A DNA stretch of 64,000 bases from an uncultured delta proteobacterium. Its GTDB lineage: Bacteria > Desulfobacterota > Binatia > UBA9968. The stretch is from the NCBI GenBank assembly GCA_963755715.1, contig CAVWLW010000001.1:116040-180039 (forward strand). Reading direction: 5' to 3'. Under the pieces are notes generated by a model. That model worked only from the letters and a program-made list of their open reading frames with translations, did no database searches and was not told the DNA's origin. The translations under genes and the position numbers were made by a program. This document shows, one piece after another, positions 1 to 64,000 of this stretch (the first letter of the stretch is position 1; each line of letters opens with the position of its first letter).

Positions 1-792
1 CTGCGCGCCCGCAATGGCGGCGTCCTGGTGCGCGCGGGACAAACCGAAGGCTCGGTCGACTTGGCCCGTTTGGCGGGGCTCAAGCCGGCCGGGGTTATCT
101 GCGAAATTATGAAAGACGACGGCACGATGGCGCGACTGCCCGACCTCATGCGCTTCGCCAAAAAGCACAAATTGAAAGTGGTGACAATCGCTGATTTGAT
201 CCAACACCGATTGAATTATGACCTTTTGGTCTACAAAGCGGCGTCCGCGCCCCTGCCGACCCGAGTTGGCGGTCTCTTCCAAGCCATCGTCTACAACACC
301 CATGTCGATCAGAGCGAGCACCTCGCTTTGATCAAGGGCGATATTTCGCCTAAGCAAGAGACTCTGGTGCGGGTCCACACCAAATATGTCCCCGGCGATG
401 TCTTTGGTTTCGAATTGCTGAACACCAATGCGGTGATCCAGCGTTCCATGGAAATCATCGCCAAAGAAGGCAAGGGCGTGATTCTTTATCTGCAACCGAA
501 GCGCAAAGGACTGCACCCGGCAATGGTCACCTACCCGAGACTGGAAGGAAAGCAGCAAAAGGAGATGAACCGCTCGTTCGTTTACCAGGCCGATTTCAAA
601 GAATACGGCATCGGCGCGCAAATTCTGCGCGACCTAGGCGTGCGCAAAATGCGCCTGCTCAGCAATAACAAGAAACATCTGGTTGGACTGCGCGGTTACG
701 GCTTGGAAATCACTGCCCTCGAACCAATCGCACGGGATAATCCGCTGCGCGACGCGGTTAAACAAAAAAAGCCTAAAGCGCAAGGCGCTTGA
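1..792 (+). CDS. ribB: DHBP synthase fused to degenerate GTP cyclohydrolase II domain (RibBA/RibBX type); 5' part outside window
   Basis: [31 protein letters not shown] are RibB motifs; C-terminal VRVH...GDVFG and [10 protein letters not shown] are GCH-II-like but lack the Zn cysteines. Confidence 0.9.
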
Positions 793-819
793 TTTAAATC
801 AAAGCACGGTTCGTATAAT
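789..819 (+). promoter_or_regulatory. FNR/FixK-type box (TTGAT-N4-ATCAA) next to a TATAAT -10 element
   Basis: TTGATTTAAATCAA at 789-802; TATAAT at 814-819, upstream of the FmdB-like gene. Confidence 0.55.
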
Positions 820-846
820 TCCGCGCTCAGGTAACGCCGAGGATCT

Positions 847-1056
847 ATGCCAATATTTGAATATCGCTGCCGCGGCTGCAACGCTTATTTTGAAACCATC
901 GTGCTTTCGCCGCGCGAGAAAATCACTTGCCCGCACTGCCAGGGCGGCGCCGTGGACAAACAGCTCTCGGTTTTCAGCGCGCCGGCGGCCGCGAAGGACG
1001 CCAGCGCACCAGCCGGGGGCTGCGGCTGCACGCCGCAAACTTGTGGCTGCCATTAA
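847..1056 (+). CDS. FmdB-family zinc-ribbon protein
   Basis: MPIFEYRCRGC...CPHCQG...KQLSVF signature; Cys-rich tail GGCGCTPQTCGCH; GAGGA RBS. Confidence 0.9.
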   Translation: MPIFEYRCRGCNAYFETIVLSPREKITCPHCQGGAVDKQLSVFSAPAAAKDASAPAGGCGCTPQTCGCH

Positions 1057-1577
1057 GACTTTTCAGGCGGGCTAAAATAGCGCGGCAATTCGGCGCGAAT
1101 GCGTTTCAGAGCCTCGCCGACATTGCCGTAAACGCGCTCTTCCACCAATTGGCCGTGGACCCAGCAGTCCAACGACGGCGCGTCGGTAAAATTAATATCG
1201 ACGTAGCGTTCGCCGATCGGCTCGCCGGTGATGATCACGCGAACTGAATAGCCGGCATCGACGACAATCCCTCGGGCGCCGGGCGGGAGCGGTAACCCGC
1301 TTTTGATCTTGGCCAGCTTTTCCTGCGGATACTTGCCGATTTCCAGTGAGTAATAACCCCAGTCGCCGGGGCCGACGGATAAACCGTTGAGGAGTTTGGT
1401 GTTGATGTCGACAAGGTTTTTGGCCGCTTGATCTTGATTATAGTTTTTGAGCAGTTCGTAAGCCCATTTCTCGATGATACCCTTGATCGGCTCCGCGGCT
1501 TTTTCCCGCTCCTTGACCGGGCCACGATCAATCCACCACTTGGTCTCTTCGAATGTGGAGGTTTTTTCTTCCGCCAT
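1053..1577 (-). CDS. hypothetical protein (174 aa)
   Basis: ATG start, protein-like composition, fills gap between genes. Confidence 0.7.
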   Translation of the reverse strand: MAEEKTSTFEETKWWIDRGPVKEREKAAEPIKGIIEKWAYELLKNYNQDQAAKNLVDINTKLLNGLSVGPGDWGYYSLEIGKYPQEKLAKIKSGLPLPPGARGIVVDAGYSVRVIITGEPIGERYVDINFTDAPSLDCWVHGQLVEERVYGNVGEALKRIRAELPRYFSPPEKS

Positions 1578-1616
1578 AATGACAAATACTACGAAGCAGC
1601 GTTGAGTCCGCGTTGT

Positions 1617-2612
1617 TTAAATTTTGAATTCCTCCAGCGTGCTTTTCGCGAACAGCGAATCAACTTCGGGACGCTTGCTGATCAGACCCTGCTCATGGGT
1701 GTACTGCACCAACGTCTCCAGCACGTGACGGTTCGCTTCCAAGCCGTAAGCCCATGGGTCCGGGCCGAGAACTTCACGCTCTTTTTCCATCTCATCGATC
1801 GACCAAGCGAGCATATACTTGAGCGCCGAGAACTCATACATCGCTTCCTGGCAAAGGCGCTTCGATTCATCGAACGCCTTAAACAGACTTTGAGCAATCC
1901 AGGGATGCTTCTCGTAGACTTCTTCGCGGATCACGATCGTGTGCATGATGGGAAAAATTTTCGTGCGGCGAAAATAATCCTGCTCCACTTCGCGGAAATT
2001 GGCAATCAACCGTTGAACCTTGGGGTGGCGGTGCTTGAACGGCGACGGCATGTGCGCCGAGATCATCGCGTCGATCTCGCCGCTTGCGAGCATGGCGGAA
2101 AGAGTTTGATCGTCGGGAATCGGCTGAATATTGATATTGGGCGGCAAATTATGTTTGACCTTGTCCTGGCGCCCGGGATGTTCTTCGCCGCCGGTGAACC
2201 ACTTCATTTGTTCCGGCAATACGCCGTATTCATGCTGTAAGATACCGCGCGCCCAAGTCGCCATGGTGATTTGATATTCAGGTACGCCGACACGTTTACC
2301 CGCCATGTCGGCCGGTTTTTTAATGCCCGAGTCGGTATTGATGTAGATACAGGAATGGCGAAAAGTCTTGGACGGAAACACCGGGATGCCGATCAGCCGC
2401 GGCGCGCCTTTGTCGCGCGACATGAGGAAAGAGCCCGTCGACATCTCGGCGACGTCGAACTCGCCGTAGCGCAGCATGCGCCAAAAAGTCTCCTCTACGC
2501 GCAACGGCAAATAGGTGAGATCCACGCCCTCGACTTCGACCCTGCCGTCTTGCAGCGCGCGCGTACGGTCGTAATCCCAGCACGCCAAAGTCAAACGAAT
2601 TCTCCCCATCAT
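1617..2612 (-). CDS. 4,5-dihydroxyphthalate decarboxylase-like / periplasmic-binding-fold protein
   Basis: LTLACWDYDRTRAL, EFDVAEMS, IPVFPS..FRH, GVPEYQ.T, IFPIMH, DPWAYGLEANR motifs. Confidence 0.85.
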   Translation of the reverse strand: MMGRIRLTLACWDYDRTRALQDGRVEVEGVDLTYLPLRVEETFWRMLRYGEFDVAEMSTGSFLMSRDKGAPRLIGIPVFPSKTFRHSCIYINTDSGIKKPADMAGKRVGVPEYQITMATWARGILQHEYGVLPEQMKWFTGGEEHPGRQDKVKHNLPPNINIQPIPDDQTLSAMLASGEIDAMISAHMPSPFKHRHPKVQRLIANFREVEQDYFRRTKIFPIMHTIVIREEVYEKHPWIAQSLFKAFDESKRLCQEAMYEFSALKYMLAWSIDEMEKEREVLGPDPWAYGLEANRHVLETLVQYTHEQGLISKRPEVDSLFAKSTLEEFKI

Positions 2613-2653
2613 GGACTCCCCTAGACCTGACGAAATTGTTCTCGGCGAGTCAG

Positions 2654-2872
2654 TTAAGCCTGCACGCCGGCAAGAAATTGATTAGCGCCGATGACGAACT
2701 GTTCCTTTTCGCTCTGCAAGACAACGGCCGCCTCGCCGGAGGCGAGCGTCGTGCGCCGTTGTAGGCTATACGGTTTGCCCTTGAACGTGACCCGCTGACC
2801 GAGAGCAAACCGGCTTAGTTTTTCGTGATCGCTCTGTGGATCAATTTTTTCCATCGCCTGGTTTAATACCAT
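2654..2872 (-). CDS. small hypothetical protein
   Basis: 72 aa ORF with plausible composition. Confidence 0.55.
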   Translation of the reverse strand: MVLNQAMEKIDPQSDHEKLSRFALGQRVTFKGKPYSLQRRTTLASGEAAVVLQSEKEQFVIGANQFLAGVQA

Positions 2873-2954
2873 ATCGGCGCTTAAAGCTTAAACCGCCGTC
2901 AAATTGACATCACCGACACCCGAGAATAAAGTACCGCGAAACGGCACAAACATC

Positions 2955-3884
2955 ATGCGTATCGCGGTCATCGGCACGGGCGCCGTGGGCGGCTATTTCG
3001 GAGCGAAGCTGGCTGCGGCCGGACATGAGCTGGTTTTCATCGCCCGCGGCAAGCATCTCGATGCCCTGCGCCGCGACGGTTTGCACATCGTCAGTTCGAG
3101 CGGCAATCGGCACGTGCGCAATGCCGTGTTTACCGCCAGCGCCGCCGCGATCGAGAGTGTCGAGCTTGTGCTATTTTGCGTCAAGTCCTACGACACCGAA
3201 ACGGCGGCAAAAGCTTTCGCGCCGCTGATCGGCGCGCACACAACGATTCTCTCACTCCAAAACGGCATCGATAATTCGGAAAAGCTCGCCGGATTGTGGG
3301 GCGATGATCGCACCCTCGCCGGCGTGGTTTATATCGGCGCGCAAATCGATGCTCCGGGCGTAATCCACCACGCCAACGGCGGCAAAATTGTCTTCGGTCG
3401 ACTCGACGGTAAAACTAAAGAAGGCGCAAAAACCGTCGAGCACGTACTAGCGGCGGCGGAAATCCCGTGCGAGCTCAGTGACAACATTCAAAAGATCCAA
3501 TGGGCCAAGCTCCTTTGGAACGCGCCTTTTTGCGCCATCAGTTGCCTCGCTCGCGCCAACGTCAAACAAATCGTCGAGTCCGAAGCACTGACCGATCTCG
3601 CCATCGCCTGCATGATGGAAGTGCATGGCGCTGCGCTCACGCGCGGCATCGATTTGCACCGCTCCCTTTTCGACGACACCATCGCTTTTTCGCGCGGCTT
3701 GGGCGAGTTCAAGCCTTCCATGCTGCAGGATCTGGAAGCGCGTAAGCCCCTCGAATACGAAGCCTTCAACGGCATCGTCATCAGGGTCTTGCGCCAAGCC
3801 GGCCAAACGGCGCCGGTCAACCAAACCTTTTACGCTCTACTCCAGCACTTGGACAGAAAATCTCGCGAGGAGGCCGCGCCCTAA
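2955..3884 (+). CDS. panE: 2-dehydropantoate 2-reductase (ketopantoate reductase family)
   Basis: MRIAVIGTGAVGGYFG, LFCVKSYD, LQNGI, WAKLLWN, PSMLQD. Confidence 0.92.
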   Translation: MRIAVIGTGAVGGYFGAKLAAAGHELVFIARGKHLDALRRDGLHIVSSSGNRHVRNAVFTASAAAIESVELVLFCVKSYDTETAAKAFAPLIGAHTTILSLQNGIDNSEKLAGLWGDDRTLAGVVYIGAQIDAPGVIHHANGGKIVFGRLDGKTKEGAKTVEHVLAAAEIPCELSDNIQKIQWAKLLWNAPFCAISCLARANVKQIVESEALTDLAIACMMEVHGAALTRGIDLHRSLFDDTIAFSRGLGEFKPSMLQDLEARKPLEYEAFNGIVIRVLRQAGQTAPVNQTFYALLQHLDRKSREEAAP

Positions 3885-3887
3885 ATC

Positions 3888-4799
3888 ATGTCGCTCTTAA
3901 ATTCAATTCGCGCATCGATCATCGGCTCGATCAGTCTTGTCGGAGCGATCGTGCTGTTGCAAAGCTTCGCCCACGCCCAAACCGGTAATAAAGAACAGAT
4001 CGCCAAGGGCCAATACATTTTCGCTTTGGCCGGCGGGTGCGCCTGCCATACCGTGCCGAAAGGAACGCCGCACGCAGGCGGGCGCGCTTTTCCGATCCCA
4101 TTCGGAACGGTTTACAGCACCAACATTACTCAGGATAAAGAGACCGGCTTGGGCGATTGGACGGATCAGCAAATTCACGATGCCATGACGAAAGGGATCC
4201 GGCGCGACGGCAGCCGAATTTTGCCGGTAATGCCTTACGAGAAATACTCCGGCATGGCGCAAGCGGATCTGCAAGCGCTGATCGCTTATTTGAGAACGAT
4301 AAAGCCGGTCAAAAAAGCGACGCCGGAGTTAAAAACCTGGGCGCCGTTTGCGCGCAGCCTCGGTACGCCGATTTTTTTAAAAATCTTTGGCCGTTTCAGC
4401 AACGCGTCGAGCGCGGCGCCGCAAAGTGGCGTCGAGCGCGGCCGTTACTTGGTTGATCATGTTTCCTTGTGCGGCGATTGTCATACGCCGCGCAATTCGA
4501 TCGGCGTGCCGAAACAGTCTTACTACTTGGCCGGGGCGAGCGAAAAGGCCGGACCTCTCGGCCAAGCGGTGGCGAATATTACGCCCGACAAAGAAACCGG
4601 CATCGGCGAATGGAAACGCGAAGACATAGTCGAGTTGTTACACTCCGGAACCAAGCCCGACCTCGATAACGTGCAAGGGCTCATGTACGAAGTGATTCAA
4701 GGAATTTCCTACGGCTATAAAGACATGACAAAGCAAGACGCCCTGGCGATCGCCGATTATTTGAAATCTACCCCGCCAATCAAAAATAAGGTCAAATAG
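3888..4799 (+). CDS. exported diheme c-type cytochrome (gluconate/alcohol dehydrogenase cytochrome-subunit-like)
   Basis: signal peptide; heme motifs CACH (contracted) and CGDCH; FGTVYSTNIT.DKETG.G.W repeats; PVMPY. Confidence 0.9.
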   Translation: MSLLNSIRASIIGSISLVGAIVLLQSFAHAQTGNKEQIAKGQYIFALAGGCACHTVPKGTPHAGGRAFPIPFGTVYSTNITQDKETGLGDWTDQQIHDAMTKGIRRDGSRILPVMPYEKYSGMAQADLQALIAYLRTIKPVKKATPELKTWAPFARSLGTPIFLKIFGRFSNASSAAPQSGVERGRYLVDHVSLCGDCHTPRNSIGVPKQSYYLAGASEKAGPLGQAVANITPDKETGIGEWKREDIVELLHSGTKPDLDNVQGLMYEVIQGISYGYKDMTKQDALAIADYLKSTPPIKNKVK

Positions 4800-4809
4800 T
4801 TTTACGCCG

Positions 4810-5817
4810 CTAATTTCGCGGCACTTTTTTGATGACGTCGCCGAGCACCTGGTCGGCGCTGATGTTCTCAGCTTCGGCTTGAAAGTTGAGGATGAGCCGA
4901 TGGCGCAGCGCCGGGAAAATAACTTTCTCGACGTCTTCGTAGCTCACATGAACCCGGCCCTCGGCGAGGGCGTTGCCTTTCGCGCCGAGGATGATCGATT
5001 GGGCGCCGCGCGGGCTCGAGCCAAAGCGAATGTATTGCTTGACCGATGTTTGCACCGGACCGCCGTTTTGCGCTTCGGCTTGAGTCGCATGAACCAATCG
5101 AACCACGTAGTCTTCGATCGGCGGCGCGATCATCACTTGGCGCAGTAAATATTTCATTTCGTTAACCGTTCCGCTATCGTCATCCGGCAGCACTTTGGTC
5201 GCATCGCCGCTTTCTATGCCCGTTGTCCGTTTGAGTATTTCGCGCAACTCCGCGGGCGCCGGCGGCGCCACCAAGAGCTTGAAGAAAAACCGATCGAGCT
5301 GCGCCTCCGGCAACGGGTAGGTGCCCTCGAGCTCGATGGGATTTTGCGTGGCAAGCACGATGAAGGGAGAGGCGAGAATATGCGACTCGCCGAATACCGT
5401 GACTTGCTTTTCTTCCATCGCTTCGAGCACTGCCGATTGGGTCTTAGGCGTGGCTCGGTTGATCTCGTCGGCGAGAACGACATGAGCGAAGATCGGGCCC
5501 TGCTTGAATTGAAATTCCCGCCGGCCGTTGGTGTCGGTCAGCACTTCGGTGCCGACGATATCCGATGGCATCAAGTCGGGAGTGAACTGAATCCGTTTGA
5601 ATGACATGCCGAGAGCGCGGCTCAAGGACTTCACCAGCAGCGTCTTGCCTAAACCCGGCACGCCCTCGAGTAAAACATGTCCACCCGCAAAAAAGGCGAT
5701 CAGGACTTTTCTAATCAGATCGTCGTGACCGACGATCACTTTTTGCACCTCGGTTTGCAGGCGCTTAAAAATTTCGCGAAACTGCTCCGGCTCCATCACT
5801 TCCCCTTTCCCCATCAA
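4810..5817 (-). CDS. MoxR-family AAA+ ATPase
   Basis: HVLLEGVPGLGKT, RIQFTPDLMPSD, LADEINRATPKTQSA, ATQNPIELEGTYPLPEAQLDRF. Confidence 0.95.
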   Translation of the reverse strand: MMGKGEVMEPEQFREIFKRLQTEVQKVIVGHDDLIRKVLIAFFAGGHVLLEGVPGLGKTLLVKSLSRALGMSFKRIQFTPDLMPSDIVGTEVLTDTNGRREFQFKQGPIFAHVVLADEINRATPKTQSAVLEAMEEKQVTVFGESHILASPFIVLATQNPIELEGTYPLPEAQLDRFFFKLLVAPPAPAELREILKRTTGIESGDATKVLPDDDSGTVNEMKYLLRQVMIAPPIEDYVVRLVHATQAEAQNGGPVQTSVKQYIRFGSSPRGAQSIILGAKGNALAEGRVHVSYEDVEKVIFPALRHRLILNFQAEAENISADQVLGDVIKKVPRN

Positions 5818-7196
5818 CGGATCATGCCGCGATATTCAATCGGCACCTGCTGCTTTTCGCTCGGCGCATTAGGAACATGGGCGGGCAGCGGAACATTACT
5901 GACGGGCACCTGGGTTCGCGCTCGGCTGCCTTTGGATTCTTTGGTGGCCCGGCTTTCGCCTTTGCCGTCGGCCGCAATTTCCTCGGGTAATTGTACCGTC
6001 ACATAGCGCGCGTTTTTGATGCCTTCCTTACCTTCGCCACCCTTGTAAAACCGTTCTGCGGGAGACACGCCTTGAGGCGGCGGCTCCTCCGATGATTTTT
6101 CTTTGCCGGCACCATCTTTCGAACCGCCCTCGGTCTTGCCCATTTGCTCTTTGTTCTGTTCTTTGCCGGACCGACTCGGGTCGGGTTGATTATCTTGCTT
6201 GGCGTCGCCCGGCTGCTGATTTTTTTCCGAACCCGGTTCCTTCGGATTTCCCTGGGCGGTCTTTCCTTGCTGCAATTCCGTGCTCAATTGCGCGCTCGAA
6301 TCTCCTTTGCTGTCACCACTACCACCTTGGCTTTGCTCGCTTTTCCCTTGTCCTTGTTGGCGCACATCGCTTTGAATGCCGCCGCCGCCTTTTTGTTCGT
6401 CCTTTCGCTCCTGGCCGCCTGCTTGTTGCTGTTCCACGCCCTCAAGCGCGCTCGCTGCCTGGCCGAGCAAGTCGCGATTGTCCTTTTGTTCTTCCTTCTT
6501 TTGCTGTTCCTCGATTTCTTTTTTTAACTCCTGGGCCTGTGCCTGTTTTTCTTCGCGCGGGATTTTTGGCTCGTCGAGCTTTGCCGCGAGCGCTAGGAGA
6601 TCTTTACCGACTTTCTTGAGTCCCGGTTTTAGCGCCATCTCTTGGCCTAAGGCACGAAGCCGATCTTGAAGCACGCCGGGGCGAGCCACAGACGCGGTCA
6701 AAGGCAATAAAAAACTGATGAGTATCGCTGCGAGCAACGACAAGCCGAACGACCAGTAAGCAGAGGATTTGAGCCGATAGGGAAAGTCGCGTTTGAGCTC
6801 GACTCTGTGACTGAAGCCGCTGGTTTCGCGCCGCAGCCGAGACAAGAACGATGCCGGCCAATCCGCCGGCTTTACGGTCGCTAAGGTGAGAAAATGATCT
6901 TTCGCAGCCGCCTGCCGATCGAGCAATTGCGCCGCAGCCGAGACACTTGGAGCTGCAGGCCGGTAACGCAAAACTACGGCGAAGCAACCTAAAACCATCA
7001 CGAGCGCGGCGCTCACGAGCATGGGAATCTGGCCCAGCCAAGCCGCGCCGAACAGCACAGCGATGATATAAATTGCCGCGCCTACCGGCGGGCTAAAAAT
7101 AAGTAATGAATCCAAAAGCGCCTGGTGGCGCAGTTTTGCCGCCAAACGATAGATTAGTTTTTCCGGGCGCTCCCCTTCATCCGGCTCGGATTGCAT
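5814..7196 (-). CDS. membrane protein with coiled coil and Q/G/K-rich disordered C-terminus (MoxR-associated type)
   Basis: three TM segments, coiled coil, low-complexity region, C-terminal VPIEYR; stop overlaps MoxR start. Confidence 0.75.
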   Translation of the reverse strand: MQSEPDEGERPEKLIYRLAAKLRHQALLDSLLIFSPPVGAAIYIIAVLFGAAWLGQIPMLVSAALVMVLGCFAVVLRYRPAAPSVSAAAQLLDRQAAAKDHFLTLATVKPADWPASFLSRLRRETSGFSHRVELKRDFPYRLKSSAYWSFGLSLLAAILISFLLPLTASVARPGVLQDRLRALGQEMALKPGLKKVGKDLLALAAKLDEPKIPREEKQAQAQELKKEIEEQQKKEEQKDNRDLLGQAASALEGVEQQQAGGQERKDEQKGGGGIQSDVRQQGQGKSEQSQGGSGDSKGDSSAQLSTELQQGKTAQGNPKEPGSEKNQQPGDAKQDNQPDPSRSGKEQNKEQMGKTEGGSKDGAGKEKSSEEPPPQGVSPAERFYKGGEGKEGIKNARYVTVQLPEEIAADGKGESRATKESKGSRARTQVPVSNVPLPAHVPNAPSEKQQVPIEYRGMIR

Positions 7197-7245
7197 GGCA
7201 GCAAACTATAACATGTCGGCGCTGACGGCTTAAGCGGATAAAGTC

Positions 7246-8277
7246 CTAACGCGGCACCGGGGACTTGCCGCGGGTCGCGGGCTCGCGAACCGGTTGGTAG
7301 ACTTTCACGGCGTGGTTGTGGGCCTCGATGGTAGCGGAAAACAGATGGGTGCCATCGTTTTTTGACACGAAGTAAAGATACGGCACATCCGCGGGCTGAA
7401 GCGCAGCGCGAATCGAAGATAGACTCGGATTGCAAATAGGGCCGGGAGGCAGCGCGGCAATGCGATAGGTATTATAGGGGTTGGGGTCATTCAAGTCTTT
7501 GCGCGTCAAATTGCCGTTAAAATCTTTAAGTCCGTAGATGACCGTCGGATCGCTTTGCAGCGCCATTTGGCGCTGCAATCGGTTATGAAAAACCGCAGAG
7601 ACGAGTGGACGTTCACTTTCGACACCGGTTTCTTTTTCGATGATCGAGGCTAGGGTGAGAATTTCGTGGGCAGTCAATTTGCTGTTCCCTTCGCGCTGGG
7701 CCAACAGCGGTAGTGAAACCTTACGAAACTGCTCGGCCATCGTCAGAATGATGTCCCGTTCCGGCGTCGAGGGAACGAAATGATAGGTGCTCGGAAACAA
7801 GTAGCCTTCAATCCCCTTGTCTTGCAAGCCGAGACCGGCCAGTAAATTCGGATCGGCAGCCGCCGCAAGAAATTTTTCTTTGTTGGCAATCTGCATATTT
7901 TCCAGCAACACGGCGATTTCGCGCACGGTCAGCCCTTCGGGAATCGTCACGGTTTGGAAGATCCCCTTGCCCATAACCAAGCGCTCTAAAACATCGCGCG
8001 GCGCGACCCTCGTTTCAAAACGATAGAGCCCCGGATGGATCTTCTTTTCAGCGCCGCTCAAGCGCGCCAAGAGCGAAAACAGAAAGCCGTTCGAGACGAT
8101 CTTTTGATCGCCTAGTTTGCGCGCGACGGTGGCCAAAGATTCGCCCTGCTCGACGCGGATTTCTGCCGGCAGCGGTCCTTCGCCAGGCAGCGCATAAAAA
8201 ATGTAATAGAGAAATAGGCCGGCCGAGAGCGCGATCCCCATGACCCCGACGAGGAGAATAGTGCGTAAAGCTTTCAC
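7246..8277 (-). CDS. mltG: endolytic transglycosylase MltG (YceG family)
   Basis: TIPEG, EGYLFPSTY, LASIIEKET, LQSDPTVIYG, YNTY...LPPGPICNP, YLYFV. Confidence 0.95.
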   Translation of the reverse strand: MKALRTILLVGVMGIALSAGLFLYYIFYALPGEGPLPAEIRVEQGESLATVARKLGDQKIVSNGFLFSLLARLSGAEKKIHPGLYRFETRVAPRDVLERLVMGKGIFQTVTIPEGLTVREIAVLLENMQIANKEKFLAAAADPNLLAGLGLQDKGIEGYLFPSTYHFVPSTPERDIILTMAEQFRKVSLPLLAQREGNSKLTAHEILTLASIIEKETGVESERPLVSAVFHNRLQRQMALQSDPTVIYGLKDFNGNLTRKDLNDPNPYNTYRIAALPPGPICNPSLSSIRAALQPADVPYLYFVSKNDGTHLFSATIEAHNHAVKVYQPVREPATRGKSPVPR

Positions 8278-8340
8278 GATCGCGCGTCGGAAGAGGAATA
8301 GAAGGATGAGCGAGCGCGGGTTTCAGAAGGGAGCGGCAAG

Positions 8341-8910
8341 CTAGTTTTCCGTGATATTGACCTTGATCCAGCCTTCGACTTGACGCATGAATCCGGCAAA
8401 CGGATCTTCTCCGGGAGCCGATGCAAAATAAGCCTTGCGCGTGTAATCGAGCGCACCGGAATAATATTCGAACTTCTTCGAAAGTTCCTGGTAGAGAAAG
8501 TACCCCGTACGGTAGAGCGAGAGGTCGAGCTCGGAGACAGTCCAGTAGGAGCGGCTGCCTTCCTGGATATAGTAATCGAGCGAGCCGCTTCCCTCGACGT
8601 GCTTGCGAAAAATGCCGCTCATGAACAAAGCGTAATCGCCGACGTACTTGCGCAAGGATCGTTCTTTGAGAACGTCGCTTTCGGCCGCTCCAGCGGCCGG
8701 TTGGCGCGCCAGCATTTCGACCACGCTATCTTCTTTGCGACCGGCGCGGCCGCGAAATTTGTAAAGTGCATCACTGCGGGCAAATTCCGCAAGGACATCG
8801 GCCACATATCCAGCAACCGTGGCGTCGTAGATACCCAGTTGCCAGAAGCTTTCCCGCACTATTTTGAGAAAATAGCTTTGTAACTTGTTGTCGGGACCGC
8901 GGGTTTCCAT
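8341..8910 (-). CDS. conserved-looking hypothetical protein
   Basis: ATG at 8910 (METRGP); motif RKYVGDYALFMSGIF...LDYY..GSRSY. Confidence 0.75.
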   Translation of the reverse strand: METRGPDNKLQSYFLKIVRESFWQLGIYDATVAGYVADVLAEFARSDALYKFRGRAGRKEDSVVEMLARQPAAGAAESDVLKERSLRKYVGDYALFMSGIFRKHVEGSGSLDYYIQEGSRSYWTVSELDLSLYRTGYFLYQELSKKFEYYSGALDYTRKAYFASAPGEDPFAGFMRQVEGWIKVNITEN

Positions 8911-9199
8911 CGTTACGTTCAAATGATAGCAAAGTTGCCATGGCGTGAAAAGGTTCTTTTTCAGATTTGCCGCGAAGCACATGTGGATCGGCGCGCCGCG
9001 TCTGGCGAATTTTCCCACCGCGGCTATATCGCCACGGTTGGTAAAGAAGCTCTGGTTTGGAGGTGCCAAGATGGCAAGACAGCTGAAGGAAGATTTTGTC
9101 ACCTGATGGCGCCTGGGCGTCTTTTGAGCTCATGACGATCCGCAAGCATGACGATTATCTCAAGTCGTTCCGGGTGCGCCGAGGACGCCGTAGAAGGCG

Positions 9200-10039
9200 T
9201 TGCGCCGAATGGTAGTCCACATCACGCTAGGTTGGCCTGCTTTTTGGCTTACGGCAATCTCCCTGATGGCTGTCTCTTGCCGATTTGAAGATCGAGTGAT
9301 TTTCCAACCCAGCGTCACGATCGACCAATCGCCTCGAGATGTCGACCTCGACTTCGAGAATCTGGATTTCAACGCGCGCGGCGGTGTTGTTCTAAACGGT
9401 TGGTTTATTCGCCATCGCGAAGCGCGCTCCACGCTGGTTTAGTTTCACGGCAACGCAGGCGACATCGGCCATCGCGCGGGAACATCAAGCTGCTCCATGA
9501 AAAAACCCGAGTCGATATTTTCATCCTGACTACCGAGGCTATGGGCGCAGCGCCAGGCGCGCCCTCGGAGGAAGGCACTTATCTCGACGGTGAAGCGGCG
9601 CTCGACTTTGCGCGCAATCCGTTGGGCATCGATCCGGCGCAAACGGTTCTCTTCGGCCGCTCCCTCGGCGCCGCCGTTGCTGCAGAGATGGCAACCCAGT
9701 TCGACAGTCAGGCGTTGATTTTGGAAAGCCCGTTCGCATCCATTCGCGCCATCGCCTAGCCATGTTTTCATTTCTGCCGATCGGACCGCTCCTCGGCACC
9801 CGTTACGATGTTCTGGAAAAAATCCGCGCCGTTAAAACACCGCTATTGGAGTTGCACGGCGATCGCGACGAAGTCGTGCCCTTCGACCAAGGCAAGCTGG
9901 TTTTCGCTGCGGCACCGCAACCAAGAAATTTATCACGCTCGCTGGCGCGGGCCACAACGATACCTATCTGGTCGGCAGCGACCGGTATTTTGAACAATTG
10001 AGACAATTGATCGAGGAAACGGCGCCGCCGCGCCGCTGA
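9200..10039 (+). pseudogene. alpha/beta hydrolase (ABHD13/YfhR-like), disrupted
   Basis: LV*FHGNAG with TAG at 9440, GRSLG nucleophile, LILESPFAS, HGDRDEVVP; several frameshifts and a second TAG near 9757. Confidence 0.8.
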
Positions 10040-10093
10040 TCGCCTTGAAAAGGCCGAGACCAGGAGTTCGGCTCAGAGAGGCTAAGCTAAAGT

Positions 10094-11803
10094 TTACCCG
10101 GCCCGCGCGCTGGCGTCGGCGTAGGCGTTTTTGACGTATTGGCAGAGCATGCGCTGGGTGTTGAAATAGGAACCGTTGAAGGCGATGGCGGAGCGCATCA
10201 CTTGGGCAAAACGGTCAGGCTCTCTGTAATAGAGTGGCAGGATGACATTTTCGAGCTTTGTGTAAAGCGACAATGCTTCGCTGGCGGTATCGTTCTCGTT
10301 CGCGTCACCGATCGACCAACCGGTCACTCCTTCAACATGGCCTTCGACCCACCAACCGTCGAGCACGCTGAAACTTGGCACACCGTTGAGCGCCGCCTTC
10401 ATGCCGCTGGTGCCGGAAGCTTCTTGCGGCCTTAGCGGGGTATTGAGCCAAACATCGACACCTGAACAGAGCAGCTTGCCCAAGGCCATATCGTAGTTTT
10501 CCAAATAAATTACCCGCACGTCGTCAGCCAGGGCCGCCGCTGCTTCGAAGATGTGGCGAATGATCGCCTTGCCGCTTTCATCGCGTGGATGGGCTTTGCC
10601 GGCGTAGATAAGTTGTATCGGTCCGACTTGTCGGGCGATCTGCTGGATGCGCTCGCGGTCGGTGAAAATCAAGTCGCCGCGCTTGTATCCCGTGGCGCGA
10701 CGCGCAAAGCCGAGAGTGAAGACTTTCTCGTCCAGTCGCGTCCCGGTGAGCCAACGAACTTGCTGGAATAACTCTTTCTTGGCGTTCCCATGTGCTTGGC
10801 GAATCTCGGCCAGGGGGATGCCCACCGCATAACGCAGATAACAATTGTCACGACGCCACCCGGGCGCAAACCGGTCGTACAGAGACGCAAACGGCGCGCT
10901 CGTCCAAGTCGTCGCGTGCACGCCGTTTGTGATCGCTTGAATGTTGTGGTTCGGGAACATCGCGCGCGATATGTCGCGGTGGCGCATGGACACGGCATTG
11001 ACGAAGCCGGACAGCCGCAGCGCCAGCTCGGTCATATTGAGGAATCCGTTCAGGAGCTGCATTTGCGCCAAAGCCGTCGCCCGGCCGTTGCCGAGGATTC
11101 GGTAGACCAACTCGGCATTGAAACGATCATGGCCGGCCGGCACCGGCGTATGCGTGGTAAAAGCGCACCGGTGTCGAACCGTTTCGATCTCCACCTCCGA
11201 AAATTCCCGCTCCGGCGAAGATCGCGATTGCTCTTCTAGAAGAGCGAGAGTTGCGAAGGCCGAGTGACCCTCGTTCATGTGAAACATGCCGATATCGTCG
11301 TAGCCGAGCGCGCGCAGCATCGCCACGCCGGCCAATCCCAATATTACTTCTTGGCACAGGCGGTAGCGTTCATCGCCGCCATAGAGAAAATCCGTCAGAC
11401 CGCGATCGGCGGCGGTATTCTCCGGCAGATCTGCGTCGAGAAAAAACAGCGGCACCGTGTGGCCGGTGATGCCCTGAAACAAGTACTTCCAGGCGCCCAC
11501 GCGCACTTCTCGATTTTCAATTGAAACCGTCACTTTGGTCGGCAGACGCACGAGATATTCTTCGGGTGTCCACTTGGCCGGACTTTCCAACTGGTTGCCG
11601 CGTGAGTCAAGGTGCTGATCGAAGTAACCTTTTCGGTGGATTAGAGAAACGGCGACCATGGGCAGCTCCAGATCGGCCGCCGAGCGCAACATGTCTCCAG
11701 CCAAAACACCTAAGCCGCCGCTGTAAGTTGGAATTTTAGAATCGACGGCGATGTCCATGGAAAAATAGGCGACGGTCCCGATAGGGGGCGATGCATTCTG
11801 CAT
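10094..11803 (-). CDS. glgP: alpha-glucan (glycogen) phosphorylase
   Basis: YSGGLGVLAGD, HMNEGH, FTTHTPVPAGHD, FARRATGYKR, EASGTSGMK. Confidence 0.95.
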   Translation of the reverse strand: MQNASPPIGTVAYFSMDIAVDSKIPTYSGGLGVLAGDMLRSAADLELPMVAVSLIHRKGYFDQHLDSRGNQLESPAKWTPEEYLVRLPTKVTVSIENREVRVGAWKYLFQGITGHTVPLFFLDADLPENTAADRGLTDFLYGGDERYRLCQEVILGLAGVAMLRALGYDDIGMFHMNEGHSAFATLALLEEQSRSSPEREFSEVEIETVRHRCAFTTHTPVPAGHDRFNAELVYRILGNGRATALAQMQLLNGFLNMTELALRLSGFVNAVSMRHRDISRAMFPNHNIQAITNGVHATTWTSAPFASLYDRFAPGWRRDNCYLRYAVGIPLAEIRQAHGNAKKELFQQVRWLTGTRLDEKVFTLGFARRATGYKRGDLIFTDRERIQQIARQVGPIQLIYAGKAHPRDESGKAIIRHIFEAAAALADDVRVIYLENYDMALGKLLCSGVDVWLNTPLRPQEASGTSGMKAALNGVPSFSVLDGWWVEGHVEGVTGWSIGDANENDTASEALSLYTKLENVILPLYYREPDRFAQVMRSAIAFNGSYFNTQRMLCQYVKNAYADASARAG

Positions 11804-11962
11804 AACGGCTCTTGTTAGACGAAGTTTAGAATCAAGCGCTTTAGCGGATTACCGAAGAGATCGAATGGACGAGCGAGCATTCTGAAGTCGTGCGAATCTT
11901 GAGTAGCCATAGCATAACGTCGGCTCCCGGGCAATTAATCGACATAGAGAATTTCACCTTAT

Positions 11963-11978
11963 GGCAAGGACGATGCCA
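11963..11978 (-). promoter_or_regulatory. putative sigma-54 (-24/-12) promoter upstream of glgP
   Basis: minus strand TGGCATCGTCCTTGC, GG-N10-GC spacing. Confidence 0.45.
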
Positions 11979-12052
11979 CTTACAAAATCGAAGAATTTGG
12001 CAAATTATAGGATTGGTTGGCAGCTCGGCGCGGCGTTGTTGATGCCATTACG

Positions 12053-12767
12053 TTAGCGCAAGTCAAAAGCGTCACGCAATTCCTCCCAGGTTCGGTGCGC
12101 GCTCAGATTGCGCAATACCATCAACGTCGGCGGCATCATAGGAAAATTACCCGCTTGGTGGCGCTCGAGAGCCCGTTCGGGAGAAATCCAGAGACTTTCC
12201 GAGACTTCTTCCACCGCATCGAAGGGGCTCTGATCGGGCGGCAAAGCGGCGAGATAAAAGCGGGTATCGAAGCGGACGCGATAATGTTCCGGTGTGATCC
12301 GGTGAAAGATATAGTGAAGTCGCGCCAAATCACAATAAAGCCGCTCGCGATAAAAGAAAATCGGCAAAAGCGATCTCGCCGCGTTGTAAGGCCGCTCGCT
12401 CAGCGGCTACTCGATTAAGAAATGTCTGCTGCGGTTGCGCCCCATCCGTTTCGCTCTCAGAGAGGAAAAAATGAATTCCCACTTCTTCAAATAATTCTCG
12501 GACCGCGGCGACCCAGTAGCCTAGACAGAGTTCCGGTCGAAGATCTACGCCAAGTTTTTTTTGCGCCTCGTCTGGCGTGATGCCGCGGGTTAAGCTAATC
12601 ATCGCCGTCGACCAGTCGCTGGCTTCAACTCTTCCTCCGGGGAAGACATAGACGCCGGCGTAGGTATCCATCTGTTCCGGACGACGGTTCAGGTAAATTT
12701 CAAACCTGCGCGCGGCGTCCGGTCGCACGAGCACGACGGTCGAGGCGGGAAGCGGAATAGCCGGCAT
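12053..12767 (-). CDS. NUDIX hydrolase (NUDT19-like), split by one frameshift near 12360
   Basis: ASTVVLVR, YVFPGGRVEASD, AAVRELFEEVG; second ORF has ITP....RFDTRFYLA, MMPPT. Confidence 0.85.
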
Positions 12768-12851
12768 AAATCAGTTCGCCTTTCTCTTTGGCACACTAAA
12801 TACGTGACTATTTCGCGCGGCCGCGGTTTTTGCTCTCCATCCAAGCCGCCG

Positions 12852-13634
12852 TCAGTTTCGCGACGACGGTTTGCCGATGTGAATATGGGCTCCCGTCGCA
12901 GCTCCCGGAACCGCGTTTCTAAACGCGATAAATGGAATCCCCGCTTGGCGTAGATAATTAAGCAACGATCGTCCTTCCGCACTATCCGGATGAAGCGCCA
13001 CATCCATGGCGTTACGATGATCGAAGTGCAGACGGTCGTGGGTTGGGGTTTGGCCTAAGGCACTGATCGGCAGCGGGCGACCGAAGGTTTCGAAATAAAA
13101 CTTTTCGATTTTTGGTGCGAAGGCGAGGGACCACAACGCGCCGCCATTAAAGCGCAGGAGGGCGGCAGTCTCGCTGTAGCCGCCCACTGCTAAACCGGGG
13201 AGACGAAGAAGTTCGTCGCGCATCGTCGCCTCGGTAATCACCATGTCGGTTTCCGCCAGCCAACGTTTGTCCTCATTAATGCGTACTATGGCTTGTGCCA
13301 AAGCATCCTCGGCCTTGAGAACGTCGTTGCGCGCGATCAGGCCCTGATAGTAGAGCTCTCGCTGTTGTTCATATCTCTCCAAGGCGCGCTGCCGTTCGGA
13401 TTCGTGCAGCGTGAGCAGTTTCTCGGCGCCGGCGCGGGTCTCTTTGATTTTTTGAATAACATCGCTGCGTGCGCGCGTCAGCTCCGACTCAGTCGGACCA
13501 ACTTGGCGATTGGTAGAGGGACGAGCCGGCCTATTCTTGAGATTGTCCTGAGCGATTCCCGCATCGACAAAAAAGGGCAAGGCCATGTGGAGCGTAGCCA
13601 TGCCGATAAGCGTGAAAAACAAGGATCGCTTCAT
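12852..13634 (-). CDS. exported coiled-coil protein with His-rich C-terminal domain (paralog 1)
   Basis: signal peptide, coiled coil, HDRLHFDHRNAMDVALHPDSAEG...ATGAHIHIG. Confidence 0.8.
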   Translation of the reverse strand: MKRSLFFTLIGMATLHMALPFFVDAGIAQDNLKNRPARPSTNRQVGPTESELTRARSDVIQKIKETRAGAEKLLTLHESERQRALERYEQQRELYYQGLIARNDVLKAEDALAQAIVRINEDKRWLAETDMVITEATMRDELLRLPGLAVGGYSETAALLRFNGGALWSLAFAPKIEKFYFETFGRPLPISALGQTPTHDRLHFDHRNAMDVALHPDSAEGRSLLNYLRQAGIPFIAFRNAVPGAATGAHIHIGKPSSRN

Positions 13635-13655
13635 TGCTTCTTTAGCACGCCCTTG

Positions 13656-13684
13656 AGTCTAGGGACTACGCTACCTCGGGTCAA
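13656..13684 (-). promoter_or_regulatory. sigma-70 promoter of paralog 1
   Basis: TTGACC-N17-TAGACT on minus strand. Confidence 0.6.
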
Positions 13685-13799
13685 CACCACAAATGAGAGG
13701 CTGGAAGGATTGATAAGGAAATGGTTGTTACCCAGGTGAGCGCGCGGTACTATCGCGCCTTGCGGTTGTGAATGCTTTTTGCCCGTTTACCGGAAGTAA

Positions 13800-14585
13800 A
13801 TGAAAATTTCTCATCCTCGGGTTTGGCTTGGGTTAGGCTGTATCGCCGGTCTGCTTGGGCTGGCTGTGCCATCCGCGCAAGCGCAAAATCTGGCTGACAC
13901 CATCGAAAAAATCAAGCCGTCGATCGTAGCCATCGGGACTTTCCAGAAAACCCGCAGACCACCATCGATCTTTCGTGGCACCGGCTTCATTGTCGCGGAT
14001 GGCCTGCACGTTGTCACCAACGCCCATGTCTTGCAGGAAAAAATAGATACGGAAAAAAAAGAAACGCTCACGATATTTAGCGGCAAATCCGACAGGATTG
14101 AGATACGCGAAGCGACCAAGCTCGTTGAAGACCTCGATCATGACCTCGTGATCCTGAAAATTTCCGGCCGACCGCTAACCGCTTTGACAATCGGTGACTC
14201 CAGCCGCGTGCGCGAGGGCGAAACCTACGCCTTTACCGGCTTTCCGATCGGAATGGTTTTAGGTCTGAATGCGGTGACGCACAAAGCCATGATCTCAGCG
14301 GTAACGCCGGTCGTAATTCCACAGCTCTCCGGCCAGCAACTGGACAAGAAAGTCTTAATCCGGCTTACCGCGCCCTATGATGTCTTCCAACTCGACGCCA
14401 CAGCCTACCCCGGTAACAGTGGCAGCCCGCTTTACCAACTCGACAGCGGACAAGTGGTGGGCATTATCAACAAAGTGTTCATCCAAGAAACCAAGGAAAC
14501 CGTCTTGCAAAAACCCAGCGGCATCTCCTACGCAATCCCGATTAATCACTTGCAAGAACTGCTAAAAAAAATCCGTCCTGAGTAA
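13800..14585 (+). CDS. exported trypsin-like serine protease (no PDZ domain)
   Basis: signal peptide; GTGF, VTNAHV, HDLVILKI, PGNSGSPL catalytic motifs. Confidence 0.9.
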   Translation: MKISHPRVWLGLGCIAGLLGLAVPSAQAQNLADTIEKIKPSIVAIGTFQKTRRPPSIFRGTGFIVADGLHVVTNAHVLQEKIDTEKKETLTIFSGKSDRIEIREATKLVEDLDHDLVILKISGRPLTALTIGDSSRVREGETYAFTGFPIGMVLGLNAVTHKAMISAVTPVVIPQLSGQQLDKKVLIRLTAPYDVFQLDATAYPGNSGSPLYQLDSGQVVGIINKVFIQETKETVLQKPSGISYAIPINHLQELLKKIRPE

Positions 14586-14825
14586 GCGAGCTTTGGCATA
14601 GCGATCCGCGTCGAAACATCGGCTAAGCTAACGTCAAAAAATGACGAGCGTCAGGAATCCCCTCACGCTCAATCATAGGGGACGCAAAGTCTGAGCAAGA
14701 ACTCGCCGACTTGGCGGAGCACGAAAACGGCGCGGAGCAGCCCGACTAACCGTGAGGTTGTGGGCTAATGAAACAACGGCAAATTATTAATACGGGTCAC
14801 ACCGGAAGGTTTAGCCGCACCGGTC

Positions 14826-15281
14826 TTAGCGAATCAGCGAGAGCAAAGTCGCGGCGAAGACGAATCCGAAAATCGCCAGCCAGATGATCGATTTGGTCGA
14901 GGCCAACCCGTCGGGGATGCCGCTTGGCTCATCACGACCTTCTCTCCTCGCCACATCTAAAAGTGTATCTCGTAAAAGTGTATCTCGAACCATGATCAGT
15001 TGCTCCTGTAGTTCCTTTTGTCTCTGTTCGCTCAACCGGCACCATTGAACGCTATCGAACTGCGCGGCACCGCCAAGCACAGCAGCGCGCACTTTATCTA
15101 ATTTACTGTCTTCGAGCCGGCTTGACCTGGAGCCCATGAAATCAATGATCGTTTTTCTGAGCCGTTCAATATCATCAAGAAGAGTTTGTATGACGCTGGG
15201 GTCGACGTTGGCCACGTTGTTGTGATCCTTCTCTCGCGCTGTTGAATCAAACTCTCTTCGATCAGTAAGACCAAGCTGCAT
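14826..15281 (-). CDS. hypothetical protein ending in a TM helix, possibly truncated
   Basis: 151 aa ORF; sigma-54-like TGGCATTTGCGTTGC upstream (15352-15366). Confidence 0.45.
   Translation of the reverse strand: MQLGLTDRREFDSTAREKDHNNVANVDPSVIQTLLDDIERLRKTIIDFMGSRSSRLEDSKLDKVRAAVLGGAAQFDSVQWCRLSEQRQKELQEQLIMVRDTLLRDTLLDVARREGRDEPSGIPDGLASTKSIIWLAIFGFVFAATLLSLIR
14958..14987. repeat. perfect 15-bp tandem duplication
   Basis: TAAAAGTGTATCTCG x2, giving RDTLL-RDTLL. Confidence 0.9.
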
Positions 15282-15620
15282 AAATTTTTGGACCTTTGCC
15301 TTGGCCAGCTAAAAAGATCAGCGACTTTTACTGCGACGTAAGTCGCCTAACGCAACGCAAATGCCACTTGCGCGAGATTGATAAATACTCAATTACATGA
15401 AGGTTTACGGATGACGGAGAAAATTTTCGGGGCGCGACGTGACCTCAGCGTTGACAGCACGCACACGCGATCAGCACAGAATGAATAAGGAAACGTGGGG
15501 GTTAGCGCTGTGTAAACACTGGTTCACAGACTAACTACGGAAGTTTACAGGGAAGGATAGCGTCGCATACCAGGCGAGTGGATCGAAAACCGTAGAATGA
15601 TGTGGAAGCAGAATTGGATT

Positions 15621-16388
15621 TCAGTCGTGATGGAGTCGTCCCGAAGGTCTGCCGACGTGGATGTGCGGACCGGTAGAAGCGCCCGGCACGGAGCTGCGAA
15701 AGGCAATAAACGGAACGCCCGATCTACGCAGATAATCCATGAGCGCTTTGCCTTCGGCACTGTCGGGATGGAGCGCCACGTCCATGGAATCGCGATGATC
15801 GAAACCTAAGCGATTGTGCGTCTCTGACTGGCCCAACGCTGTGACAGGCAAGCGCCGGCCGAAGGTTTGCGTGAAATATCTTTCAAGCCGCGGCGCCTCC
15901 CTTAACGACCATTTAAAGCCACCGTTAAAACGGGCCACGTCCTTTGTTTCACTGAAGCCGTTTACCGGCAGCGCCGGCATGCGCTCCACCTTTTCTCCTA
16001 AAACAGCCTCGGTGATCGCGATGTCCGTCTCAAGCACGGAATGGCGCATTTCATGAACTCGATTGAGCGCTGCAACAAAAGCTTGCTCCGCTTCTTTGAC
16101 TTGATCCTGCGAGATTCGGCCCTCCTGATAGAGCTTTCGCCTTTTGATGACTTCCGCCCTTAACTTGGTTTGTTTCTGTTCGTAATCAACCAAAAGGGCT
16201 CGGTCAGTATCGAGGGTCGCTCTCATCTTGGCGATCGCGTCGACGCCACTCATTTCACTCGATCCGCGGAGAGTCCAAGACTGATTCCGGGAACCAGTTG
16301 TTTTAAGCGCAAATAATCCTATACCGGCAAGCGGTAGGACTATCACAGCGATTTGGAAACTTCGCGATTTTGCCAGGTCGGAAAACAT
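15621..16388 (-). CDS. membrane-anchored/exported coiled-coil protein with His-rich C-terminal domain (paralog 2)
   Basis: HNRLGFDHRDSMDVALHPDSAEG...STGPHIHVG, clearly homologous to 12852..13634. Confidence 0.8.
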   Translation of the reverse strand: MFSDLAKSRSFQIAVIVLPLAGIGLFALKTTGSRNQSWTLRGSSEMSGVDAIAKMRATLDTDRALLVDYEQKQTKLRAEVIKRRKLYQEGRISQDQVKEAEQAFVAALNRVHEMRHSVLETDIAITEAVLGEKVERMPALPVNGFSETKDVARFNGGFKWSLREAPRLERYFTQTFGRRLPVTALGQSETHNRLGFDHRDSMDVALHPDSAEGKALMDYLRRSGVPFIAFRSSVPGASTGPHIHVGRPSGRLHHD

Positions 16389-16397
16389 GAGCCTGTG

Positions 16398-16426
16398 AGT
16401 CTAAGGGCTTATGGCCGGAGCGTCAA
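16398..16426 (-). promoter_or_regulatory. sigma-70 promoter of paralog 2 (near-leaderless)
   Basis: TTGACG-N17-TAGACT; ATG 9 nt after the -10 box. Confidence 0.6.
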
Positions 16427-16430
16427 GCCA

Positions 16431-16471
16431 AAACAAAGCCCGTAACGAACCGGGCCGTACGGGCTTTGTTT
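16431..16471. terminator. intrinsic terminator-like hairpin downstream of the molybdoenzyme operon
   Basis: AAACAAAGCCCGTA-N13-TACGGGCTTTGTTT perfect 14-bp inverted repeat. Confidence 0.75.
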
Positions 16472-16528
16472 GAACATGGAACACGGCGCAGCGCAGCGGT
16501 CAGCCGATATTCGCTCCAACGGAATTGG

Positions 16529-17513
16529 CTAAACCGACGCGAGCAGGCCACGCTGAATTAGGTCTTGCGCCAGCTTCACCTTGTAAATGTTGTCTTTTAG
16601 CGGTTTAGCGCCTTCGAGGGCAATCTCGCCGGCCTGTTTCGCCGTTGCTTGATCGAGTCTTTTTGCCACGCAAAAATTCTTCGGCTTTTGCCGCTCGCCA
16701 GGGAATCGGCGCGACGCCGCCCATGACAACGCGCGCTTCGCGCACTGAGCCGCCGCTGTTCTCGACAATCGTGGCGACGGCAACGATGGCATGGTCCCAC
16801 GCCAGTCGCTCGCGCACTTTATGATAGAAGCCCTTGCTGCCGGCTTTGGGTGTCGGCACGAACAGTTCGGTGACGACCTCGCCGGGGCCGAGGATATTTT
16901 CTCGCTTGTAGTCCACCGAAGGCGGCACGAAAAATTTCTCTAACGGAATCGTCTTGTCGCCGGCCGGTCCGGCGATCTTGATTTGCGCATTGAGAGCCAC
17001 CAGCGCGGGCGCGGTATCGGATGGATGCACGATGTAGCTCGGCCCGGCGCCGAGGATCGCATGAAAACGGCTATCGCCTGTCACCGTGTAGCAAACCTGA
17101 CCGCCTTTGCGCAGACAGGTGAAATTCGACGAACGAAAATACCAACAGAAGGGCCGCTGACAAATGTTGCCGGCGATCGTGCCGGCGTTGCGGATCTGCG
17201 GCGACGCCGCTTCGCCCGCCGCGTCGGAAAGTATCAGCAGTTTTTCCCGAATCGCCGGGTGTTCTTCGATGTCCGCGAGCTTGGCCAGTGCTCCGATGCG
17301 AAACCCACCGCGCTCTTCTTTGATATAGTCAAGGCCAGGGATCGTCTTCAAATTAATCAGATAATCGGGCTCGACGACGTGATCCTTCATCAACTGCAAA
17401 TACTCGCTGCCGCCGCCGACCACCGCCGCGGTTTTTTTCTGCTGGTGAAATTTTTGCAGCAGACCGACCGCTTCTTTGACGCTTTTCACATCGATATTTT
17501 CGAAGCTCTTCAT
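16529..17513 (-). CDS. xanthine dehydrogenase family FAD subunit (PaoB/YagS-like, with 4Fe-4S Cys), frameshift near 16660
   Basis: ASPQIRNAGTIAGNICQRPFCWYFR...C..KGG..C, HPSDTAPAL, GGVAPIPWR. Confidence 0.9.
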
Positions 17514-17530
17514 GACGGCTCCCTTCTCAT

Positions 17531-19748
17531 TTAAACCTGAACCGCGCGGACGATCTTGTCGGGCGTGATCGGCAGCTCTTTGAACCGTTTGCCGGTGGCG
17601 TTGAAAATCGCGTTGGCGATGGTTGCCACGGCCGCCGTGATCGGCGGCTCGCCGACTACTTTGCCACCAAAGACGCCGTAGGGATCAAAATGCTCGACAA
17701 AGATGACTTCGACTTCGGGCGCTTCCAAATGCGTCGGTACCTTGGCGTCACGGTAGTTCGGATTGATCGGAATCCCGGTCACCCGATCGATCAATAGCTC
17801 TTCGGAAAACGCCATGCCGATACCCTGCACGACGCCGCCTTTGATCTGGCTTTCCGCGGTCAGGCGATTGAGGATCGTGCCGCTGTCGTGCGCCGCGACG
17901 TATCGGGTGATGCGCACATGCCCCGTCCAGGTGTCGACTTCGACCTCGGCGAAGTGGGCTGAAAAGCATTTACCGTCCATCTCTTTGGGAAAATTCGGAT
18001 TGGTCGTGGCGCGGCCGATGAGATCGCCGCTGTCTTTTACGATTTGTTCCAGAGGCGTCTTCTCGGCAGGATCGCTTTTGAGAAAAACCTGACTATCGCG
18101 GAGGTCAAGATCTTCGAGTTTGGCTTTTAGCTTTGGCGCGGCTAGGGCAAAAATTTGCTTGCGCACATCTTCTGCCGCCGCCACGACCGCCGGTCCGGTA
18201 AACGCGGTCGTGCGGCTGCCCGACTCACCGACCGAATAAGGCGTCACATCGGTATCACCGTTAGTGAGCTGAATTTGATTGAGTGGAATCCCCAGCGCTT
18301 CCGAAGCGATGATCGCCATCGTCGATTTCGCTCCGGTGCCGATGTCGGTGACGCCGACCAAAACATGCGCGGTGCCGTCCGGATTGATGCGGATCGTCGC
18401 GGCGCCGAGACCCGGGCGAAATGGATAGCCGCCGAGCGCCATGCCAATGCCATGTTTGTTCGGACCGGCCATGGCGCCGGGCTTGTGCCATTTGTCACTA
18501 AAGCCGATTCGCTTCGAGCCTTCGAGGATGCACTGCTCTAAATAGTTCGAAGTGAAGGCAAGCTTGCCTTTGGATTTTTGCGCGCGGTTGCGCATGAACA
18601 TATCGAGCGGATTGATGCCCAACTCAAAGGCGATCTGATCGAGAAACGACGCGAAACCGAACACCGATTGCGGATAAGCCGGTGCGCGATAGTTGGCGGC
18701 CACCACCGTGTTGGTGTGCACCGGCTTGATGACTTTTTTAAAGTTCGGGATGTTGTAGAAATCGGTGCCGCTTAAATTGCCGCTCTGCTTTCGGTACGCG
18801 CCCATATTGGTTACAGCGTCAAGCGTGACAGCGGTAATCGTGCCGTCGTTTTTAACGCCGGCTTTGTAGTGCTGCTCCGACGACCAGCGTCCGTGCATGC
18901 CGATGAAATCGTCTTCGCGGGTGAATTCGAGCTTGACCGGCTGCGCGGCAGCTTTAGCAAGCATCGCCGCCATGTAGTCGTAGTCCTGCGCCTGATTCTT
19001 GTTGCCGAAGCCGCCGCCCATGTATTTGCACACCACCCGCACTTTGCTCAGCGGCAGACCAAAATCCTTGGCGATATCCGTGCGCGCGTTGGAAACCCCT
19101 TGGGTCGAAGCGTAAACGGTGAGCTTACCCGCGTCCCATTTGGCGATGCTGACGCGCCGCTCCATCTGCGCGTTGTTGACATGCTTGCTGATGTACGTGT
19201 CTTCGAATACCCGGTCAGCTTCCTTAAATCCCTGCTCTACATTTCCCCAGGATTCTTCGATCGGCGCGCTGAACGCTCCCTTGCCGACGGAAAGATTGCC
19301 GTTGGGCGCGATCTTCGGCGCGTCGGGTTTGAGCGCTTCGTTGGCGTCCAGCACGTAGGGGATCTTTTCGTACTTGACGTCGATCAATTTCAAGGCATCT
19401 TCGGCGATATGCCGGTCGGTGGCGGCCACCGCCGCCACCGGATCGCCGACATAACGCACCGGATTGTTGAAAATATAGCGGCTGATGGGTGAGCCCGCCG
19501 CTCGACCACGGCACCTGCGCGTTGCCGTGATGAATAATCGCCTTCACGCCCGGGAGTTTATCCGCTTTGGAAGTATCGATCCCGATAATCTTTGCATGCG
19601 GCACGTTGCTGCGCAGGACACGCGCGTAGAGCATACCAGGAAGCTGAAGATCGCCGGTGTACTGCGCTTGCCCGGTCACGCGCTCGTAGGCATCGATGCG
19701 CGGAGTCTTCTTGCCGACGACGGAAAATTCTTTTTGTGCTTGTGCCAT
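17531..19748 (-). CDS. xanthine dehydrogenase family molybdopterin subunit (PaoC-like), frameshift near 19490
   Basis: VTGQAQYTGD, VPHAKI, MGGGFGNK, QIKGGVVQGIG, GKVVGEPP. Confidence 0.92.
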
Positions 19749-19759
19749 AACGACCTCCC

Positions 19760-20374
19760 TTAACTCGCCTTCGCCGCGGCGGCGAGCACGGCGGCGACCT
19801 CGCGATTGTAGTTGCCGCAGCGGCAGAGATTGCCGGACAAACCGCGGCGCGCTTGGGCTTCCGTCGGTTTAGGATTCTTCATCAGCAGCGCCTTGCCGGA
19901 CATGATCTGTCCGGAAGTGCAAAAGCCGCATTGCGGCCCGTCGTGTTCGATAAATGCTTCCTGCACCGGATCGAGCTTGTCGCCCTTTACCAGCCCCTCG
20001 ACGGTGACGATTGCCTTGCCCTGCATCCATACCGCTAATTGGCTGCACGAATACATGTTGCGGCCGTCGATGATCACCGTGCAAGCGCCGCACTCGCCGC
20101 GGTCGCAGCCGATCTTGGTACCCGTGAGTCCCAGCTCGTCGCGCAATACTTCGGCGAGGGTTTGACGGTGCTCGACTTCGACGCGGTAGCTCTTGCCGTT
20201 GACTTTAAGCGCCACCGCGGTCTTGCCGAGCGCCGTGCCCGTGCTTTCGGCGATGTACGCTTGCGCCGGATCGACTTTCACCAGTCCGGTCGAGACCACC
20301 GCCGTACCGATGGCGCCGCCGCCGATACCTTTGAGAAACGAGCGTCGGGAGAATTTCTGCTTTTCTTTTTCCAT
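19760..20374 (-). CDS. (2Fe-2S) subunit with Tat signal (PaoA-like)
   Basis: SRRSFLK Tat motif; GTKIGCDRGECGACTV, QCGFCTSG, NLCRCGNY. Confidence 0.95.
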   Translation of the reverse strand: MEKEKQKFSRRSFLKGIGGGAIGTAVVSTGLVKVDPAQAYIAESTGTALGKTAVALKVNGKSYRVEVEHRQTLAEVLRDELGLTGTKIGCDRGECGACTVIIDGRNMYSCSQLAVWMQGKAIVTVEGLVKGDKLDPVQEAFIEHDGPQCGFCTSGQIMSGKALLMKNPKPTEAQARRGLSGNLCRCGNYNREVAAVLAAAAKAS

Positions 20375-20512
20375 GGCTGGTCACCTCCTGATTGGAAACT
20401 AATACATGGCCGGTCGTGACAACTAAGGGGTAATATGGCCAATCACGCCTGTCAATGCCAAAAACTGTGCCTTGCCGCGCGAAAACAAAATCGCTAGGCT
20501 GCGCTCCGAAGC

Positions 20513-21415
20513 ATGGCGAAAGAACCGATCATAGAATCCGAAGGCGCCGCCCTTGACGCGGTCTTGGGAGAACTGCAAAGCGAGCACGCGGTAAAGGAAA
20601 TCAGCGGCTGGGAAACTGGCTTTGTGAACTTGAGCCGCGCCTTGGACGGCATGCGGCCGGGGCTTTACCTATTCATCGGACCACCCGCAAGCGGCAAAAC
20701 CGCCTTCGCCAAACAGCTCCTCGATCAAACCGCCATGCACAGCCGGGTGACGGGAATGTATTTTAGCTTCGCGGAAACCAAGAAAGAATTGCGCATAAGA
20801 ACGCTCGCGCGCTTGAGCGGGCTGGATCAACGCGAGATCCGTCGCGGCAGCGCTTATCTGCTGCACTGGTACGGTGTGCCGCGATTAGCCGGCAGTGAAG
20901 CTAGCGACCTGCCGCCGAGTTGGGAAAAACTGAAACGCTCGGCCGAAGACGCCAAGAGCTGGCTCGACTTGAGCTACCTGATCGAGTGTCAACGCGGCAC
21001 GACCGTGCAGGCGATCGAAGCGCAAATTACCCACAATCGCGCGCGCAGCGGCTCAGAGCAAATGATGATTGTTATCGACGATTGCCAGCGGCTCGGTGGC
21101 GCCGATCAACCGTTGGACATGCGCTTGCCGCTTGTCGCCGAGCAGCTACAAGAAATCGCCGTGAGCCTCAACATGCCTGTGTGGGCCGTGTGGCCGAGTC
21201 TTGACGCCGGAGGCATGGCTGGGGAAGCGTGGCGCGAGAAAGTCGCGAGCCCGGACGTAATCTTGGTGCTGGAACAAGACCGTGAACGCACCAGGAAACT
21301 GACCGAACCCAATCAGGCGATCATTTTGCACGTCGTAAAAAACCGCGGCGGTGAAAAAGGTCGACTTGCTTTCGATTTTTTTCCGGCGTTTTCAAGATTC
21401 ACTGAAGCACCATAG
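20513..21415 (+). CDS. stand-alone DnaB-like C-terminal (RecA-fold) ATPase domain protein
   Basis: GWETGF..L, Walker A GPPASGKT, IVIDDCQ, VVKNRGG; no N-terminal DnaB domain. Confidence 0.8.
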   Translation: MAKEPIIESEGAALDAVLGELQSEHAVKEISGWETGFVNLSRALDGMRPGLYLFIGPPASGKTAFAKQLLDQTAMHSRVTGMYFSFAETKKELRIRTLARLSGLDQREIRRGSAYLLHWYGVPRLAGSEASDLPPSWEKLKRSAEDAKSWLDLSYLIECQRGTTVQAIEAQITHNRARSGSEQMMIVIDDCQRLGGADQPLDMRLPLVAEQLQEIAVSLNMPVWAVWPSLDAGGMAGEAWREKVASPDVILVLEQDRERTRKLTEPNQAIILHVVKNRGGEKGRLAFDFFPAFSRFTEAP

Positions 21416-21418
21416 CGG

Positions 21419-22164
21419 CTAAGATTCCCAGCGATAGAGTTGGATTGTAGCGGGCTCGACCCTCGTATACCAACGCTCCCTCATAATCGGCGACGACGTT
21501 CAATTCGATCAATGACCAGCCCGGTACGTTGGCGTCGATCCGCGCCTGTTCGCCGGCTTGCGGCGAGGCCTATGTTTACCTCATCCAAGTCGCCCGATAG
21601 GCCGGTGCCCTTCGCTTTAAGGAACGCTTCCTTGCTCGTCCAACATTTATAAAACGCTTGGCGGCGCAGGTGCGCCGGCAGGGCGCGCAGCGCGGCTACC
21701 TCGCCGGCGGTAAAAAATCGCTCGGCGACTTCATCGAAGGCAAAATCCGCGTTGACAAACTCGACGTCGATACCGACTTCACGAGAACGAGCTACGGCCA
21801 GTAAGGCCACGCCGTGAGAATGAGAAAGGTTGAAGGCAACTCGGCTTTCCGCCTGGGGTGCGCCTAGTTTTGGTTTGCCGTGGCCGCCGAGGTCGAACTG
21901 CAAGTTTCCGGGGAGAGTCTCTGTATATTGCGCCAAGATCGAGCGCAAAGCGGCGTGTGCGACCGTGAATAGCAAACGATCTTTGGCAAACTTGAACCTA
22001 TCGGCGCGAGCCTGTTCTGCAGCCGATAGCAGAGCGGCGTATGCGCCTAAGTTGTCGGCGGCGGTTTCCGCCGCCTCAATCAGCCAAACATGGATTTCGT
22101 TTGCATCCAAAAGGAGACCGGCAGGGGGCGAGCGCCAAACGGATTTGAAAGATTGGTTCGGCAC
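21419..22164 (-). CDS. Sfp-type 4'-phosphopantetheinyl transferase (C-terminal frameshifts)
   Basis: HGKP, FNLSHS, VGIDVE, WTSKEAFLKAKGTGL. Confidence 0.9.
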
Positions 22165-22449
22165 GGTTCTTCGCAGTACTTTGCTCCGAACGAGCTAAAG
22201 ATCAAGTTCCCGTCGCAGTCTCTGCCCGACCGCAAGCGACCCGAGATCATTGACTTCCATCAACGCACCCCCCGGCGGATATCGAAAACCAGCTATCCAT
22301 CGACAAGCTCTTCAATGACGACAGCGTCGAGCTCTTGGCCAAACTCCGCAGCGGCAGCGCGTGGCGGTTCAATCCTCACAGTTATGCTATCGGCAGCAGA
22401 GCGCCGAAGGTTTACCCGGAATTCAGGATTTGTGGAGCATTATGGGCAA

Positions 22450-22764
22450 TCAGGCGAAATCTTGGTGTGGCGCGATCCCTGTCACAATCACTTTATCGCC
22501 TTCCCGAATGATTTGAAGATCGCACGGGCCGTGGAACAAAATCATCGTGCGGGGATGTTCGTAAACGGTTGTTTTATGGGGAATCTCTTCGATGTAAACG
22601 TCGAACATGCGGCCTGCCGGCAAATTGACGGTCTGAGTGTGCATTAAATCGCCTTCGAAGAAAACTTCGATCCAGTTGCGATTCTCGGTAACCGCGAGAA
22701 TGAGACCGGCGGCGTTCTTAATCGTCGCGATCAACTCCTCGCCTTCGATCGTTTGCGCCGCCAC
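22450..22764 (-). CDS. hypothetical protein (104 aa)
   Basis: starts 12 nt after the CoA ligase stop; acidic, beta-rich. Confidence 0.7.
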   Translation of the reverse strand: MAAQTIEGEELIATIKNAAGLILAVTENRNWIEVFFEGDLMHTQTVNLPAGRMFDVYIEEIPHKTTVYEHPRTMILFHGPCDLQIIREGDKVIVTGIAPHQDFA

Positions 22765-22776
22765 GGCTAGAATCCG

Positions 22777-24306
22777 TTAATTCGCCAGCAAGGTTTGCGC
22801 GTCGCGAATCGATTTGCCGGACGAAGTGCGCGGCAGTGAATCGCGCACGACGATTTTATCCGGCACTTTGAAATTGGCCAAATTAGCGCGCAAAAACGCC
22901 AACAACTCTTTTTCACTGAGGTGCGCGCCGGGACGGGGCACGACGGCGGCACCGATCACCTGGCCGCGTTTGCCATCCGGTATTGCGAAGACGATATTTT
23001 CCTGCACGCCTGGATAAGTATAGATCAGGTTTTCCACTTCAGCGGGGTAAACGTTGAGCCCGCCGGTGATGATCATGTCGTCGCGCCTGCCGAGATGGTA
23101 ATAGTAGCCGTCCGTGCCGCGTTTGCCGACGTCGCCGGTATAAAGCCAGCCGTCGCGAACCCGCTCGGCGGTGGCGTCGGGCCGGCGAAAATAACCTTTC
23201 ATCACGTGAGGACCGCGGGTGATGATCTCGCCGGGCTCATCGACGCCCAGCTCATTGCCTGCCTGGTCGATGATCTTAACTTCGACACCCGGCACGGCCC
23301 GGCCGATGCTGCCCACTTTTGCTTCGGCCTGGTTCGGCTCTACCAAAGTGATTAGCGGAGAGGTCTCCGTCAAGCCGTAACCTTGAATGACTTTGATATG
23401 CGGCTGGGCAGATTGAAAGGCACGCAAGAGCGGCAGCGGAATGCTGGTGCCCATCATCGCGGCGATTTTCACGCTGCTGGTATCATAGCTCGCCAGATTT
23501 TTTACTCCCATCAAGAGCTGGAAGACGATCGGCACGCTTTCAAAAACACTGACCCGGTATTTTTGGATGCCCTCCAAAAGCGTGATCGGATTGATCTGAT
23601 CGAAGATCACCAGCGTGTAACCGCGCTCGGCTAGTTCGTTGCAGACGACTGGCCCGACGATATGCGACATCGGCAAGATACAGCCGCGGATCGTCGATGT
23701 GTCGGTGATGCCGAACTCGCCCATCACGCGCGGATACTGGTTGAGATTGCGATAACTCAACACCACGCCTTTGGGCTCGCCGGTGGTGCCCGATGTGTAG
23801 AGAATCAATGCGTCGTCGTCGGCTTGCAAGTTTGGCGCAGACACCGTCCCGGCCGATGTCGCGCGCCGGCTTTCAAAGCTGCGCGTGCCGGTGCCGTTGA
23901 CAATCCAGGTCGGGATCGACGTGAGTGTTTTAAAATTTTCTTCGACTTCCGAAAATAACTGGCTGTGCACGATCAGCAAACTCAGATCGGCATCGCTTAA
24001 AACCCCTTGCAGCTCTTTTCCCTTGAGCCGGGCGTCGAGGATGACCGTCACCGCGCCGATTTTCTGCGTCGCGTAATAACTGAGCGGTATCGCCGTGGAA
24101 TTGGGTAGCAAAAGGCCGACCCGGTCGCCCCGGCGGATGCCTTCCCTTTGCAGATGCGAGGCCAACGCCTGCGCCTGGTGATTCAACTCGCCAAACGTTA
24201 GTTGCTCCTCCTTCGCGATAATCGCGGTTTTTTGCGCTTGACGAGCGGCGGTTTTTTCCAGAACTTCAGCCGCAAAAAAACCTACTGAATCGGTATGGTT
24301 TGCCAT
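22777..24306 (-). CDS. AMP-dependent acyl-CoA ligase (long-chain fatty acid-CoA ligase-like)
   Basis: YTSGTTGEPKG, QGYGLTE, GWLYTGD, GGLNVYPAEVE, LPRTSSGK. Confidence 0.92.
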   Translation of the reverse strand: MANHTDSVGFFAAEVLEKTAARQAQKTAIIAKEEQLTFGELNHQAQALASHLQREGIRRGDRVGLLLPNSTAIPLSYYATQKIGAVTVILDARLKGKELQGVLSDADLSLLIVHSQLFSEVEENFKTLTSIPTWIVNGTGTRSFESRRATSAGTVSAPNLQADDDALILYTSGTTGEPKGVVLSYRNLNQYPRVMGEFGITDTSTIRGCILPMSHIVGPVVCNELAERGYTLVIFDQINPITLLEGIQKYRVSVFESVPIVFQLLMGVKNLASYDTSSVKIAAMMGTSIPLPLLRAFQSAQPHIKVIQGYGLTETSPLITLVEPNQAEAKVGSIGRAVPGVEVKIIDQAGNELGVDEPGEIITRGPHVMKGYFRRPDATAERVRDGWLYTGDVGKRGTDGYYYHLGRRDDMIITGGLNVYPAEVENLIYTYPGVQENIVFAIPDGKRGQVIGAAVVPRPGAHLSEKELLAFLRANLANFKVPDKIVVRDSLPRTSSGKSIRDAQTLLAN

Positions 24307-25281
24307 ATTGCAAATGCCCTCTGAAACGGTTTGTACCAGCGCGACAATTGCGCCAGCTCGCCTCGCTGTAATTTTAATTTTCCTTGCTGGGTCGCCATGA
24401 ACGCGTCGATGCGATTGTTAAACACCGCGCGCCACCACTCCGCTTGACCGCCGATCAAGAACTCACCGCCGTCACCGGGATTGAGTTCGGTAATCGTGCC
24501 ATCGCGAAATTGCACCGTCCAAGTCTTGCCGCCCTCTTCGAGTAAGAGCGTCAACGAGGTCGTCAAACTCGTGGCGGCGCCATCGGCACGAAATTGCGAA
24601 TCCTGATTGGCGCTATCGACCAATGCTTGCATGTGTTCTTGGGAGAATAGCGCATAGCCTTTTCCCGATTGCACCCCCACCCCAGTCGGCTTTTCTGTCG
24701 AATCAGCCGGCGGCGCCCCGCCTTTGCCTACCCGCTCTTTAAAAAATTGGCAATGCACCGCCTCTTCGAGCAAATCGGTGATCAGAAAGGCTTCCTGAAA
24801 ATCCTTGCCGATAGCGACGGTGCCGTGTCCTTTGATAATCACCACCGGATGGTATTTGAGCGCTTCGACGACCGCCTGCGGCCGAGTCACCGTCGGCGTG
24901 TCCTGGGGAATGATCGGCACCTCGCCGATCGTATATTTCTCTTCATAGCTAAGCGGCACGAAGCTTTCATGCGTCAGCGAAAAAGCGAGCACCATGGGCG
25001 GGTGGACGTGGACGATCGCCTGCGCGTCGGTGCCGGCGTACACGGCCAGATGCATCGGCGTTTCACTCGACGCCCGCTGCGCCGTGTTGATCGGTTTGCC
25101 GTTCTGATCGAGCGCCACCAAATCCTTGGGCGAAAGAAAACCGAGCGGCGCATGCTGTCCGGTAATCATGAAACATTTCTTGTCGAGCCGGCAGCTTAGA
25201 TTACCGCCCCAGCCGCTGACCAGCCGACGCTCAAAGAGCAGCTTGCCCCAGCCGAATCATTTCGCGTTCGAGGGTAGTCAT
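24282..25281 (-). CDS. class II aldolase/adducin domain fused to SCP2-like lipid-binding domain; frameshift in G-run near 25248
   Basis: GWGGNLSCR, ASSETPMH, HVHP, KGHG metal ligands; C-terminal WTVQFRDG...FMATQQGKLKLQRGEL resembles SCP2. Confidence 0.85.
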
Positions 25282-25284
25282 CGA

Positions 25285-26802
25285 TTAATTCTTGAACAGC
25301 GACCAGGGCACTACTTCCGATTCAAGCGGACGAACGGCAACACCCGCAGGGCAGATATCCTTGCCCAAGAAGGTCGAAACATCGTTGTCGGGAGTCGAAG
25401 CTTTGCATGCGTCGCCGTTGAAAAGCTCAATGGCAACGCCGTGCAGGCGCGCCAACTGAACGGCGAGCAACGACCCGCAAATCCCGCTTGGCCCCTCCGC
25501 CGCTAGGTTTTCGTAAAACAGACACAGCTTGCGAATCTCGCCTTGGGCGAAAAGCGTTCCCATGACATTGTCGGAGATCAGGGTCGTCGGCGCGCGACGC
25601 TTCAATAGCTCGCGCGCGACCACCTGCGCGCCCCAGAGCTGCGGCCGCATCTCGGGCACGAGAATGCTTGCGGCTTGCTCCGCCTTCAGGGCGCTCAGCA
25701 AAAAGGCATATTGATTCTTCGGCGGCACGCCGTAAATCAGAATATATTTTCCGTCTTCGCTTGCCTTTTCCGGATCGGGCGTTGCCGCGATCTGATACTT
25801 GCGGCGAAAAGTTTCCGGCGTGTAGAGATCATCGAAGCCGATCAGATGGGTAACCAGTCGTGCCGGCGTGACATCGAACGACGGATAACGCGCGTTGAGA
25901 ACGGGATCGTCAACGACGGTGATCGGCTGTCCCTGAAACTTCAGCAACTCTGCTACTGGGCGTTCCTCAATCGGCACATCGATGCCTCGTTCCAACGAGC
26001 GCGGATCCTGCACCAATGCATGAAACGGTACGCCGTACTCGCGCGCCATGAGCGCCAGCGGATAGGTGCCGACCTTATTGATGATATCGCCGTTTTGCGC
26101 CACGCGATCGGCGCCGACGATCACCGCGTTGACTTCACCCGCAGCCATTACCTGTGCCACCGCGGCATCGGGAATCAGCGACACCGCAACGCCCGCTTGA
26201 GCAAGCTCCCAAGCAGTCAAGCGCGCGCCCTGCAGGTAGGGCCGCGTTTCCGTGGCGACCACGGAAAACTCTTTGCTCAACTCGCGACAACACTGAGCGA
26301 CGGCAACCAGCTCACCGCTCACGTTGCAATGCGTCAGCACGCGCGCCGGATTCGGCAATATGGCTGCCGCCCGGCGCGCCCGGGCTTGCCGCGCGTGCAT
26401 GATCTGCTGGCCGAATTCGCGCGCCTGCCTGCCGATAGTCTCGCCGGCGGCGGCGCCGGCAGGCAATCGGACGAACCATTCGTCAAAGAAACACTCGAGG
26501 CCGCGAAAATCGAAGGTCGGCCGGGCGGCGCAAAATTGCTGCGTCATTTCTGCGATGCGCGCCCGCAGCGCGGCGGCATCGCTGTGCGTATCACGTTGCG
26601 CCAACAGCGCGCCGCTATAAAGAAAGGCCAGCACCTGCCCGAAGGCGCGGGTTTTCATTTCGCGCACGGCGTCGAGCGCTTGCTCGACTTCGCTGATTTG
26701 GATGTAGTGGATTTCCTCGGGCACGAGGGTCTCGTCGAGAATCTTAAACCCGTCGCCATCCCACAACACCGGTTCGAACAACGGACTCGGATTGACATTC
26801 AT
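25285..26802 (-). CDS. mtnA: MtnA-like ribose-1-phosphate isomerase (eIF2B family) with extra duplicated C-terminal domain
   Basis: ARPT, LTHCN, ETRPYLQGARLTAWEL, VGADR, NKVGTY, FDVTP; second copy EMRPQLWGAQVVAREL. Confidence 0.85.
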   Translation of the reverse strand: MNVNPSPLFEPVLWDGDGFKILDETLVPEEIHYIQISEVEQALDAVREMKTRAFGQVLAFLYSGALLAQRDTHSDAAALRARIAEMTQQFCAARPTFDFRGLECFFDEWFVRLPAGAAAGETIGRQAREFGQQIMHARQARARRAAAILPNPARVLTHCNVSGELVAVAQCCRELSKEFSVVATETRPYLQGARLTAWELAQAGVAVSLIPDAAVAQVMAAGEVNAVIVGADRVAQNGDIINKVGTYPLALMAREYGVPFHALVQDPRSLERGIDVPIEERPVAELLKFQGQPITVVDDPVLNARYPSFDVTPARLVTHLIGFDDLYTPETFRRKYQIAATPDPEKASEDGKYILIYGVPPKNQYAFLLSALKAEQAASILVPEMRPQLWGAQVVARELLKRRAPTTLISDNVMGTLFAQGEIRKLCLFYENLAAEGPSGICGSLLAVQLARLHGVAIELFNGDACKASTPDNDVSTFLGKDICPAGVAVRPLESEVVPWSLFKN

Positions 26803-26828
26803 AACTTTAACGGGACGCGCGTGGTGGT

Positions 26829-27563
26829 TTACAGATATTGCAACGCCTTGCGCGCCACATCGATGGTTTTTTTCTCCGCCTCGAAGAACTGCGGATCGCG
26901 AAAACCAAACTTGCCGTGGAGACATTCATCGGAGACCGCTAGCACGGCACCGGCCTTCTTGCCGCGCACCTGCGCGATCGTCAGAAAGGTCGACGTCACC
27001 ATGTCGATGCTCGAGAGGTTTTGCTCGCTCAATTGCTGAATCAGCTCCGGAGTTTCCTGAAACAGCGCGTCGGTGGTGAAGATCCAGCCGAGATGATAGC
27101 GCACGTTCAAACTGTCGGCGGCCTTCTTGAGAGCGTCGACAATCTCCGGGTGAGCAATAGTGGAAAAATTCTCCGCGACATAGTAGCGCGAGGTGCCTTC
27201 GCCGCGCAGCGCCCCAGTAACGATCACCAGATCGCCGATGCTTACGTTTTCCTGCAGCGAGCCGCAACTGCCGACGCGGATCAATGCCTCAGCGCCGGCG
27301 CCGCAGAGAATTTCAGTGGTGATCGCCGTATCCGGCGCGTAACGGCCGCCATTGCCGACCGTGACGCGCTTGCCGTCGAGCGCCCCCGTGTACATCTCGT
27401 AATCGAGAAAAGTGAAATTCTTTTGCGGATTTTCCAGCAATCGTAAAATCGCTTCGCTGCGTTCTTTAGGACCGGGGATCAGCGCGTAAGCGCCGAGGGA
27501 GTCCGGCTTGAGACCGAGCATCGACAGCATGCGTTGCGGCGTAAAGTGTGCTTCTTTAAGCAT
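26829..27563 (-). CDS. nucleoside phosphorylase (PNP/UDP family), divergent
   Basis: LIPG...R, IRVGSCGSL, GEGTSRYY, TTDALFQE; EME motif altered to DMV. Confidence 0.88.
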   Translation of the reverse strand: MLKEAHFTPQRMLSMLGLKPDSLGAYALIPGPKERSEAILRLLENPQKNFTFLDYEMYTGALDGKRVTVGNGGRYAPDTAITTEILCGAGAEALIRVGSCGSLQENVSIGDLVIVTGALRGEGTSRYYVAENFSTIAHPEIVDALKKAADSLNVRYHLGWIFTTDALFQETPELIQQLSEQNLSSIDMVTSTFLTIAQVRGKKAGAVLAVSDECLHGKFGFRDPQFFEAEKKTIDVARKALQYL

Positions 27564-27565
27564 GA

Positions 27566-28789
27566 TCAGAGCGCCTGATCGATAAATTCGAGCAAATCTT
27601 GCGTCGGCAACGCAGGTTCTTTGAGGTCAGCGAAAGACCGCCCGCAGAGCGCGCTCGAGGTGAGCACGACTTCGGCGCCGGTGGCCGCGGCCTCACGCAA
27701 GCGATCGGCGGCGTTCCACTGCGCCAGCTCGGGATCCGCTTCGGGCACTCCACCCCCGCCGCCGCAGCACCAGCTCCAGCGTCGATTACGTTCCATCTCG
27801 ACTAGCTCGAGGCCGGGAATCGCGCGAAGAATTCTTCGCGGCGGCTCATAAACGCCGCAGCCGCGGCCGAGATGGCAGGAGTCGTGGTAGGTGACTTTCT
27901 TCTTTATCGGCTTGGTAAATTTTAGAGAACCCGAATCGAGCAGCCGGGCGACATATTCAATGCCATGCAGCGCTTCAAATTGGCCAGCGCCGGTCTTGGC
28001 GTATTCGCGCCAGATTCGTTGACAACTGCCGCAGGCGACAACCACTTGGGTAATACCGCCGGCAGCGATTGTCGCCAGATTATTTTCTTTCAAGCGTTCG
28101 TACTCGCGACGGAAGCCGAGGTCGAAGGCATAAAGGCCGCAGCATTTTTCCTCGCTGCCGAGAAAGACAAAATCTTCGCCCGCCTTTTGCATGATCTTGG
28201 CGAGCGCGACCGCGCCGCTCCGGCCACTCGAACGATCCGCCGAACAGCCGGCGAAAAGCAAGGTGCGCGCGTTGGACTCGCCCAGTTTCTTGAGCCCAAG
28301 CCCCTCGGCCCAAGCGCCCCGGTCGACCTTTGGCTGCGCCCACGGGTTGTCATGTTGGCGCAAGCCTTCGTAAATCGGTCGATGCGGCTCGATCGGACCT
28401 TCCTTCTCGGTGATCTCCTCGCGCATGGCCACGGTGATATCCCAGGGTCCATAACCGTCGTCGCGCACGCCGCAAAGTTCCTGGCACATCAGGCAATTCG
28501 TGCAGGCGTAGATGACTTCTTTGAGCTCAGGCGTAATCGGATCCAGACCGTGAAAAACCCGCTGCGCCATCAGCCAGCGCGACTTCGGCGTGTGACGCTG
28601 GAAGCGATAAAACTCATAGGGTGGACACTTCTCTTTCGGTCCCACCACATCTTCCATTGGATTGGCCGGACCATGGCCGTAACAGGAGCCGCACAGAACG
28701 CAGCCGCTGCTGCGCTCGCTCAAATCTTTGGCGTAGAGCCATCTTTTGACCCGTTCGAGCCCGAGCAATTTTTTCTCTTCGTTTTTCAT
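27566..28789 (-). CDS. Fe-S oxidoreductase with 4Fe-4S dicluster and two CCG domains (HdrD/GlcF/GlpC-like)
   Basis: CVLCGSC..CP, CTNCLMCQELC, KCCG, ACGSC, YHDSCHLGR, WCCGGGGG. Confidence 0.9.
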   Translation of the reverse strand: MKNEEKKLLGLERVKRWLYAKDLSERSSGCVLCGSCYGHGPANPMEDVVGPKEKCPPYEFYRFQRHTPKSRWLMAQRVFHGLDPITPELKEVIYACTNCLMCQELCGVRDDGYGPWDITVAMREEITEKEGPIEPHRPIYEGLRQHDNPWAQPKVDRGAWAEGLGLKKLGESNARTLLFAGCSADRSSGRSGAVALAKIMQKAGEDFVFLGSEEKCCGLYAFDLGFRREYERLKENNLATIAAGGITQVVVACGSCQRIWREYAKTGAGQFEALHGIEYVARLLDSGSLKFTKPIKKKVTYHDSCHLGRGCGVYEPPRRILRAIPGLELVEMERNRRWSWCCGGGGGVPEADPELAQWNAADRLREAAATGAEVVLTSSALCGRSFADLKEPALPTQDLLEFIDQAL

Positions 28790-28812
28790 CGAACCGCGTT
28801 CAAGCAAAATTA

Positions 28813-28855
28813 GTTAAAGCCTTAACCTTTATAGCTCGCCATTTCGAACTGTCAA
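28813..28855 (-). promoter_or_regulatory. sigma-70 promoter plus palindromic operator for the Fe-S/phosphorylase operon
   Basis: TTGACA-N16-TATAAA (28855-28828) followed by GTTAA-N4-TTAAC (28813-28826). Confidence 0.65.
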
Positions 28856-28966
28856 TAATTGTCGTTCAAGCGCGCTGCCAGATTGCAAGTCGGCGAAGCG
28901 GCGCGAACGGGGTGGTTTAGGCTCGATCCGCTGGAAGTCAGTCGGAAAACGCCGTCGGCGCTTTAA

Positions 28967-29419
28967 TCAATTCGTCAACGATTCTTGATTGAGCTTGCGC
29001 AACAGCGCGGAGAGTTCTTTCTGTTCTGGACCAGCGAGTATTGTGAAGATTTTCGAGACGCTCGATTCAAAAAGGGGAATCGTACTCTTGTACACCTTGG
29101 CCCCTTTGTCGGTCAGCACCACATGCACGACGCGGCGGTCATTTTCGTCGCGCTTGCGCGTGACCAGCTTTTTCTCTTCGAGACGGTCGACAATGCCGGT
29201 GAGATTGCTGACGGTGACCATCATTTTTGCGCCGATCTCGCCGAAGGGCAGTCCACCGGCGTAGCCGATCGTCGCCAACACGTAAAACTGTGGCGACGTG
29301 AGGCCAACTTTGTCTAAATCAGCTTCCAGTTTTTTGTGCGATTGCAGGCTGAAGCGAAGAAAACGGATCCAAAGGCTAGTTGCATAAGATGTGAAGAACG
29401 GACGTTTGTAAACTCTCAC
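28967..29419 (-). CDS. MarR-family transcriptional regulator
   Basis: GLTSPQFYVL, NLTGIVDRLEEKKLV.R...DRR...V.LTDKG; GTG start inferred. Confidence 0.9.
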   Translation of the reverse strand: MRVYKRPFFTSYATSLWIRFLRFSLQSHKKLEADLDKVGLTSPQFYVLATIGYAGGLPFGEIGAKMMVTVSNLTGIVDRLEEKKLVTRKRDENDRRVVHVVLTDKGAKVYKSTIPLFESSVSKIFTILAGPEQKELSALLRKLNQESLTN

Positions 29420-29573
29420 GCTTTGCACTTTATTCGCACGGCCACTAAAAAGCAACTTCGTTGGCGCGAGCGCGCGTTCAATAATTATGGACCGGCCCAT
29501 TTCATTGCAAGCCGTGCGACCGAGTGTTAATGAGTGCAAAAAGAGATCGCTGGCGAGGAACTGATAAAGCGCG

Positions 29574-30305
29574 ATGAGACTGCATATTCTCGGTTGCGGC
29601 GACGCCTTCGGCAGCGGCGGACGCAACCAAAGTGGCTACCTGATCGAGGCCGCTGACCGGTTGTTTCTCTTGGACTGCGGTCCAACTACGTTGCCGGCGA
29701 TGAAGCGCGCCGCCATCGAACCGCGCCGTCTGGATGCGATCCTGCTAAGCCATCTGCACGGCGATCACTTCGGCGGCGTGCCATTTTTTTTAATCGAATA
29801 TCTTTATCACAAACCACCGCACAGCCCACTAACGATCGCCGGTCCGCCCGGAACAGAAGAACGGGTCCGCCAACTGTTCGACCTGATGTACGGCGGCGCC
29901 AAGGAAACGCCGTTCCTCCGTTTCCAAGTTTTGACTCCCGAAAAACTGCAGAGCGTCAAGGACATCGAGGTTTTTCCATTTCGCGTGCCGCATCAAATGA
30001 ATGACATTTCACTCGGGCTGAAGGTCGCTTACCAAGGCAAGCAGATCCTTTTTTCCGGCGATTCGGCATGGACCGATTTGTTCATCGAGCACGCACGCGA
30101 CACCGATCTGTTTCTGTGCGAGTGTTCTTTTTATCACGAGGAGCCGGGCATGCACGTGAATTACCAGATCCTGCGGTCAAACCTGGCGCGCTTGGCATGC
30201 AAGAAGCTTGTGCTCACCCATCTCGGCGAGGACATGCTCGCGCGCGCCGAGAATTTGGACGCAAGGCTGACCGTGGCAAAAGATGGAATGGTGATCGAGG
30301 TCTAA
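29574..30305 (+). CDS. MBL-fold metallohydrolase (RNase Z-like)
   Basis: LGCGDAFGSGGR, SHLHGDHFGG, FSGDS, LTHLG. Confidence 0.9.
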   Translation: MRLHILGCGDAFGSGGRNQSGYLIEAADRLFLLDCGPTTLPAMKRAAIEPRRLDAILLSHLHGDHFGGVPFFLIEYLYHKPPHSPLTIAGPPGTEERVRQLFDLMYGGAKETPFLRFQVLTPEKLQSVKDIEVFPFRVPHQMNDISLGLKVAYQGKQILFSGDSAWTDLFIEHARDTDLFLCECSFYHEEPGMHVNYQILRSNLARLACKKLVLTHLGEDMLARAENLDARLTVAKDGMVIEV

Positions 30306-30310
30306 GGGAC

Positions 30311-31582
30311 TTAACTTGGATCGCCGCGCGACGATGGCGCCGCCTGAACCGGCAGGATCATGACCCGATGTCCGCTTTTGCTGAGAATCTCTTGAGCCGT
30401 TTCCTGCGCCGCGACTAATTCTCGGTAGGGACCCAGGCGCACCCGGTAGGCGGTTTCGCTGGGTTTGACTAGAGTCTGTTCGACAAAAGCGTCAAAGCCT
30501 TTTTCATTTATCTGCCGTAACAAGATCTCCGCCCGAGCTCTCTCGCGGAACGATCCCACCTGTAAGATGAAACCGTCGGTTGGTTGGGCCAGATCTTTTT
30601 CCGTTGACGGCGCGCCGAGCGCTGACAGACGATCGCCCCGGACGCCTACCTGCTGCTCGCTCGACGTTGCCTTGCCGGCGGGCAGCGATGGCGCTTTCAA
30701 GCTATCAAAATTATCGAAGCCGTACTCTAAAAGGTGCTTGGTGTCGCCCCACTGATCGCGCGCGCCTAGAATGGCGACGATCAATGTCGTGCCATTCCGT
30801 TGCACGGCGCCGACGAAGCATTTTTGTGCGGCGTGGGTATAGCCGGTTTTGCCGCCGAGGGCGCCGTCAAAATTCCACAACAAGCGATTATGGTTGCGCA
30901 CGGAAATCCTCCGCGGCACGACTTTCTTGCGCACCACGGCCGTGGTGCTAACGGAGCTGAACTTAGTTTGGACGATCTCGCGAAAAGTCGCGTTTTTCAT
31001 CGCGTAGCGAAATATGATGGCCAGATCTTTCGCGCTCGAATAGTGATCCGCCGCCGTGAGGCCGTGGGGATTGGTAAAATTGCTGTTGGTGGCGCCGATG
31101 TCGTGCGCTTTCTTGGTCATCAGCTCGGCAAATCGCTCCACAGAGCCGGCAATGCCTTCAGCCAAGACCATGCTGGCATCATTGGCCGATGCCAGCATAA
31201 TTCCATAAAGCAATTCTTGAATGCTTAAGGATTGACCGGGCTGCAAATAAAGCTTTGACGCGGGAACGCGGGTCGCTTCTTTGGAAACCGGCAAGGTTTC
31301 TTGGAAACTTCGACCGCTTTCCAAGGTCAGGATCGCCGTCATAACTTTAGTTGTACTCGCCGGCGGTAGGCGAAGATCGGGCTCTTTTTGATAGAGGATT
31401 TTACCCGTGGCCGCGTCCATCAAGACCGCGGCGCGGGCTGTTAGATCTTCATCGGGGGCAAAAGCCCAAGTTGAATCGACAGGCGTGGTAAAAAAGAGAA
31501 TGGTGAGAACCAAACCAAACGAAATCGAATCCGGAAAACCCAGCCGAATTGCCAGTCTCTGTAACATTCTAAATAAAGTCAC
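30311..31582 (-). CDS. D-alanyl-D-alanine carboxypeptidase (S11) with C-terminal SPOR domain
   Basis: PASTTK, SAN, NPHGL, GKTGYT; LQVGSF...YRVRLGP SPOR. Confidence 0.92.
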   Translation of the reverse strand: MTLFRMLQRLAIRLGFPDSISFGLVLTILFFTTPVDSTWAFAPDEDLTARAAVLMDAATGKILYQKEPDLRLPPASTTKVMTAILTLESGRSFQETLPVSKEATRVPASKLYLQPGQSLSIQELLYGIMLASANDASMVLAEGIAGSVERFAELMTKKAHDIGATNSNFTNPHGLTAADHYSSAKDLAIIFRYAMKNATFREIVQTKFSSVSTTAVVRKKVVPRRISVRNHNRLLWNFDGALGGKTGYTHAAQKCFVGAVQRNGTTLIVAILGARDQWGDTKHLLEYGFDNFDSLKAPSLPAGKATSSEQQVGVRGDRLSALGAPSTEKDLAQPTDGFILQVGSFRERARAEILLRQINEKGFDAFVEQTLVKPSETAYRVRLGPYRELVAAQETAQEILSKSGHRVMILPVQAAPSSRGDPS

Positions 31583-31802
31583 CCAACGTCAAATTTAGAA
31601 AAATAAAATTGCTGGAATTCTAACACGCTTTTATATTTAAGAATAGTATTACTTGATTTAATTCGCTTTGAGCGGCCCATTTTGCGTTCAAGTGTGGGGG
31701 AACTTCGTGCCGAAAGTAAACCACTCTCGATTATCCAATGAGAAGGCCGACAGGCGACATCGGGTGGAGTAAAGTGGCTAACGACTTTTCCCAACCAGTC
31801 CG

Positions 31803-31982
31803 CTATTTCTTTGTCGGAGTCACGCCTTGGCGCGAAAGCTCACGGTCGGCGCCGGCACTGGTGCGCGCCTGTTCACCCAGCGCTTCGCGGCGGATTCGGT
31901 CTTGGCAAACTTCACAGATGCCGCCTTTCAAATTCTCACTCTCCTTAGCGCACACCATGCATCTTTTTTTCGTTTCAGTCAT
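31803..31982 (-). CDS. 59-aa CxxC...CxxC micro-protein (absent from ORF track)
   Basis: MTETKKRCMVCAKESENLKGGICEVCQDRIRREALGEQARTSAGADRELSRQGVTPTKK*, GGAAAGG RBS upstream. Confidence 0.75.
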   Translation of the reverse strand: MTETKKRCMVCAKESENLKGGICEVCQDRIRREALGEQARTSAGADRELSRQGVTPTKK

Positions 31983-32015
31983 AAGCGTTGCCTTTCCGCA
32001 CTTGCTCCGTTCGCC

Positions 32016-32549
32016 TCAATCGACCAGCTTAATCTGCTTGGGATGTTCGAGGATCACCTCCAGGCCATATTGCGGGTGATCTTTAATAAATCCGGTCAAT
32101 TCCACTTCGCGGTTTTCAAAATTCTTTGGCTGCTGCTTACTTTTTTCGAAAAGCTCGGTGACGGAGCCAAAAATCACCGCCGTCAGGGCTTCGCGTGAAG
32201 GTCCGAAATTAAGAAAATAGGTGTTGCTCTTGGCCGAATGGCCGACGCGAAATACTCGGCCGCGGATGCGTGCTTGTCGGCCCGTCAAGCCGCGAATTTT
32301 TTCCACCTCGCGCGCCGCGAGCAGCGGCAAGTCGGCGAGAGTGTCCTCGGGGACGGCAGCGAAGGGAACAAAGCTCACTCGATGGATGGCCGACGCGCCG
32401 TCGTTCGTCGGAGCGGAAATGTCCGCATTCGTTATCGATTGCTGTATTTCGGAGGCCGGGTTCCAACGTTGATAGAGCACGTGGGTCAAAAAGCCGGCAA
32501 AAAATGCCAGCAGGACGACGCCAGCGCTAGCGGAAGTGGATCGTTTCAC
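32016..32549 (-). CDS. membrane-anchored OB-fold protein
   Basis: N-terminal TM; IRGRV...YFLNFG...LTAVIF...VELTG.I...LEVILEHPKQI OB-fold pattern. Confidence 0.7.
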   Translation of the reverse strand: MKRSTSASAGVVLLAFFAGFLTHVLYQRWNPASEIQQSITNADISAPTNDGASAIHRVSFVPFAAVPEDTLADLPLLAAREVEKIRGLTGRQARIRGRVFRVGHSAKSNTYFLNFGPSREALTAVIFGSVTELFEKSKQQPKNFENREVELTGFIKDHPQYGLEVILEHPKQIKLVD

Positions 32550-33088
32550 GGCTTCCGCTCCCAGAGCTGCACGAACGCCTTGCGATATTCCTCGGCGAGC
32601 GGACCGGCGTCGCGAAAGAGCAGCAGATTTTCATCGTTGGAACTTTCCGCGGCGTAAGTCCAATTATAGGAGCCGGCAAAGACGATCTTTCGGTCGATGA
32701 CGGCGAATTTCTGGTGCATCAGACCCGCGTCTTTTTCTCGGTTATTGGCTTTGTTGCCGGAGATTCGCCGCAGCGGGATTTTCTGCGCATCGAGAAACTT
32801 GCCTTTGGATTTTTCATTGGCGAGATCGAATTCCCGATCGATCACGACTTGGACGCCGACCCCGCGCTTTTTTGCCTGCACCAGGGCGCTTGCCAAATCA
32901 TCGCTGGTAAAAGCGTAGACCGCGACCAGCAATTCTTTCTTGGCGGCTTCGATTTCGCGCAGAATATGCGCCGCACATTTACCCTGCGGACTGAAGCAGG
33001 CTTGTACGACCATGTCGGCGCCGGCCGTGTGATCAAAGAGCACCGCGCCGTAAAGCCAAAGCGCCACCGCGAAGATCGTTTTTTTCAT
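32546..33088 (-). CDS. exported single-domain phospholipase D-family protein (Nuc/MitoPLD-like nuclease)
   Basis: signal peptide; FSP, YAFT, MHQKFAVID...GSYNWT..A...NDEN. Confidence 0.88.
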   Translation of the reverse strand: MKKTIFAVALWLYGAVLFDHTAGADMVVQACFSPQGKCAAHILREIEAAKKELLVAVYAFTSDDLASALVQAKKRGVGVQVVIDREFDLANEKSKGKFLDAQKIPLRRISGNKANNREKDAGLMHQKFAVIDRKIVFAGSYNWTYAAESSNDENLLLFRDAGPLAEEYRKAFVQLWERKP

Positions 33089-34440
33089 GTCCCGGTCGGC
33101 GCTTGGTTTCGCTCGCCGGCTTTGCGTGCCCGCAGGCACATGCCGAGGATCAATCGCTCGAGCACCAGCCGCGGCTGATTGCCGCTCGATTTGAGCCGGT
33201 AGTCCGCGGCAAACAATTGTTCCATGTGAGAACGCAACTCGCCGAGCGAGAACCGCTCCGCCCGCTGAAAACACATGTAATCCGCGTAGGGGTTACGGGT
33301 GATGAGGGGAGAGCCCTGTTTTAACACCGTTTGCTGAAACTGCTGATAGCTCATGCCGCGCTTCCAAAGCTTCGTCAGCTCCGTCGTCTGAAGTTGGCGC
33401 GCTGCCAGCAAGCGCCGCGTTTCGCTTGCGATCGTGCCCAAAATTTTCAGCGCCGGTTCTCCCTGAGCCAGCAAACGCGCCAGCTGCGAAAGCGCCGTCG
33501 CCGCATTGCGCTCGCCGAGGGCGCGGGTGAGATCAAAAATCCACCCTTCACCGTGATCCGCGACGACCGCCTCTACGTCCTCGACTCGAATCGTCGGTCG
33601 CTCGCCGACAAACAGCAACAGTTTCTCGATCTCCTGGCGCAGCTCACGCAGGTCTTCGCCGGCCCTCGCAAGAATCGTTTCGCGCGCTTGAGGATCGAGC
33701 GCTTTGTCCGCCTGGGCGATGCGTTGGCCGACAAAGTCTATCAAACTCTCGCGGCTCACTTTGCCGGTGCGGTCGCGCTCGAGACCGAGAAAAAGCACCG
33801 CGCCAAGCTCTTCGAAACGCTTATAGAGCCGGGTGCGCCGATCGACCTGCACCGCCGTGAGCAATAAAAAACTCCACTCGGGCGGTGCCTCATCCAAAAG
33901 CGCCCCGAGTCTGTGGTCTTCGGCGCTTTTGCGCTTGGTCAAATCATAGTCGCAGGATTTGCAGTACGCTACCAAGGCTCCGACGGCTTCGCTGCCGTCG
34001 TCGGCGTCGAACAAATCCAAAAGCGGCTTGGGCGACTCCAGGCGCGCCCATTGCTCTTGAGTCCAGCCCTCGATAGTCAATAGGTCGATCAGTAGCTTGG
34101 CGGCCCCATCTCTCTTGCCATCGCGCCAGAGTTCGAGAATTTTTTCGCTGAGCTCGCCCTTTTGCTCCCGCGAAAAAAAATAGGGCGCGTTTTCGATCCA
34201 CAGGAGCTTCTTTCCCGGAAAAAACGGCGGCGTCATCAGCGAAGCTTCGATTTGTTCCCAACTCGCCGTGCGGCCGTCGAAGCGCTCGAGGTTAAATCCC
34301 CTCTGTTCTACCGGGACCAGTTGATCGAGAATTGCTTTGCAGGTCTCTTCGACTTGCAGATCATCGCCGAAAACAAGCAAGAGCCGCGGCGCTTTATCGG
34401 TCCGCAAATTCGCAAGGAAGGTTTTTAAGTCGGGTTTCAC
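33085..34440 (-). CDS. holA: DNA polymerase III subunit delta (long form)
   Basis: LLVFGDD, FNLERFDG, PFF..KK, DRRTRLYK, EIEKL..F, IFDL..A, ADYRLKSS. Confidence 0.85.
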   Translation of the reverse strand: MKPDLKTFLANLRTDKAPRLLLVFGDDLQVEETCKAILDQLVPVEQRGFNLERFDGRTASWEQIEASLMTPPFFPGKKLLWIENAPYFFSREQKGELSEKILELWRDGKRDGAAKLLIDLLTIEGWTQEQWARLESPKPLLDLFDADDGSEAVGALVAYCKSCDYDLTKRKSAEDHRLGALLDEAPPEWSFLLLTAVQVDRRTRLYKRFEELGAVLFLGLERDRTGKVSRESLIDFVGQRIAQADKALDPQARETILARAGEDLRELRQEIEKLLLFVGERPTIRVEDVEAVVADHGEGWIFDLTRALGERNAATALSQLARLLAQGEPALKILGTIASETRRLLAARQLQTTELTKLWKRGMSYQQFQQTVLKQGSPLITRNPYADYMCFQRAERFSLGELRSHMEQLFAADYRLKSSGNQPRLVLERLILGMCLRARKAGERNQAPTGT

Positions 34441-34519
34441 GATCGGTAGAAAACTTGCCAGCGCGTCATTCCGTTTTTATCGAGGAAACGCTCATGGCAG
34501 AACGGCCCGAAAGAACGCG

Positions 34520-34759
34520 TCATGATTGATATTTCGCTACCCACATTTGATTTTTTTCGTTCCAGGCATAGTCCGATCTCCAAACCTTCAACCCGATGGT
34601 ATACTTGCCGCCGGACTTAGTAACAAAGATCCTCTCGTTCGAATGAGGAATCTCGGTGCGGGCAATGATCATGACTTTTTTCGAGATTCCCTTGTTGATG
34701 AGAATCCGATCGCCCTCGCGCATGGTCACGCGATTTTCCCTTTTCCGCTTTGGGTTCAT
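34520..34759 (-). CDS. small basic hypothetical protein
   Basis: 79 aa ORF with ATG, same strand as holA. Confidence 0.55.
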   Translation of the reverse strand: MNPKRKRENRVTMREGDRILINKGISKKVMIIARTEIPHSNERIFVTKSGGKYTIGLKVWRSDYAWNEKNQMWVAKYQS

Positions 34760-34936
34760 GCGCCAAAACTACCACTGCCGAATTCATCAGGCAAATAACT
34801 TTCCTCGTGCTCGAATGGCGCGACATCGCCGTGCACTAGCTTTGGCTACTCCGATCGCCAAAGCACCCGCTCAGCTTGACATTCCGTCGTACCTCCGATA
34901 GCTCTCCGTAAAATCCCCGGTCGCCGGCGATCCGCG

Positions 34937-35932
34937 ATGAATATCGATGTCCATGCTCACTATGTGCCGTCGGACAGCTTGAAGATGGCCGCCGAAATCG
35001 GCGCGCGCCATGGTCTGAAGCTTTCCAAGAACGAGCGCGGCCGTGATGTGCTGACCCGTGACGGCAAAGCCTTCTTGAGCCAACTCAAAGCCGAGTTTTC
35101 CGATCTCGATCTGCGGCTTTCGATTATGGATCAACAAGGCGTGGACATGCAGGTTTTGTCGCCCGCCGGTTCATATTTTTTCTACTGGATGGCGGCCGCC
35201 GAGTCACTCGAATATGCCCGTTGGTTCAATGACCGCTCCGCCGAGGCCGTCGCCAAACATCCGCGCCGCTTTGTGGCTCTGGCCTCGGTGCCGCTGCAAG
35301 ACAGCGCGCGCGCCGCGGCGGAGTTGGAACGGGCGATGACCCAACTGGGACTGCGCGGCGCTGAGATCGCTTCGAACATCAATGGCCGTTATCTCGACGA
35401 TCCCGCCTTCGATCCATTCTGGGAAGCGGCGCAAGCGCTTGACGCCGTGCTTTTTGTCCATCCGAACCAGGTGGTCGGGGCCGAGCGCATGAGGGATTAC
35501 AATCTGGCCAATCTGATCGGCAATCCGACCGACACCTCGTTGGCCTTTGCCAAGTTGATCTTCGGCGGTGTCTTGGAGCGCTTTCCCCGCCTCAAGTTTT
35601 TGCTGGCCCACGGCGGCGGGTTTTTGCCTTATACCTGGGGCCGGCTTGACCGCGGCTATCGCATTCAGAACTCGTCGAGCGCGAGAATTTCCAAACCGCC
35701 GTCGGAGTATGTTAAGTTACTGTACTTCGACACAATCACGCATAGCCCGATGGCTCTGGAATATTTGATCACGAACTTCGGCGCCGAGCATGTGCTGCTC
35801 GGCAGCGACTACCCCTATGACATGGGCGATCCCGAGCCGGTCGGATCGCTGGCCGCGGCGAGAATCGAGCGCGCGCAAATAACCGAAGTGGCCGGCGCCA
35901 ACGCTTGTCAACTTTTCCGCATCGGTATTTAA
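34937..35932 (+). CDS. amidohydrolase family protein (ACMSD-like decarboxylase/hydratase)
   Basis: IDVHAH, LFVHP, LAHGGG, LLGSDYPYD. Confidence 0.9.
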   Translation: MNIDVHAHYVPSDSLKMAAEIGARHGLKLSKNERGRDVLTRDGKAFLSQLKAEFSDLDLRLSIMDQQGVDMQVLSPAGSYFFYWMAAAESLEYARWFNDRSAEAVAKHPRRFVALASVPLQDSARAAAELERAMTQLGLRGAEIASNINGRYLDDPAFDPFWEAAQALDAVLFVHPNQVVGAERMRDYNLANLIGNPTDTSLAFAKLIFGGVLERFPRLKFLLAHGGGFLPYTWGRLDRGYRIQNSSSARISKPPSEYVKLLYFDTITHSPMALEYLITNFGAEHVLLGSDYPYDMGDPEPVGSLAAARIERAQITEVAGANACQLFRIGI

Positions 35933-35959
35933 GCAAAACTCTTCTACCCGGAGGCACGC

Positions 35960-36904
35960 ATGCGATTTGTCACCTTCTCGCGCAAGAACCAACAGCGACT
36001 CGGACTGATGGGCCCGCAAGAGCAGATCATCGATCTTGCCGAGGTCAACCGGCGTTACCTAAAGGGCGGCAATGCGCCTTTTCTCGCCAGCATGCAGGCA
36101 TTTATCGAAGCCGGCGCCAAAGCGGTGCAAGTCGCGCGTAAAGCCGAAAAGTACGTCGCTGGCAAGAACAGCGACGAGCAGAAAAAACTCGTCGGTGTCG
36201 GCGCGCTGGTGAAGCCGACCCAAGCAAAGATCATCGCGCCAATTCCTCAGCCTAAGAAAAATTGCGTCATGCTCGGGATCAACTATAAAGAGCACGTCGA
36301 TGAAGGCGCGCGCGCGCGTTCACTGGAAATCAAATATCCCGAGTGGCCGGTTTTTTTCACCAAGCCGGCGACCTCCGTAATCGGCCAGCAGGGCAAAGTG
36401 ATCAATCATAAATGCACGACCAAACTCGACTGGGAGGTCGAGCTGGCCGTCGTGATGGGCCGAAGAGGCCGCGATATAGCGAAAGACAAAGCCTACGATT
36501 ACGTATTCGGTTATACGGTCTGTCTCGACATGACCGCGCGCGAGCTACAACGTCAGCACGGCCAGTGGTTCAAGGGAAAATCGCTCGACACTTTCTGTCC
36601 TCTCGGTCCCTGGATCGTGCACAAGAGTGCTCTGCCCGACCCGCAGCAAGTCCGTCTCATCTGCCGCGTGAACGGCGAAGTCATGCAAGATGGCAACACG
36701 CGTGACATGATTTTTGATATTCCGACGATCATCGAGAGCTTGTCCTCGGGCATGACGCTCGAGCCCGGCGATATCATCAGCACCGGCACGCCCTCGGGCG
36801 TTGGTTTTGCGCGGGTGCCGCCGGTATTTCTCAAACCCGGCGATAAAGTCGAGGGCGACGTCGAAGGCATCGGCAACTTGCAAGTGGAAATCGTCGCTCC
36901 ATAG
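35960..36904 (+). CDS. fumarylacetoacetate hydrolase family protein
   Basis: GINYKEH, DWEVEL, D.TAR, KGKS.DTFCPLGP, GDIISTGTPSGVG. Confidence 0.93.
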   Translation: MRFVTFSRKNQQRLGLMGPQEQIIDLAEVNRRYLKGGNAPFLASMQAFIEAGAKAVQVARKAEKYVAGKNSDEQKKLVGVGALVKPTQAKIIAPIPQPKKNCVMLGINYKEHVDEGARARSLEIKYPEWPVFFTKPATSVIGQQGKVINHKCTTKLDWEVELAVVMGRRGRDIAKDKAYDYVFGYTVCLDMTARELQRQHGQWFKGKSLDTFCPLGPWIVHKSALPDPQQVRLICRVNGEVMQDGNTRDMIFDIPTIIESLSSGMTLEPGDIISTGTPSGVGFARVPPVFLKPGDKVEGDVEGIGNLQVEIVAP

Positions 36905-36923
36905 CCAAAAAATCGGGTGTCCT

Positions 36924-37769
36924 ATGACCTCGATCAGGCCCGCCGCCGTGGCCGGATCGTTCTATCCTGCCGGCGCTGACGAACTGAGCGCGTTGCTCGG
37001 TGACTGCTTCAACAAAAGTCCTCTGGGACCGCGCGGTGCTAAGGAGCCCGAAGCGTCGATTATCGCCGGCTTGGTTCCCCACGCCGGCCCAATCTACTCA
37101 GGTCCTTGCGCGGCGCATTTGTACAGTTGCCTCCCTTCTTCCGTGCAGCGGATTATTTTGCTCGGCGTCAACCATCACGCGCGCGGCCACAAAGCGGCGC
37201 TGAGCCCTTGGTCACGCTGGCAAAGCCCGGCCAACGAGACTGTCGTCGACGATCGACTAGGCGATGATCTGCTCGCACGAGTGAAATTCCTGGCGCGCGA
37301 CGCGGATGCTCACGCAGAAGAGCACAGCATCGAAATACAATTGCCGTTTCTCCATCGCGTGCTTGGAAAATTCGAGCTCGTGCCAATTTCGCTCTCGTAT
37401 TTATCCATCGACGAATGCGCCGAGTTGGGCGGCGCGATTGCAGCAGCCTGCAAAGCTCAGGCGCCGGCAAATATTAAAACCACTATCTTGGCCAGCAGCG
37501 ATCTGAGCCACTATCTTTCCCCAAGTAAAACCGACGAGCTCGATCGCTTGGCCCTGGATCAGGTTCTGCAAATGAACCCCGAAGGTCTGATGCGCGTCGT
37601 CGAAGACAACGACATTACCATGTGCGGCGTCCTGCCGACGGCGGTGATGCTTTTTGCCGCCCGTGGCCTCGGCGCCACTCAGGCGCGGTTGTTAAAACAT
37701 TGCCACTCGGGCGAAGTAACGCCAATGCGCAAAGTCGTCGGCTATGCCAGCGTGGCGATAAATCTTTGA
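36924..37769 (+). CDS. amrB: MEMO1 family protein (AmmeMemoRadiSam protein B)
   Basis: IRPAAVAGSFYP, PHAG..YSG, EHSIEIQLPFL, ASSDLSHY, TMCG, VVGYA. Confidence 0.92.
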   Translation: MTSIRPAAVAGSFYPAGADELSALLGDCFNKSPLGPRGAKEPEASIIAGLVPHAGPIYSGPCAAHLYSCLPSSVQRIILLGVNHHARGHKAALSPWSRWQSPANETVVDDRLGDDLLARVKFLARDADAHAEEHSIEIQLPFLHRVLGKFELVPISLSYLSIDECAELGGAIAAACKAQAPANIKTTILASSDLSHYLSPSKTDELDRLALDQVLQMNPEGLMRVVEDNDITMCGVLPTAVMLFAARGLGATQARLLKHCHSGEVTPMRKVVGYASVAINL

Positions 37770-37890
37770 CCGACTCGTGGACCGCTCTCCCATAAAGTCA
37801 GCCGCGCGACGAATTCGGCTTTTCCGAGGCGTAAAAGCTCGCGTGCAATTTGACTTGCCAGAATCGCTCTGTTAAGGGTGCTTTCGATGC

Positions 37891-37980
37891 TAGGGGTGTC
37901 TGTCGTAGGCAGACTGAGAGCCTGACAAATCGCAGGTAACCCTTCGAACCTGATCCGGGTCGCACCGGCGTAGGGAAGCG
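37891..37980 (+). ncRNA. TPP riboswitch
   Basis: GGGGTG...CTGAGA...ACCC..GAACCTGATCCGGGT...ACCGGCGTAGGGAAG upstream of thiS. Confidence 0.93.
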
Positions 37981-38082
37981 TGAAAGTCAAAGTCCGGCGG
38001 TTTTACTACGGCCTGGACAAACTTAAACCGTATTCCCTGACCACTCACGCGTGGTCGCTGCGAATACGGTTTTTTTATTGAC

Positions 38083-38283
38083 GTGAAAATCAAAATCAAC
38101 GGCGAAGAAAAAGAGATCGAGGACGGCCTAAGTATCGCGGGCCTGCTGGAAGAGCTGCAAATTCGCCCGGCTCGAGTCGTCGTGGAACACAATCGCCACA
38201 TCGTTGCGCGTGACGCTTATGGCGCAACCCTGCTGGCGGAAGGCGATGCATTGGAAGTCGTCCACTTCGTCGGCGGAGGATAG
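38083..38283 (+). CDS. thiS: sulfur carrier protein ThiS
   Basis: 66 aa, IKINGE, ends EVVHFVGGG. Confidence 0.95.
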   Translation: MKIKINGEEKEIEDGLSIAGLLEELQIRPARVVVEHNRHIVARDAYGATLLAEGDALEVVHFVGGG

Positions 38284-38286
38284 ATC

Positions 38287-39060
38287 ATGGAAGACTGGCT
38301 CGAAATCGCGGGCAATAAGTATCGCTCTCGGCTGATCGTCGGCACCGGCAAATACAAGGATTTCGCGGAGACCAAGCGGGCCATCGAAGTCTCCGGCGCG
38401 GAAATCGTCACCGTGGCCGTGCGCCGCGTCAACATCACGGATCCGAACAAAGAAAATTTGCTCGATTATCTCGATCCGAAAAAATACACGATCCTGCCGA
38501 ACACGGCCGGTTGCTACAATGCCGACGACGCGGTGCGAACTTGCCGTCTGGCGCGCGAAGCCGGCGTGGGAAAATTGGTCAAGCTGGAAGTCATCGGCGA
38601 CGATAAGACTCTCTTCCCCGATGTGCCGGCGACGCTTGAAGCCGCGAAAATACTGGTCAAAGAAGGTTTCGACGTTCTGCCTTACATCACCGACGATCCG
38701 ATTACCGCAAAAAAGCTGCAAGACATCGGTTGCGCCGCGGTCATGCCATTGGCCGCGCCTATCGGCTCGGGGCTGGGCATTCGTAACCCCTATAATATTC
38801 GTATCATCCTCGAATATGCCACGGTTCCGGTGATCGTCGACGCCGGCGTCGGCACGGCATCCGATGCCGCGATGGCGATGGAGATGGGCTGCCACGGCGT
38901 GCTCATGAACACAGCGATCGCCGGCGCCAAGGATCCGATCCTCATGGCCGAAGCCATGCGCCAAGGAGTCGAAGCCGGCCGCAAGGCTTTCCTCGCCGGA
39001 AGAATTCCCAAAAAGCTCTACGCCACCGCCTCCAGCCCGCTGGATGGAATGCTGAATTGA
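38287..39060 (+). CDS. thiG: thiazole synthase
   Basis: [47 protein letters not shown]. Confidence 0.97.
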
Positions 39061-39069
39061 TCAGCGCAA

Positions 39070-39697
39070 GTGGCGACACCCAATTTTGATCTTTATCTCG
39101 TCACAGATCGGACCCAAACACGGGGACGAGATCTGCTCTCGGTGCTGGAGCAAGCGCTGGAGGGCGGCGTCCAAGCGATCCAGCTTCGGGAAAAGGATCT
39201 TGGCGGCAAAGCGCTGTTCGATCTCGCTGAGAAGACGCGCGAGCTGTGCGACCGCTACGATGCGCTGCTGCTGATCAACGATCGCATCGACGTCGCCCTT
39301 GCCGTCGACGCCGCGGGCGTGCAATTGAATAAAACCTCGCTTCCGATCAGCGCCGCCCGAACGCTTCTTGGCGCGCAAAAACTGATCGGCGCCTCGACCC
39401 ATTCACTCGATGAAGCCCGCCAGGCTCAAAGCAGCGGCGCCGATTTCGTCCTCTTCGGTCCGGTTTACTTCTACGCCGTCCAAAGCCAGTTTTGGCGCGC
39501 CCCAAGGTCTCGACGCGCTAAAGAAAATAGTGGCAAACTTGCGCGTGCCCGTCTATGCTATCGGCGGCATCAAGCCTGAGAATATCATTGATGTTCATAG
39601 TGTAGGCGTCCGCGGCGTTGCGCTCATCTCGGCGATTATCGGCGCGGACCGACCGAAAGAGGCTGCAACCACGATGGCGCAAATGCTACGGAGGTGA
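39070..39697 (+). CDS. thiE: thiamine phosphate synthase (ThiE/TenI family), frameshift near 39470
   Basis: LYLVTD, IQLREK, INDRIDVA, GASTHS, GPV; C-terminal YAIGGI in second frame. Confidence 0.88.
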
Positions 39698-39701
39698 GTG
39701 C

Positions 39702-40007
39702 TTGGGAGAGGCCCTCGAGAAAGTTGCGACCTATCTACAACCCAATCCGTTCTTGGCTTTGGGCATAGCCTTCGTTGCCGGGTTTGCAGCTATTAAAACC
39801 GTCGCTCACGACCGAAGGGCTGGCTTTGTCCTCTTCCTGCTCATCGGCGTGATTGGTTTATTCCTGGGCGAGTTCGTGTTAATTTACTTCCAGCTTGACG
39901 AGTACTTGGAAACCATCAGCCAATTCCGGCTATTGTTTGATTTCATCGCTGCTTATATCGGCTCTTTCGTCGTCGCGGCGATCATCCACTTCATAAGACC
40001 CACCTGA
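39702..40007 (+). CDS. small three-TM membrane protein
   Basis: TTG start after GGAGGTGA; hydrophobic segments. Confidence 0.65.
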   Translation: MGEALEKVATYLQPNPFLALGIAFVAGFAAIKTVAHDRRAGFVLFLLIGVIGLFLGEFVLIYFQLDEYLETISQFRLLFDFIAAYIGSFVVAAIIHFIRPT

Positions 40008-40343
<336 letters not shown>

Positions 40344-40359
40344 AAATGGAGATTGCGCG

Positions 40360-41157
40360 TCAGACCGGGAAGTGAACGCCCCAGAAGAGACGCACCTCGA
40401 GGTCGTCCGCCATGTTGCTGCCGTGCGTCCCACGCCCCGTCGACGGATCGATGTGCGTGCCGTGATCTGACACGAATGCAACGGCGTGTGACGTGGTTGC
40501 CCACCGGTCGCGCGCCGCGCGAGCGACGCGATCGAAGTTGCGTACGTGGTTGGCCATCGCGCGCAGGGCCTCTGGACTCCGTGGTACCGTGGCGTGCATC
40601 TTGTCGTCGTACTCCTGCTGGTACGCCAGAATGAAGTCATGCTGGTCCGCTGCGACGAGATTGAGCGTCCGCTCAATAACCTCCTCGTCGTAGGTCTCGG
40701 TGAAGTAGTCAATCCTCCGACTCCGGAAGATCAGATCGATTGAGGAGTTCTCCACGGCCACGATGGCGACACGGCGGCCGGCCCGCGAGAGCGCGTCGAA
40801 GAGGGTGTCGCAGGTCAGCGTCGGCCTTTCGGACTTGCGGATGCCATGGGTGTCCGGAGGGGCGCCCGTGAACATCGATGCGAAGCAGACGGGTGTGACC
40901 GAGGGCATCACGGCGCATGCTTCAACCGATGTTGGTGCGTGGCGCGCGACCGGCTCAAAGGCCTCCGCGTATGAGCGGACCAGGTGCGCACCGATCGCGT
41001 CGGCTGCGAACACGAGTGCCTTCGTCACGGTTCGACGCGCCGCGAACGCAGCGACCTCGCTGAATGGGGGCGCGACGCAATCGGCCGGTCTGGGAATCCC
41101 GAAGAGGTCACATACAGTGCTCGTCACCGACGCCACGTCAAGCATGCCTCGCATCAT
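40360..41157 (-). CDS. alkaline phosphatase superfamily (nucleotide pyrophosphatase-like) protein
   Basis: FAADAIG, PSVTPVCFASMFTG..P..HG, YDD.MH, SDHG, HG. Confidence 0.8.
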   Translation of the reverse strand: MMRGMLDVASVTSTVCDLFGIPRPADCVAPPFSEVAAFAARRTVTKALVFAADAIGAHLVRSYAEAFEPVARHAPTSVEACAVMPSVTPVCFASMFTGAPPDTHGIRKSERPTLTCDTLFDALSRAGRRVAIVAVENSSIDLIFRSRRIDYFTETYDEEVIERTLNLVAADQHDFILAYQQEYDDKMHATVPRSPEALRAMANHVRNFDRVARAARDRWATTSHAVAFVSDHGTHIDPSTGRGTHGSNMADDLEVRLFWGVHFPV

Positions 41158-41601
41158 CTCGGATTCCGGCGGAGGGAGCAAGGGGTCCCGGCACCCGGGT
41201 CGACGTCGCCCGTCGCTCCGAAGCGCGCTAACCCATGCACACGAGGTATGCTGGGCGCCACTGGCAACCTAACTAACGTGGAATATACATCTTGCTACAG
41301 CCGACGAACAGGCTACCTTGTGAGACCAGCCGACCACGCTGTTACTTCAATAGAGGGGCCGATGTCCAGCTCTGTCCGCAGTTCGGTGCCGAAGTTGACA
41401 TAAGACCCCATGTCGGATACGCCCCGCCCAAAAATACAGCTGTGAGGTTGGTTCGCTCTTTGCGGCGGCGCGTTTCGGCTCTTAAGGCCGGGGTGGCGGG
41501 CGATCGTCGTCGGAATTTTTAAATTCTTGGTGGCGGACCTTCAAAAGCAAATTCCTATCAGTAATTTCTATCAGTTTGAATCGTCTAATCGAAAGGTTGG
41601 T

Positions 41602-42451
41602 ATGAGAGCGCGATTGTTAACAATCACGGGACTGGTGATATTATCTTTGCTCACCGCGATTTCCGAGGCGGATCAACCGTCAAGCAAAGCTTCAAACGTA
41701 GTTCCGGTTTATCAACCCAAGCATTATCCTTTTGACGGGGGCGAGAGATTGGTTTATCACGCCAGTTGGAATGGGCTGTTCTCCGTGGCAACCGCCACGG
41801 TTCATACAACGTCGGAATGGGTCGATGGCCAAAAATTTTACAACGTTCGCGTCGAAGCGAGTTCATCAAAGCTCTTGGACTTCATCTGGAAAATGCGGGA
41901 CACGATCACATCAAAAATAAATGCCAATGGCCTTACGCCGACGCATTTCACGTTCAGCCAGAGAGAAAATCGCAAAGTCATTGATACCGTCGCGAGTTTT
42001 GACCGGACCACGAAAACATGGTCGGTGCAATCGAGATGAGCGAGAGAAGGTTAAACGCTATCAGTTCGATCAACCGAACAATACGCTCGACGTGATCACG
42101 GCCGTTTACCTTGCCAGAAGCCTAGACTTCAAAGTGGGCGACCATCTTTATTTTCATATCTTCGGCGGAAAGTACCGCTATCTGTTGGATTTACAAGTGG
42201 AATGTAAGGAAACTATCCGACTCAAGTCCGGCAATATCGAAGCGTTTAAGTTCGTTCCGAGGATTGAGGATGTTCTGCAAGAGGGATACGCAACAAGATT
42301 GAATGAAGCGGCTGTTTGGATATCCGCCGATGAGCGTCGCCTGCCGGTCATGCTCAAAGGCAAGATTATTTTCGGCAGCGTCTACATTGAAATCTCGGAT
42401 GATAGCGCTCCGATCCAGACATTTTCGGAAAAGAACTCCCGATCTTCGTAA
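41602..42451 (+). CDS. DUF3108-like exported protein, frameshift near 42030
   Basis: signal peptide; PF..GERL.Y, LDVITAVY.AR, E.I....G...A.K, VWISADERRLPV. Confidence 0.75.
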
Positions 42452-42524
42452 CTCTGCCCGTTTCAACACTATTCCCGCCCTTCGCGGTATTAAAATGAAC
42501 CCGGTCCTAAAGAAAAATTTCGCG

Positions 42525-42690
42525 GTCTTCCCCGTCCTGGATTGGATTGCGACTCTCGCCGCGCACATCCCCGACAAAGGCGAGCAACTGCTCCGGTACT
42601 ATGGCTACTACAGCAATGTGTCGCGGGGAAAAAGAAAAAAGCAAAAGCCCGAAGAGAAAACCGAGATTCGTCCGATCGACGCGCCGCCGA
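42525..42690 (+). mobile_element. IS91-family transposase C-terminal fragment
   Basis: LDWIATLAAHIPDKGEQLLRYYGYYSNVSRGKRKK. Confidence 0.8.
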
Positions 42691-42738
42691 TCTACTGGGC
42701 ACCTCGTGTTTCAGCCCACACGCTGTACTTTACCCCTT

Positions 42739-43704
42739 TTAGCTCGCCGGTATCTCTGGTTGCCGTGAATCATAGCGAACCCAACGACTAAATGGGCTGA
42801 TTTCCTTGTCAAAGATAAATTTGAGCACGAGTCGCGTATAGGACTGGTAGGCAAATAAGGTCCGGTAAAATTCAGGAGCCATGCGGTAAAGCTGCGGCAG
42901 TCTGCTCCACGCGACCATGGGAAAGTCATGATGTTCATTATGAAATCCCATATTGAACATCACCCAATTGAGCGGGCCATAATACGAATAGGTCTCTTGC
43001 TGTTTGCCCATAACATCATAGTGCTCTTGAATCCAGCGGCCGCCTAACGGATGCAACCCCAAAGCAAAGAATGTCGAGAGGAGCAAATACATCAGTCCAC
43101 CCCACCCTACATACAACCAGAGCCAGTAACTCACCCCTAACTGCAAGGCGATATTGGTAAACACCCACGGGTCGACAAACGATTGGCCCGGAACCTTTAG
43201 TGGCCGCAAGGCTTGCGAGACAGACAACAAAGCGAGCCACAGCGACTTGCGCAGAGGACCATGACCAATCAGCCGGCCTTCAAATTGGCTCACCACGTCC
43301 GGATCCATCGTTATTTTATTTAGGTGTTGGTGATGCAAAAGATGATACTTTCTGAAACTCATAGCGCTGGGGATAATTAAGGCAAAATCACAACTGAGGC
43401 CGGCAAGCTTGTTTAACACTGGTATTGCGAAAATTAAGTTGTGCGTTGCCTCATGCATTAACACATACAACCCATGATTGAGAACCGCGCCAGCAAGATA
43501 AGCCACAGGCAAAATCACGTACCACGGCTGATCGCAAAGCAGCCAGGCCACTGTCCATTGCAGAGCGACCAGCCCGACAATGAGGAGGGCTGACAGAGGA
43601 TAAGGGCCAAACAATACCTTCACCTCGGGATAATGTTTAATGATGTCTTTACGGCGTTGGGTGTGAACCTGCTCAGACTGTCCGTTGATGGTGAAGGAAT
43701 CCAT
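42739..43704 (-). CDS. sphingolipid delta-4 desaturase/hydroxylase-like (DEGS-type) membrane desaturase
   Basis: N-terminal H..RRK.II..YPEVK.LFG; His boxes HEATH, HLLHH, HNEHHDFP; GLHP..GRWIQEH, ETYSYYGPLN. Confidence 0.85.
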   Translation of the reverse strand: MDSFTINGQSEQVHTQRRKDIIKHYPEVKVLFGPYPLSALLIVGLVALQWTVAWLLCDQPWYVILPVAYLAGAVLNHGLYVLMHEATHNLIFAIPVLNKLAGLSCDFALIIPSAMSFRKYHLLHHQHLNKITMDPDVVSQFEGRLIGHGPLRKSLWLALLSVSQALRPLKVPGQSFVDPWVFTNIALQLGVSYWLWLYVGWGGLMYLLLSTFFALGLHPLGGRWIQEHYDVMGKQQETYSYYGPLNWVMFNMGFHNEHHDFPMVAWSRLPQLYRMAPEFYRTLFAYQSYTRLVLKFIFDKEISPFSRWVRYDSRQPEIPAS

Positions 43705-43851
43705 AGGAATAGGAATTTTATACCCCTTTTTTCTGAGCTGAGATATAGCGCCAGTGCGCCGAGCCCGTCAAGCACAGCCGAGAACGCTATAAAAAAGGTA
43801 AAAAAACCAGCGTATTTTATCGAAGGTCTTCAGGCAGGTAAACGGAACGCT

Positions 43852-44847
43852 TCATGATCGGCGTTCTTTAACCTCTTTCAGCTTGAGTCCCGGCTGCACA
43901 AAATCAGGAAACATCGGCCGGAGATTTTTGCTCGGCGGTCCTTGCGGTGAAAGCCGACACCACTGATCGGGATAGCGCCGCACCATGTCTTCCAAATGAC
44001 GAGTAAACAGGGCCAGATTTGCAGCAACATCCTCCTGCAGGTCTCCTGTCTTGACGAGATCGATTTCAGGGCTGATACGAAGGGTCAGACGATCCTCAGC
44101 GTCCCGCGTGACACACATAGGAACAACCGCCGCGCCCGCGCGTAAAGCCAGGGTCACGGGACCACGGCGAACATAGACAGCGGAACCCAAAAACTGCGTG
44201 TTTACTTTCCCAGATTTAAACACATCCGGGAGGAGAAGAACCACTTCGTTCCGCCTTAATGCGCCGAGGATTTGTCGGGCCGCCTGCCTGCGCGGCTTAG
44301 CCGATATCGTTTTTACCCCAGCCTTCGCTCTGTAGCCGTCAAGCAAACGGGCTAATCTTTGGTCTGGCGGGTGCTTGACTAAAATGCTGAAGGGGTATCC
44401 CGCCGCGGCAAGACGGGGACCAATCATAGTAAAATTTCCTAAATGAGCGCCGAGCGCGATCACCCCCTTGCCCTTTTCCAAAGCCCGTTTCAAATACTCC
44501 TCGCCCTCAATAGCAACGCTGGCACATATCATGTCTCTGGAGGTATAAAGCGTGCAGGCAGTCTCATAAAGTCCCTGGACAAAATTCCTCCAGGCCATAC
44601 GAGCCAGAGTCTTTCTCCTCTCCACCGGTAAGAATTCGTCGCTCAAAGCCATGGAGACATTCTCTTCCATCAGTTTTCGGTATGTCCATAAAATAGCGAA
44701 AGTCAGGCGGACGGTCGCCGACGTCATGAGGACGAGCAGGCGGTGAGGGATCCTCGGAACGAGGAAGATAATTGCCCTCAGGCAATATTCCGCTGTTCGG
44801 TACAGTAACCAATAGAGAAATTTCTTGAAGGGAAAACGGTCCTTCAT
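43852..44847 (-). CDS. LpxL/HtrB-family (lysophospholipid) acyltransferase, C-terminus possibly damaged
   Basis: GKGVIALGAHLGNF, FLG, GP..LA, RRYPDQW. Confidence 0.8.
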   Translation of the reverse strand: MKDRFPFKKFLYWLLYRTAEYCLRAIIFLVPRIPHRLLVLMTSATVRLTFAILWTYRKLMEENVSMALSDEFLPVERRKTLARMAWRNFVQGLYETACTLYTSRDMICASVAIEGEEYLKRALEKGKGVIALGAHLGNFTMIGPRLAAAGYPFSILVKHPPDQRLARLLDGYRAKAGVKTISAKPRRQAARQILGALRRNEVVLLLPDVFKSGKVNTQFLGSAVYVRRGPVTLALRAGAAVVPMCVTRDAEDRLTLRISPEIDLVKTGDLQEDVAANLALFTRHLEDMVRRYPDQWCRLSPQGPPSKNLRPMFPDFVQPGLKLKEVKERRS

Positions 44848-45257
44848 CTCGGCCGGACTATCTGTGAGCCTTTCGACACTTTTTGACACATTTGACGATT
44901 GTTCGTCAACGACACGACGCGTGATTTCTAAACAAATGGCTCTGTCGAATTATCGATGGCGCGAGACATTGTGTGCCTGATGAGCGCGAGGATATCTAAC
45001 GTAAATCTTTTATGACCACTGAGTGGAATTGGGATACGTCTGTCTCAATATTTCCAGCGTCGCCGCCCAAAATTGGGACCTTACTTGGGTTTATCGTTTA
45101 CCAGGTTTACTTGAATGAAGATGAAGACGATGTTACAAGGAAAAAATTTGCCGGATGTGGAGGTTGTAATTTCGCTCATCGGAAGGAGCTGTGGGTTGTA
45201 ATCCCGGTTGCGTCTCAGCGCTTCCCGGCTTGGGTTTCCGGCGAGTAAGCTCCTGCC

Positions 45258-46400
45258 GTGCGTACCGCTGCCGAATCCGTAAGAATCGTCCCGGTAAGTG
45301 ACTCGCGCGACATGCGCCGGTTCATTCGCGTGCCTTGGTCGGTCTATGCCGACGACCCAACATGGGTCCCGCATTTGTTGCTAGAGCGACGCGAGCAGTT
45401 TTCTCCCCGCAACCCATACTTCGCGCACGCGCGCTGCTGTTTTTGGCTTGCCTACCGTGGGACCAGGCCAGTCGGTCGGATCAGCGCCCAGATTGATGAA
45501 TTACACGAAGAGCGGTATCGGGATGCCACCGGATTTTTCGGGTTCCTCGAGGCCGAGAATGAGGCGGGGACGTTTCACGAACTGTTGAGTACGGCTGAAG
45601 TCTGGCTGCGTGACCAGGGCATGTTGCGAATCCGCGGCCCGTTCAACTTTTCCATCAACCAGGAGTGCGGGCTTCTTGTGGACGGTTACGACACGCCCCC
45701 AATGATTATGATGGGTCACTCCCGCCCGTACTATGCCGCTCGGCTGACAGCCGAGGGATACCAGGGCGTAAAGGACTTGTTGGCCTATCGTCTCTCCACC
45801 CATTTCACTCCCCCCGAGTTCATGAAGGCCGTTTTGAACAAAGCCGCTGGCCGTGCACGGGTCAGGCCGCTGCACAAATCACAGTTGAATGAGGACCTCG
45901 AAATTATCAAGGACATTTTCGAGGATGCCTGGTCCACAAACTGGGGATTCATTCCATTCACCAAAGACGAGGTTCGGCATCTAGGCTACAACTTGCGACT
46001 GCTAGTCGATGACGATGCCGTGCAAATTGCGGAAGTGGACGGGCTGCCGGCCGCGATGATCGTAGCCTTGCCGAACTTAAATGAAGTGATACGAGACCTG
46101 CAGGGACGTTTGCTTCCATTTGGCTGGCTCAAGCTCTTGTGGCGGCTGAAAGTGAAATCTCCGAAGACGGCTCGCGTTGTCCTGATGGGAGTGCGCAAAC
46201 GTTTTCAACGAAGCCCGCTTGGAGCCGCGCTGGTTTTCCTGCTTATTGATGCCGTGCGCGGTTATGGAATTAGGCGCGGAGTTCAGGAAGTTGAACTGTC
46301 CTGGATTCTGGAAGATAACATGCCGATGCGGAATATACTCACAATGGTCGGAGGCGTCCCGTACAAACGCTACCGTATTTATGAAAAGGCACTCAGATGA
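45258..46400 (+). CDS. YghO/bacterial ceramide synthase (bCerS)-like GNAT acyltransferase
   Basis: F..VPW..Y.DDP.WVP, NPYF.HA, VGRISAQID, GFFGFLEA, GPF..SINQECGLLV.G, AWSTNWGFIP, LPFGW, ELSWILEDN. Confidence 0.75.
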   Translation: MRTAAESVRIVPVSDSRDMRRFIRVPWSVYADDPTWVPHLLLERREQFSPRNPYFAHARCCFWLAYRGTRPVGRISAQIDELHEERYRDATGFFGFLEAENEAGTFHELLSTAEVWLRDQGMLRIRGPFNFSINQECGLLVDGYDTPPMIMMGHSRPYYAARLTAEGYQGVKDLLAYRLSTHFTPPEFMKAVLNKAAGRARVRPLHKSQLNEDLEIIKDIFEDAWSTNWGFIPFTKDEVRHLGYNLRLLVDDDAVQIAEVDGLPAAMIVALPNLNEVIRDLQGRLLPFGWLKLLWRLKVKSPKTARVVLMGVRKRFQRSPLGAALVFLLIDAVRGYGIRRGVQEVELSWILEDNMPMRNILTMVGGVPYKRYRIYEKALR

Positions 46401-46469
46401 GTAGCGGACTGTTGTTGTAAGAAAAAAAGCGGCTGAGCTACTCAATTTGTGAATAAAAAGAGAACGCAG

Positions 46470-47201
46470 ATGGATACCTCCAAGACAGCCGACGTACGTG
46501 TCAATGATAGTTTTTTAGCGCCGCTGGAACGACCGGCGCTGCAATGGCTATGTAAACACATGCCTGCATGGATGACTCCCGACATCCTCACTGTGATTGG
46601 CGTCATTGGCGGGGTAGTCATGGCGGCTGCGTACTGGTTGTGTAACGTGAATAAAAATTTCTTATGGATCGTCGATCTTGGCCTTGTGATCAATTGGTTC
46701 GGAGATAGTCTCGATGGCTCTTTGGCACGATACCGCAAAATCGAACGTTTCAAGTACGGCTATTTTGTCGATCATACTGTCGATATCACGACGCAAACCA
46801 TAGTCCTGCTTGGCTTGGGAGCATCTCCCTTTGTTCACTTCAGTTACGCGCTGCTAGCGCTCGTTGGTTATTTGCTCCTCGGGATTTTAACGTATATCAA
46901 CACCGCCGTATCCGGAGTGTACAAAATTTCCTACGGCAAGATCGGCCCCACAGAAGTTCGCGTGTTCCTCGTCGGCCTGAATGCCATATTCTATTTCGCC
47001 AGTAATCCGCTGATTCATATGGGCAGTGTGAGCATTTTCTTTTTTGATGCTATCGTGTTGTGTGTTGCCATAGCCTTTTTTCTCAATTTCCTGGGCTTTA
47101 CCTTGCGGAGGATGAGGGAACTCAATGTTCAAGATCCTCCCAAAGTGAACCCCTTGCAGTCGCAATCTTACCAACCTGGCGTTTCAAGAAAAGTGGTGTG
47201 A
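46470..47201 (+). CDS. CDP-alcohol phosphatidyltransferase (YnjF-like)
   Basis: WFGDSLDGSLAR...YGYFVDH..D signature; GPTEVR. Confidence 0.9.
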   Translation: MDTSKTADVRVNDSFLAPLERPALQWLCKHMPAWMTPDILTVIGVIGGVVMAAAYWLCNVNKNFLWIVDLGLVINWFGDSLDGSLARYRKIERFKYGYFVDHTVDITTQTIVLLGLGASPFVHFSYALLALVGYLLLGILTYINTAVSGVYKISYGKIGPTEVRVFLVGLNAIFYFASNPLIHMGSVSIFFFDAIVLCVAIAFFLNFLGFTLRRMRELNVQDPPKVNPLQSQSYQPGVSRKVV

Positions 47202-48703
47202 CACAACGGAGCGTTTCGCGGATGGGAGTGGCAGGTATCACAAGGGCCGTTCTTTTGGCTGTGAATACGGCCCCTACTGAGGCAACGTATGACGCCGTCT
47301 ACGGTGGGGAACCGCTATTGACCCGCGCTTTGGTTGCTCTGTCGAAGGCAGGGATACGATCCGTATGGATAATTTGTCATGAAGGACACCGTGAAAAGAT
47401 TGCTACGCTAATCGGGAAGGCACGAACCCGCGTTGCGCTGGATTATGACATTTCTCCGATCCGTACTGGTGAGACACTTTCTGAGGTAGTGTCCGGTCTC
47501 GTCGAACAGTGGGATACGTCTTTTTTGCTCTTCGAAACTAATAAAGTTGTCCATCCGACATTTTTTGCGCAGGTGGCCCAATTTGCCGCATCACCAAAAC
47601 CGGTGCTCGTTGTCTATAAACATGTATGGTTGAATGAAGGTAAGGTCGCTTTCGAGAGTGCATTCCCGGACAAATTCAAAGTGATATTTGCCCACCCGGA
47701 GTCCTTTACCAAGATTGCGCTTGATAAAAGCGTTTTCCAGAGCAACACCTTCGATGTCGCACCACCTCATCCGGTAGAAGTCTCTCCCACCCTCTCCAAT
47801 GGCATCTTCAGTACCGATGTGGTTGTTTGTCATCGCGTTCATTTGCAACACCTTTCATGCAGCAATGTTGCTGATCTGATCCAGCACTGGCACAAGCAGC
47901 AACTCCTCAGGCTGGGGTTCGTCGAAAATGTTTGGTGGCTGCCGGTTACTGGAAGAGAATCGCAAGAGGACCGGACTGAATTTTTTTGGCGTATTGCCTT
48001 CAAAGAAATTAGTGGGGAATTTTCCAAACTGGTCAACTCCCACCTCTCCAAACCCTTGACGTTCTTGTTTGTGCGTTTTGGCTTCAGCCCAAACGCTATT
48101 AGCATCCTGGAACTCAGCTTATTCCTCGTCTCCTCTGCTTTTCTGCTCATACCGCAGTACTGGGCAATGCTGGTGTTTGCCGTTGTGTGGCAGTTTTCTG
48201 CCGGGGTGTTAGACCGGTGTGATGGTGAGGTCGCGCGCATCCGCAATTATGAATCGGAAGCCGGAGCACGGTTCGATATGCTCATTGACGACCTCCGCTT
48301 TGCGCTTCCGTTGGTATTTTTGACCATCGCGTGTTATCGCGAATCGCATCGCGATCTGACGTATCTTGTCGTCGCGGTGGCAACGGCCGCGTGGTATAGC
48401 ACTGCCGTCTTTTATCAAAATCGCTTTTTGCGGCGAGCCGGATACGTGAGCATCCAAACTATGGGCGTCGACTTTTTGAAAACGCAGGCGGAGACCCGTT
48501 GGTTCTCTGTGTTTCGGAGAATTCAGCCGTTTACGAAAGGCGACATTCGTACGTTTTATATCTTTCTGGCAACCTTCCTGGGCAACAAATCGGTCCTCTT
48601 CTGGATGCTGGTTGCCTATGCGTGGCCGTTGGGCGCGTCGTATTTTTTTACCGTTGTAAAATTTCGTCACTCATCCGCCAGCGCTCCAGCCAGCATCGCC
48701 TGA
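47198..48703 (+). CDS. degenerate nucleotidyltransferase-like domain fused to CDP-alcohol phosphotransferase
   Basis: N-terminal GGEPLLTR..L...GI; C-terminal SPN, LDRCDGEVAR...S..GARFD...D. Confidence 0.8.
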   Translation: MTQRSVSRMGVAGITRAVLLAVNTAPTEATYDAVYGGEPLLTRALVALSKAGIRSVWIICHEGHREKIATLIGKARTRVALDYDISPIRTGETLSEVVSGLVEQWDTSFLLFETNKVVHPTFFAQVAQFAASPKPVLVVYKHVWLNEGKVAFESAFPDKFKVIFAHPESFTKIALDKSVFQSNTFDVAPPHPVEVSPTLSNGIFSTDVVVCHRVHLQHLSCSNVADLIQHWHKQQLLRLGFVENVWWLPVTGRESQEDRTEFFWRIAFKEISGEFSKLVNSHLSKPLTFLFVRFGFSPNAISILELSLFLVSSAFLLIPQYWAMLVFAVVWQFSAGVLDRCDGEVARIRNYESEAGARFDMLIDDLRFALPLVFLTIACYRESHRDLTYLVVAVATAAWYSTAVFYQNRFLRRAGYVSIQTMGVDFLKTQAETRWFSVFRRIQPFTKGDIRTFYIFLATFLGNKSVLFWMLVAYAWPLGASYFFTVVKFRHSSASAPASIA

Positions 48704-48736
48704 AGCGGCTGTTGTCTGACGGCGACCGTATACACT

Positions 48737-51164
48737 ATGGCCTTGCTAGACAGAGCTCGTAGACTCGCAGACCTTCTCCCATTTGTGGGCAACGCCCGCC
48801 CACCGGGCACACGTGCACAGCCTGAGTGTGTTGTGTTAGGCGTACGGGAGGGTGTACCCCCGAGTCCAAAACCGCCGGTCCGTATCTTTCTCGGTAGCGA
48901 ACCCGCCCAGTATCGCGCCGAGCGGGTCTTCTTCTGGTCGATCGAACAGGTCCGCGACCCAGGTCGGATCTATGAGATCCATCTCATGAAAGAGTTGGTC
49001 GGATTCGACCGACGAGGGTGGCTCACGGGCTTCACCAATTATCGGTTCGCCATTCCCCATTTTGCCGCGGGTTCCGGGAAAGCCATCTATAACGATGTTG
49101 ACCAAGTGTATCTTGGCGACCCGGGAGAATTATTTGATGTTGATCTTGGAGAGCATGGTTTTTTGGCGCTCTCCGATCGAGATACAGCAGTCACGTTGAT
49201 CGATTGTGCCCGGATGGCTTCTGTATGGACTCTAGGGGAAGCCCAACGCCAGCACAGAAGCTTCATGGAGGCGAAGGCACGGACAATACCTGGCTTGTGT
49301 GGACGACTCGACCCAGTGTGGCACGCACGTGATACAGAATATGTCCCTCATCACTCGAAGCTCTTGCATTACACCGCCATCCATATGCAACCCTGGCAAC
49401 CAACGCCGCACCGTTATGCTTACCAGCACAACCCCGTCGGCCAGGTATGGCTTGCCCTGGAGCGTGCTGCAGATGCCGCCGCGTATCAAGTCTTCACTGC
49501 CGCGCACCCAAGCCAACAGTACAAAATGTTATGCACGCAGATCCGTCAGGCCTGCGAATCCACGTATACGCCAGAGGAACTCCCAGCCAAGGAGCATCTG
49601 TCGCCGCCTGAGCAGCAAACCGTTTCCTGGTATGACCTTGTTTTGCTCTCGGAGACAGGCCGTTCCAAGAAACCGATTACCGACGTCGTCTCCACCGAGG
49701 TCTTAGATTATTTGCCAGACGAGGATGTACCGTGGGTGCTTGATGAGTTGTTCCGCTCTGCGCGCCGCAAGGTGGCGGTAACCGTCACAACGGCTACAAG
49801 GGCGAGCGTGTTAGGTCACGGAATACACGTGTCTCATCGCCCGCGTCCCGAGTCCTGGTGGGTGGCACAGCTTGAAGCTGCGAGTTGCCGTTACCCAGAG
49901 AGACACTGGCAGCTAATCGTGCATACGCGCAATGCCTGGGGGCGACAAGTCACTCAGTCATGCGAAGGAGGCCGTCGCTTTAACAGCAATCCCACTGTGT
50001 GGGTACTGACTGACGATCACCCAGGAAACACCACACAATCTCTCGGCCTCGCAAAAGCCTTGGGTTGGCCATACGAAGTGAAAGCACTGCGTTTCACCTC
50101 GCTTGTTCATCTTCACGACGTGCTGTTGGGAATGTTTGGCGCAACGCGCCTTGGTCTGCAACGAACGCAGTCGGCTGTACTCACTCGACCCTGGCCTGAC
50201 CTGGTTATTACCACCGGCTGGCGTACCGCCCACATCGCACGTTGGATCAAAAAACAAAGCCACGGTCATACCCGGCTTGTGCAAATGGGGCGCAAAGGCA
50301 CTCATGTCGCGCACCTTTACGATCTTGCGATTAGTTGCCGGTACTTTCGCTTGCCGCCTCATTCTCGGCGGATTGAAACGCTCGTCCCACTTACTGCAGT
50401 CTCTTCAGAACAACTCAGGCAGGCTGCCGAGCGCTGGCAAAACTTATTCGCGAATACGCCACGCCCGCGTATTGCTCTGTTGGTTGGCGGAACATCGTAT
50501 GCTTGCCGTTTCGATGAGGAAACGGCGTATCGTCTGGGTGTAGAGGTACGCAGCTTCGCCGAGGCTATGGGAGGCACGGTCTTTGCCACCACGAGCCGCC
50601 GCACTGGACCACAAGCCACGGTGGCGTTGAAGAAAGGACTTGGCCATTGTTGTTATCTGCACGAGTGGCAACCGGACCAGTCAGAGAATCCCTATCTCGC
50701 GTATCTGGCGTTAGCAGACATCCTGATTGTGACAGGGGAGAGTGAATCGATGCTAGCGGAAGCGGCAGCCACTGGGAAACCAGTCTATATTTACCCCCTT
50801 CCCAAACAACAACTCGATCTGTGGACCCAACTGAAAGAATGGATCGTGGCTCGCGGTGAGAAACAGCGCTTGGGACATCGGGGGACTATAAAGCCTCAAA
50901 GGGGTTTGCAATATCTGTGCGCGCGACTTGTCGAACGAGGGATCATCCTGCCACAACCAGATTTACACATCCTGCATGAGACACTGGTGGGAAGCGGAAT
51001 CGCCCAGTTCTTCGGCTCTAGCCTGAGCCCAACTAGCAGTGCCGGCGTTGCGAGAAGTCGATGATATTGCCCGGCGCGTGCGAATGCTCATGGGAATGGC
51101 TCCAGAAGCGAGCGTGGTAACGCGGACTGAGAGAATAGTCAAAGCTGCAAATGCAGGGAGATAA
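48737..51164 (+). CDS. GT8/CDI-like glycosyltransferase, methyltransferase-like remnant and ELM1/GtrOC1 domain fusion; probable terminal frameshift near 51050
   Basis: RIFLG, TGFTNYRFAIP, AIYNDVDQ, LLHYT..QPW; DVVSTEVLDYLP; G.TTQSLGLA, WPDL, TTSRRT, NPYLAYL..AD..VTGES.SM. Confidence 0.8.
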
Positions 51165-51378
51165 GGAGTAGATGGCGTACGTCGCTTTTTCGGTGAGCCC
51201 AGGGGGCTATAAGCGAGAACGGCAGGAGTTCTGCCACAGCGCGAATGGGCGCTCTGTCGCTACGACACCAGCCATCGCTATGTTGACGGTACCAAAGGTT
51301 TGGTTCTTACTAGGAGACAAGGCTGATGGCTGACATGAGCGCGGTCACGCGCATTCGTCGGCTCTGCGGTGGTCAGCG

Positions 51379-52544
51379 AGTGTCTCTGAATTAATGGAAT
51401 TTATCCTTCGTCTAAGTGTTAATAAGTTTGAGGAGGAGAGTTCCATGCGAGTAGCGCAACCGATTGAACTTACGGAAAGTGAAATCAAGACGTTGAGCAG
51501 TTGGTCTCGCGGGCGTCGAACGCCGACGCGCTTGATGAAGCGAGCCAAGATCATCTTGATGACGGCAGAGGGAGAACAAAACAAAACCATTGCGGGATTT
51601 TGGGAATTGACCCGCGCCAAGTGGCGCGATGGCGCCAGCGGTTTGTTCACAAGCGATTGGCGGGAATCGAGAAAGATCTTCCCCGGGGTGGCCGAAAGGC
51701 GACCAAGCGAGAACAGATGGCCCCTGTGATTATTGAGAGAACCACCCAAACCAAGCCTTCTCACGCCACGCACTGGAGCGTACGGACGTTGGCCGATACG
51801 CTGGGCATCGACAAATCGATGGTCCAACGGGTGTGGCACGCCAGCGGACTCAAGCCCCGCATTTGGCCAAGACGTTCAAAGTGAGCCGGGACAAAAAGTT
51901 TGTTGAAAAAGTCATCGATGTGGTGGGCTTGTACCTCAACCCTCCCGAACACGCGCTGGTGTTGTGCGCCGATGAGAAAACATCGGTTCAAGCGTTGGAC
52001 CGAACCCAACCCGGATTGCCCTTGGTCAAGGGACGATTGGGAACCATGACCCACGACTACAAACGCAACGGGACCACGACCCTGTTCGCTGCTCTGGAGA
52101 TGACCGAAGGGAGCATCATTGGGACCTGCATGGATCGTCACCGCCATCAGGAGTGGATCAAGTTTTTGAAACTGATTGATCACCAAACCCCGCCAGAGTT
52201 GGACTTACATTTGATCGTGGACAATTACTCTACCCACAAGCATCCCAAGGTCAAAGCGTGGCTTAAACGCCATCCCCGATTCCATCTGCATTTTGTGCCG
52301 ACTTCGAGCTCCTGGCTCAACATGGTCGAGCGTTGGTTTCGCGATCTCACGGACAAACAAATTCGACGCGGGGTTTTTAAGTCGGTCGCTGATTTGATCG
52401 CAGCGATCCAAGGTTATATTGAGCATCACAACCAAAATCCCAAACCCTTTGTTTGGACCGCCAAAGCCGAGGACATCATCGCTAAGTATCGTCGCGCTAA
52501 GGCCGTCTTGGATAAACTACAAACAGCGTGAGACACTACACTAG
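51379..52544 (+). mobile_element. IS630-family insertion sequence (transposase 51445..52531, two frameshifts)
   Basis: THWS.R, VLCADEK, DYKRNGT, DNYSTHK, SSWLN.VE; right end GAGACACTACACTAG, left end AGTGTCTC. Confidence 0.9.
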
Positions 52545-52700
52545 CCACTCTCTTTATCCAATTAGCCTTTAGTTTAGCCGACAACTTTGCTCTGGCTGCC
52601 GTGCACATTGTCTTTTTCTTTTGCCGATTTGATCGAAAGCGCCGCCTGTTTAGCTTGCCTAAACTTCGCCCATGTCGCCTTGTGAGTGGCAGCAATCATC
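52545..52700 (-). pseudogene. remnant of a basic Ala/Lys-rich repeat protein
   Basis: MIAATHKATWAKFRQAK and, after a frameshift, KKKTMCTAARAKLSAKLKANWIKR; abuts the IS630 end. Confidence 0.5.
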
Positions 52701-54170
52701 TTTTCACAAAAGTGGAAAGCCATACATGTCCACTATGCGTCAAAGATGGCTCCTGTATTCTTAAAAATACCACACTATTTGTCAAAATTGTCATTGTAAT
52801 GTCAATATTAGCTAAAATGACAGCGAATTTAACTGAACTTATAATAAAATTGCGTTCTTTTCCTATTACTGCTATAAAGGCACCTGGTTTGCGTCGTGAC
52901 ATATCTAAAACCTTGCGCAAAATAATAGCGAAACCCAGGTGGCCGCGAAGAAGCGGGACAGGGCCTCTAAAATAGTTGGTCTGTGGCCTGACACTTTATT
53001 CCCGGCGCACGATGGCGCAATCAAAAGGAGAGAGGTGGAATGGACCGATGGCTAAACGGTGCGCCGGCATTGGCATACGTCAAAGAACTAGGAATTTGGG
53101 TCGTACTGAACAATAACGGCAAGATAATGGTGTGGACAGCCGACGCAGCGGAAGTCGACTGGTTATCGCTCTGGCTGTTGGAGTACAAGAAAAAGGCGGA
53201 CTTGAAGATCACGTCGAATGCCGGTGGTCGCAAGCTAAGTCGTGTTTCTATACGTCGAAGAAAGCCGCAACAGCAATGGAATCACATCGATTCAGGAAGC
53301 AAAAATTCGGATAGGCACAATGATGTTCGGAAAGAAAATTCAAACCAGACAATACCAGTGATAAGATCCTCGTCGGAAAAGATGATCGCTCTTTTGCGAA
53401 CTCCAGTCGGGGGTTGGAGGCTTGCGGGCCCACGCCGACGCGGTCGTTAGACCTAAGCAACTCACAAATTTCTGGTGAGTAGCTTATACACGGCTTTTAA
53501 ATCGCAGAGCCCATAAGATCGTTATTCTGAATCTCGAAGCGGCTCGCATTTACCCGGCCTGTTTTCCGACTGGCACAGTACGGTGCCCAACGTTCTCCCC
53601 GAACGGTCCAGTCACAACGAGACTGTCCGTCATCGCGACAAACCCCCGCACGACGGCGTGGGCATCTCCCGATTACATTCAGCGACTCGGTTGTGGAATG
53701 TGCGTGAGTCTTCCGCAGCAATCACACTGATCTCTCAAGCGATCTCATCTGGGCGCGGTTGCGCCGAGTCGCTCGCAGATATCGCAATGCTCCGTTTCCA
53801 CTTCCGACGGCGGTATATGAACTACCCATTCTAAGTCAAAGAAAAGGCCTTCTGCTGCTAGAAAATTGGCGGACACGCAAAGTACCAACAGCAATCCGAT
53901 AATACTGACGATTGCTTTCAAAGCCTTAGACTTCATCTGTTGCCTCTTCTACAGCGGCTAAACTTCCTCTTAGGCAATCACGCAACATTTCCTCATTAGC
54001 GGCTAAAACTGCCCAGTTGACGTGCAGAAACTTTTCCAAATTTCCTAATTCGCGGTTGATTTTGCAATACGCGGACACGGTATATGCCTTGCGTCAGTTT
54101 GACTCGCTTGCAACAAAATTAGAGCTAGTAAACCAAGAGCAAACCGCGAAGAGGAAATCACAGTACAACT

Positions 54171-55071
54171 ATGAAAATAAATAGCTTTGTCGCATTCACG
54201 GCTTTGACATTAGTTCTACTTTCACCACTCCCAGCGCAAACCGAGCCTGGGCCAATCGGCGAAACACGAACTCAGGAATTAGTCGATCAATTGAAGGACG
54301 TGATCCGCGGTGCAGAACAGCAGCGTGGGTCAAACCAACCGCTCGTCAGACAACTCCGTGATCTGGTGCGCCGTTATGATTGGCCATGGCGAGCATCACT
54401 TCTTTACGATGATTTTCGTGATGGTGACTATACACACAATCCACGCTGGGTTGTTAATCAGGGAGAATTTTGGGTGACGCGAGGAACAGGACTCAGATCT
54501 AACTTTGATCCTGCAGCGTACAAAACGCGCCGCACATCCGATCGGAGAAGCGACGGTTCCGCGTTGGATATTTTGGGTGAGATATTACTGGGTGGTCGAG
54601 AGCGAGACATGAAGTCCGACTCAAGCGAGCCTGAAGTCGGAAATCGAAATTTTTACGCGGGTTGGAATCAGCAACGCCTTTGCCGTTAAGGTTCAGCTGA
54701 ATCTAAGAAATTACACAGACCGCAATAACAGGATGGAGTTTGGTCCATTTCAAGGTGAGGATCGCAGCTCGGGATACCGGATCGCTTATGAATCTAGGAA
54801 GAATCCGAGCTCTATCGCTGCTACGCTTTGGACCCAACCGTTCGGGAATCATTGAAACAGATGATCGGGTAATCGGCCTAGAAGACGGAAATACACACAC
54901 CATTGAGTGGCGCAGAGGCAACGACGGCGAAATGGTCGTGCTATTAGACGACAAAGAAGTCATCCGAACGGTTGATCGAGCCTACGATGAGCCTTCGATG
55001 GGTTCAACATCGTCAATAAAGGTGGAGACTTTGAAATAAAGCAAGTGTCTATCTTTGGCGCGCAGCGATAA
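54171..55071 (+). CDS. exported hypothetical beta-rich protein split by about 3 frameshifts
   Basis: signal peptide; DDFRDGDYTHNPRWVV..G; continues in ORF 54740..55039; ends GGDFEIKQVSIFGAQR*. Confidence 0.6.
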
Positions 55072-55137
55072 TTTTTAGAATTTCTCGCTCGAGTTAATAA
55101 AAGTCTTTCAGGTAGCCTCAATGAAAGGAGATACATT

Positions 55138-55480
55138 ATGAACGGCAGAAAAACATGACAATCGTCCTGTTCGCAATTTTTCTTAGCGCAGCAACGTCGG
55201 GCTGCTCCGCGGGCATTGTCAACTAGGGAAAAGGGAGCAGGTATCGGGGCACTCGGCGGCGCTGCGGCTGGAGGCCTGATCGGTACTGCGGTTGGCCGTC
55301 CCGGCCATTGGGGCAGCAATTGGCGGTGCGCTGGGGTTGGGTGCCGGAGCCCTCATCGGCGACCAACTCCAAGGACAACAACAAACACAATATCAACAGC
55401 AGCAGCAGATAGATCAGAATCAGGCCGAAATTCAACGCCAACGCCAACAGATAGACCAGCTAAGACGACGGCAGGAATAA
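55138..55480 (+). CDS. glycine-zipper lipoprotein (frameshifted)
   Basis: SGC lipobox, TREKGAGIGALGGAAAGGLIG, GAAIGGALGLGAGALIGDQ, Q-rich tail. Confidence 0.75.
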
Positions 55481-55889
55481 TAGACCTCTACTCTCAGCGG
55501 AAAGTGAAGCTCAATGACAGAGAATTTGGGATCCTCCCGCGCAGCCGATGACTGGAAATGTTGCTTCCGGTACACTTGATTTCGAGATCGCCGAAGCTGG
55601 TTCTATGATCATCAACTGGAGGAACCCAACAGAAACTCTATATCTCTCCCTGTCTACAATTGCTGGTGTCTGTCGATGGAACCAGCACAGAAATAGCACA
55701 CCTCTAGAGCCGCTGATTAAAGAGTCTTGATTGACTGCACACCAGGACAGAACATCAACAAGAACTCCAATCTTTTCAAGGTGCGCTTGCTTTGTGTAAG
55801 AGGTGTTATGTTCTGCCCAGGTTCAGGCACAAACCAAGCAGCCGCGCGTGCGTGACGTGAAACTCGCGATCTCGTTTTACATTAGCAAC

Positions 55890-56175
55890 TATTACCGGGC
55901 CCCAACTGGCGCATAGAGTCCATCCGGCCGCTCCTTGCTCAGCGCAGCAAGAACTTCCTCGAAAGCCACCTACGTGGACAAAATCCTCAGGGCGACAGTA
56001 ACCGGCTCTTTAACGCAAAGCCCGCGATGCGCTTCAGGTTAGCATTAATTAACTGGCCGCCGCCGGTTACATAGAGTCCATCCGGGCGCTGTTTGTTTAA
56101 TTCAGCGAACACTCTGTCGAAATCGTCCGCATCTCGTACCTCCCAAGTTCGAACAGTCAACTGCAGCGCCTGGAA
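55890..56175 (-). pseudogene. two tandem fragments of ABC-transporter substrate-binding proteins
   Basis: WEVRDADDFDRVFAELNKQRPDGLYV...NLKRIAGFALKSRL and AFEEVLAALSKERPDGLY. Confidence 0.65.
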
Positions 56176-56340
56176 GCCGAGAAAAGCGTTATTTACGGCA
56201 GAAGGAGAACCAGATTCGTTGAGGAGAAAAACGGCTAATTTTCACTTAGGATTGAATTGAACGAATAGGTTTTAACTCGAATGCGAGCACAGAACGATCG
56301 GTGATAACAGTGAAGATCGGGCGCATTCGGGTTAAAGCCC

Positions 56341-57708
56341 GTTGGACTAAAGCGTTGGGAGAGGCAGAAAGCGTTGCCTATGGGGAATGGAACGGCAACA
56401 TCGAGGCGATCTGACCATTTTGAACGGGGGATTGTCGGATGATCGAGGAGTGTTTACAGAAATTGGTTTCGGCAAGTAGACAGCCAAATACCACTGAGCA
56501 TGGGCTAAAAGCAGGCAAAATGATACCACCGGACACAGCTCTGCGTTGGCTCTGGCACAGAGCAGGGGAAAGACCGTCGCATTGATTGATAGATCCGTTC
56601 TCACGATGAATCCCACGGCAGGGACACTGCCAGTTCGCAAACCCACACCAGAGTTCCGTTCTGGCAAAGCGGGCAGCGCTGGATATCGATGCCGGTCAAG
56701 GCCAGCATCAACTCCTCGATGGAGCGTTGGGGAGATGGAGGCGGTGCGGGCGTGAGGCCTATGAGTTGACGACACTTCGACAGAGCATCTTTGCAGTGGT
56801 TGGCTAAAAAGCCGTAGTGACGCACCCGCATGAAACCTTTGGGGATGACGTGGAGTAAAAAGCGGCGGATGAACTCCTCGGCACCGAGCGTCATCAGTTT
56901 GCGCCGATCTTGGTTTTTTCGATCGCGGTAAGCGAAGGTGACTTCTCCGTTAGAGCTGGAAACAATCCGATCATTGGAGAGCGCCACACGGTGGGTGTAA
57001 CGACCGAGGTAGTCCAGCACATGGGCGGCAGAGCCGAACGGTTTTTTGGCATAGACGACCCACGGTTTTTTTCGCAATCCTTTCAGCAACACGTTAAAGC
57101 TTTGAGCATCGGCTAAGTGTGCGATGTGTCCGAGCAAGAGCAACTTGTTCTGATCGAAGCTCTTTTTGAGCGAGTCGAGGAACTTAGCGCGGAAGACCAG
57201 GCTCAGGGCTTTAACCGGGAAGAGAAAGTCTTGACGGGCTGAGACCCAGCGGTTTCGATCAAAAGACAGAGCGCCGGCGGGAACCAGACAATGCAGATGA
57301 AAATGATCCAACAGGGTCTGATCCCAGGTGTGCAGAACCGCAGTGATCCCCAGTATCCCGCCCAAACGACGCTGAGCAAATTGGGCTAAGGTCTGCCAGA
57401 CCGATTGAAACAAAATATGGATCAGGGCTTTCTTATTGATGAGGATCAGGGGGTTGAGCTCGTGGGGCAAGGTAAAAACTAGATGAAAATATCCGCTCGG
57501 CAACAGTTCTGATTTTTGTTTGTCGAGCCATTTTACCTTGGCCAAAGATTGGCATTTAGGGCAGTGCCGATTGCGGCAGGAGTTGTAGGCCGGCCGCTCA
57601 AAGCCACAGGAGTCACACTGCTGGAGATGCCCACCGAGAGCCGCAGTGCGACAGCGCTCCACGGCCTCGATGACTTTGAGATGGGAAACCGGCAACCGAT
57701 GGTTGCGG
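56341..57708 (-). mobile_element. IS91-family element, transposase (56601..~57708) lacking its N-terminus
   Basis: [34 protein letters not shown]...HFHLHC, YLGRYTHR, RHYG; element end ...TTAGTCCAAC. Confidence 0.92.
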
Positions 57709-57709
57709 T

Positions 57710-58119
57710 CTCGACTTTTACTGCAACAAGCTCGGCCTCAAGGAGGTGCGCCGCCGGGTGGACGACAAGAACCGCTACACGCTCGTGTTCCTGGCCGCGC
57801 CCGAAGACGAGACGCTGGTCGAGAAAGAGCAAGCGCAACGGCCGCGACGCTCCGCTGGTCGAGCTCACCTATAACTGGGACACCGAGGACTACGGCGAGG
57901 CGCGCTATTTCGGCCACCTCGCCTACGAGGTCGACGATATTTATGCGGCCTGCGACCAGCTGATGAAGGCCGGCGTGACCATCAACCGGCCGCCGCGCGA
58001 CGGCGTACATGGCGTTCGTACGCTCGCCCGACAAGCACTCGATCGAGCTGCTGCAGAAGGGCGCGCCGCTGCCGCCCAAGGAGCCGTGGGCGTCGATGCC
58101 GAATACCGGGAAGTGGTGA
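57710..58119 (+). pseudogene. gloA: lactoylglutathione lyase (glyoxalase I), 5'-truncated, one frameshift
   Basis: [76 protein letters not shown]. Confidence 0.88.
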
Positions 58120-58198
58120 GGCGCATGCCCGGTCTCGTTGCGCCGCCGCTTGCTTGCCGGTTCGTGGAAAACGGCTCTATATGTCGCGCGCGCCTCAC

Positions 58199-58274
58199 GC
58201 GCCCTTCGTCTAGCGGTCTAGGACGCCGCCCTTTCACGGCGGAAACACGGGTTCGATTCCCGTAGGGCGCGCCA
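58199..58274 (+). tRNA. tRNA-Glu(TTC)
   Basis: GCGCCCT/AGGGCGC acceptor stem, CCGCC-CTTTCAC-GGCGG anticodon arm, GGTTCGATTCC, CCA. Confidence 0.97.
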
Positions 58275-58309
58275 ATGATTTCAATGAGTTAGGCAACACG
58301 GCTCGGGCG

Positions 58310-58331
58310 TACGGCAAATATACGGCAAATA
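58310..58331. repeat. 11-bp tandem repeat downstream of tRNA-Glu (integrase arm-site-like)
   Basis: TACGGCAAATA x2. Confidence 0.7.
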
Positions 58332-58487
58332 GAAAGCCGCCTATTGGCCCTCGCTCCTGCCCGCTGTCAGGCAGCGGCCCGGCCGGGTGCCGCTTCATTC
58401 GATCACCTCGTCGGCGAGCGCAAGCAATGTTCCGCGGCACTTCGAGGCCGGATGCGTTCGCATCCTGGTCCGGTGCGGATGGTCTCG

Positions 58488-59405
58488 CTATTTCTTTGCC
58501 GTGATCATCCTGTAGGCCGCCTCGATGTTGGTGGGCATGCGATCCTGGCTGGCCCAGTTCGCGTATTCCGGCATCTTGACGTCTTTCTTGATGTCGTCGA
58601 GTGACTTGCCCTCTTTCACCTTTTCGGCGACTCGCTCGACGAGGAGCGCATAATACTTTTCGCCGTCGTCGAACAGCTTGGTTGTGGTCGGAGGGCCATG
58701 GCCGGGAATCACGTGATCCGGGTTTAACGCCTTCATCATCTTCCCGGCGGCCAGGATGTCGGAGATATTGACGAATGGACGAAAGATGTTGACCTGCTCG
58801 GACACGAACGCCGATGCCGAGAACAGCACGCGCTCCTTCGGCAGCCAGATGGCAGTGTCGGCTTCGCTGTGAACGCCTTTCATGTACCGCAGTTCGAGGG
58901 TCCGCTCGCCGACATACAATGTCATCTTGTCGCTGTACTCGACCTGCGGTGGGATGAACTTGTAGCCTTCCAGCGCCGCCTTCATTTCCGGCGACGTGGA
59001 CGCGAGCTTTTCAATCCGATCCGGCGTCTGGCGTTCGCGGTTTCGCATCGACTCACCGGCGCCGGCCGCGGCGATGATGGTCGCGGTCGATGCGAAGACG
59101 AAATGACCGGTCGTATGATCGGGATGCGGTTCCGTGTCGATGAGAAAGCGCACCGGCATCGGGGTGAGCTTCTTGACGGCCTCCATGACCGCGCGTGAAT
59201 CGGTCGGCTCATGCCCGCTATCGATCAGCACCACCCCGTCCTGCGTGAGAATAATGCCGGTGTTGGATTTGAAGTTCTTTCCGACATAGGCGTAAATGCC
59301 GTCGCCGAACTTCATGAACTGTGGCCCGAGATCCTGCGCACCTGCGGGCGCGCCCCCGACACACCCCACAACCGTAATCCATGCTGCCGCGACTTTGATC
59401 CTCAT
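58488..59405 (-). CDS. exported MBL-fold protein (cyclase-like) with altered metal motif
   Basis: signal peptide; VLIDSG, TEPHPDH, VHSEAD, IPGHG. Confidence 0.85.
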   Translation of the reverse strand: MRIKVAAAWITVVGCVGGAPAGAQDLGPQFMKFGDGIYAYVGKNFKSNTGIILTQDGVVLIDSGHEPTDSRAVMEAVKKLTPMPVRFLIDTEPHPDHTTGHFVFASTATIIAAAGAGESMRNRERQTPDRIEKLASTSPEMKAALEGYKFIPPQVEYSDKMTLYVGERTLELRYMKGVHSEADTAIWLPKERVLFSASAFVSEQVNIFRPFVNISDILAAGKMMKALNPDHVIPGHGPPTTTKLFDDGEKYYALLVERVAEKVKEGKSLDDIKKDVKMPEYANWASQDRMPTNIEAAYRMITAKK

Positions 59406-59739
59406 GAAGGTTCTCCTGACAAACGGCATTCTGCGACGCAACGCCCGAGCTTAGCCGGGATCCCAAAGAAGTCCCACCTCCGAAATGGATCAAACCGGCT
59501 GGCTGGACCTTCGTGAGGCGTGACACCAACGTCGAACCACTCTTTATTTCGAACCAAGTCTCTGGCATCAAAGCGCTGGATATTGACAATTCGCGACCAG
59601 AGACTGGCGCGAAAATTGAGTTTTCCCGGCGAAGGTCCGAGAGGAACCGCCACCCAAGATGCCACCGAGTGTGCCGGAAGCACGCTGCCGATGCGTAGCC
59701 GCTAACGCGACCTTGGCCCTAATTTAAATTCAGCCTGTG

Positions 59740-59755
59740 TGTGAAGTGCTTCACA
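59740..59755. promoter_or_regulatory. perfect CRP-type box
   Basis: TGTGA-AGTGCT-TCACA about 60 nt upstream of the small exported ORF. Confidence 0.6.
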
Positions 59756-59817
59756 CTGGATCGGCGGCAGCAATGCCAATGCCGTGCGCAGTTCATCGTC
59801 CACAAAGGAGATGACAA

Positions 59818-60018
59818 ATGCGCAATCGCATTATTCTGGCCGCAATAGCCGTGGTAGTCGGTGTAACCGCCGTCGCCGCTATCGCAAGCGCGTGGTCCAT
59901 GTCCAGGAAAACTGCGGGCACGGGCGCTACCGATGCGTCAACCTCGATTTCACCCCACGACGTCACAGTCAAGCAGGGCAACGTCCTGCCGGTCGAGTAC
60001 TGGGCTCATCCGTTCTGA
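59818..60018 (+). CDS. small exported hypothetical protein
   Basis: AAGGAG RBS, hydrophobic N-terminus, ends LPVEYWAHPF. Confidence 0.65.
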   Translation: MRNRIILAAIAVVVGVTAVAAIASAWSMSRKTAGTGATDASTSISPHDVTVKQGNVLPVEYWAHPF

Positions 60019-60160
60019 CATTCATCGCGTGGCTAGCTAGGTCTCTAGTGCGCCCATCTGCCGGTGAGAGCGTGGCAGTGAGGCTAGGGCATCAACTCAG
60101 CATCGAGTTGATGGACGCCGCCGAGAACGGCTGCCCGCGATCGTTGAGATGGCCGCGCTG

Positions 60161-60236
60161 CGAGCACCTGAAACATCATCTTGCCCGCAGGGGTCGTGGT
60201 ATCGAGCCCCTGCTGATGCAGGAACAGATCGATCTT
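60161..60236 (-). pseudogene. serine recombinase (resolvase) fragment
   Basis: IDLFLHQQGLDTTTPAGKMMFQVL. Confidence 0.7.
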
Positions 60237-60816
60237 GCGCGACCCGGCGCGATTTCGGGCGGCGGCCGTGGGTGGGCTTCAAGAGGGGGAGGCCAGCACT
60301 GGGGGCGATGGGTCTCAGCGCTGACGGCGCCGACCTGCGTGATTGTGCATCCTCCGCATCTATCGCGGCGACAACTTCTCGGCAGCACGCTGAGATGGCG
60401 CGCCGAGTGTTTCGTTGGCCTGCGATCGCATCACCGTGGATGGAGGCGACGCATGTTGATCAAAGTGCAACGCACGGGGATCGTCGGTATCGCCGTCGTG
60501 GTCGCGATTGGCCTGCTCTGGTCGGTCGCCGTGATGTCCAAGTGGCCCCCGTGACCAGCGCGGAAATGAGGTCTGCGGCAGTTACCCACCTCTACGAAGC
60601 TGGGCGGCACAAAGCGGTAGCGCAGTAGATGAGCGAGGTCGCTTGCTCAATCAAAGGTGATGACTGCCCGTCACGTCCTCACGCGCGCCGACCCCGCTTG
60701 CCCCGAAAGGGCCGGGCGCAGCAAGCCTCCTGATCGTTGCCTGCGACACGCCATAAGTGCGGGCGATAGCAGCCTGCGGAACGCCCTCCGCAAATCGTTG
60801 GACGGCTGCAAGTTCT

Positions 60817-62473
60817 TCACTGCACGATCATCCAGGTAAAGACATAAGCCTGCAGCATGACGAGCACGCCGACGAGACAGGCGAGTGCGATCGAGTGCCA
60901 GAACACGAAACGCAGGATCGTGCCCTCGTGACCGAACCAGTTGGTGGCGGTCGAGGCGACGACGATCGACTGCGCGTCGATCATCTTGCCCATGACACCG
61001 CCCGAGGAGTTGGCGGCGCCCATCAGAATCGGCGACAACCCCAACTGCTCCGACGTGATCTTTTGCAGGTTTCCGAACAGGATGTTCGACGCCGTGTCGG
61101 AGCCGGTGAGCGCGACACCGAGCCAGCCGAGCAGCGTACCAAAGAACGGGTAGAGCACGCCGGCACCGGCGAATGCGAGACCGAGCGTCGCGTCGACGCC
61201 GGAAGCCGGGTGAGCGTTCCGATCGCGAGCATCGCCGAGATCGTGATGAGCGAATAGAAGCACACCTTGATCGTCTCGCCATAGGCCTTGACCAGCCGGA
61301 CCGGTGAGAACCCCATGATGAAGCCGGCGATGATGGCAGCGATCAACATCCCAGAGCCGGTGTAGGACAGCCAGGTGAAGGCGAACACCGCGCTTTCCGG
61401 CTTCGGTTGCGCGGCGACCGGCGGCACCTGATTAATCATGTTGTGGAGCGCCGGAACCGGATAATTCCAGGTGGCAAATGGGGTTCACTAACGCCTTGAA
61501 TGCTCCGGTGCCCCAGATCAGCAGGATCGCACAGACGATGATCCACGGCAGGAATGCCGCCCATACCTCTGCGCTGCTCGGTTTCGGCCCCGGCGCCGGC
61601 GGCTTCGGCATGGTCGCCGCGGAGTTGTCGCGGCGGCGCAAGAGCCGGCGAGGTCCATATTTCCTTCGGCTGCCAGAACTTGAGGAAGCCGATCAGGCAG
61701 GCCATCGACACGAGCGACGCGCCGATGTCGACAATCCAGGGATTGATGAAGTTGGAGATCAGGAATTGCGGCACGGCGAACGACACGCCGCACACCAGCA
61801 CCGCGGGCCAGACTGCGAGCATGCCGCGCCAGCCGGCGAAAACCCAGATCAGCCAGAACGGCACGATCAGCGAGAAGAACGGCAATTGTCGCCCGACCAT
61901 CGCGCCGAGGAGATAAGGATCGAGGCCGGTCACGCTCGACAAACCGGCGATCGGCGTGCCCAGCGCGCCAAAGGCGACCGGCGCGGTATTGGCGATAAGG
62001 GACAGGCCGGAGGCCGCGAGCGGCGAGAAGCCGAGGCCAATCAGGATCGCGCCCGTTACCGCAACCGGCGTGCCGAAACCCGAGGCGCCCTCGAAGAAGG
62101 CGCCGAACGAGAAGGCGATGAGCAGAAGCTGCAGCCGACGATCCGTGGTGACGCCGCCGATCGTCGTTTGCAAGGTCTCGAAGGTGCCCTTCTCGACCGT
62201 CAGCCGATACAGGAAAATGACGTTGAGAACGATCCATCCGATCGGGAAAAAGCCGGTTACCGCGCCGAGCACGGTCGCACGCAACGCCAGACCCGACGGC
62301 ATTGTGAAGATGAAGATCGCCACGAGATTGGCGACGATGAGCGCGACAATGGCGGCGATATGCGCCTTCACCTTGTTGGACGCGATGAGCACCAACAGTG
62401 TGACGACCGGCAAGGCCGCACAGAGCGTCGAAAAAATCCAATTATTGAAGGGATCGTAAACTTGATTCCACAT
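60817..62473 (-). CDS. L-lactate permease (LctP/LldP family), about 3 frameshifts
   Basis: [61 protein letters not shown]. Confidence 0.92.
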
Positions 62474-62639
62474 TATACTGCTTCCTTCGACTGCGACATG
62501 CATCGACCGGACGCCGCCAATATATCGGGAGCGCCACGAGAAATACACCGAGCAGAATTGAAGCCTGGTCAATTTCTATTCAGCGGCCGTCGAGGCGTCG
62601 GCCAATCCATGACCACGCGCCAATGCCCGGCGAGAAGCG

Positions 62640-63077
62640 TCAAAAGCATTTGGACTTCACAAGGATTGTGAAAGGGTCCATCTGAAAATCGTGCTCCAGA
62701 TCGTGACCAAATAAATGCAGCCAACTTTCCTGTGCCATATACGCAAGTTCTTCGCGTTCCTCCGGGCATGCAAATTTCAATTGCCCGACATTTTGAAGAT
62801 GGTGGACCATTTCATGCACAAGAATGGATAGCTCGGCAGGTGTCTTGCCTTCCCATCCATTCAACAGGAAGATCGTTTTTGATTCATTGCTGTATAAAGA
62901 GACGATATCCGAACTGATTTCAGATGCTGAGATGTCCTTCCTCAGCAGCGGATATTTGTTTAGCGGTGCAATCATTTCCGCCGCGCTTACGAATTGGATG
63001 CGAGGATGGTCGAGGCTTACTGGCAGGGGGAAATTCGCCGAAAGCCACACCGCGATTGCGGTCAGCAGCGCTTCCAT
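62640..63077 (-). CDS. DUF6647-like protein (HExxH)
   Basis: LL..I..WLS, LY......IFL..GW, ELSILVHEMVHHLQ, FACPEEREELAY..Q. Confidence 0.75.
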   Translation of the reverse strand: MEALLTAIAVWLSANFPLPVSLDHPRIQFVSAAEMIAPLNKYPLLRKDISASEISSDIVSLYSNESKTIFLLNGWEGKTPAELSILVHEMVHHLQNVGQLKFACPEEREELAYMAQESWLHLFGHDLEHDFQMDPFTILVKSKCF

Positions 63078-63141
63078 CCTGTTACCCTCCGACAGCGGAT
63101 ATTGAGGTTTTCCTTCTTACCGCAGCGCGACCATGCGGCGG

Positions 63142-63157
63142 TGTGACCCACCTCACA
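63142..63157. promoter_or_regulatory. perfect CRP-type box
   Basis: TGTGA-CCCACC-TCACA about 65 nt upstream of the DUF6647-like gene. Confidence 0.6.
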
Positions 63158-63512
63158 CAGGTGAGCGGCCGATTTAGAAGCGTTTGCCATTCCGCCAATT
63201 CTGCATGTGACCCGCGCCCGGTGTCGGAAACAATCCCCCATATGGACCAGTACAAACGGACCAATGGGCGATCCAAGCGGAGGCACCGTCGCCACGCAGC
63301 GCGCGCTATAGAGGAACGTCTAAGAGATCGAAGCCGAGAGCTGCGCCCGTAAGAAATCAACGATAGCGGCCCGAAGTACTGTCGCTCCTAGCGCTTGCTT
63401 GCTCTGTGCGGTCAGCCAGTAAGCTGGCCGAATCTTATTCAAGCATCGGCAAGTCAGTGTCGCGGCCGCGTTCGGGTACGGGGACCGTTTTATGGGGGCC
63501 GAATAGACGAGA

Positions 63513-63917
63513 TTACGCCGACCGTCTCGCCAATTCGATCGCCTCTCTTGCCTGTTCGACTGTCTCATTGAGCCCGATCTTATTTCTGGCAGGAACGCGT
63601 AGATTTTCGAATGCCGTGGCGACAACCGCAACGCACTTCCCGTCATACTGCTTGTCCACTTCTACGGCGGCAATTCCGTCTGCGTTCAAGAAGACCGGCA
63701 TATCATTCGGTGCGTGGAGCGCAGCCAGTCGAATGTAGGTGCCGAATAATTTGACAACCTTTTCCAATTTTCCTTTTGCAAACGTGCCGCCGGACGCGAA
63801 GTCGATAAAAACCGTGTTCTTAGGCTCATCCAAGAGTCCCGTTGGGCGAATCTTAATTATCTTGCTTGGATCGATCCCGATCTGATTTCCGTGATAGTCG
63901 GTCACCTGAACAAACAT
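63513..63917 (-). CDS. hypothetical protein with two tandem FlbD-like small domains
   Basis: AGGAGGAG RBS; MFVQVT...IGIDPSKIIKI and LHAP....VFLNADGIAAVE...LNETVEQA. Confidence 0.55.
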   Translation of the reverse strand: MFVQVTDYHGNQIGIDPSKIIKIRPTGLLDEPKNTVFIDFASGGTFAKGKLEKVVKLFGTYIRLAALHAPNDMPVFLNADGIAAVEVDKQYDGKCVAVVATAFENLRVPARNKIGLNETVEQAREAIELARRSA

Positions 63918-64000
63918 GCGCTCCTCCTGTAATCGTGGCTTGTTTCGACTTCTGGCGGGAAATCTGTCACCCGGCGTTTTCAGACTTTTGCAACACAATC

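Follow-up and report, generated by a model that had tools for sequence, protein, structure and literature searches.

A DHAP shunt-like operon with an aldolase::SCP2 fusion and an acyl-CoA ligase: a candidate route from adenosine adducts to CoA esters

The window, the whole stretch of 64,000 nucleotides that was analysed, comes from a soil bacterium and carries an operon with all named module genes on the minus strand. Next to a MarR-family regulator (28967-29626; Pfam MarR, 62.1 bits) lie the genes for a soluble CCG/Fer4 Fe-S protein (27566-28807; CCG 100 bits, Fer4_8 29 bits), a PNP/MTA-phosphorylase-like enzyme of the NP-I family (26829-27563; PNP_UDP_1, 114.9 bits), an MtnA-like isomerase with a partial second IF-2B-like domain (25285-26802; IF-2B, 188.5 bits), a class II (Zn) aldolase with a C-terminal SCP2 domain (24282-25281; Aldolase_II, 107.7 bits), an AMP-forming acyl-CoA ligase (22777-24306; AMP-binding, 284 bits, and AMP-binding_C) and a 104-aa all-beta protein of no family (22450-22764). 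ORFs and profile matches recovered every gene named in the original prediction, all on the minus strand. An Sfp/HetI-type 4'-phosphopantetheinyl transferase is encoded on the same strand (21481-22164; ACPS 61.5 bits; HetI 174 bits, below its cut-off), 285 bases downstream of the operon.

Read off the sequence, the spacings are -4 bases between the CCG and phosphorylase genes, 26 to the isomerase, 3 to the aldolase, -25 to the ligase and 12 to the 104-aa ORF. The CCG gene overlaps the phosphorylase start by 4 bases, and the aldolase end overlaps the ligase by 25 bases. The predicted single promoter/operator was not confirmed. A promoter scan returned 4 promoter-like sites, where shuffled sequences gave 3.2 ± 1.7; none of the 4 lies in the spacer of about 160 bases between marR and the CCG gene or upstream of marR. 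The spacer contains no inverted repeat, and one 12-nt imperfect palindrome is located upstream of marR. The marR ORF starts with TTG at 29626; a shorter start at about 29500 is likely. MarR stands upstream of the module in 11/11 eligible loci of the window's family and was also found in the loci L129 and L132.

The best solved relative of the phosphorylase is the hexameric MTA phosphorylase of S. solfataricus (1jds, E 2.6e-26). It reads EME at the aligned stretch, as is the case for NP-I phosphorylases, and we take this to be their ribose motif. In the alignment, seven module phosphorylases from three lineages invariantly have D-M-V there; the predicted alteration of the ribose motif was confirmed. 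The isomerase consists of an MtnA-like part (residues 1-330) and a fused extension of roughly 170 aa, which other lineages encode as an ORF of its own, about 150 aa long. The duplicated domain assumed earlier corresponds to an extra, partial IF-2B-like domain, visible as a weak second match of 25.6 bits in the C-terminal 180 aa. The aligned module isomerases invariably have Cys159 and Asp232. All of them share two deletions, which the canonical MtnA of the window's genome does not have. The module isomerase scores 228.6 bits with TIGR00512, below the cut-off of 279.

Pfam scores the SCP2 domain of the aldolase at 18.7 bits, below the cut-off of 21.3. Despite this, the AlphaFold model (pLDDT 92) confirmed the fusion: residues 209-330 match sterol carrier protein 2 (2cx7_B) with a Z-score of 17.9 and an rmsd of 1.8 Å over 120 residues, and the aldolase part matches 2fk5_A at Z 27.3. 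Residues G26, N27, S29, E73, H91, H93 and H152 are invariant in 37 aldolase homologues. The SCP2 fusion is kept across three distant groups, and PF02036 is precomputed in about half (57/120) of the P0135 relatives. In the sister-family locus L132, a 197-aa aldolase without SCP2 stands in the same gene order, and the adjoining 131-aa ORF is not SCP2, so the SCP2 domain is not indispensable.

One extra G at about 25252-25255 breaks the aldolase frame in this assembly, owing to which the listed aldolase ORF starts at 25169. Contigs from other studies, covering two DNA runs and one RNA run, do not have the extra G. The original prediction had missed this frameshift, as well as the phosphopantetheinyl transferase downstream. 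With the aldolase gene itself affected in this assembly, the frameshift counts against the reading preferred below.

The phosphorylase-isomerase-aldolase-ligase core recurs with differing gene orders in three groups. One is the window's family, the second comprises other classes of the same phylum, and the third is a metagenome set with no names other than Omnitrophota. The order in the family is CCG protein, phosphorylase, isomerase, aldolase::SCP2 and ligase; among eligible loci, aldolase and ligase are adjacent in 16/16, the isomerase is kept in 15/15 and the phosphorylase in 12/12. The metagenome set has the order ligase, phosphorylase, isomerase and aldolase::SCP2 (phosphorylase 52/52, isomerase 57/57, ligase 44/45 eligible loci). 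In the other classes, phosphorylase, isomerase and aldolase::SCP2 are kept in 5/6 fetched loci. The neighbourhood is thus conserved with shuffled gene orders. Adjacency in all 16 family loci and the presence of the ligase in 44 of 45 metagenome loci in another order support a functional tie between the trio and the acyl-CoA ligase.

The ligase reaches 420 bits with PRK06187, below its cut-off. Its nearest solved relatives are the feruloyl/fatty-acyl-CoA synthetase 8wev/8weu and FadD13 (3r44). Further genes around the module point to a hydrophobic context. KS-KS-ACP genes are present in 33/33 eligible metagenome loci, and LpxL-type acyltransferases are encoded beside the ligase in L129 and L132. 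In 5/6 other-class loci, the module is flanked by genes for a DUF1302 outer-membrane protein, a LolA-like/DUF1329 protein and an MMPL/HAE3 (COG1033) pump, none of which is present in the window's own cluster. Judged from the genes, this set matches the composition of AmeABCD. AmeABCD is described as a monoterpene exporter of the HAE3 RND family, which includes the hopanoid pump HpnN, and cassettes of this type as exporters of hydrophobic compounds (PMC6394551). The conserved SCP2 fusion, the kinship of the ligase, the transport genes and the KS-KS-ACP genes favour the predicted hydrophobic nature of the 5' substituent.

The DHAP shunt, or 5-deoxyribose disposal, employs MtnP or MtnN plus MtnK/DrdK, then MtnA/DrdI and Ald2/DrdA. 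The module has the same three reaction types and enzyme superfamilies, including the catalytic Cys/Asp of MtnA-type isomerases and E73 with three His of a zinc/manganese aldolase. It differs in being a separate paralogous set with DMV, two deletions plus an extra half-domain, and the SCP2 fusion. Its isomerase falls below the MtnA equivalog cut-off and coexists with a canonical MtnA in the window's genome (449 bits with TIGR00512) and in 5/5 other-class genomes (300-324 bits with PF01008). Links to a B12 radical SAM enzyme, an aldehyde dehydrogenase, lipid genes and a FadD13-like ligase set the module further apart. Derived motifs and deletions across lineages, with canonical MtnA alongside, support the view of the original prediction that the three enzymes are those of the DHAP shunt in a modified and specialised copy. 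The shunt is described as yielding DHAP and an aldehyde carrying the 5' substituent (PMC6079011), and the same product logic is proposed for the module.

From the observed gene content, folds, catalytic residues, conserved linkage and co-occurrence, our leading, still tentative reading is that a radical SAM enzyme makes a 5'-substituted deoxyadenosine with a hydrophobic substituent, which the module then trims. The phosphorylase-like enzyme would strip the base to give a substituted ribose 1-phosphate, which the MtnA-like isomerase with its extra half-domain would convert to the ribulose 1-phosphate. The zinc class II aldolase would then release DHAP and the aldehyde bearing the 5' substituent. 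As the polar head would be lost at this step, the fused SCP2 may hold the now water-insoluble aldehyde. Oxidation to the acid, in most lineages probably by the canonical aldehyde dehydrogenase encoded beside the aldolase, could be followed by activation to the CoA ester by the FadD13-like ligase, feeding envelope-lipid or polyketide-type metabolism. The direction of flux and the action of the ligase after oxidation are presumed in this scheme. It suggests an as yet undescribed conversion of an adenosine adduct into a fatty-type CoA ester.

The most likely source of the module substrate is one particular B12-binding radical SAM enzyme. The original prediction had missed this partner. Of 42 eligible metagenome loci, 39 have the gene of this enzyme within the cluster, and the other three keep the module without it; in 5/6 other-class loci, the gene adjoins the phosphorylase. 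In the window's class it is unlinked from the module; the copy of the window's genome is located at C21:27896-29374. In the sample of this class, it occurs in 7/121 genomes, all seven among the nine module-bearing ones, a co-occurrence that rests on two or three lineages, kin not being independent. The module-bearing genomes G157 (96% complete) and G227 (95% complete) show no radical SAM gene of this type; like the three metagenome loci, they count against the preferred reading. We infer that the enzyme makes an adenosyl adduct rather than only 5'-deoxyadenosine. We know of no B12-binding radical SAM enzyme that attaches an adenosyl group to its substrate; the adenosylating enzymes HpnH and MqnE have no B12 domain.

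The co-occurrence is equally expected if the module only salvages a radical SAM by-product. The radical SAM enzyme might then be a lipid-modifying methylase or similar, and the module would locally clear its inhibitory 5'-deoxyadenosine or MTA to adenine, DHAP and acetaldehyde (or methylthioacetaldehyde), further to acetyl-CoA or methylthioacetyl-CoA, while SCP2 would just tether the aldolase to the membrane or a lipid-handling complex. Such chemistry is described as established for phosphorylase/kinase-isomerase-aldolase clusters (PMC6079011, PMC12632272, PMC10986504). Tight clustering together with the radical SAM gene, the existence of an SCP2-less variant and a dehydrogenase of the soluble small-aldehyde type (BADH/StyD/ExaC-like) are consistent with salvage. 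It is nonetheless rather unlikely: canonical MtnA and better-scoring PNP_UDP_1 paralogues already exist in the window's genome and in 5/5 other-class genomes, the active-site motifs of phosphorylase and isomerase are changed in all lineages, and the SCP2 fusion is conserved in three distant groups. With 149 bits for acetyl-CoA synthetase and 264 for feruloyl/fatty-acyl types, the ligase is remote from the former, and six genes heading a biosynthetic-looking cluster would be a heavy investment.

The predicted oxidation of the aldehyde to an acid finds support in the distant loci. In all 52 eligible metagenome loci and in 3/6 other-class loci, the gene right after the aldolase encodes an aldehyde dehydrogenase. 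The enzyme is canonical and non-acylating (PF00171 571 bits, BADH-like 550 bits). An orthologue is lacking in the window's family, the best match in the own genome being 33% identical and located elsewhere, which counts against the preferred reading.

These dehydrogenases also bear on the direction of the pathway. In reverse, a hydrophobic aldehyde delivered by SCP2 would be condensed with DHAP and the product isomerised to an aldose 1-phosphate, which the phosphorylase would join to a base; the envelope would thereby receive a lipid nucleoside or a long-chain sugar phosphate. Phosphorylases are reversible, and lipid export genes and acyltransferases adjoin the module, both in favour of this direction. 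So are the aldol cleavage equilibria of class II aldolases, described as favouring condensation (PMC6079011); given this equilibrium, it is plausible that the dehydrogenase and ligase downstream pull the reaction forward. Synthesis in reverse is improbable, since the canonical, essentially irreversible dehydrogenase of the 52 loci uses up aldehydes instead of supplying them, the clusters have no conserved acyl-CoA or carboxylate reductase, and the forward order joins all five enzymes product to substrate.

The original prediction had placed an oxidoreductase, the CCG Fe-S protein, alongside the inferred oxidation of the aldehyde. Its role as the aldehyde oxidiser is not supported: the protein is homologous to the soluble portion of EtfD/HdrD and is confined to the window's family, with 11/11 eligible loci there and none beside the module in any other lineage. 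Its 413 aa comprise two [4Fe-4S]-type motifs and two CCG domains. The best NCBIfam match is TfrB (138 bits, below cut-off) and the best solved relative is mycobacterial EtfD (9ojn_A, E 7.9e-26), described as homologous to HdrBC/HdrD (PMC13083937). The protein resembles the EtfD soluble region in its motifs and domains but has no membrane/haem domain, and an ETF/flavoprotein partner is absent from the operon. By this likeness, it is perhaps an electron-transfer partner. As a GlcF-like Fe-S subunit of a glycolate oxidase, it would suit plain nucleoside catabolism, in which a purine nucleoside is degraded via ribose 1-phosphate and ribulose 1-phosphate to DHAP and glycolaldehyde, and further to glycolate. 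The CCG protein weakly matches GlcF (31.9 bits, cut-off 333), and the aldolase weakly matches a model for haloarchaeal ribulose-1-phosphate aldolase (56.6 bits, cut-off 300); both matches point this way, but their scores are far below the cut-offs. With GlcD/GlcE partners absent, no CCG protein in all other module versions, and SCP2, the FadD13-like ligase, the radical SAM link and the lipid transport genes left unexplained, plain catabolism is very improbable.

Two further proteins are shared within the window's family, each encoded in 11/13 eligible loci. The 104-aa protein has 35 invariant columns in 9 sequences and no match in Pfam, NCBIfam or the atlas; its model (pLDDT 72.7) reaches a best structural Z of only 4.1. 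The phosphopantetheinyl transferase is absent from the clusters of other lineages, and its membership in the operon is uncertain.

Adenosylhopane had been proposed as a speculative substrate, to be cleaved after its synthesis by HpnH into DHAP and a C32 hopanal, with the acid and CoA ester following. Two things favour this idea: SHC, HpnH and an HpnG-like gene occur in the window's genome, and a domain of the sterol-carrier type is part of the module. The hopanoid genes, however, are on another contig with their own HpnG-like phosphorylase beside SHC. The distribution largely refutes this scarcely credible substrate: in the class sample, HpnH occurs in 76/121 genomes and the module in 9/121, with HpnH in only two of these nine, and 0/5 module-bearing other-class genomes (93-100% complete) have SHC or HpnH over cut-off.

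The trimming of a hydrophobic adduct, as preferred here, combines elements of known pathways. HpnH and MqnE attach the adenosyl C5' to substrates that are hydrophobic or aromatic, and the base is subsequently taken off by an enzyme of the NP-I family: HpnG converts adenosylhopane to ribosylhopane, and MqnB acts on aminofutalosine. The radical SAM adduct and the base removal resemble the proposed module. These pathways keep the ribose carbons (in bacteriohopanetetrol and the naphthoquinone ring), whereas the module would split off DHAP, and their radical SAM enzymes have no B12 domain, unlike the B12-binding partner of the module. The five-step logic proposed for the module is that of the Streptomyces cattleya fluorometabolite pathway, in which fluorinase, FlB phosphorylase, isomerase, aldolase and aldehyde dehydrogenase lead to fluoroacetate, with fluoroacetaldehyde described as the precursor of the fluorometabolites. 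To our knowledge, it is the only known route that trims a purpose-made 5'-substituted 5'-deoxyadenosine and then oxidises the aldehyde to an acid. It lacks the SCP2, CoA ligase and lipid context of the module, and its adduct is made by a SAM_HAT/DUF62 fluorinase, not by a radical SAM enzyme. The window's genome has a single SAM_HAT gene on another contig; the family is common, occurring in 8/14 control genomes.

The gene row around the module runs from 29626 to 21481 on the minus strand. It starts at the 5' end with a MarR regulator, recognised by domain search, and continues with a 413-aa protein carrying ferredoxin-type motifs and two CCG domains, a PNP_UDP_1 phosphorylase (Pfam 114.9 bits, above the cut-off), an IF-2B/MtnA-family isomerase identified by family search, a class II aldolase (Aldolase_II, 107.7 bits), an AMP-forming ligase in which both the AMP-binding (284.4 bits) and the C-terminal domain (63.8 bits) were found, and a 104-aa ORF without any family. 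With the starts of isomerase and aldolase taken at 26802 and 25281, the sequence gives gene spacings of -4, 26, 3, -25 and 12 bases from the CCG gene to the 104-aa ORF. A Sfp/HetI-type phosphopantetheinyl transferase (PPTase), located 285 bases beyond this ORF, ends the row at 21481. The expression of these genes from one promoter and operator, part of the original prediction, remains an assumption: the promoter scan yielded 4 sites versus 3.2 ± 1.7 in shuffled sequences, with zero near marR or the CCG gene, and an operator search of the same region gave no clear repeat. Contigs from two RNA libraries (X15 and X16) cover parts of the 104-aa gene, ligase, isomerase, phosphorylase, CCG gene and marR. 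None of them bridges a gene junction with at least 31 letters on each side, and DNA carry-over is possible; the coverage of the six genes is not proof of transcription or of an operon. Near-identical DNA was present at at least half of the sampled words in 14 soil-metagenome runs, and the 20 holding rows for such DNA represent 12 studies. In contigs from other soil samples, the spacer between marR and the CCG gene shows single-base indels relative to the window: one base at 28930 is absent in both DNA runs, and insertions occur at 28805-28866 in one run. On the plus strand, 20513-21415 encodes a 300-aa DnaB_C/KaiC-like P-loop protein that is kept beside the cluster in family loci reaching that far.

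The synteny survey recommended with the original prediction showed that the linkage is kept in three groups, with differing gene orders. The order of the window recurs in 16 species-level MAG contigs titled Binatia, Deltaproteobacteria and similar, with aldolase identities of 67-98%. Among loci long enough to tell, aldolase and ligase are adjacent in 16/16, and the isomerase (15/15), the phosphorylase (12/12), the CCG gene and the MarR gene (11/11 each) are always present; the 104-aa ORF and the PPTase were each found in 11/13. A seventeenth locus, with 27% identity in the aldolase domain only, has none of the other module genes. The aldolase::SCP2 fusion family extends to 26% identity. A metagenome scan was seeded with six distant fusion members, the best 80 of 433 relatives were analysed, and gene families were obtained by clustering of all ORFs. 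In these 80, the order is ligase, phosphorylase, isomerase, a small isomerase-like ORF and aldolase::SCP2. The only organism names on the metagenome side are Candidatus Omnitrophota/Omnitrophica, in 7 of 120 rows.

The fusion was also present in 8 genomes of other classes within a 151-genome sample of the GTDB phylum of the window. Six of these loci were analysed, those of genomes G007 and G026 being left out, and five of the six retain phosphorylase, isomerase and aldolase::SCP2. The sixth (L129) encodes aldolase::SCP2 and ligase, but lacks the phosphorylase-isomerase set; it has instead a zinc alcohol dehydrogenase, a DeoC-type aldolase, a phosphohexomutase-family gene and an LpxL-type acyltransferase. 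A variant from a sister family (L132) is ordered MarR, phosphorylase, isomerase with extension, a 197-aa aldolase without SCP2, ligase and a convergent LpxL-type acyltransferase; it is devoid of both the CCG gene and SCP2. A 131-aa ORF after its ligase was considered as a detached SCP2 and rejected (hhalign probability 0.1, zero Pfam matches). The window also encodes an LpxL-type lipid A acyltransferase homologue (43948-44829, minus strand), with 50% identity to the one beside the L132 ligase and 35% to that of L129.

All three core enzymes are modified, as originally predicted: the phosphorylase by a D-M-V motif, the isomerase by deletions and a half-domain, and the aldolase by the SCP2 fusion. 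The best solved relative of the phosphorylase is the hexameric MTA phosphorylase of S. solfataricus (E 2.6e-26). No equivalog model was matched above its cut-off, the best being uridine phosphorylase (135.8 vs 280). D-M-V is invariant in the 7/7 module copies compared, at a position where the aligned enzyme has E-M-E, the sugar-binding motif of NP-I phosphorylases. The V-S-D stretch of the purine type is retained. In the isomerase, the catalytic Cys159 and Asp232 are invariant among module copies. Compared with the canonical MtnA of the window's genome, all module isomerases lack 9 residues after 'MKTR', the canonical RGAPAIG stretch, and 7 residues after 'CNVS'. The isomerase is followed by an incomplete second IF-2B-like domain, which in the window's family is part of the same protein and in other lineages has an ORF of its own of about 150 aa. 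The window isomerase does not reach the cut-off of the MtnA equivalog TIGR00512 (228.6 bits vs 279), and the canonical MtnA of the same genome scores 449 bits. Five of five other-class module genomes tested also encode a canonical MtnA (300-324 bits to PF01008 vs 117-134 for the module copy), and these five have PNP_UDP_1 paralogues outscoring the module phosphorylase. The module is therefore an additional, divergent enzyme set. Among solved structures, the ligase is nearest to feruloyl- and fatty-acyl-CoA synthetases and FadD13 (241-264 bits), with acetyl-CoA synthetase at 149 bits; it reached no equivalog model.

The aldolase ORF of the window (295 aa) is shorter than its homologues (323-342 aa). 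The absent N-terminus, with its G-N-x-S phosphate motif, lies upstream in a different frame, and one extra G is found at about 25252-25255 (aldolase codon about 10) in comparison to a 98%-identical MAG contig. Two soil DNA runs, each from a different study, and one RNA run gave contigs without this G; the frame is broken in this assembly only. The extra G is either an error of the assembly or a variant of the strain, and normally the gene is intact. The metal-binding His triad and catalytic Glu of class II aldolases are present in the window enzyme, and G26, N27, S29, E73, H91, H93 and H152 are invariant in 37 sequences. An Alphafold model of the fusion, based on 37 homologues, had a pLDDT of 92. 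Its residues 1-189 resemble fuculose-1-phosphate aldolase (2fk5_A, Z 27.3), and residues 209-330 sterol carrier protein 2 (2cx7_B, Z 17.9, rmsd 1.8 Å over 120 aa); other SCP2 entries gave Z values of 7-10. The C-terminus of the model thus has the alpha/beta fold of SCP2. The Pfam SCP2 model (PF02036) scores the window copy below the cut-off (18.7 vs 21.3 bits), and it is precomputed for about half (57/120) of a distant branch of the fusion family.

The CCG protein, whose gene accompanies the module in the window's family only, has two CCG stretches (100 bits) and two cluster motifs (Fer4_8, 29.1 bits). It aligns with mycobacterial EtfD (9ojn_A, E 7.9e-26) in the soluble region only, chain residues 407-713. 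This region of EtfD is described for the 9OJN structure as two [4Fe-4S] domains and two CCG domains homologous to HdrBC/HdrD (PMC13083937). The CCG protein itself has no membrane/haem module, and neither such a module nor a flavoprotein partner was found among the operon ORFs. By its likeness to EtfD, it may have a role in electron transfer. The 104-aa protein had no family and no atlas neighbour, its best structural Z was 4.1, and it is not similar (E 2.0) to a 98-aa protein encoded in the metagenome clusters.

Several further genes travel with the module. Among the metagenome loci with enough flank, drawn from the best 80 of 433 relatives, an aldehyde dehydrogenase directly follows the aldolase in 52/52. 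Two FabF-like ketosynthases (33/33), the 98-aa protein (40/41), an ApbA/PanE-type reductase (36/37), a B12-binding radical SAM enzyme (39/42), a PF04199 cyclase-type hydrolase (27/30) and a PadR regulator (35/40) are likewise conserved, and an acyl carrier protein, an SRPBCC protein and an MFS gene also occur. SAM_HAT/DUF62 was not among the annotated conserved cluster families, and the sole SAM_HAT_N match of the window's genome (C68:59835-60272) is on a different contig, unlinked to the module. The cluster aldehyde dehydrogenase is a canonical non-acylating enzyme (PF00171 571 bits, BADH model 550 bits). It follows the aldolase in 3/6 other-class loci. An orthologue is absent in the window's family, the best match in the window's genome being 33% identical. 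This match lies within about 2 kb of a further class II aldolase paralogue (C18:15695-19424). In 5/6 other-class loci, an MMPL/HAE3 pump occurs together with LolA-like/DUF1329 and DUF1302 proteins. The monoterpene exporter AmeABCD has the same composition as this triple, and the RND family to which it belongs is described as including the hopanoid pump HpnN (PMC6394551). Fitness data from Pseudomonas are reported to link the DUF1302/DUF1329 pair to the use of fatty esters or to biogenesis of the outer membrane (bioRxiv 10.1101/2020.07.04.188060).

The radical SAM gene adjoins the phosphorylase, or sits between isomerase and phosphorylase, in 5/6 other-class loci. The genome of the window encodes a full-length orthologue of the clustered enzyme on another contig (C21:27896-29374; 40% identity, E 3e-114); one of the clustered copies lies at L127:6213-7673. 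The co-occurrence check proposed for radical SAM genes was run on 121 genomes of the window's class, including one unpublished genome (G233) counted in tallies only. The module aldolase is present in 9/121, namely the window's genome, 6/6 others of its family and two genomes of two sister families (G193 and G227). The radical SAM orthologue is present in 7/121, all seven module-bearing. It is missing from two module genomes: G157, which is 96% complete in 260 contigs, and G227, which is 95% complete and whose partial cluster lies at the end of a contig. Since kin are not independent, this co-occurrence counts for two or three lineages; it is in line with the direct gene adjacency of the other two groups. 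The radical SAM gene of the window's genome heads a tight row (C21:27896-33500; L124:11897-17568 in the fetched locus) with an SDR, a FAD_binding_4 oxidase, a TenA/haem-oxygenase-like protein and an O-methyltransferase; an ArnT-like glycosyltransferase and BacA are encoded upstream. These neighbours were rejected as parts of the system: close to the module in other genomes, a single weak SDR match was the only trace of them.

The most economical reading is a product-to-substrate chain through all conserved enzymes. The phosphorylase would cleave a 5'-substituted 5'-deoxyadenosine into adenine and a substituted ribose 1-phosphate, which the isomerase would convert to the ribulose 1-phosphate. 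The aldolase would release DHAP and the aldehyde R-CH2-CHO, to be oxidised by the dehydrogenase to R-CH2-COOH and activated by the ligase to R-CH2-CO-CoA. Aldol cleavage is thermodynamically uphill (PMC6079011); the two downstream steps would therefore pull the reaction. The SCP2 domain comes in at the very step that deprives the intermediate of its polar head, which we regard as the best indication of a hydrophobic R. The nucleoside would most obviously come from the embedded radical SAM enzyme, either as an adenosylated product or as plain 5'-deoxyadenosine. If it yields only 5'-deoxyadenosine, the module would salvage a by-product. We regard this as unlikely and give the adenosylated product close to an even chance, because the module is an additional, divergent set, because of the affinities of the ligase and because of the position of SCP2. 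Salvage, if true, would be the first dedicated, cluster-encoded 5'-deoxyadenosine line carried to a CoA ester.

For the adenosylated product, a more specific scheme is possible, although doubtful. The cobalamin radical SAM enzyme might join the 5'-deoxyadenosyl group by a C-C bond to a hydrophobic substrate such as an alkene, polyene, isoprenoid or acyl chain. The module might then strip adenine and three ribose carbons as DHAP, with a two-carbon carboxymethyl unit as the net gain from the SAM ribose, and the resulting unusual acyl-CoA might prime or decorate envelope lipids or type-II-PKS-like products in Omnitrophota, Binatia-type soil bacteria and relatives. If the module does act on an adenosylated product, with or without this specific scheme, the DHAP shunt would be more than a disposal of SAM by-products: equipped with enzyme paralogues of its own and a lipid-carrier domain, it would have been recruited to complete a radical SAM pathway in which the adenosyl group serves as a building block. 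B12-binding radical SAM enzymes would gain a class of reaction new to them, and acyl-CoA starter units in widespread uncultured bacteria of soil, sediment and groundwater would have a new origin. The chance that new radical SAM chemistry lies behind the module is a real one. The closest known system is the DHAP shunt (MtnP/MtnA/Ald2); the fluoroacetate pathway is close by its logic, and the adenosyl-addition pathways of HpnH/HpnG and MqnE/MqnB are also among the closest. The combination of genes had not been recognised as a described pathway, and main-text searches on the DHAP shunt, Omnitrophota, radical SAM adenosylation and hopanoid/SCP2 aldolase likewise found no description.

Adenosylhopane, the speculative substrate of the original prediction, would have carried geochemical weight and is not supported. 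The window's genome encodes SHC, HpnH and an HpnG-like gene, all on contig C69. In the class sample, HpnH is present in 76/121 genomes and the module in 9/121, and only two of these nine have HpnH. The five other-class module genomes examined (93-100% complete) had no SHC at E ≤ 0.001 and no HpnH over the cut-off. A hopanoid link was rejected on this distribution. The window phosphorylase is not an HpnG equivalog (24.9 bits, cut-off 187); the separate HpnG-like gene (169.8 bits) adjoins SHC on C69. The same contig encodes, 2.4 kb from hpnH, a 1328-aa single-ORF fusion of FGGY kinase, D-2-hydroxyacid dehydrogenase, SCP2 (49 bits) and class II aldolase (C69:153907-157890; L032:7905-11891, minus strand, in the fetched locus). 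As a cleaver of hopanoid side chains or a hopanoid marker it was rejected, since only 1/7 other class genomes with the fused form (G197) has HpnH. The 1328-aa fusion is a second SCP2-linked aldolase system in this genome. The window's genome and G166 are the only HpnH-positive genomes of the family. Their HpnH (C69:150446-151402 and C9:2621-3574, respectively) score about 540 bits, and those of the other 74 HpnH-positive class genomes about 350-400 bits, with G230 at 505. The high-scoring HpnH of these two genomes may belong to a separately acquired hopanoid cluster.
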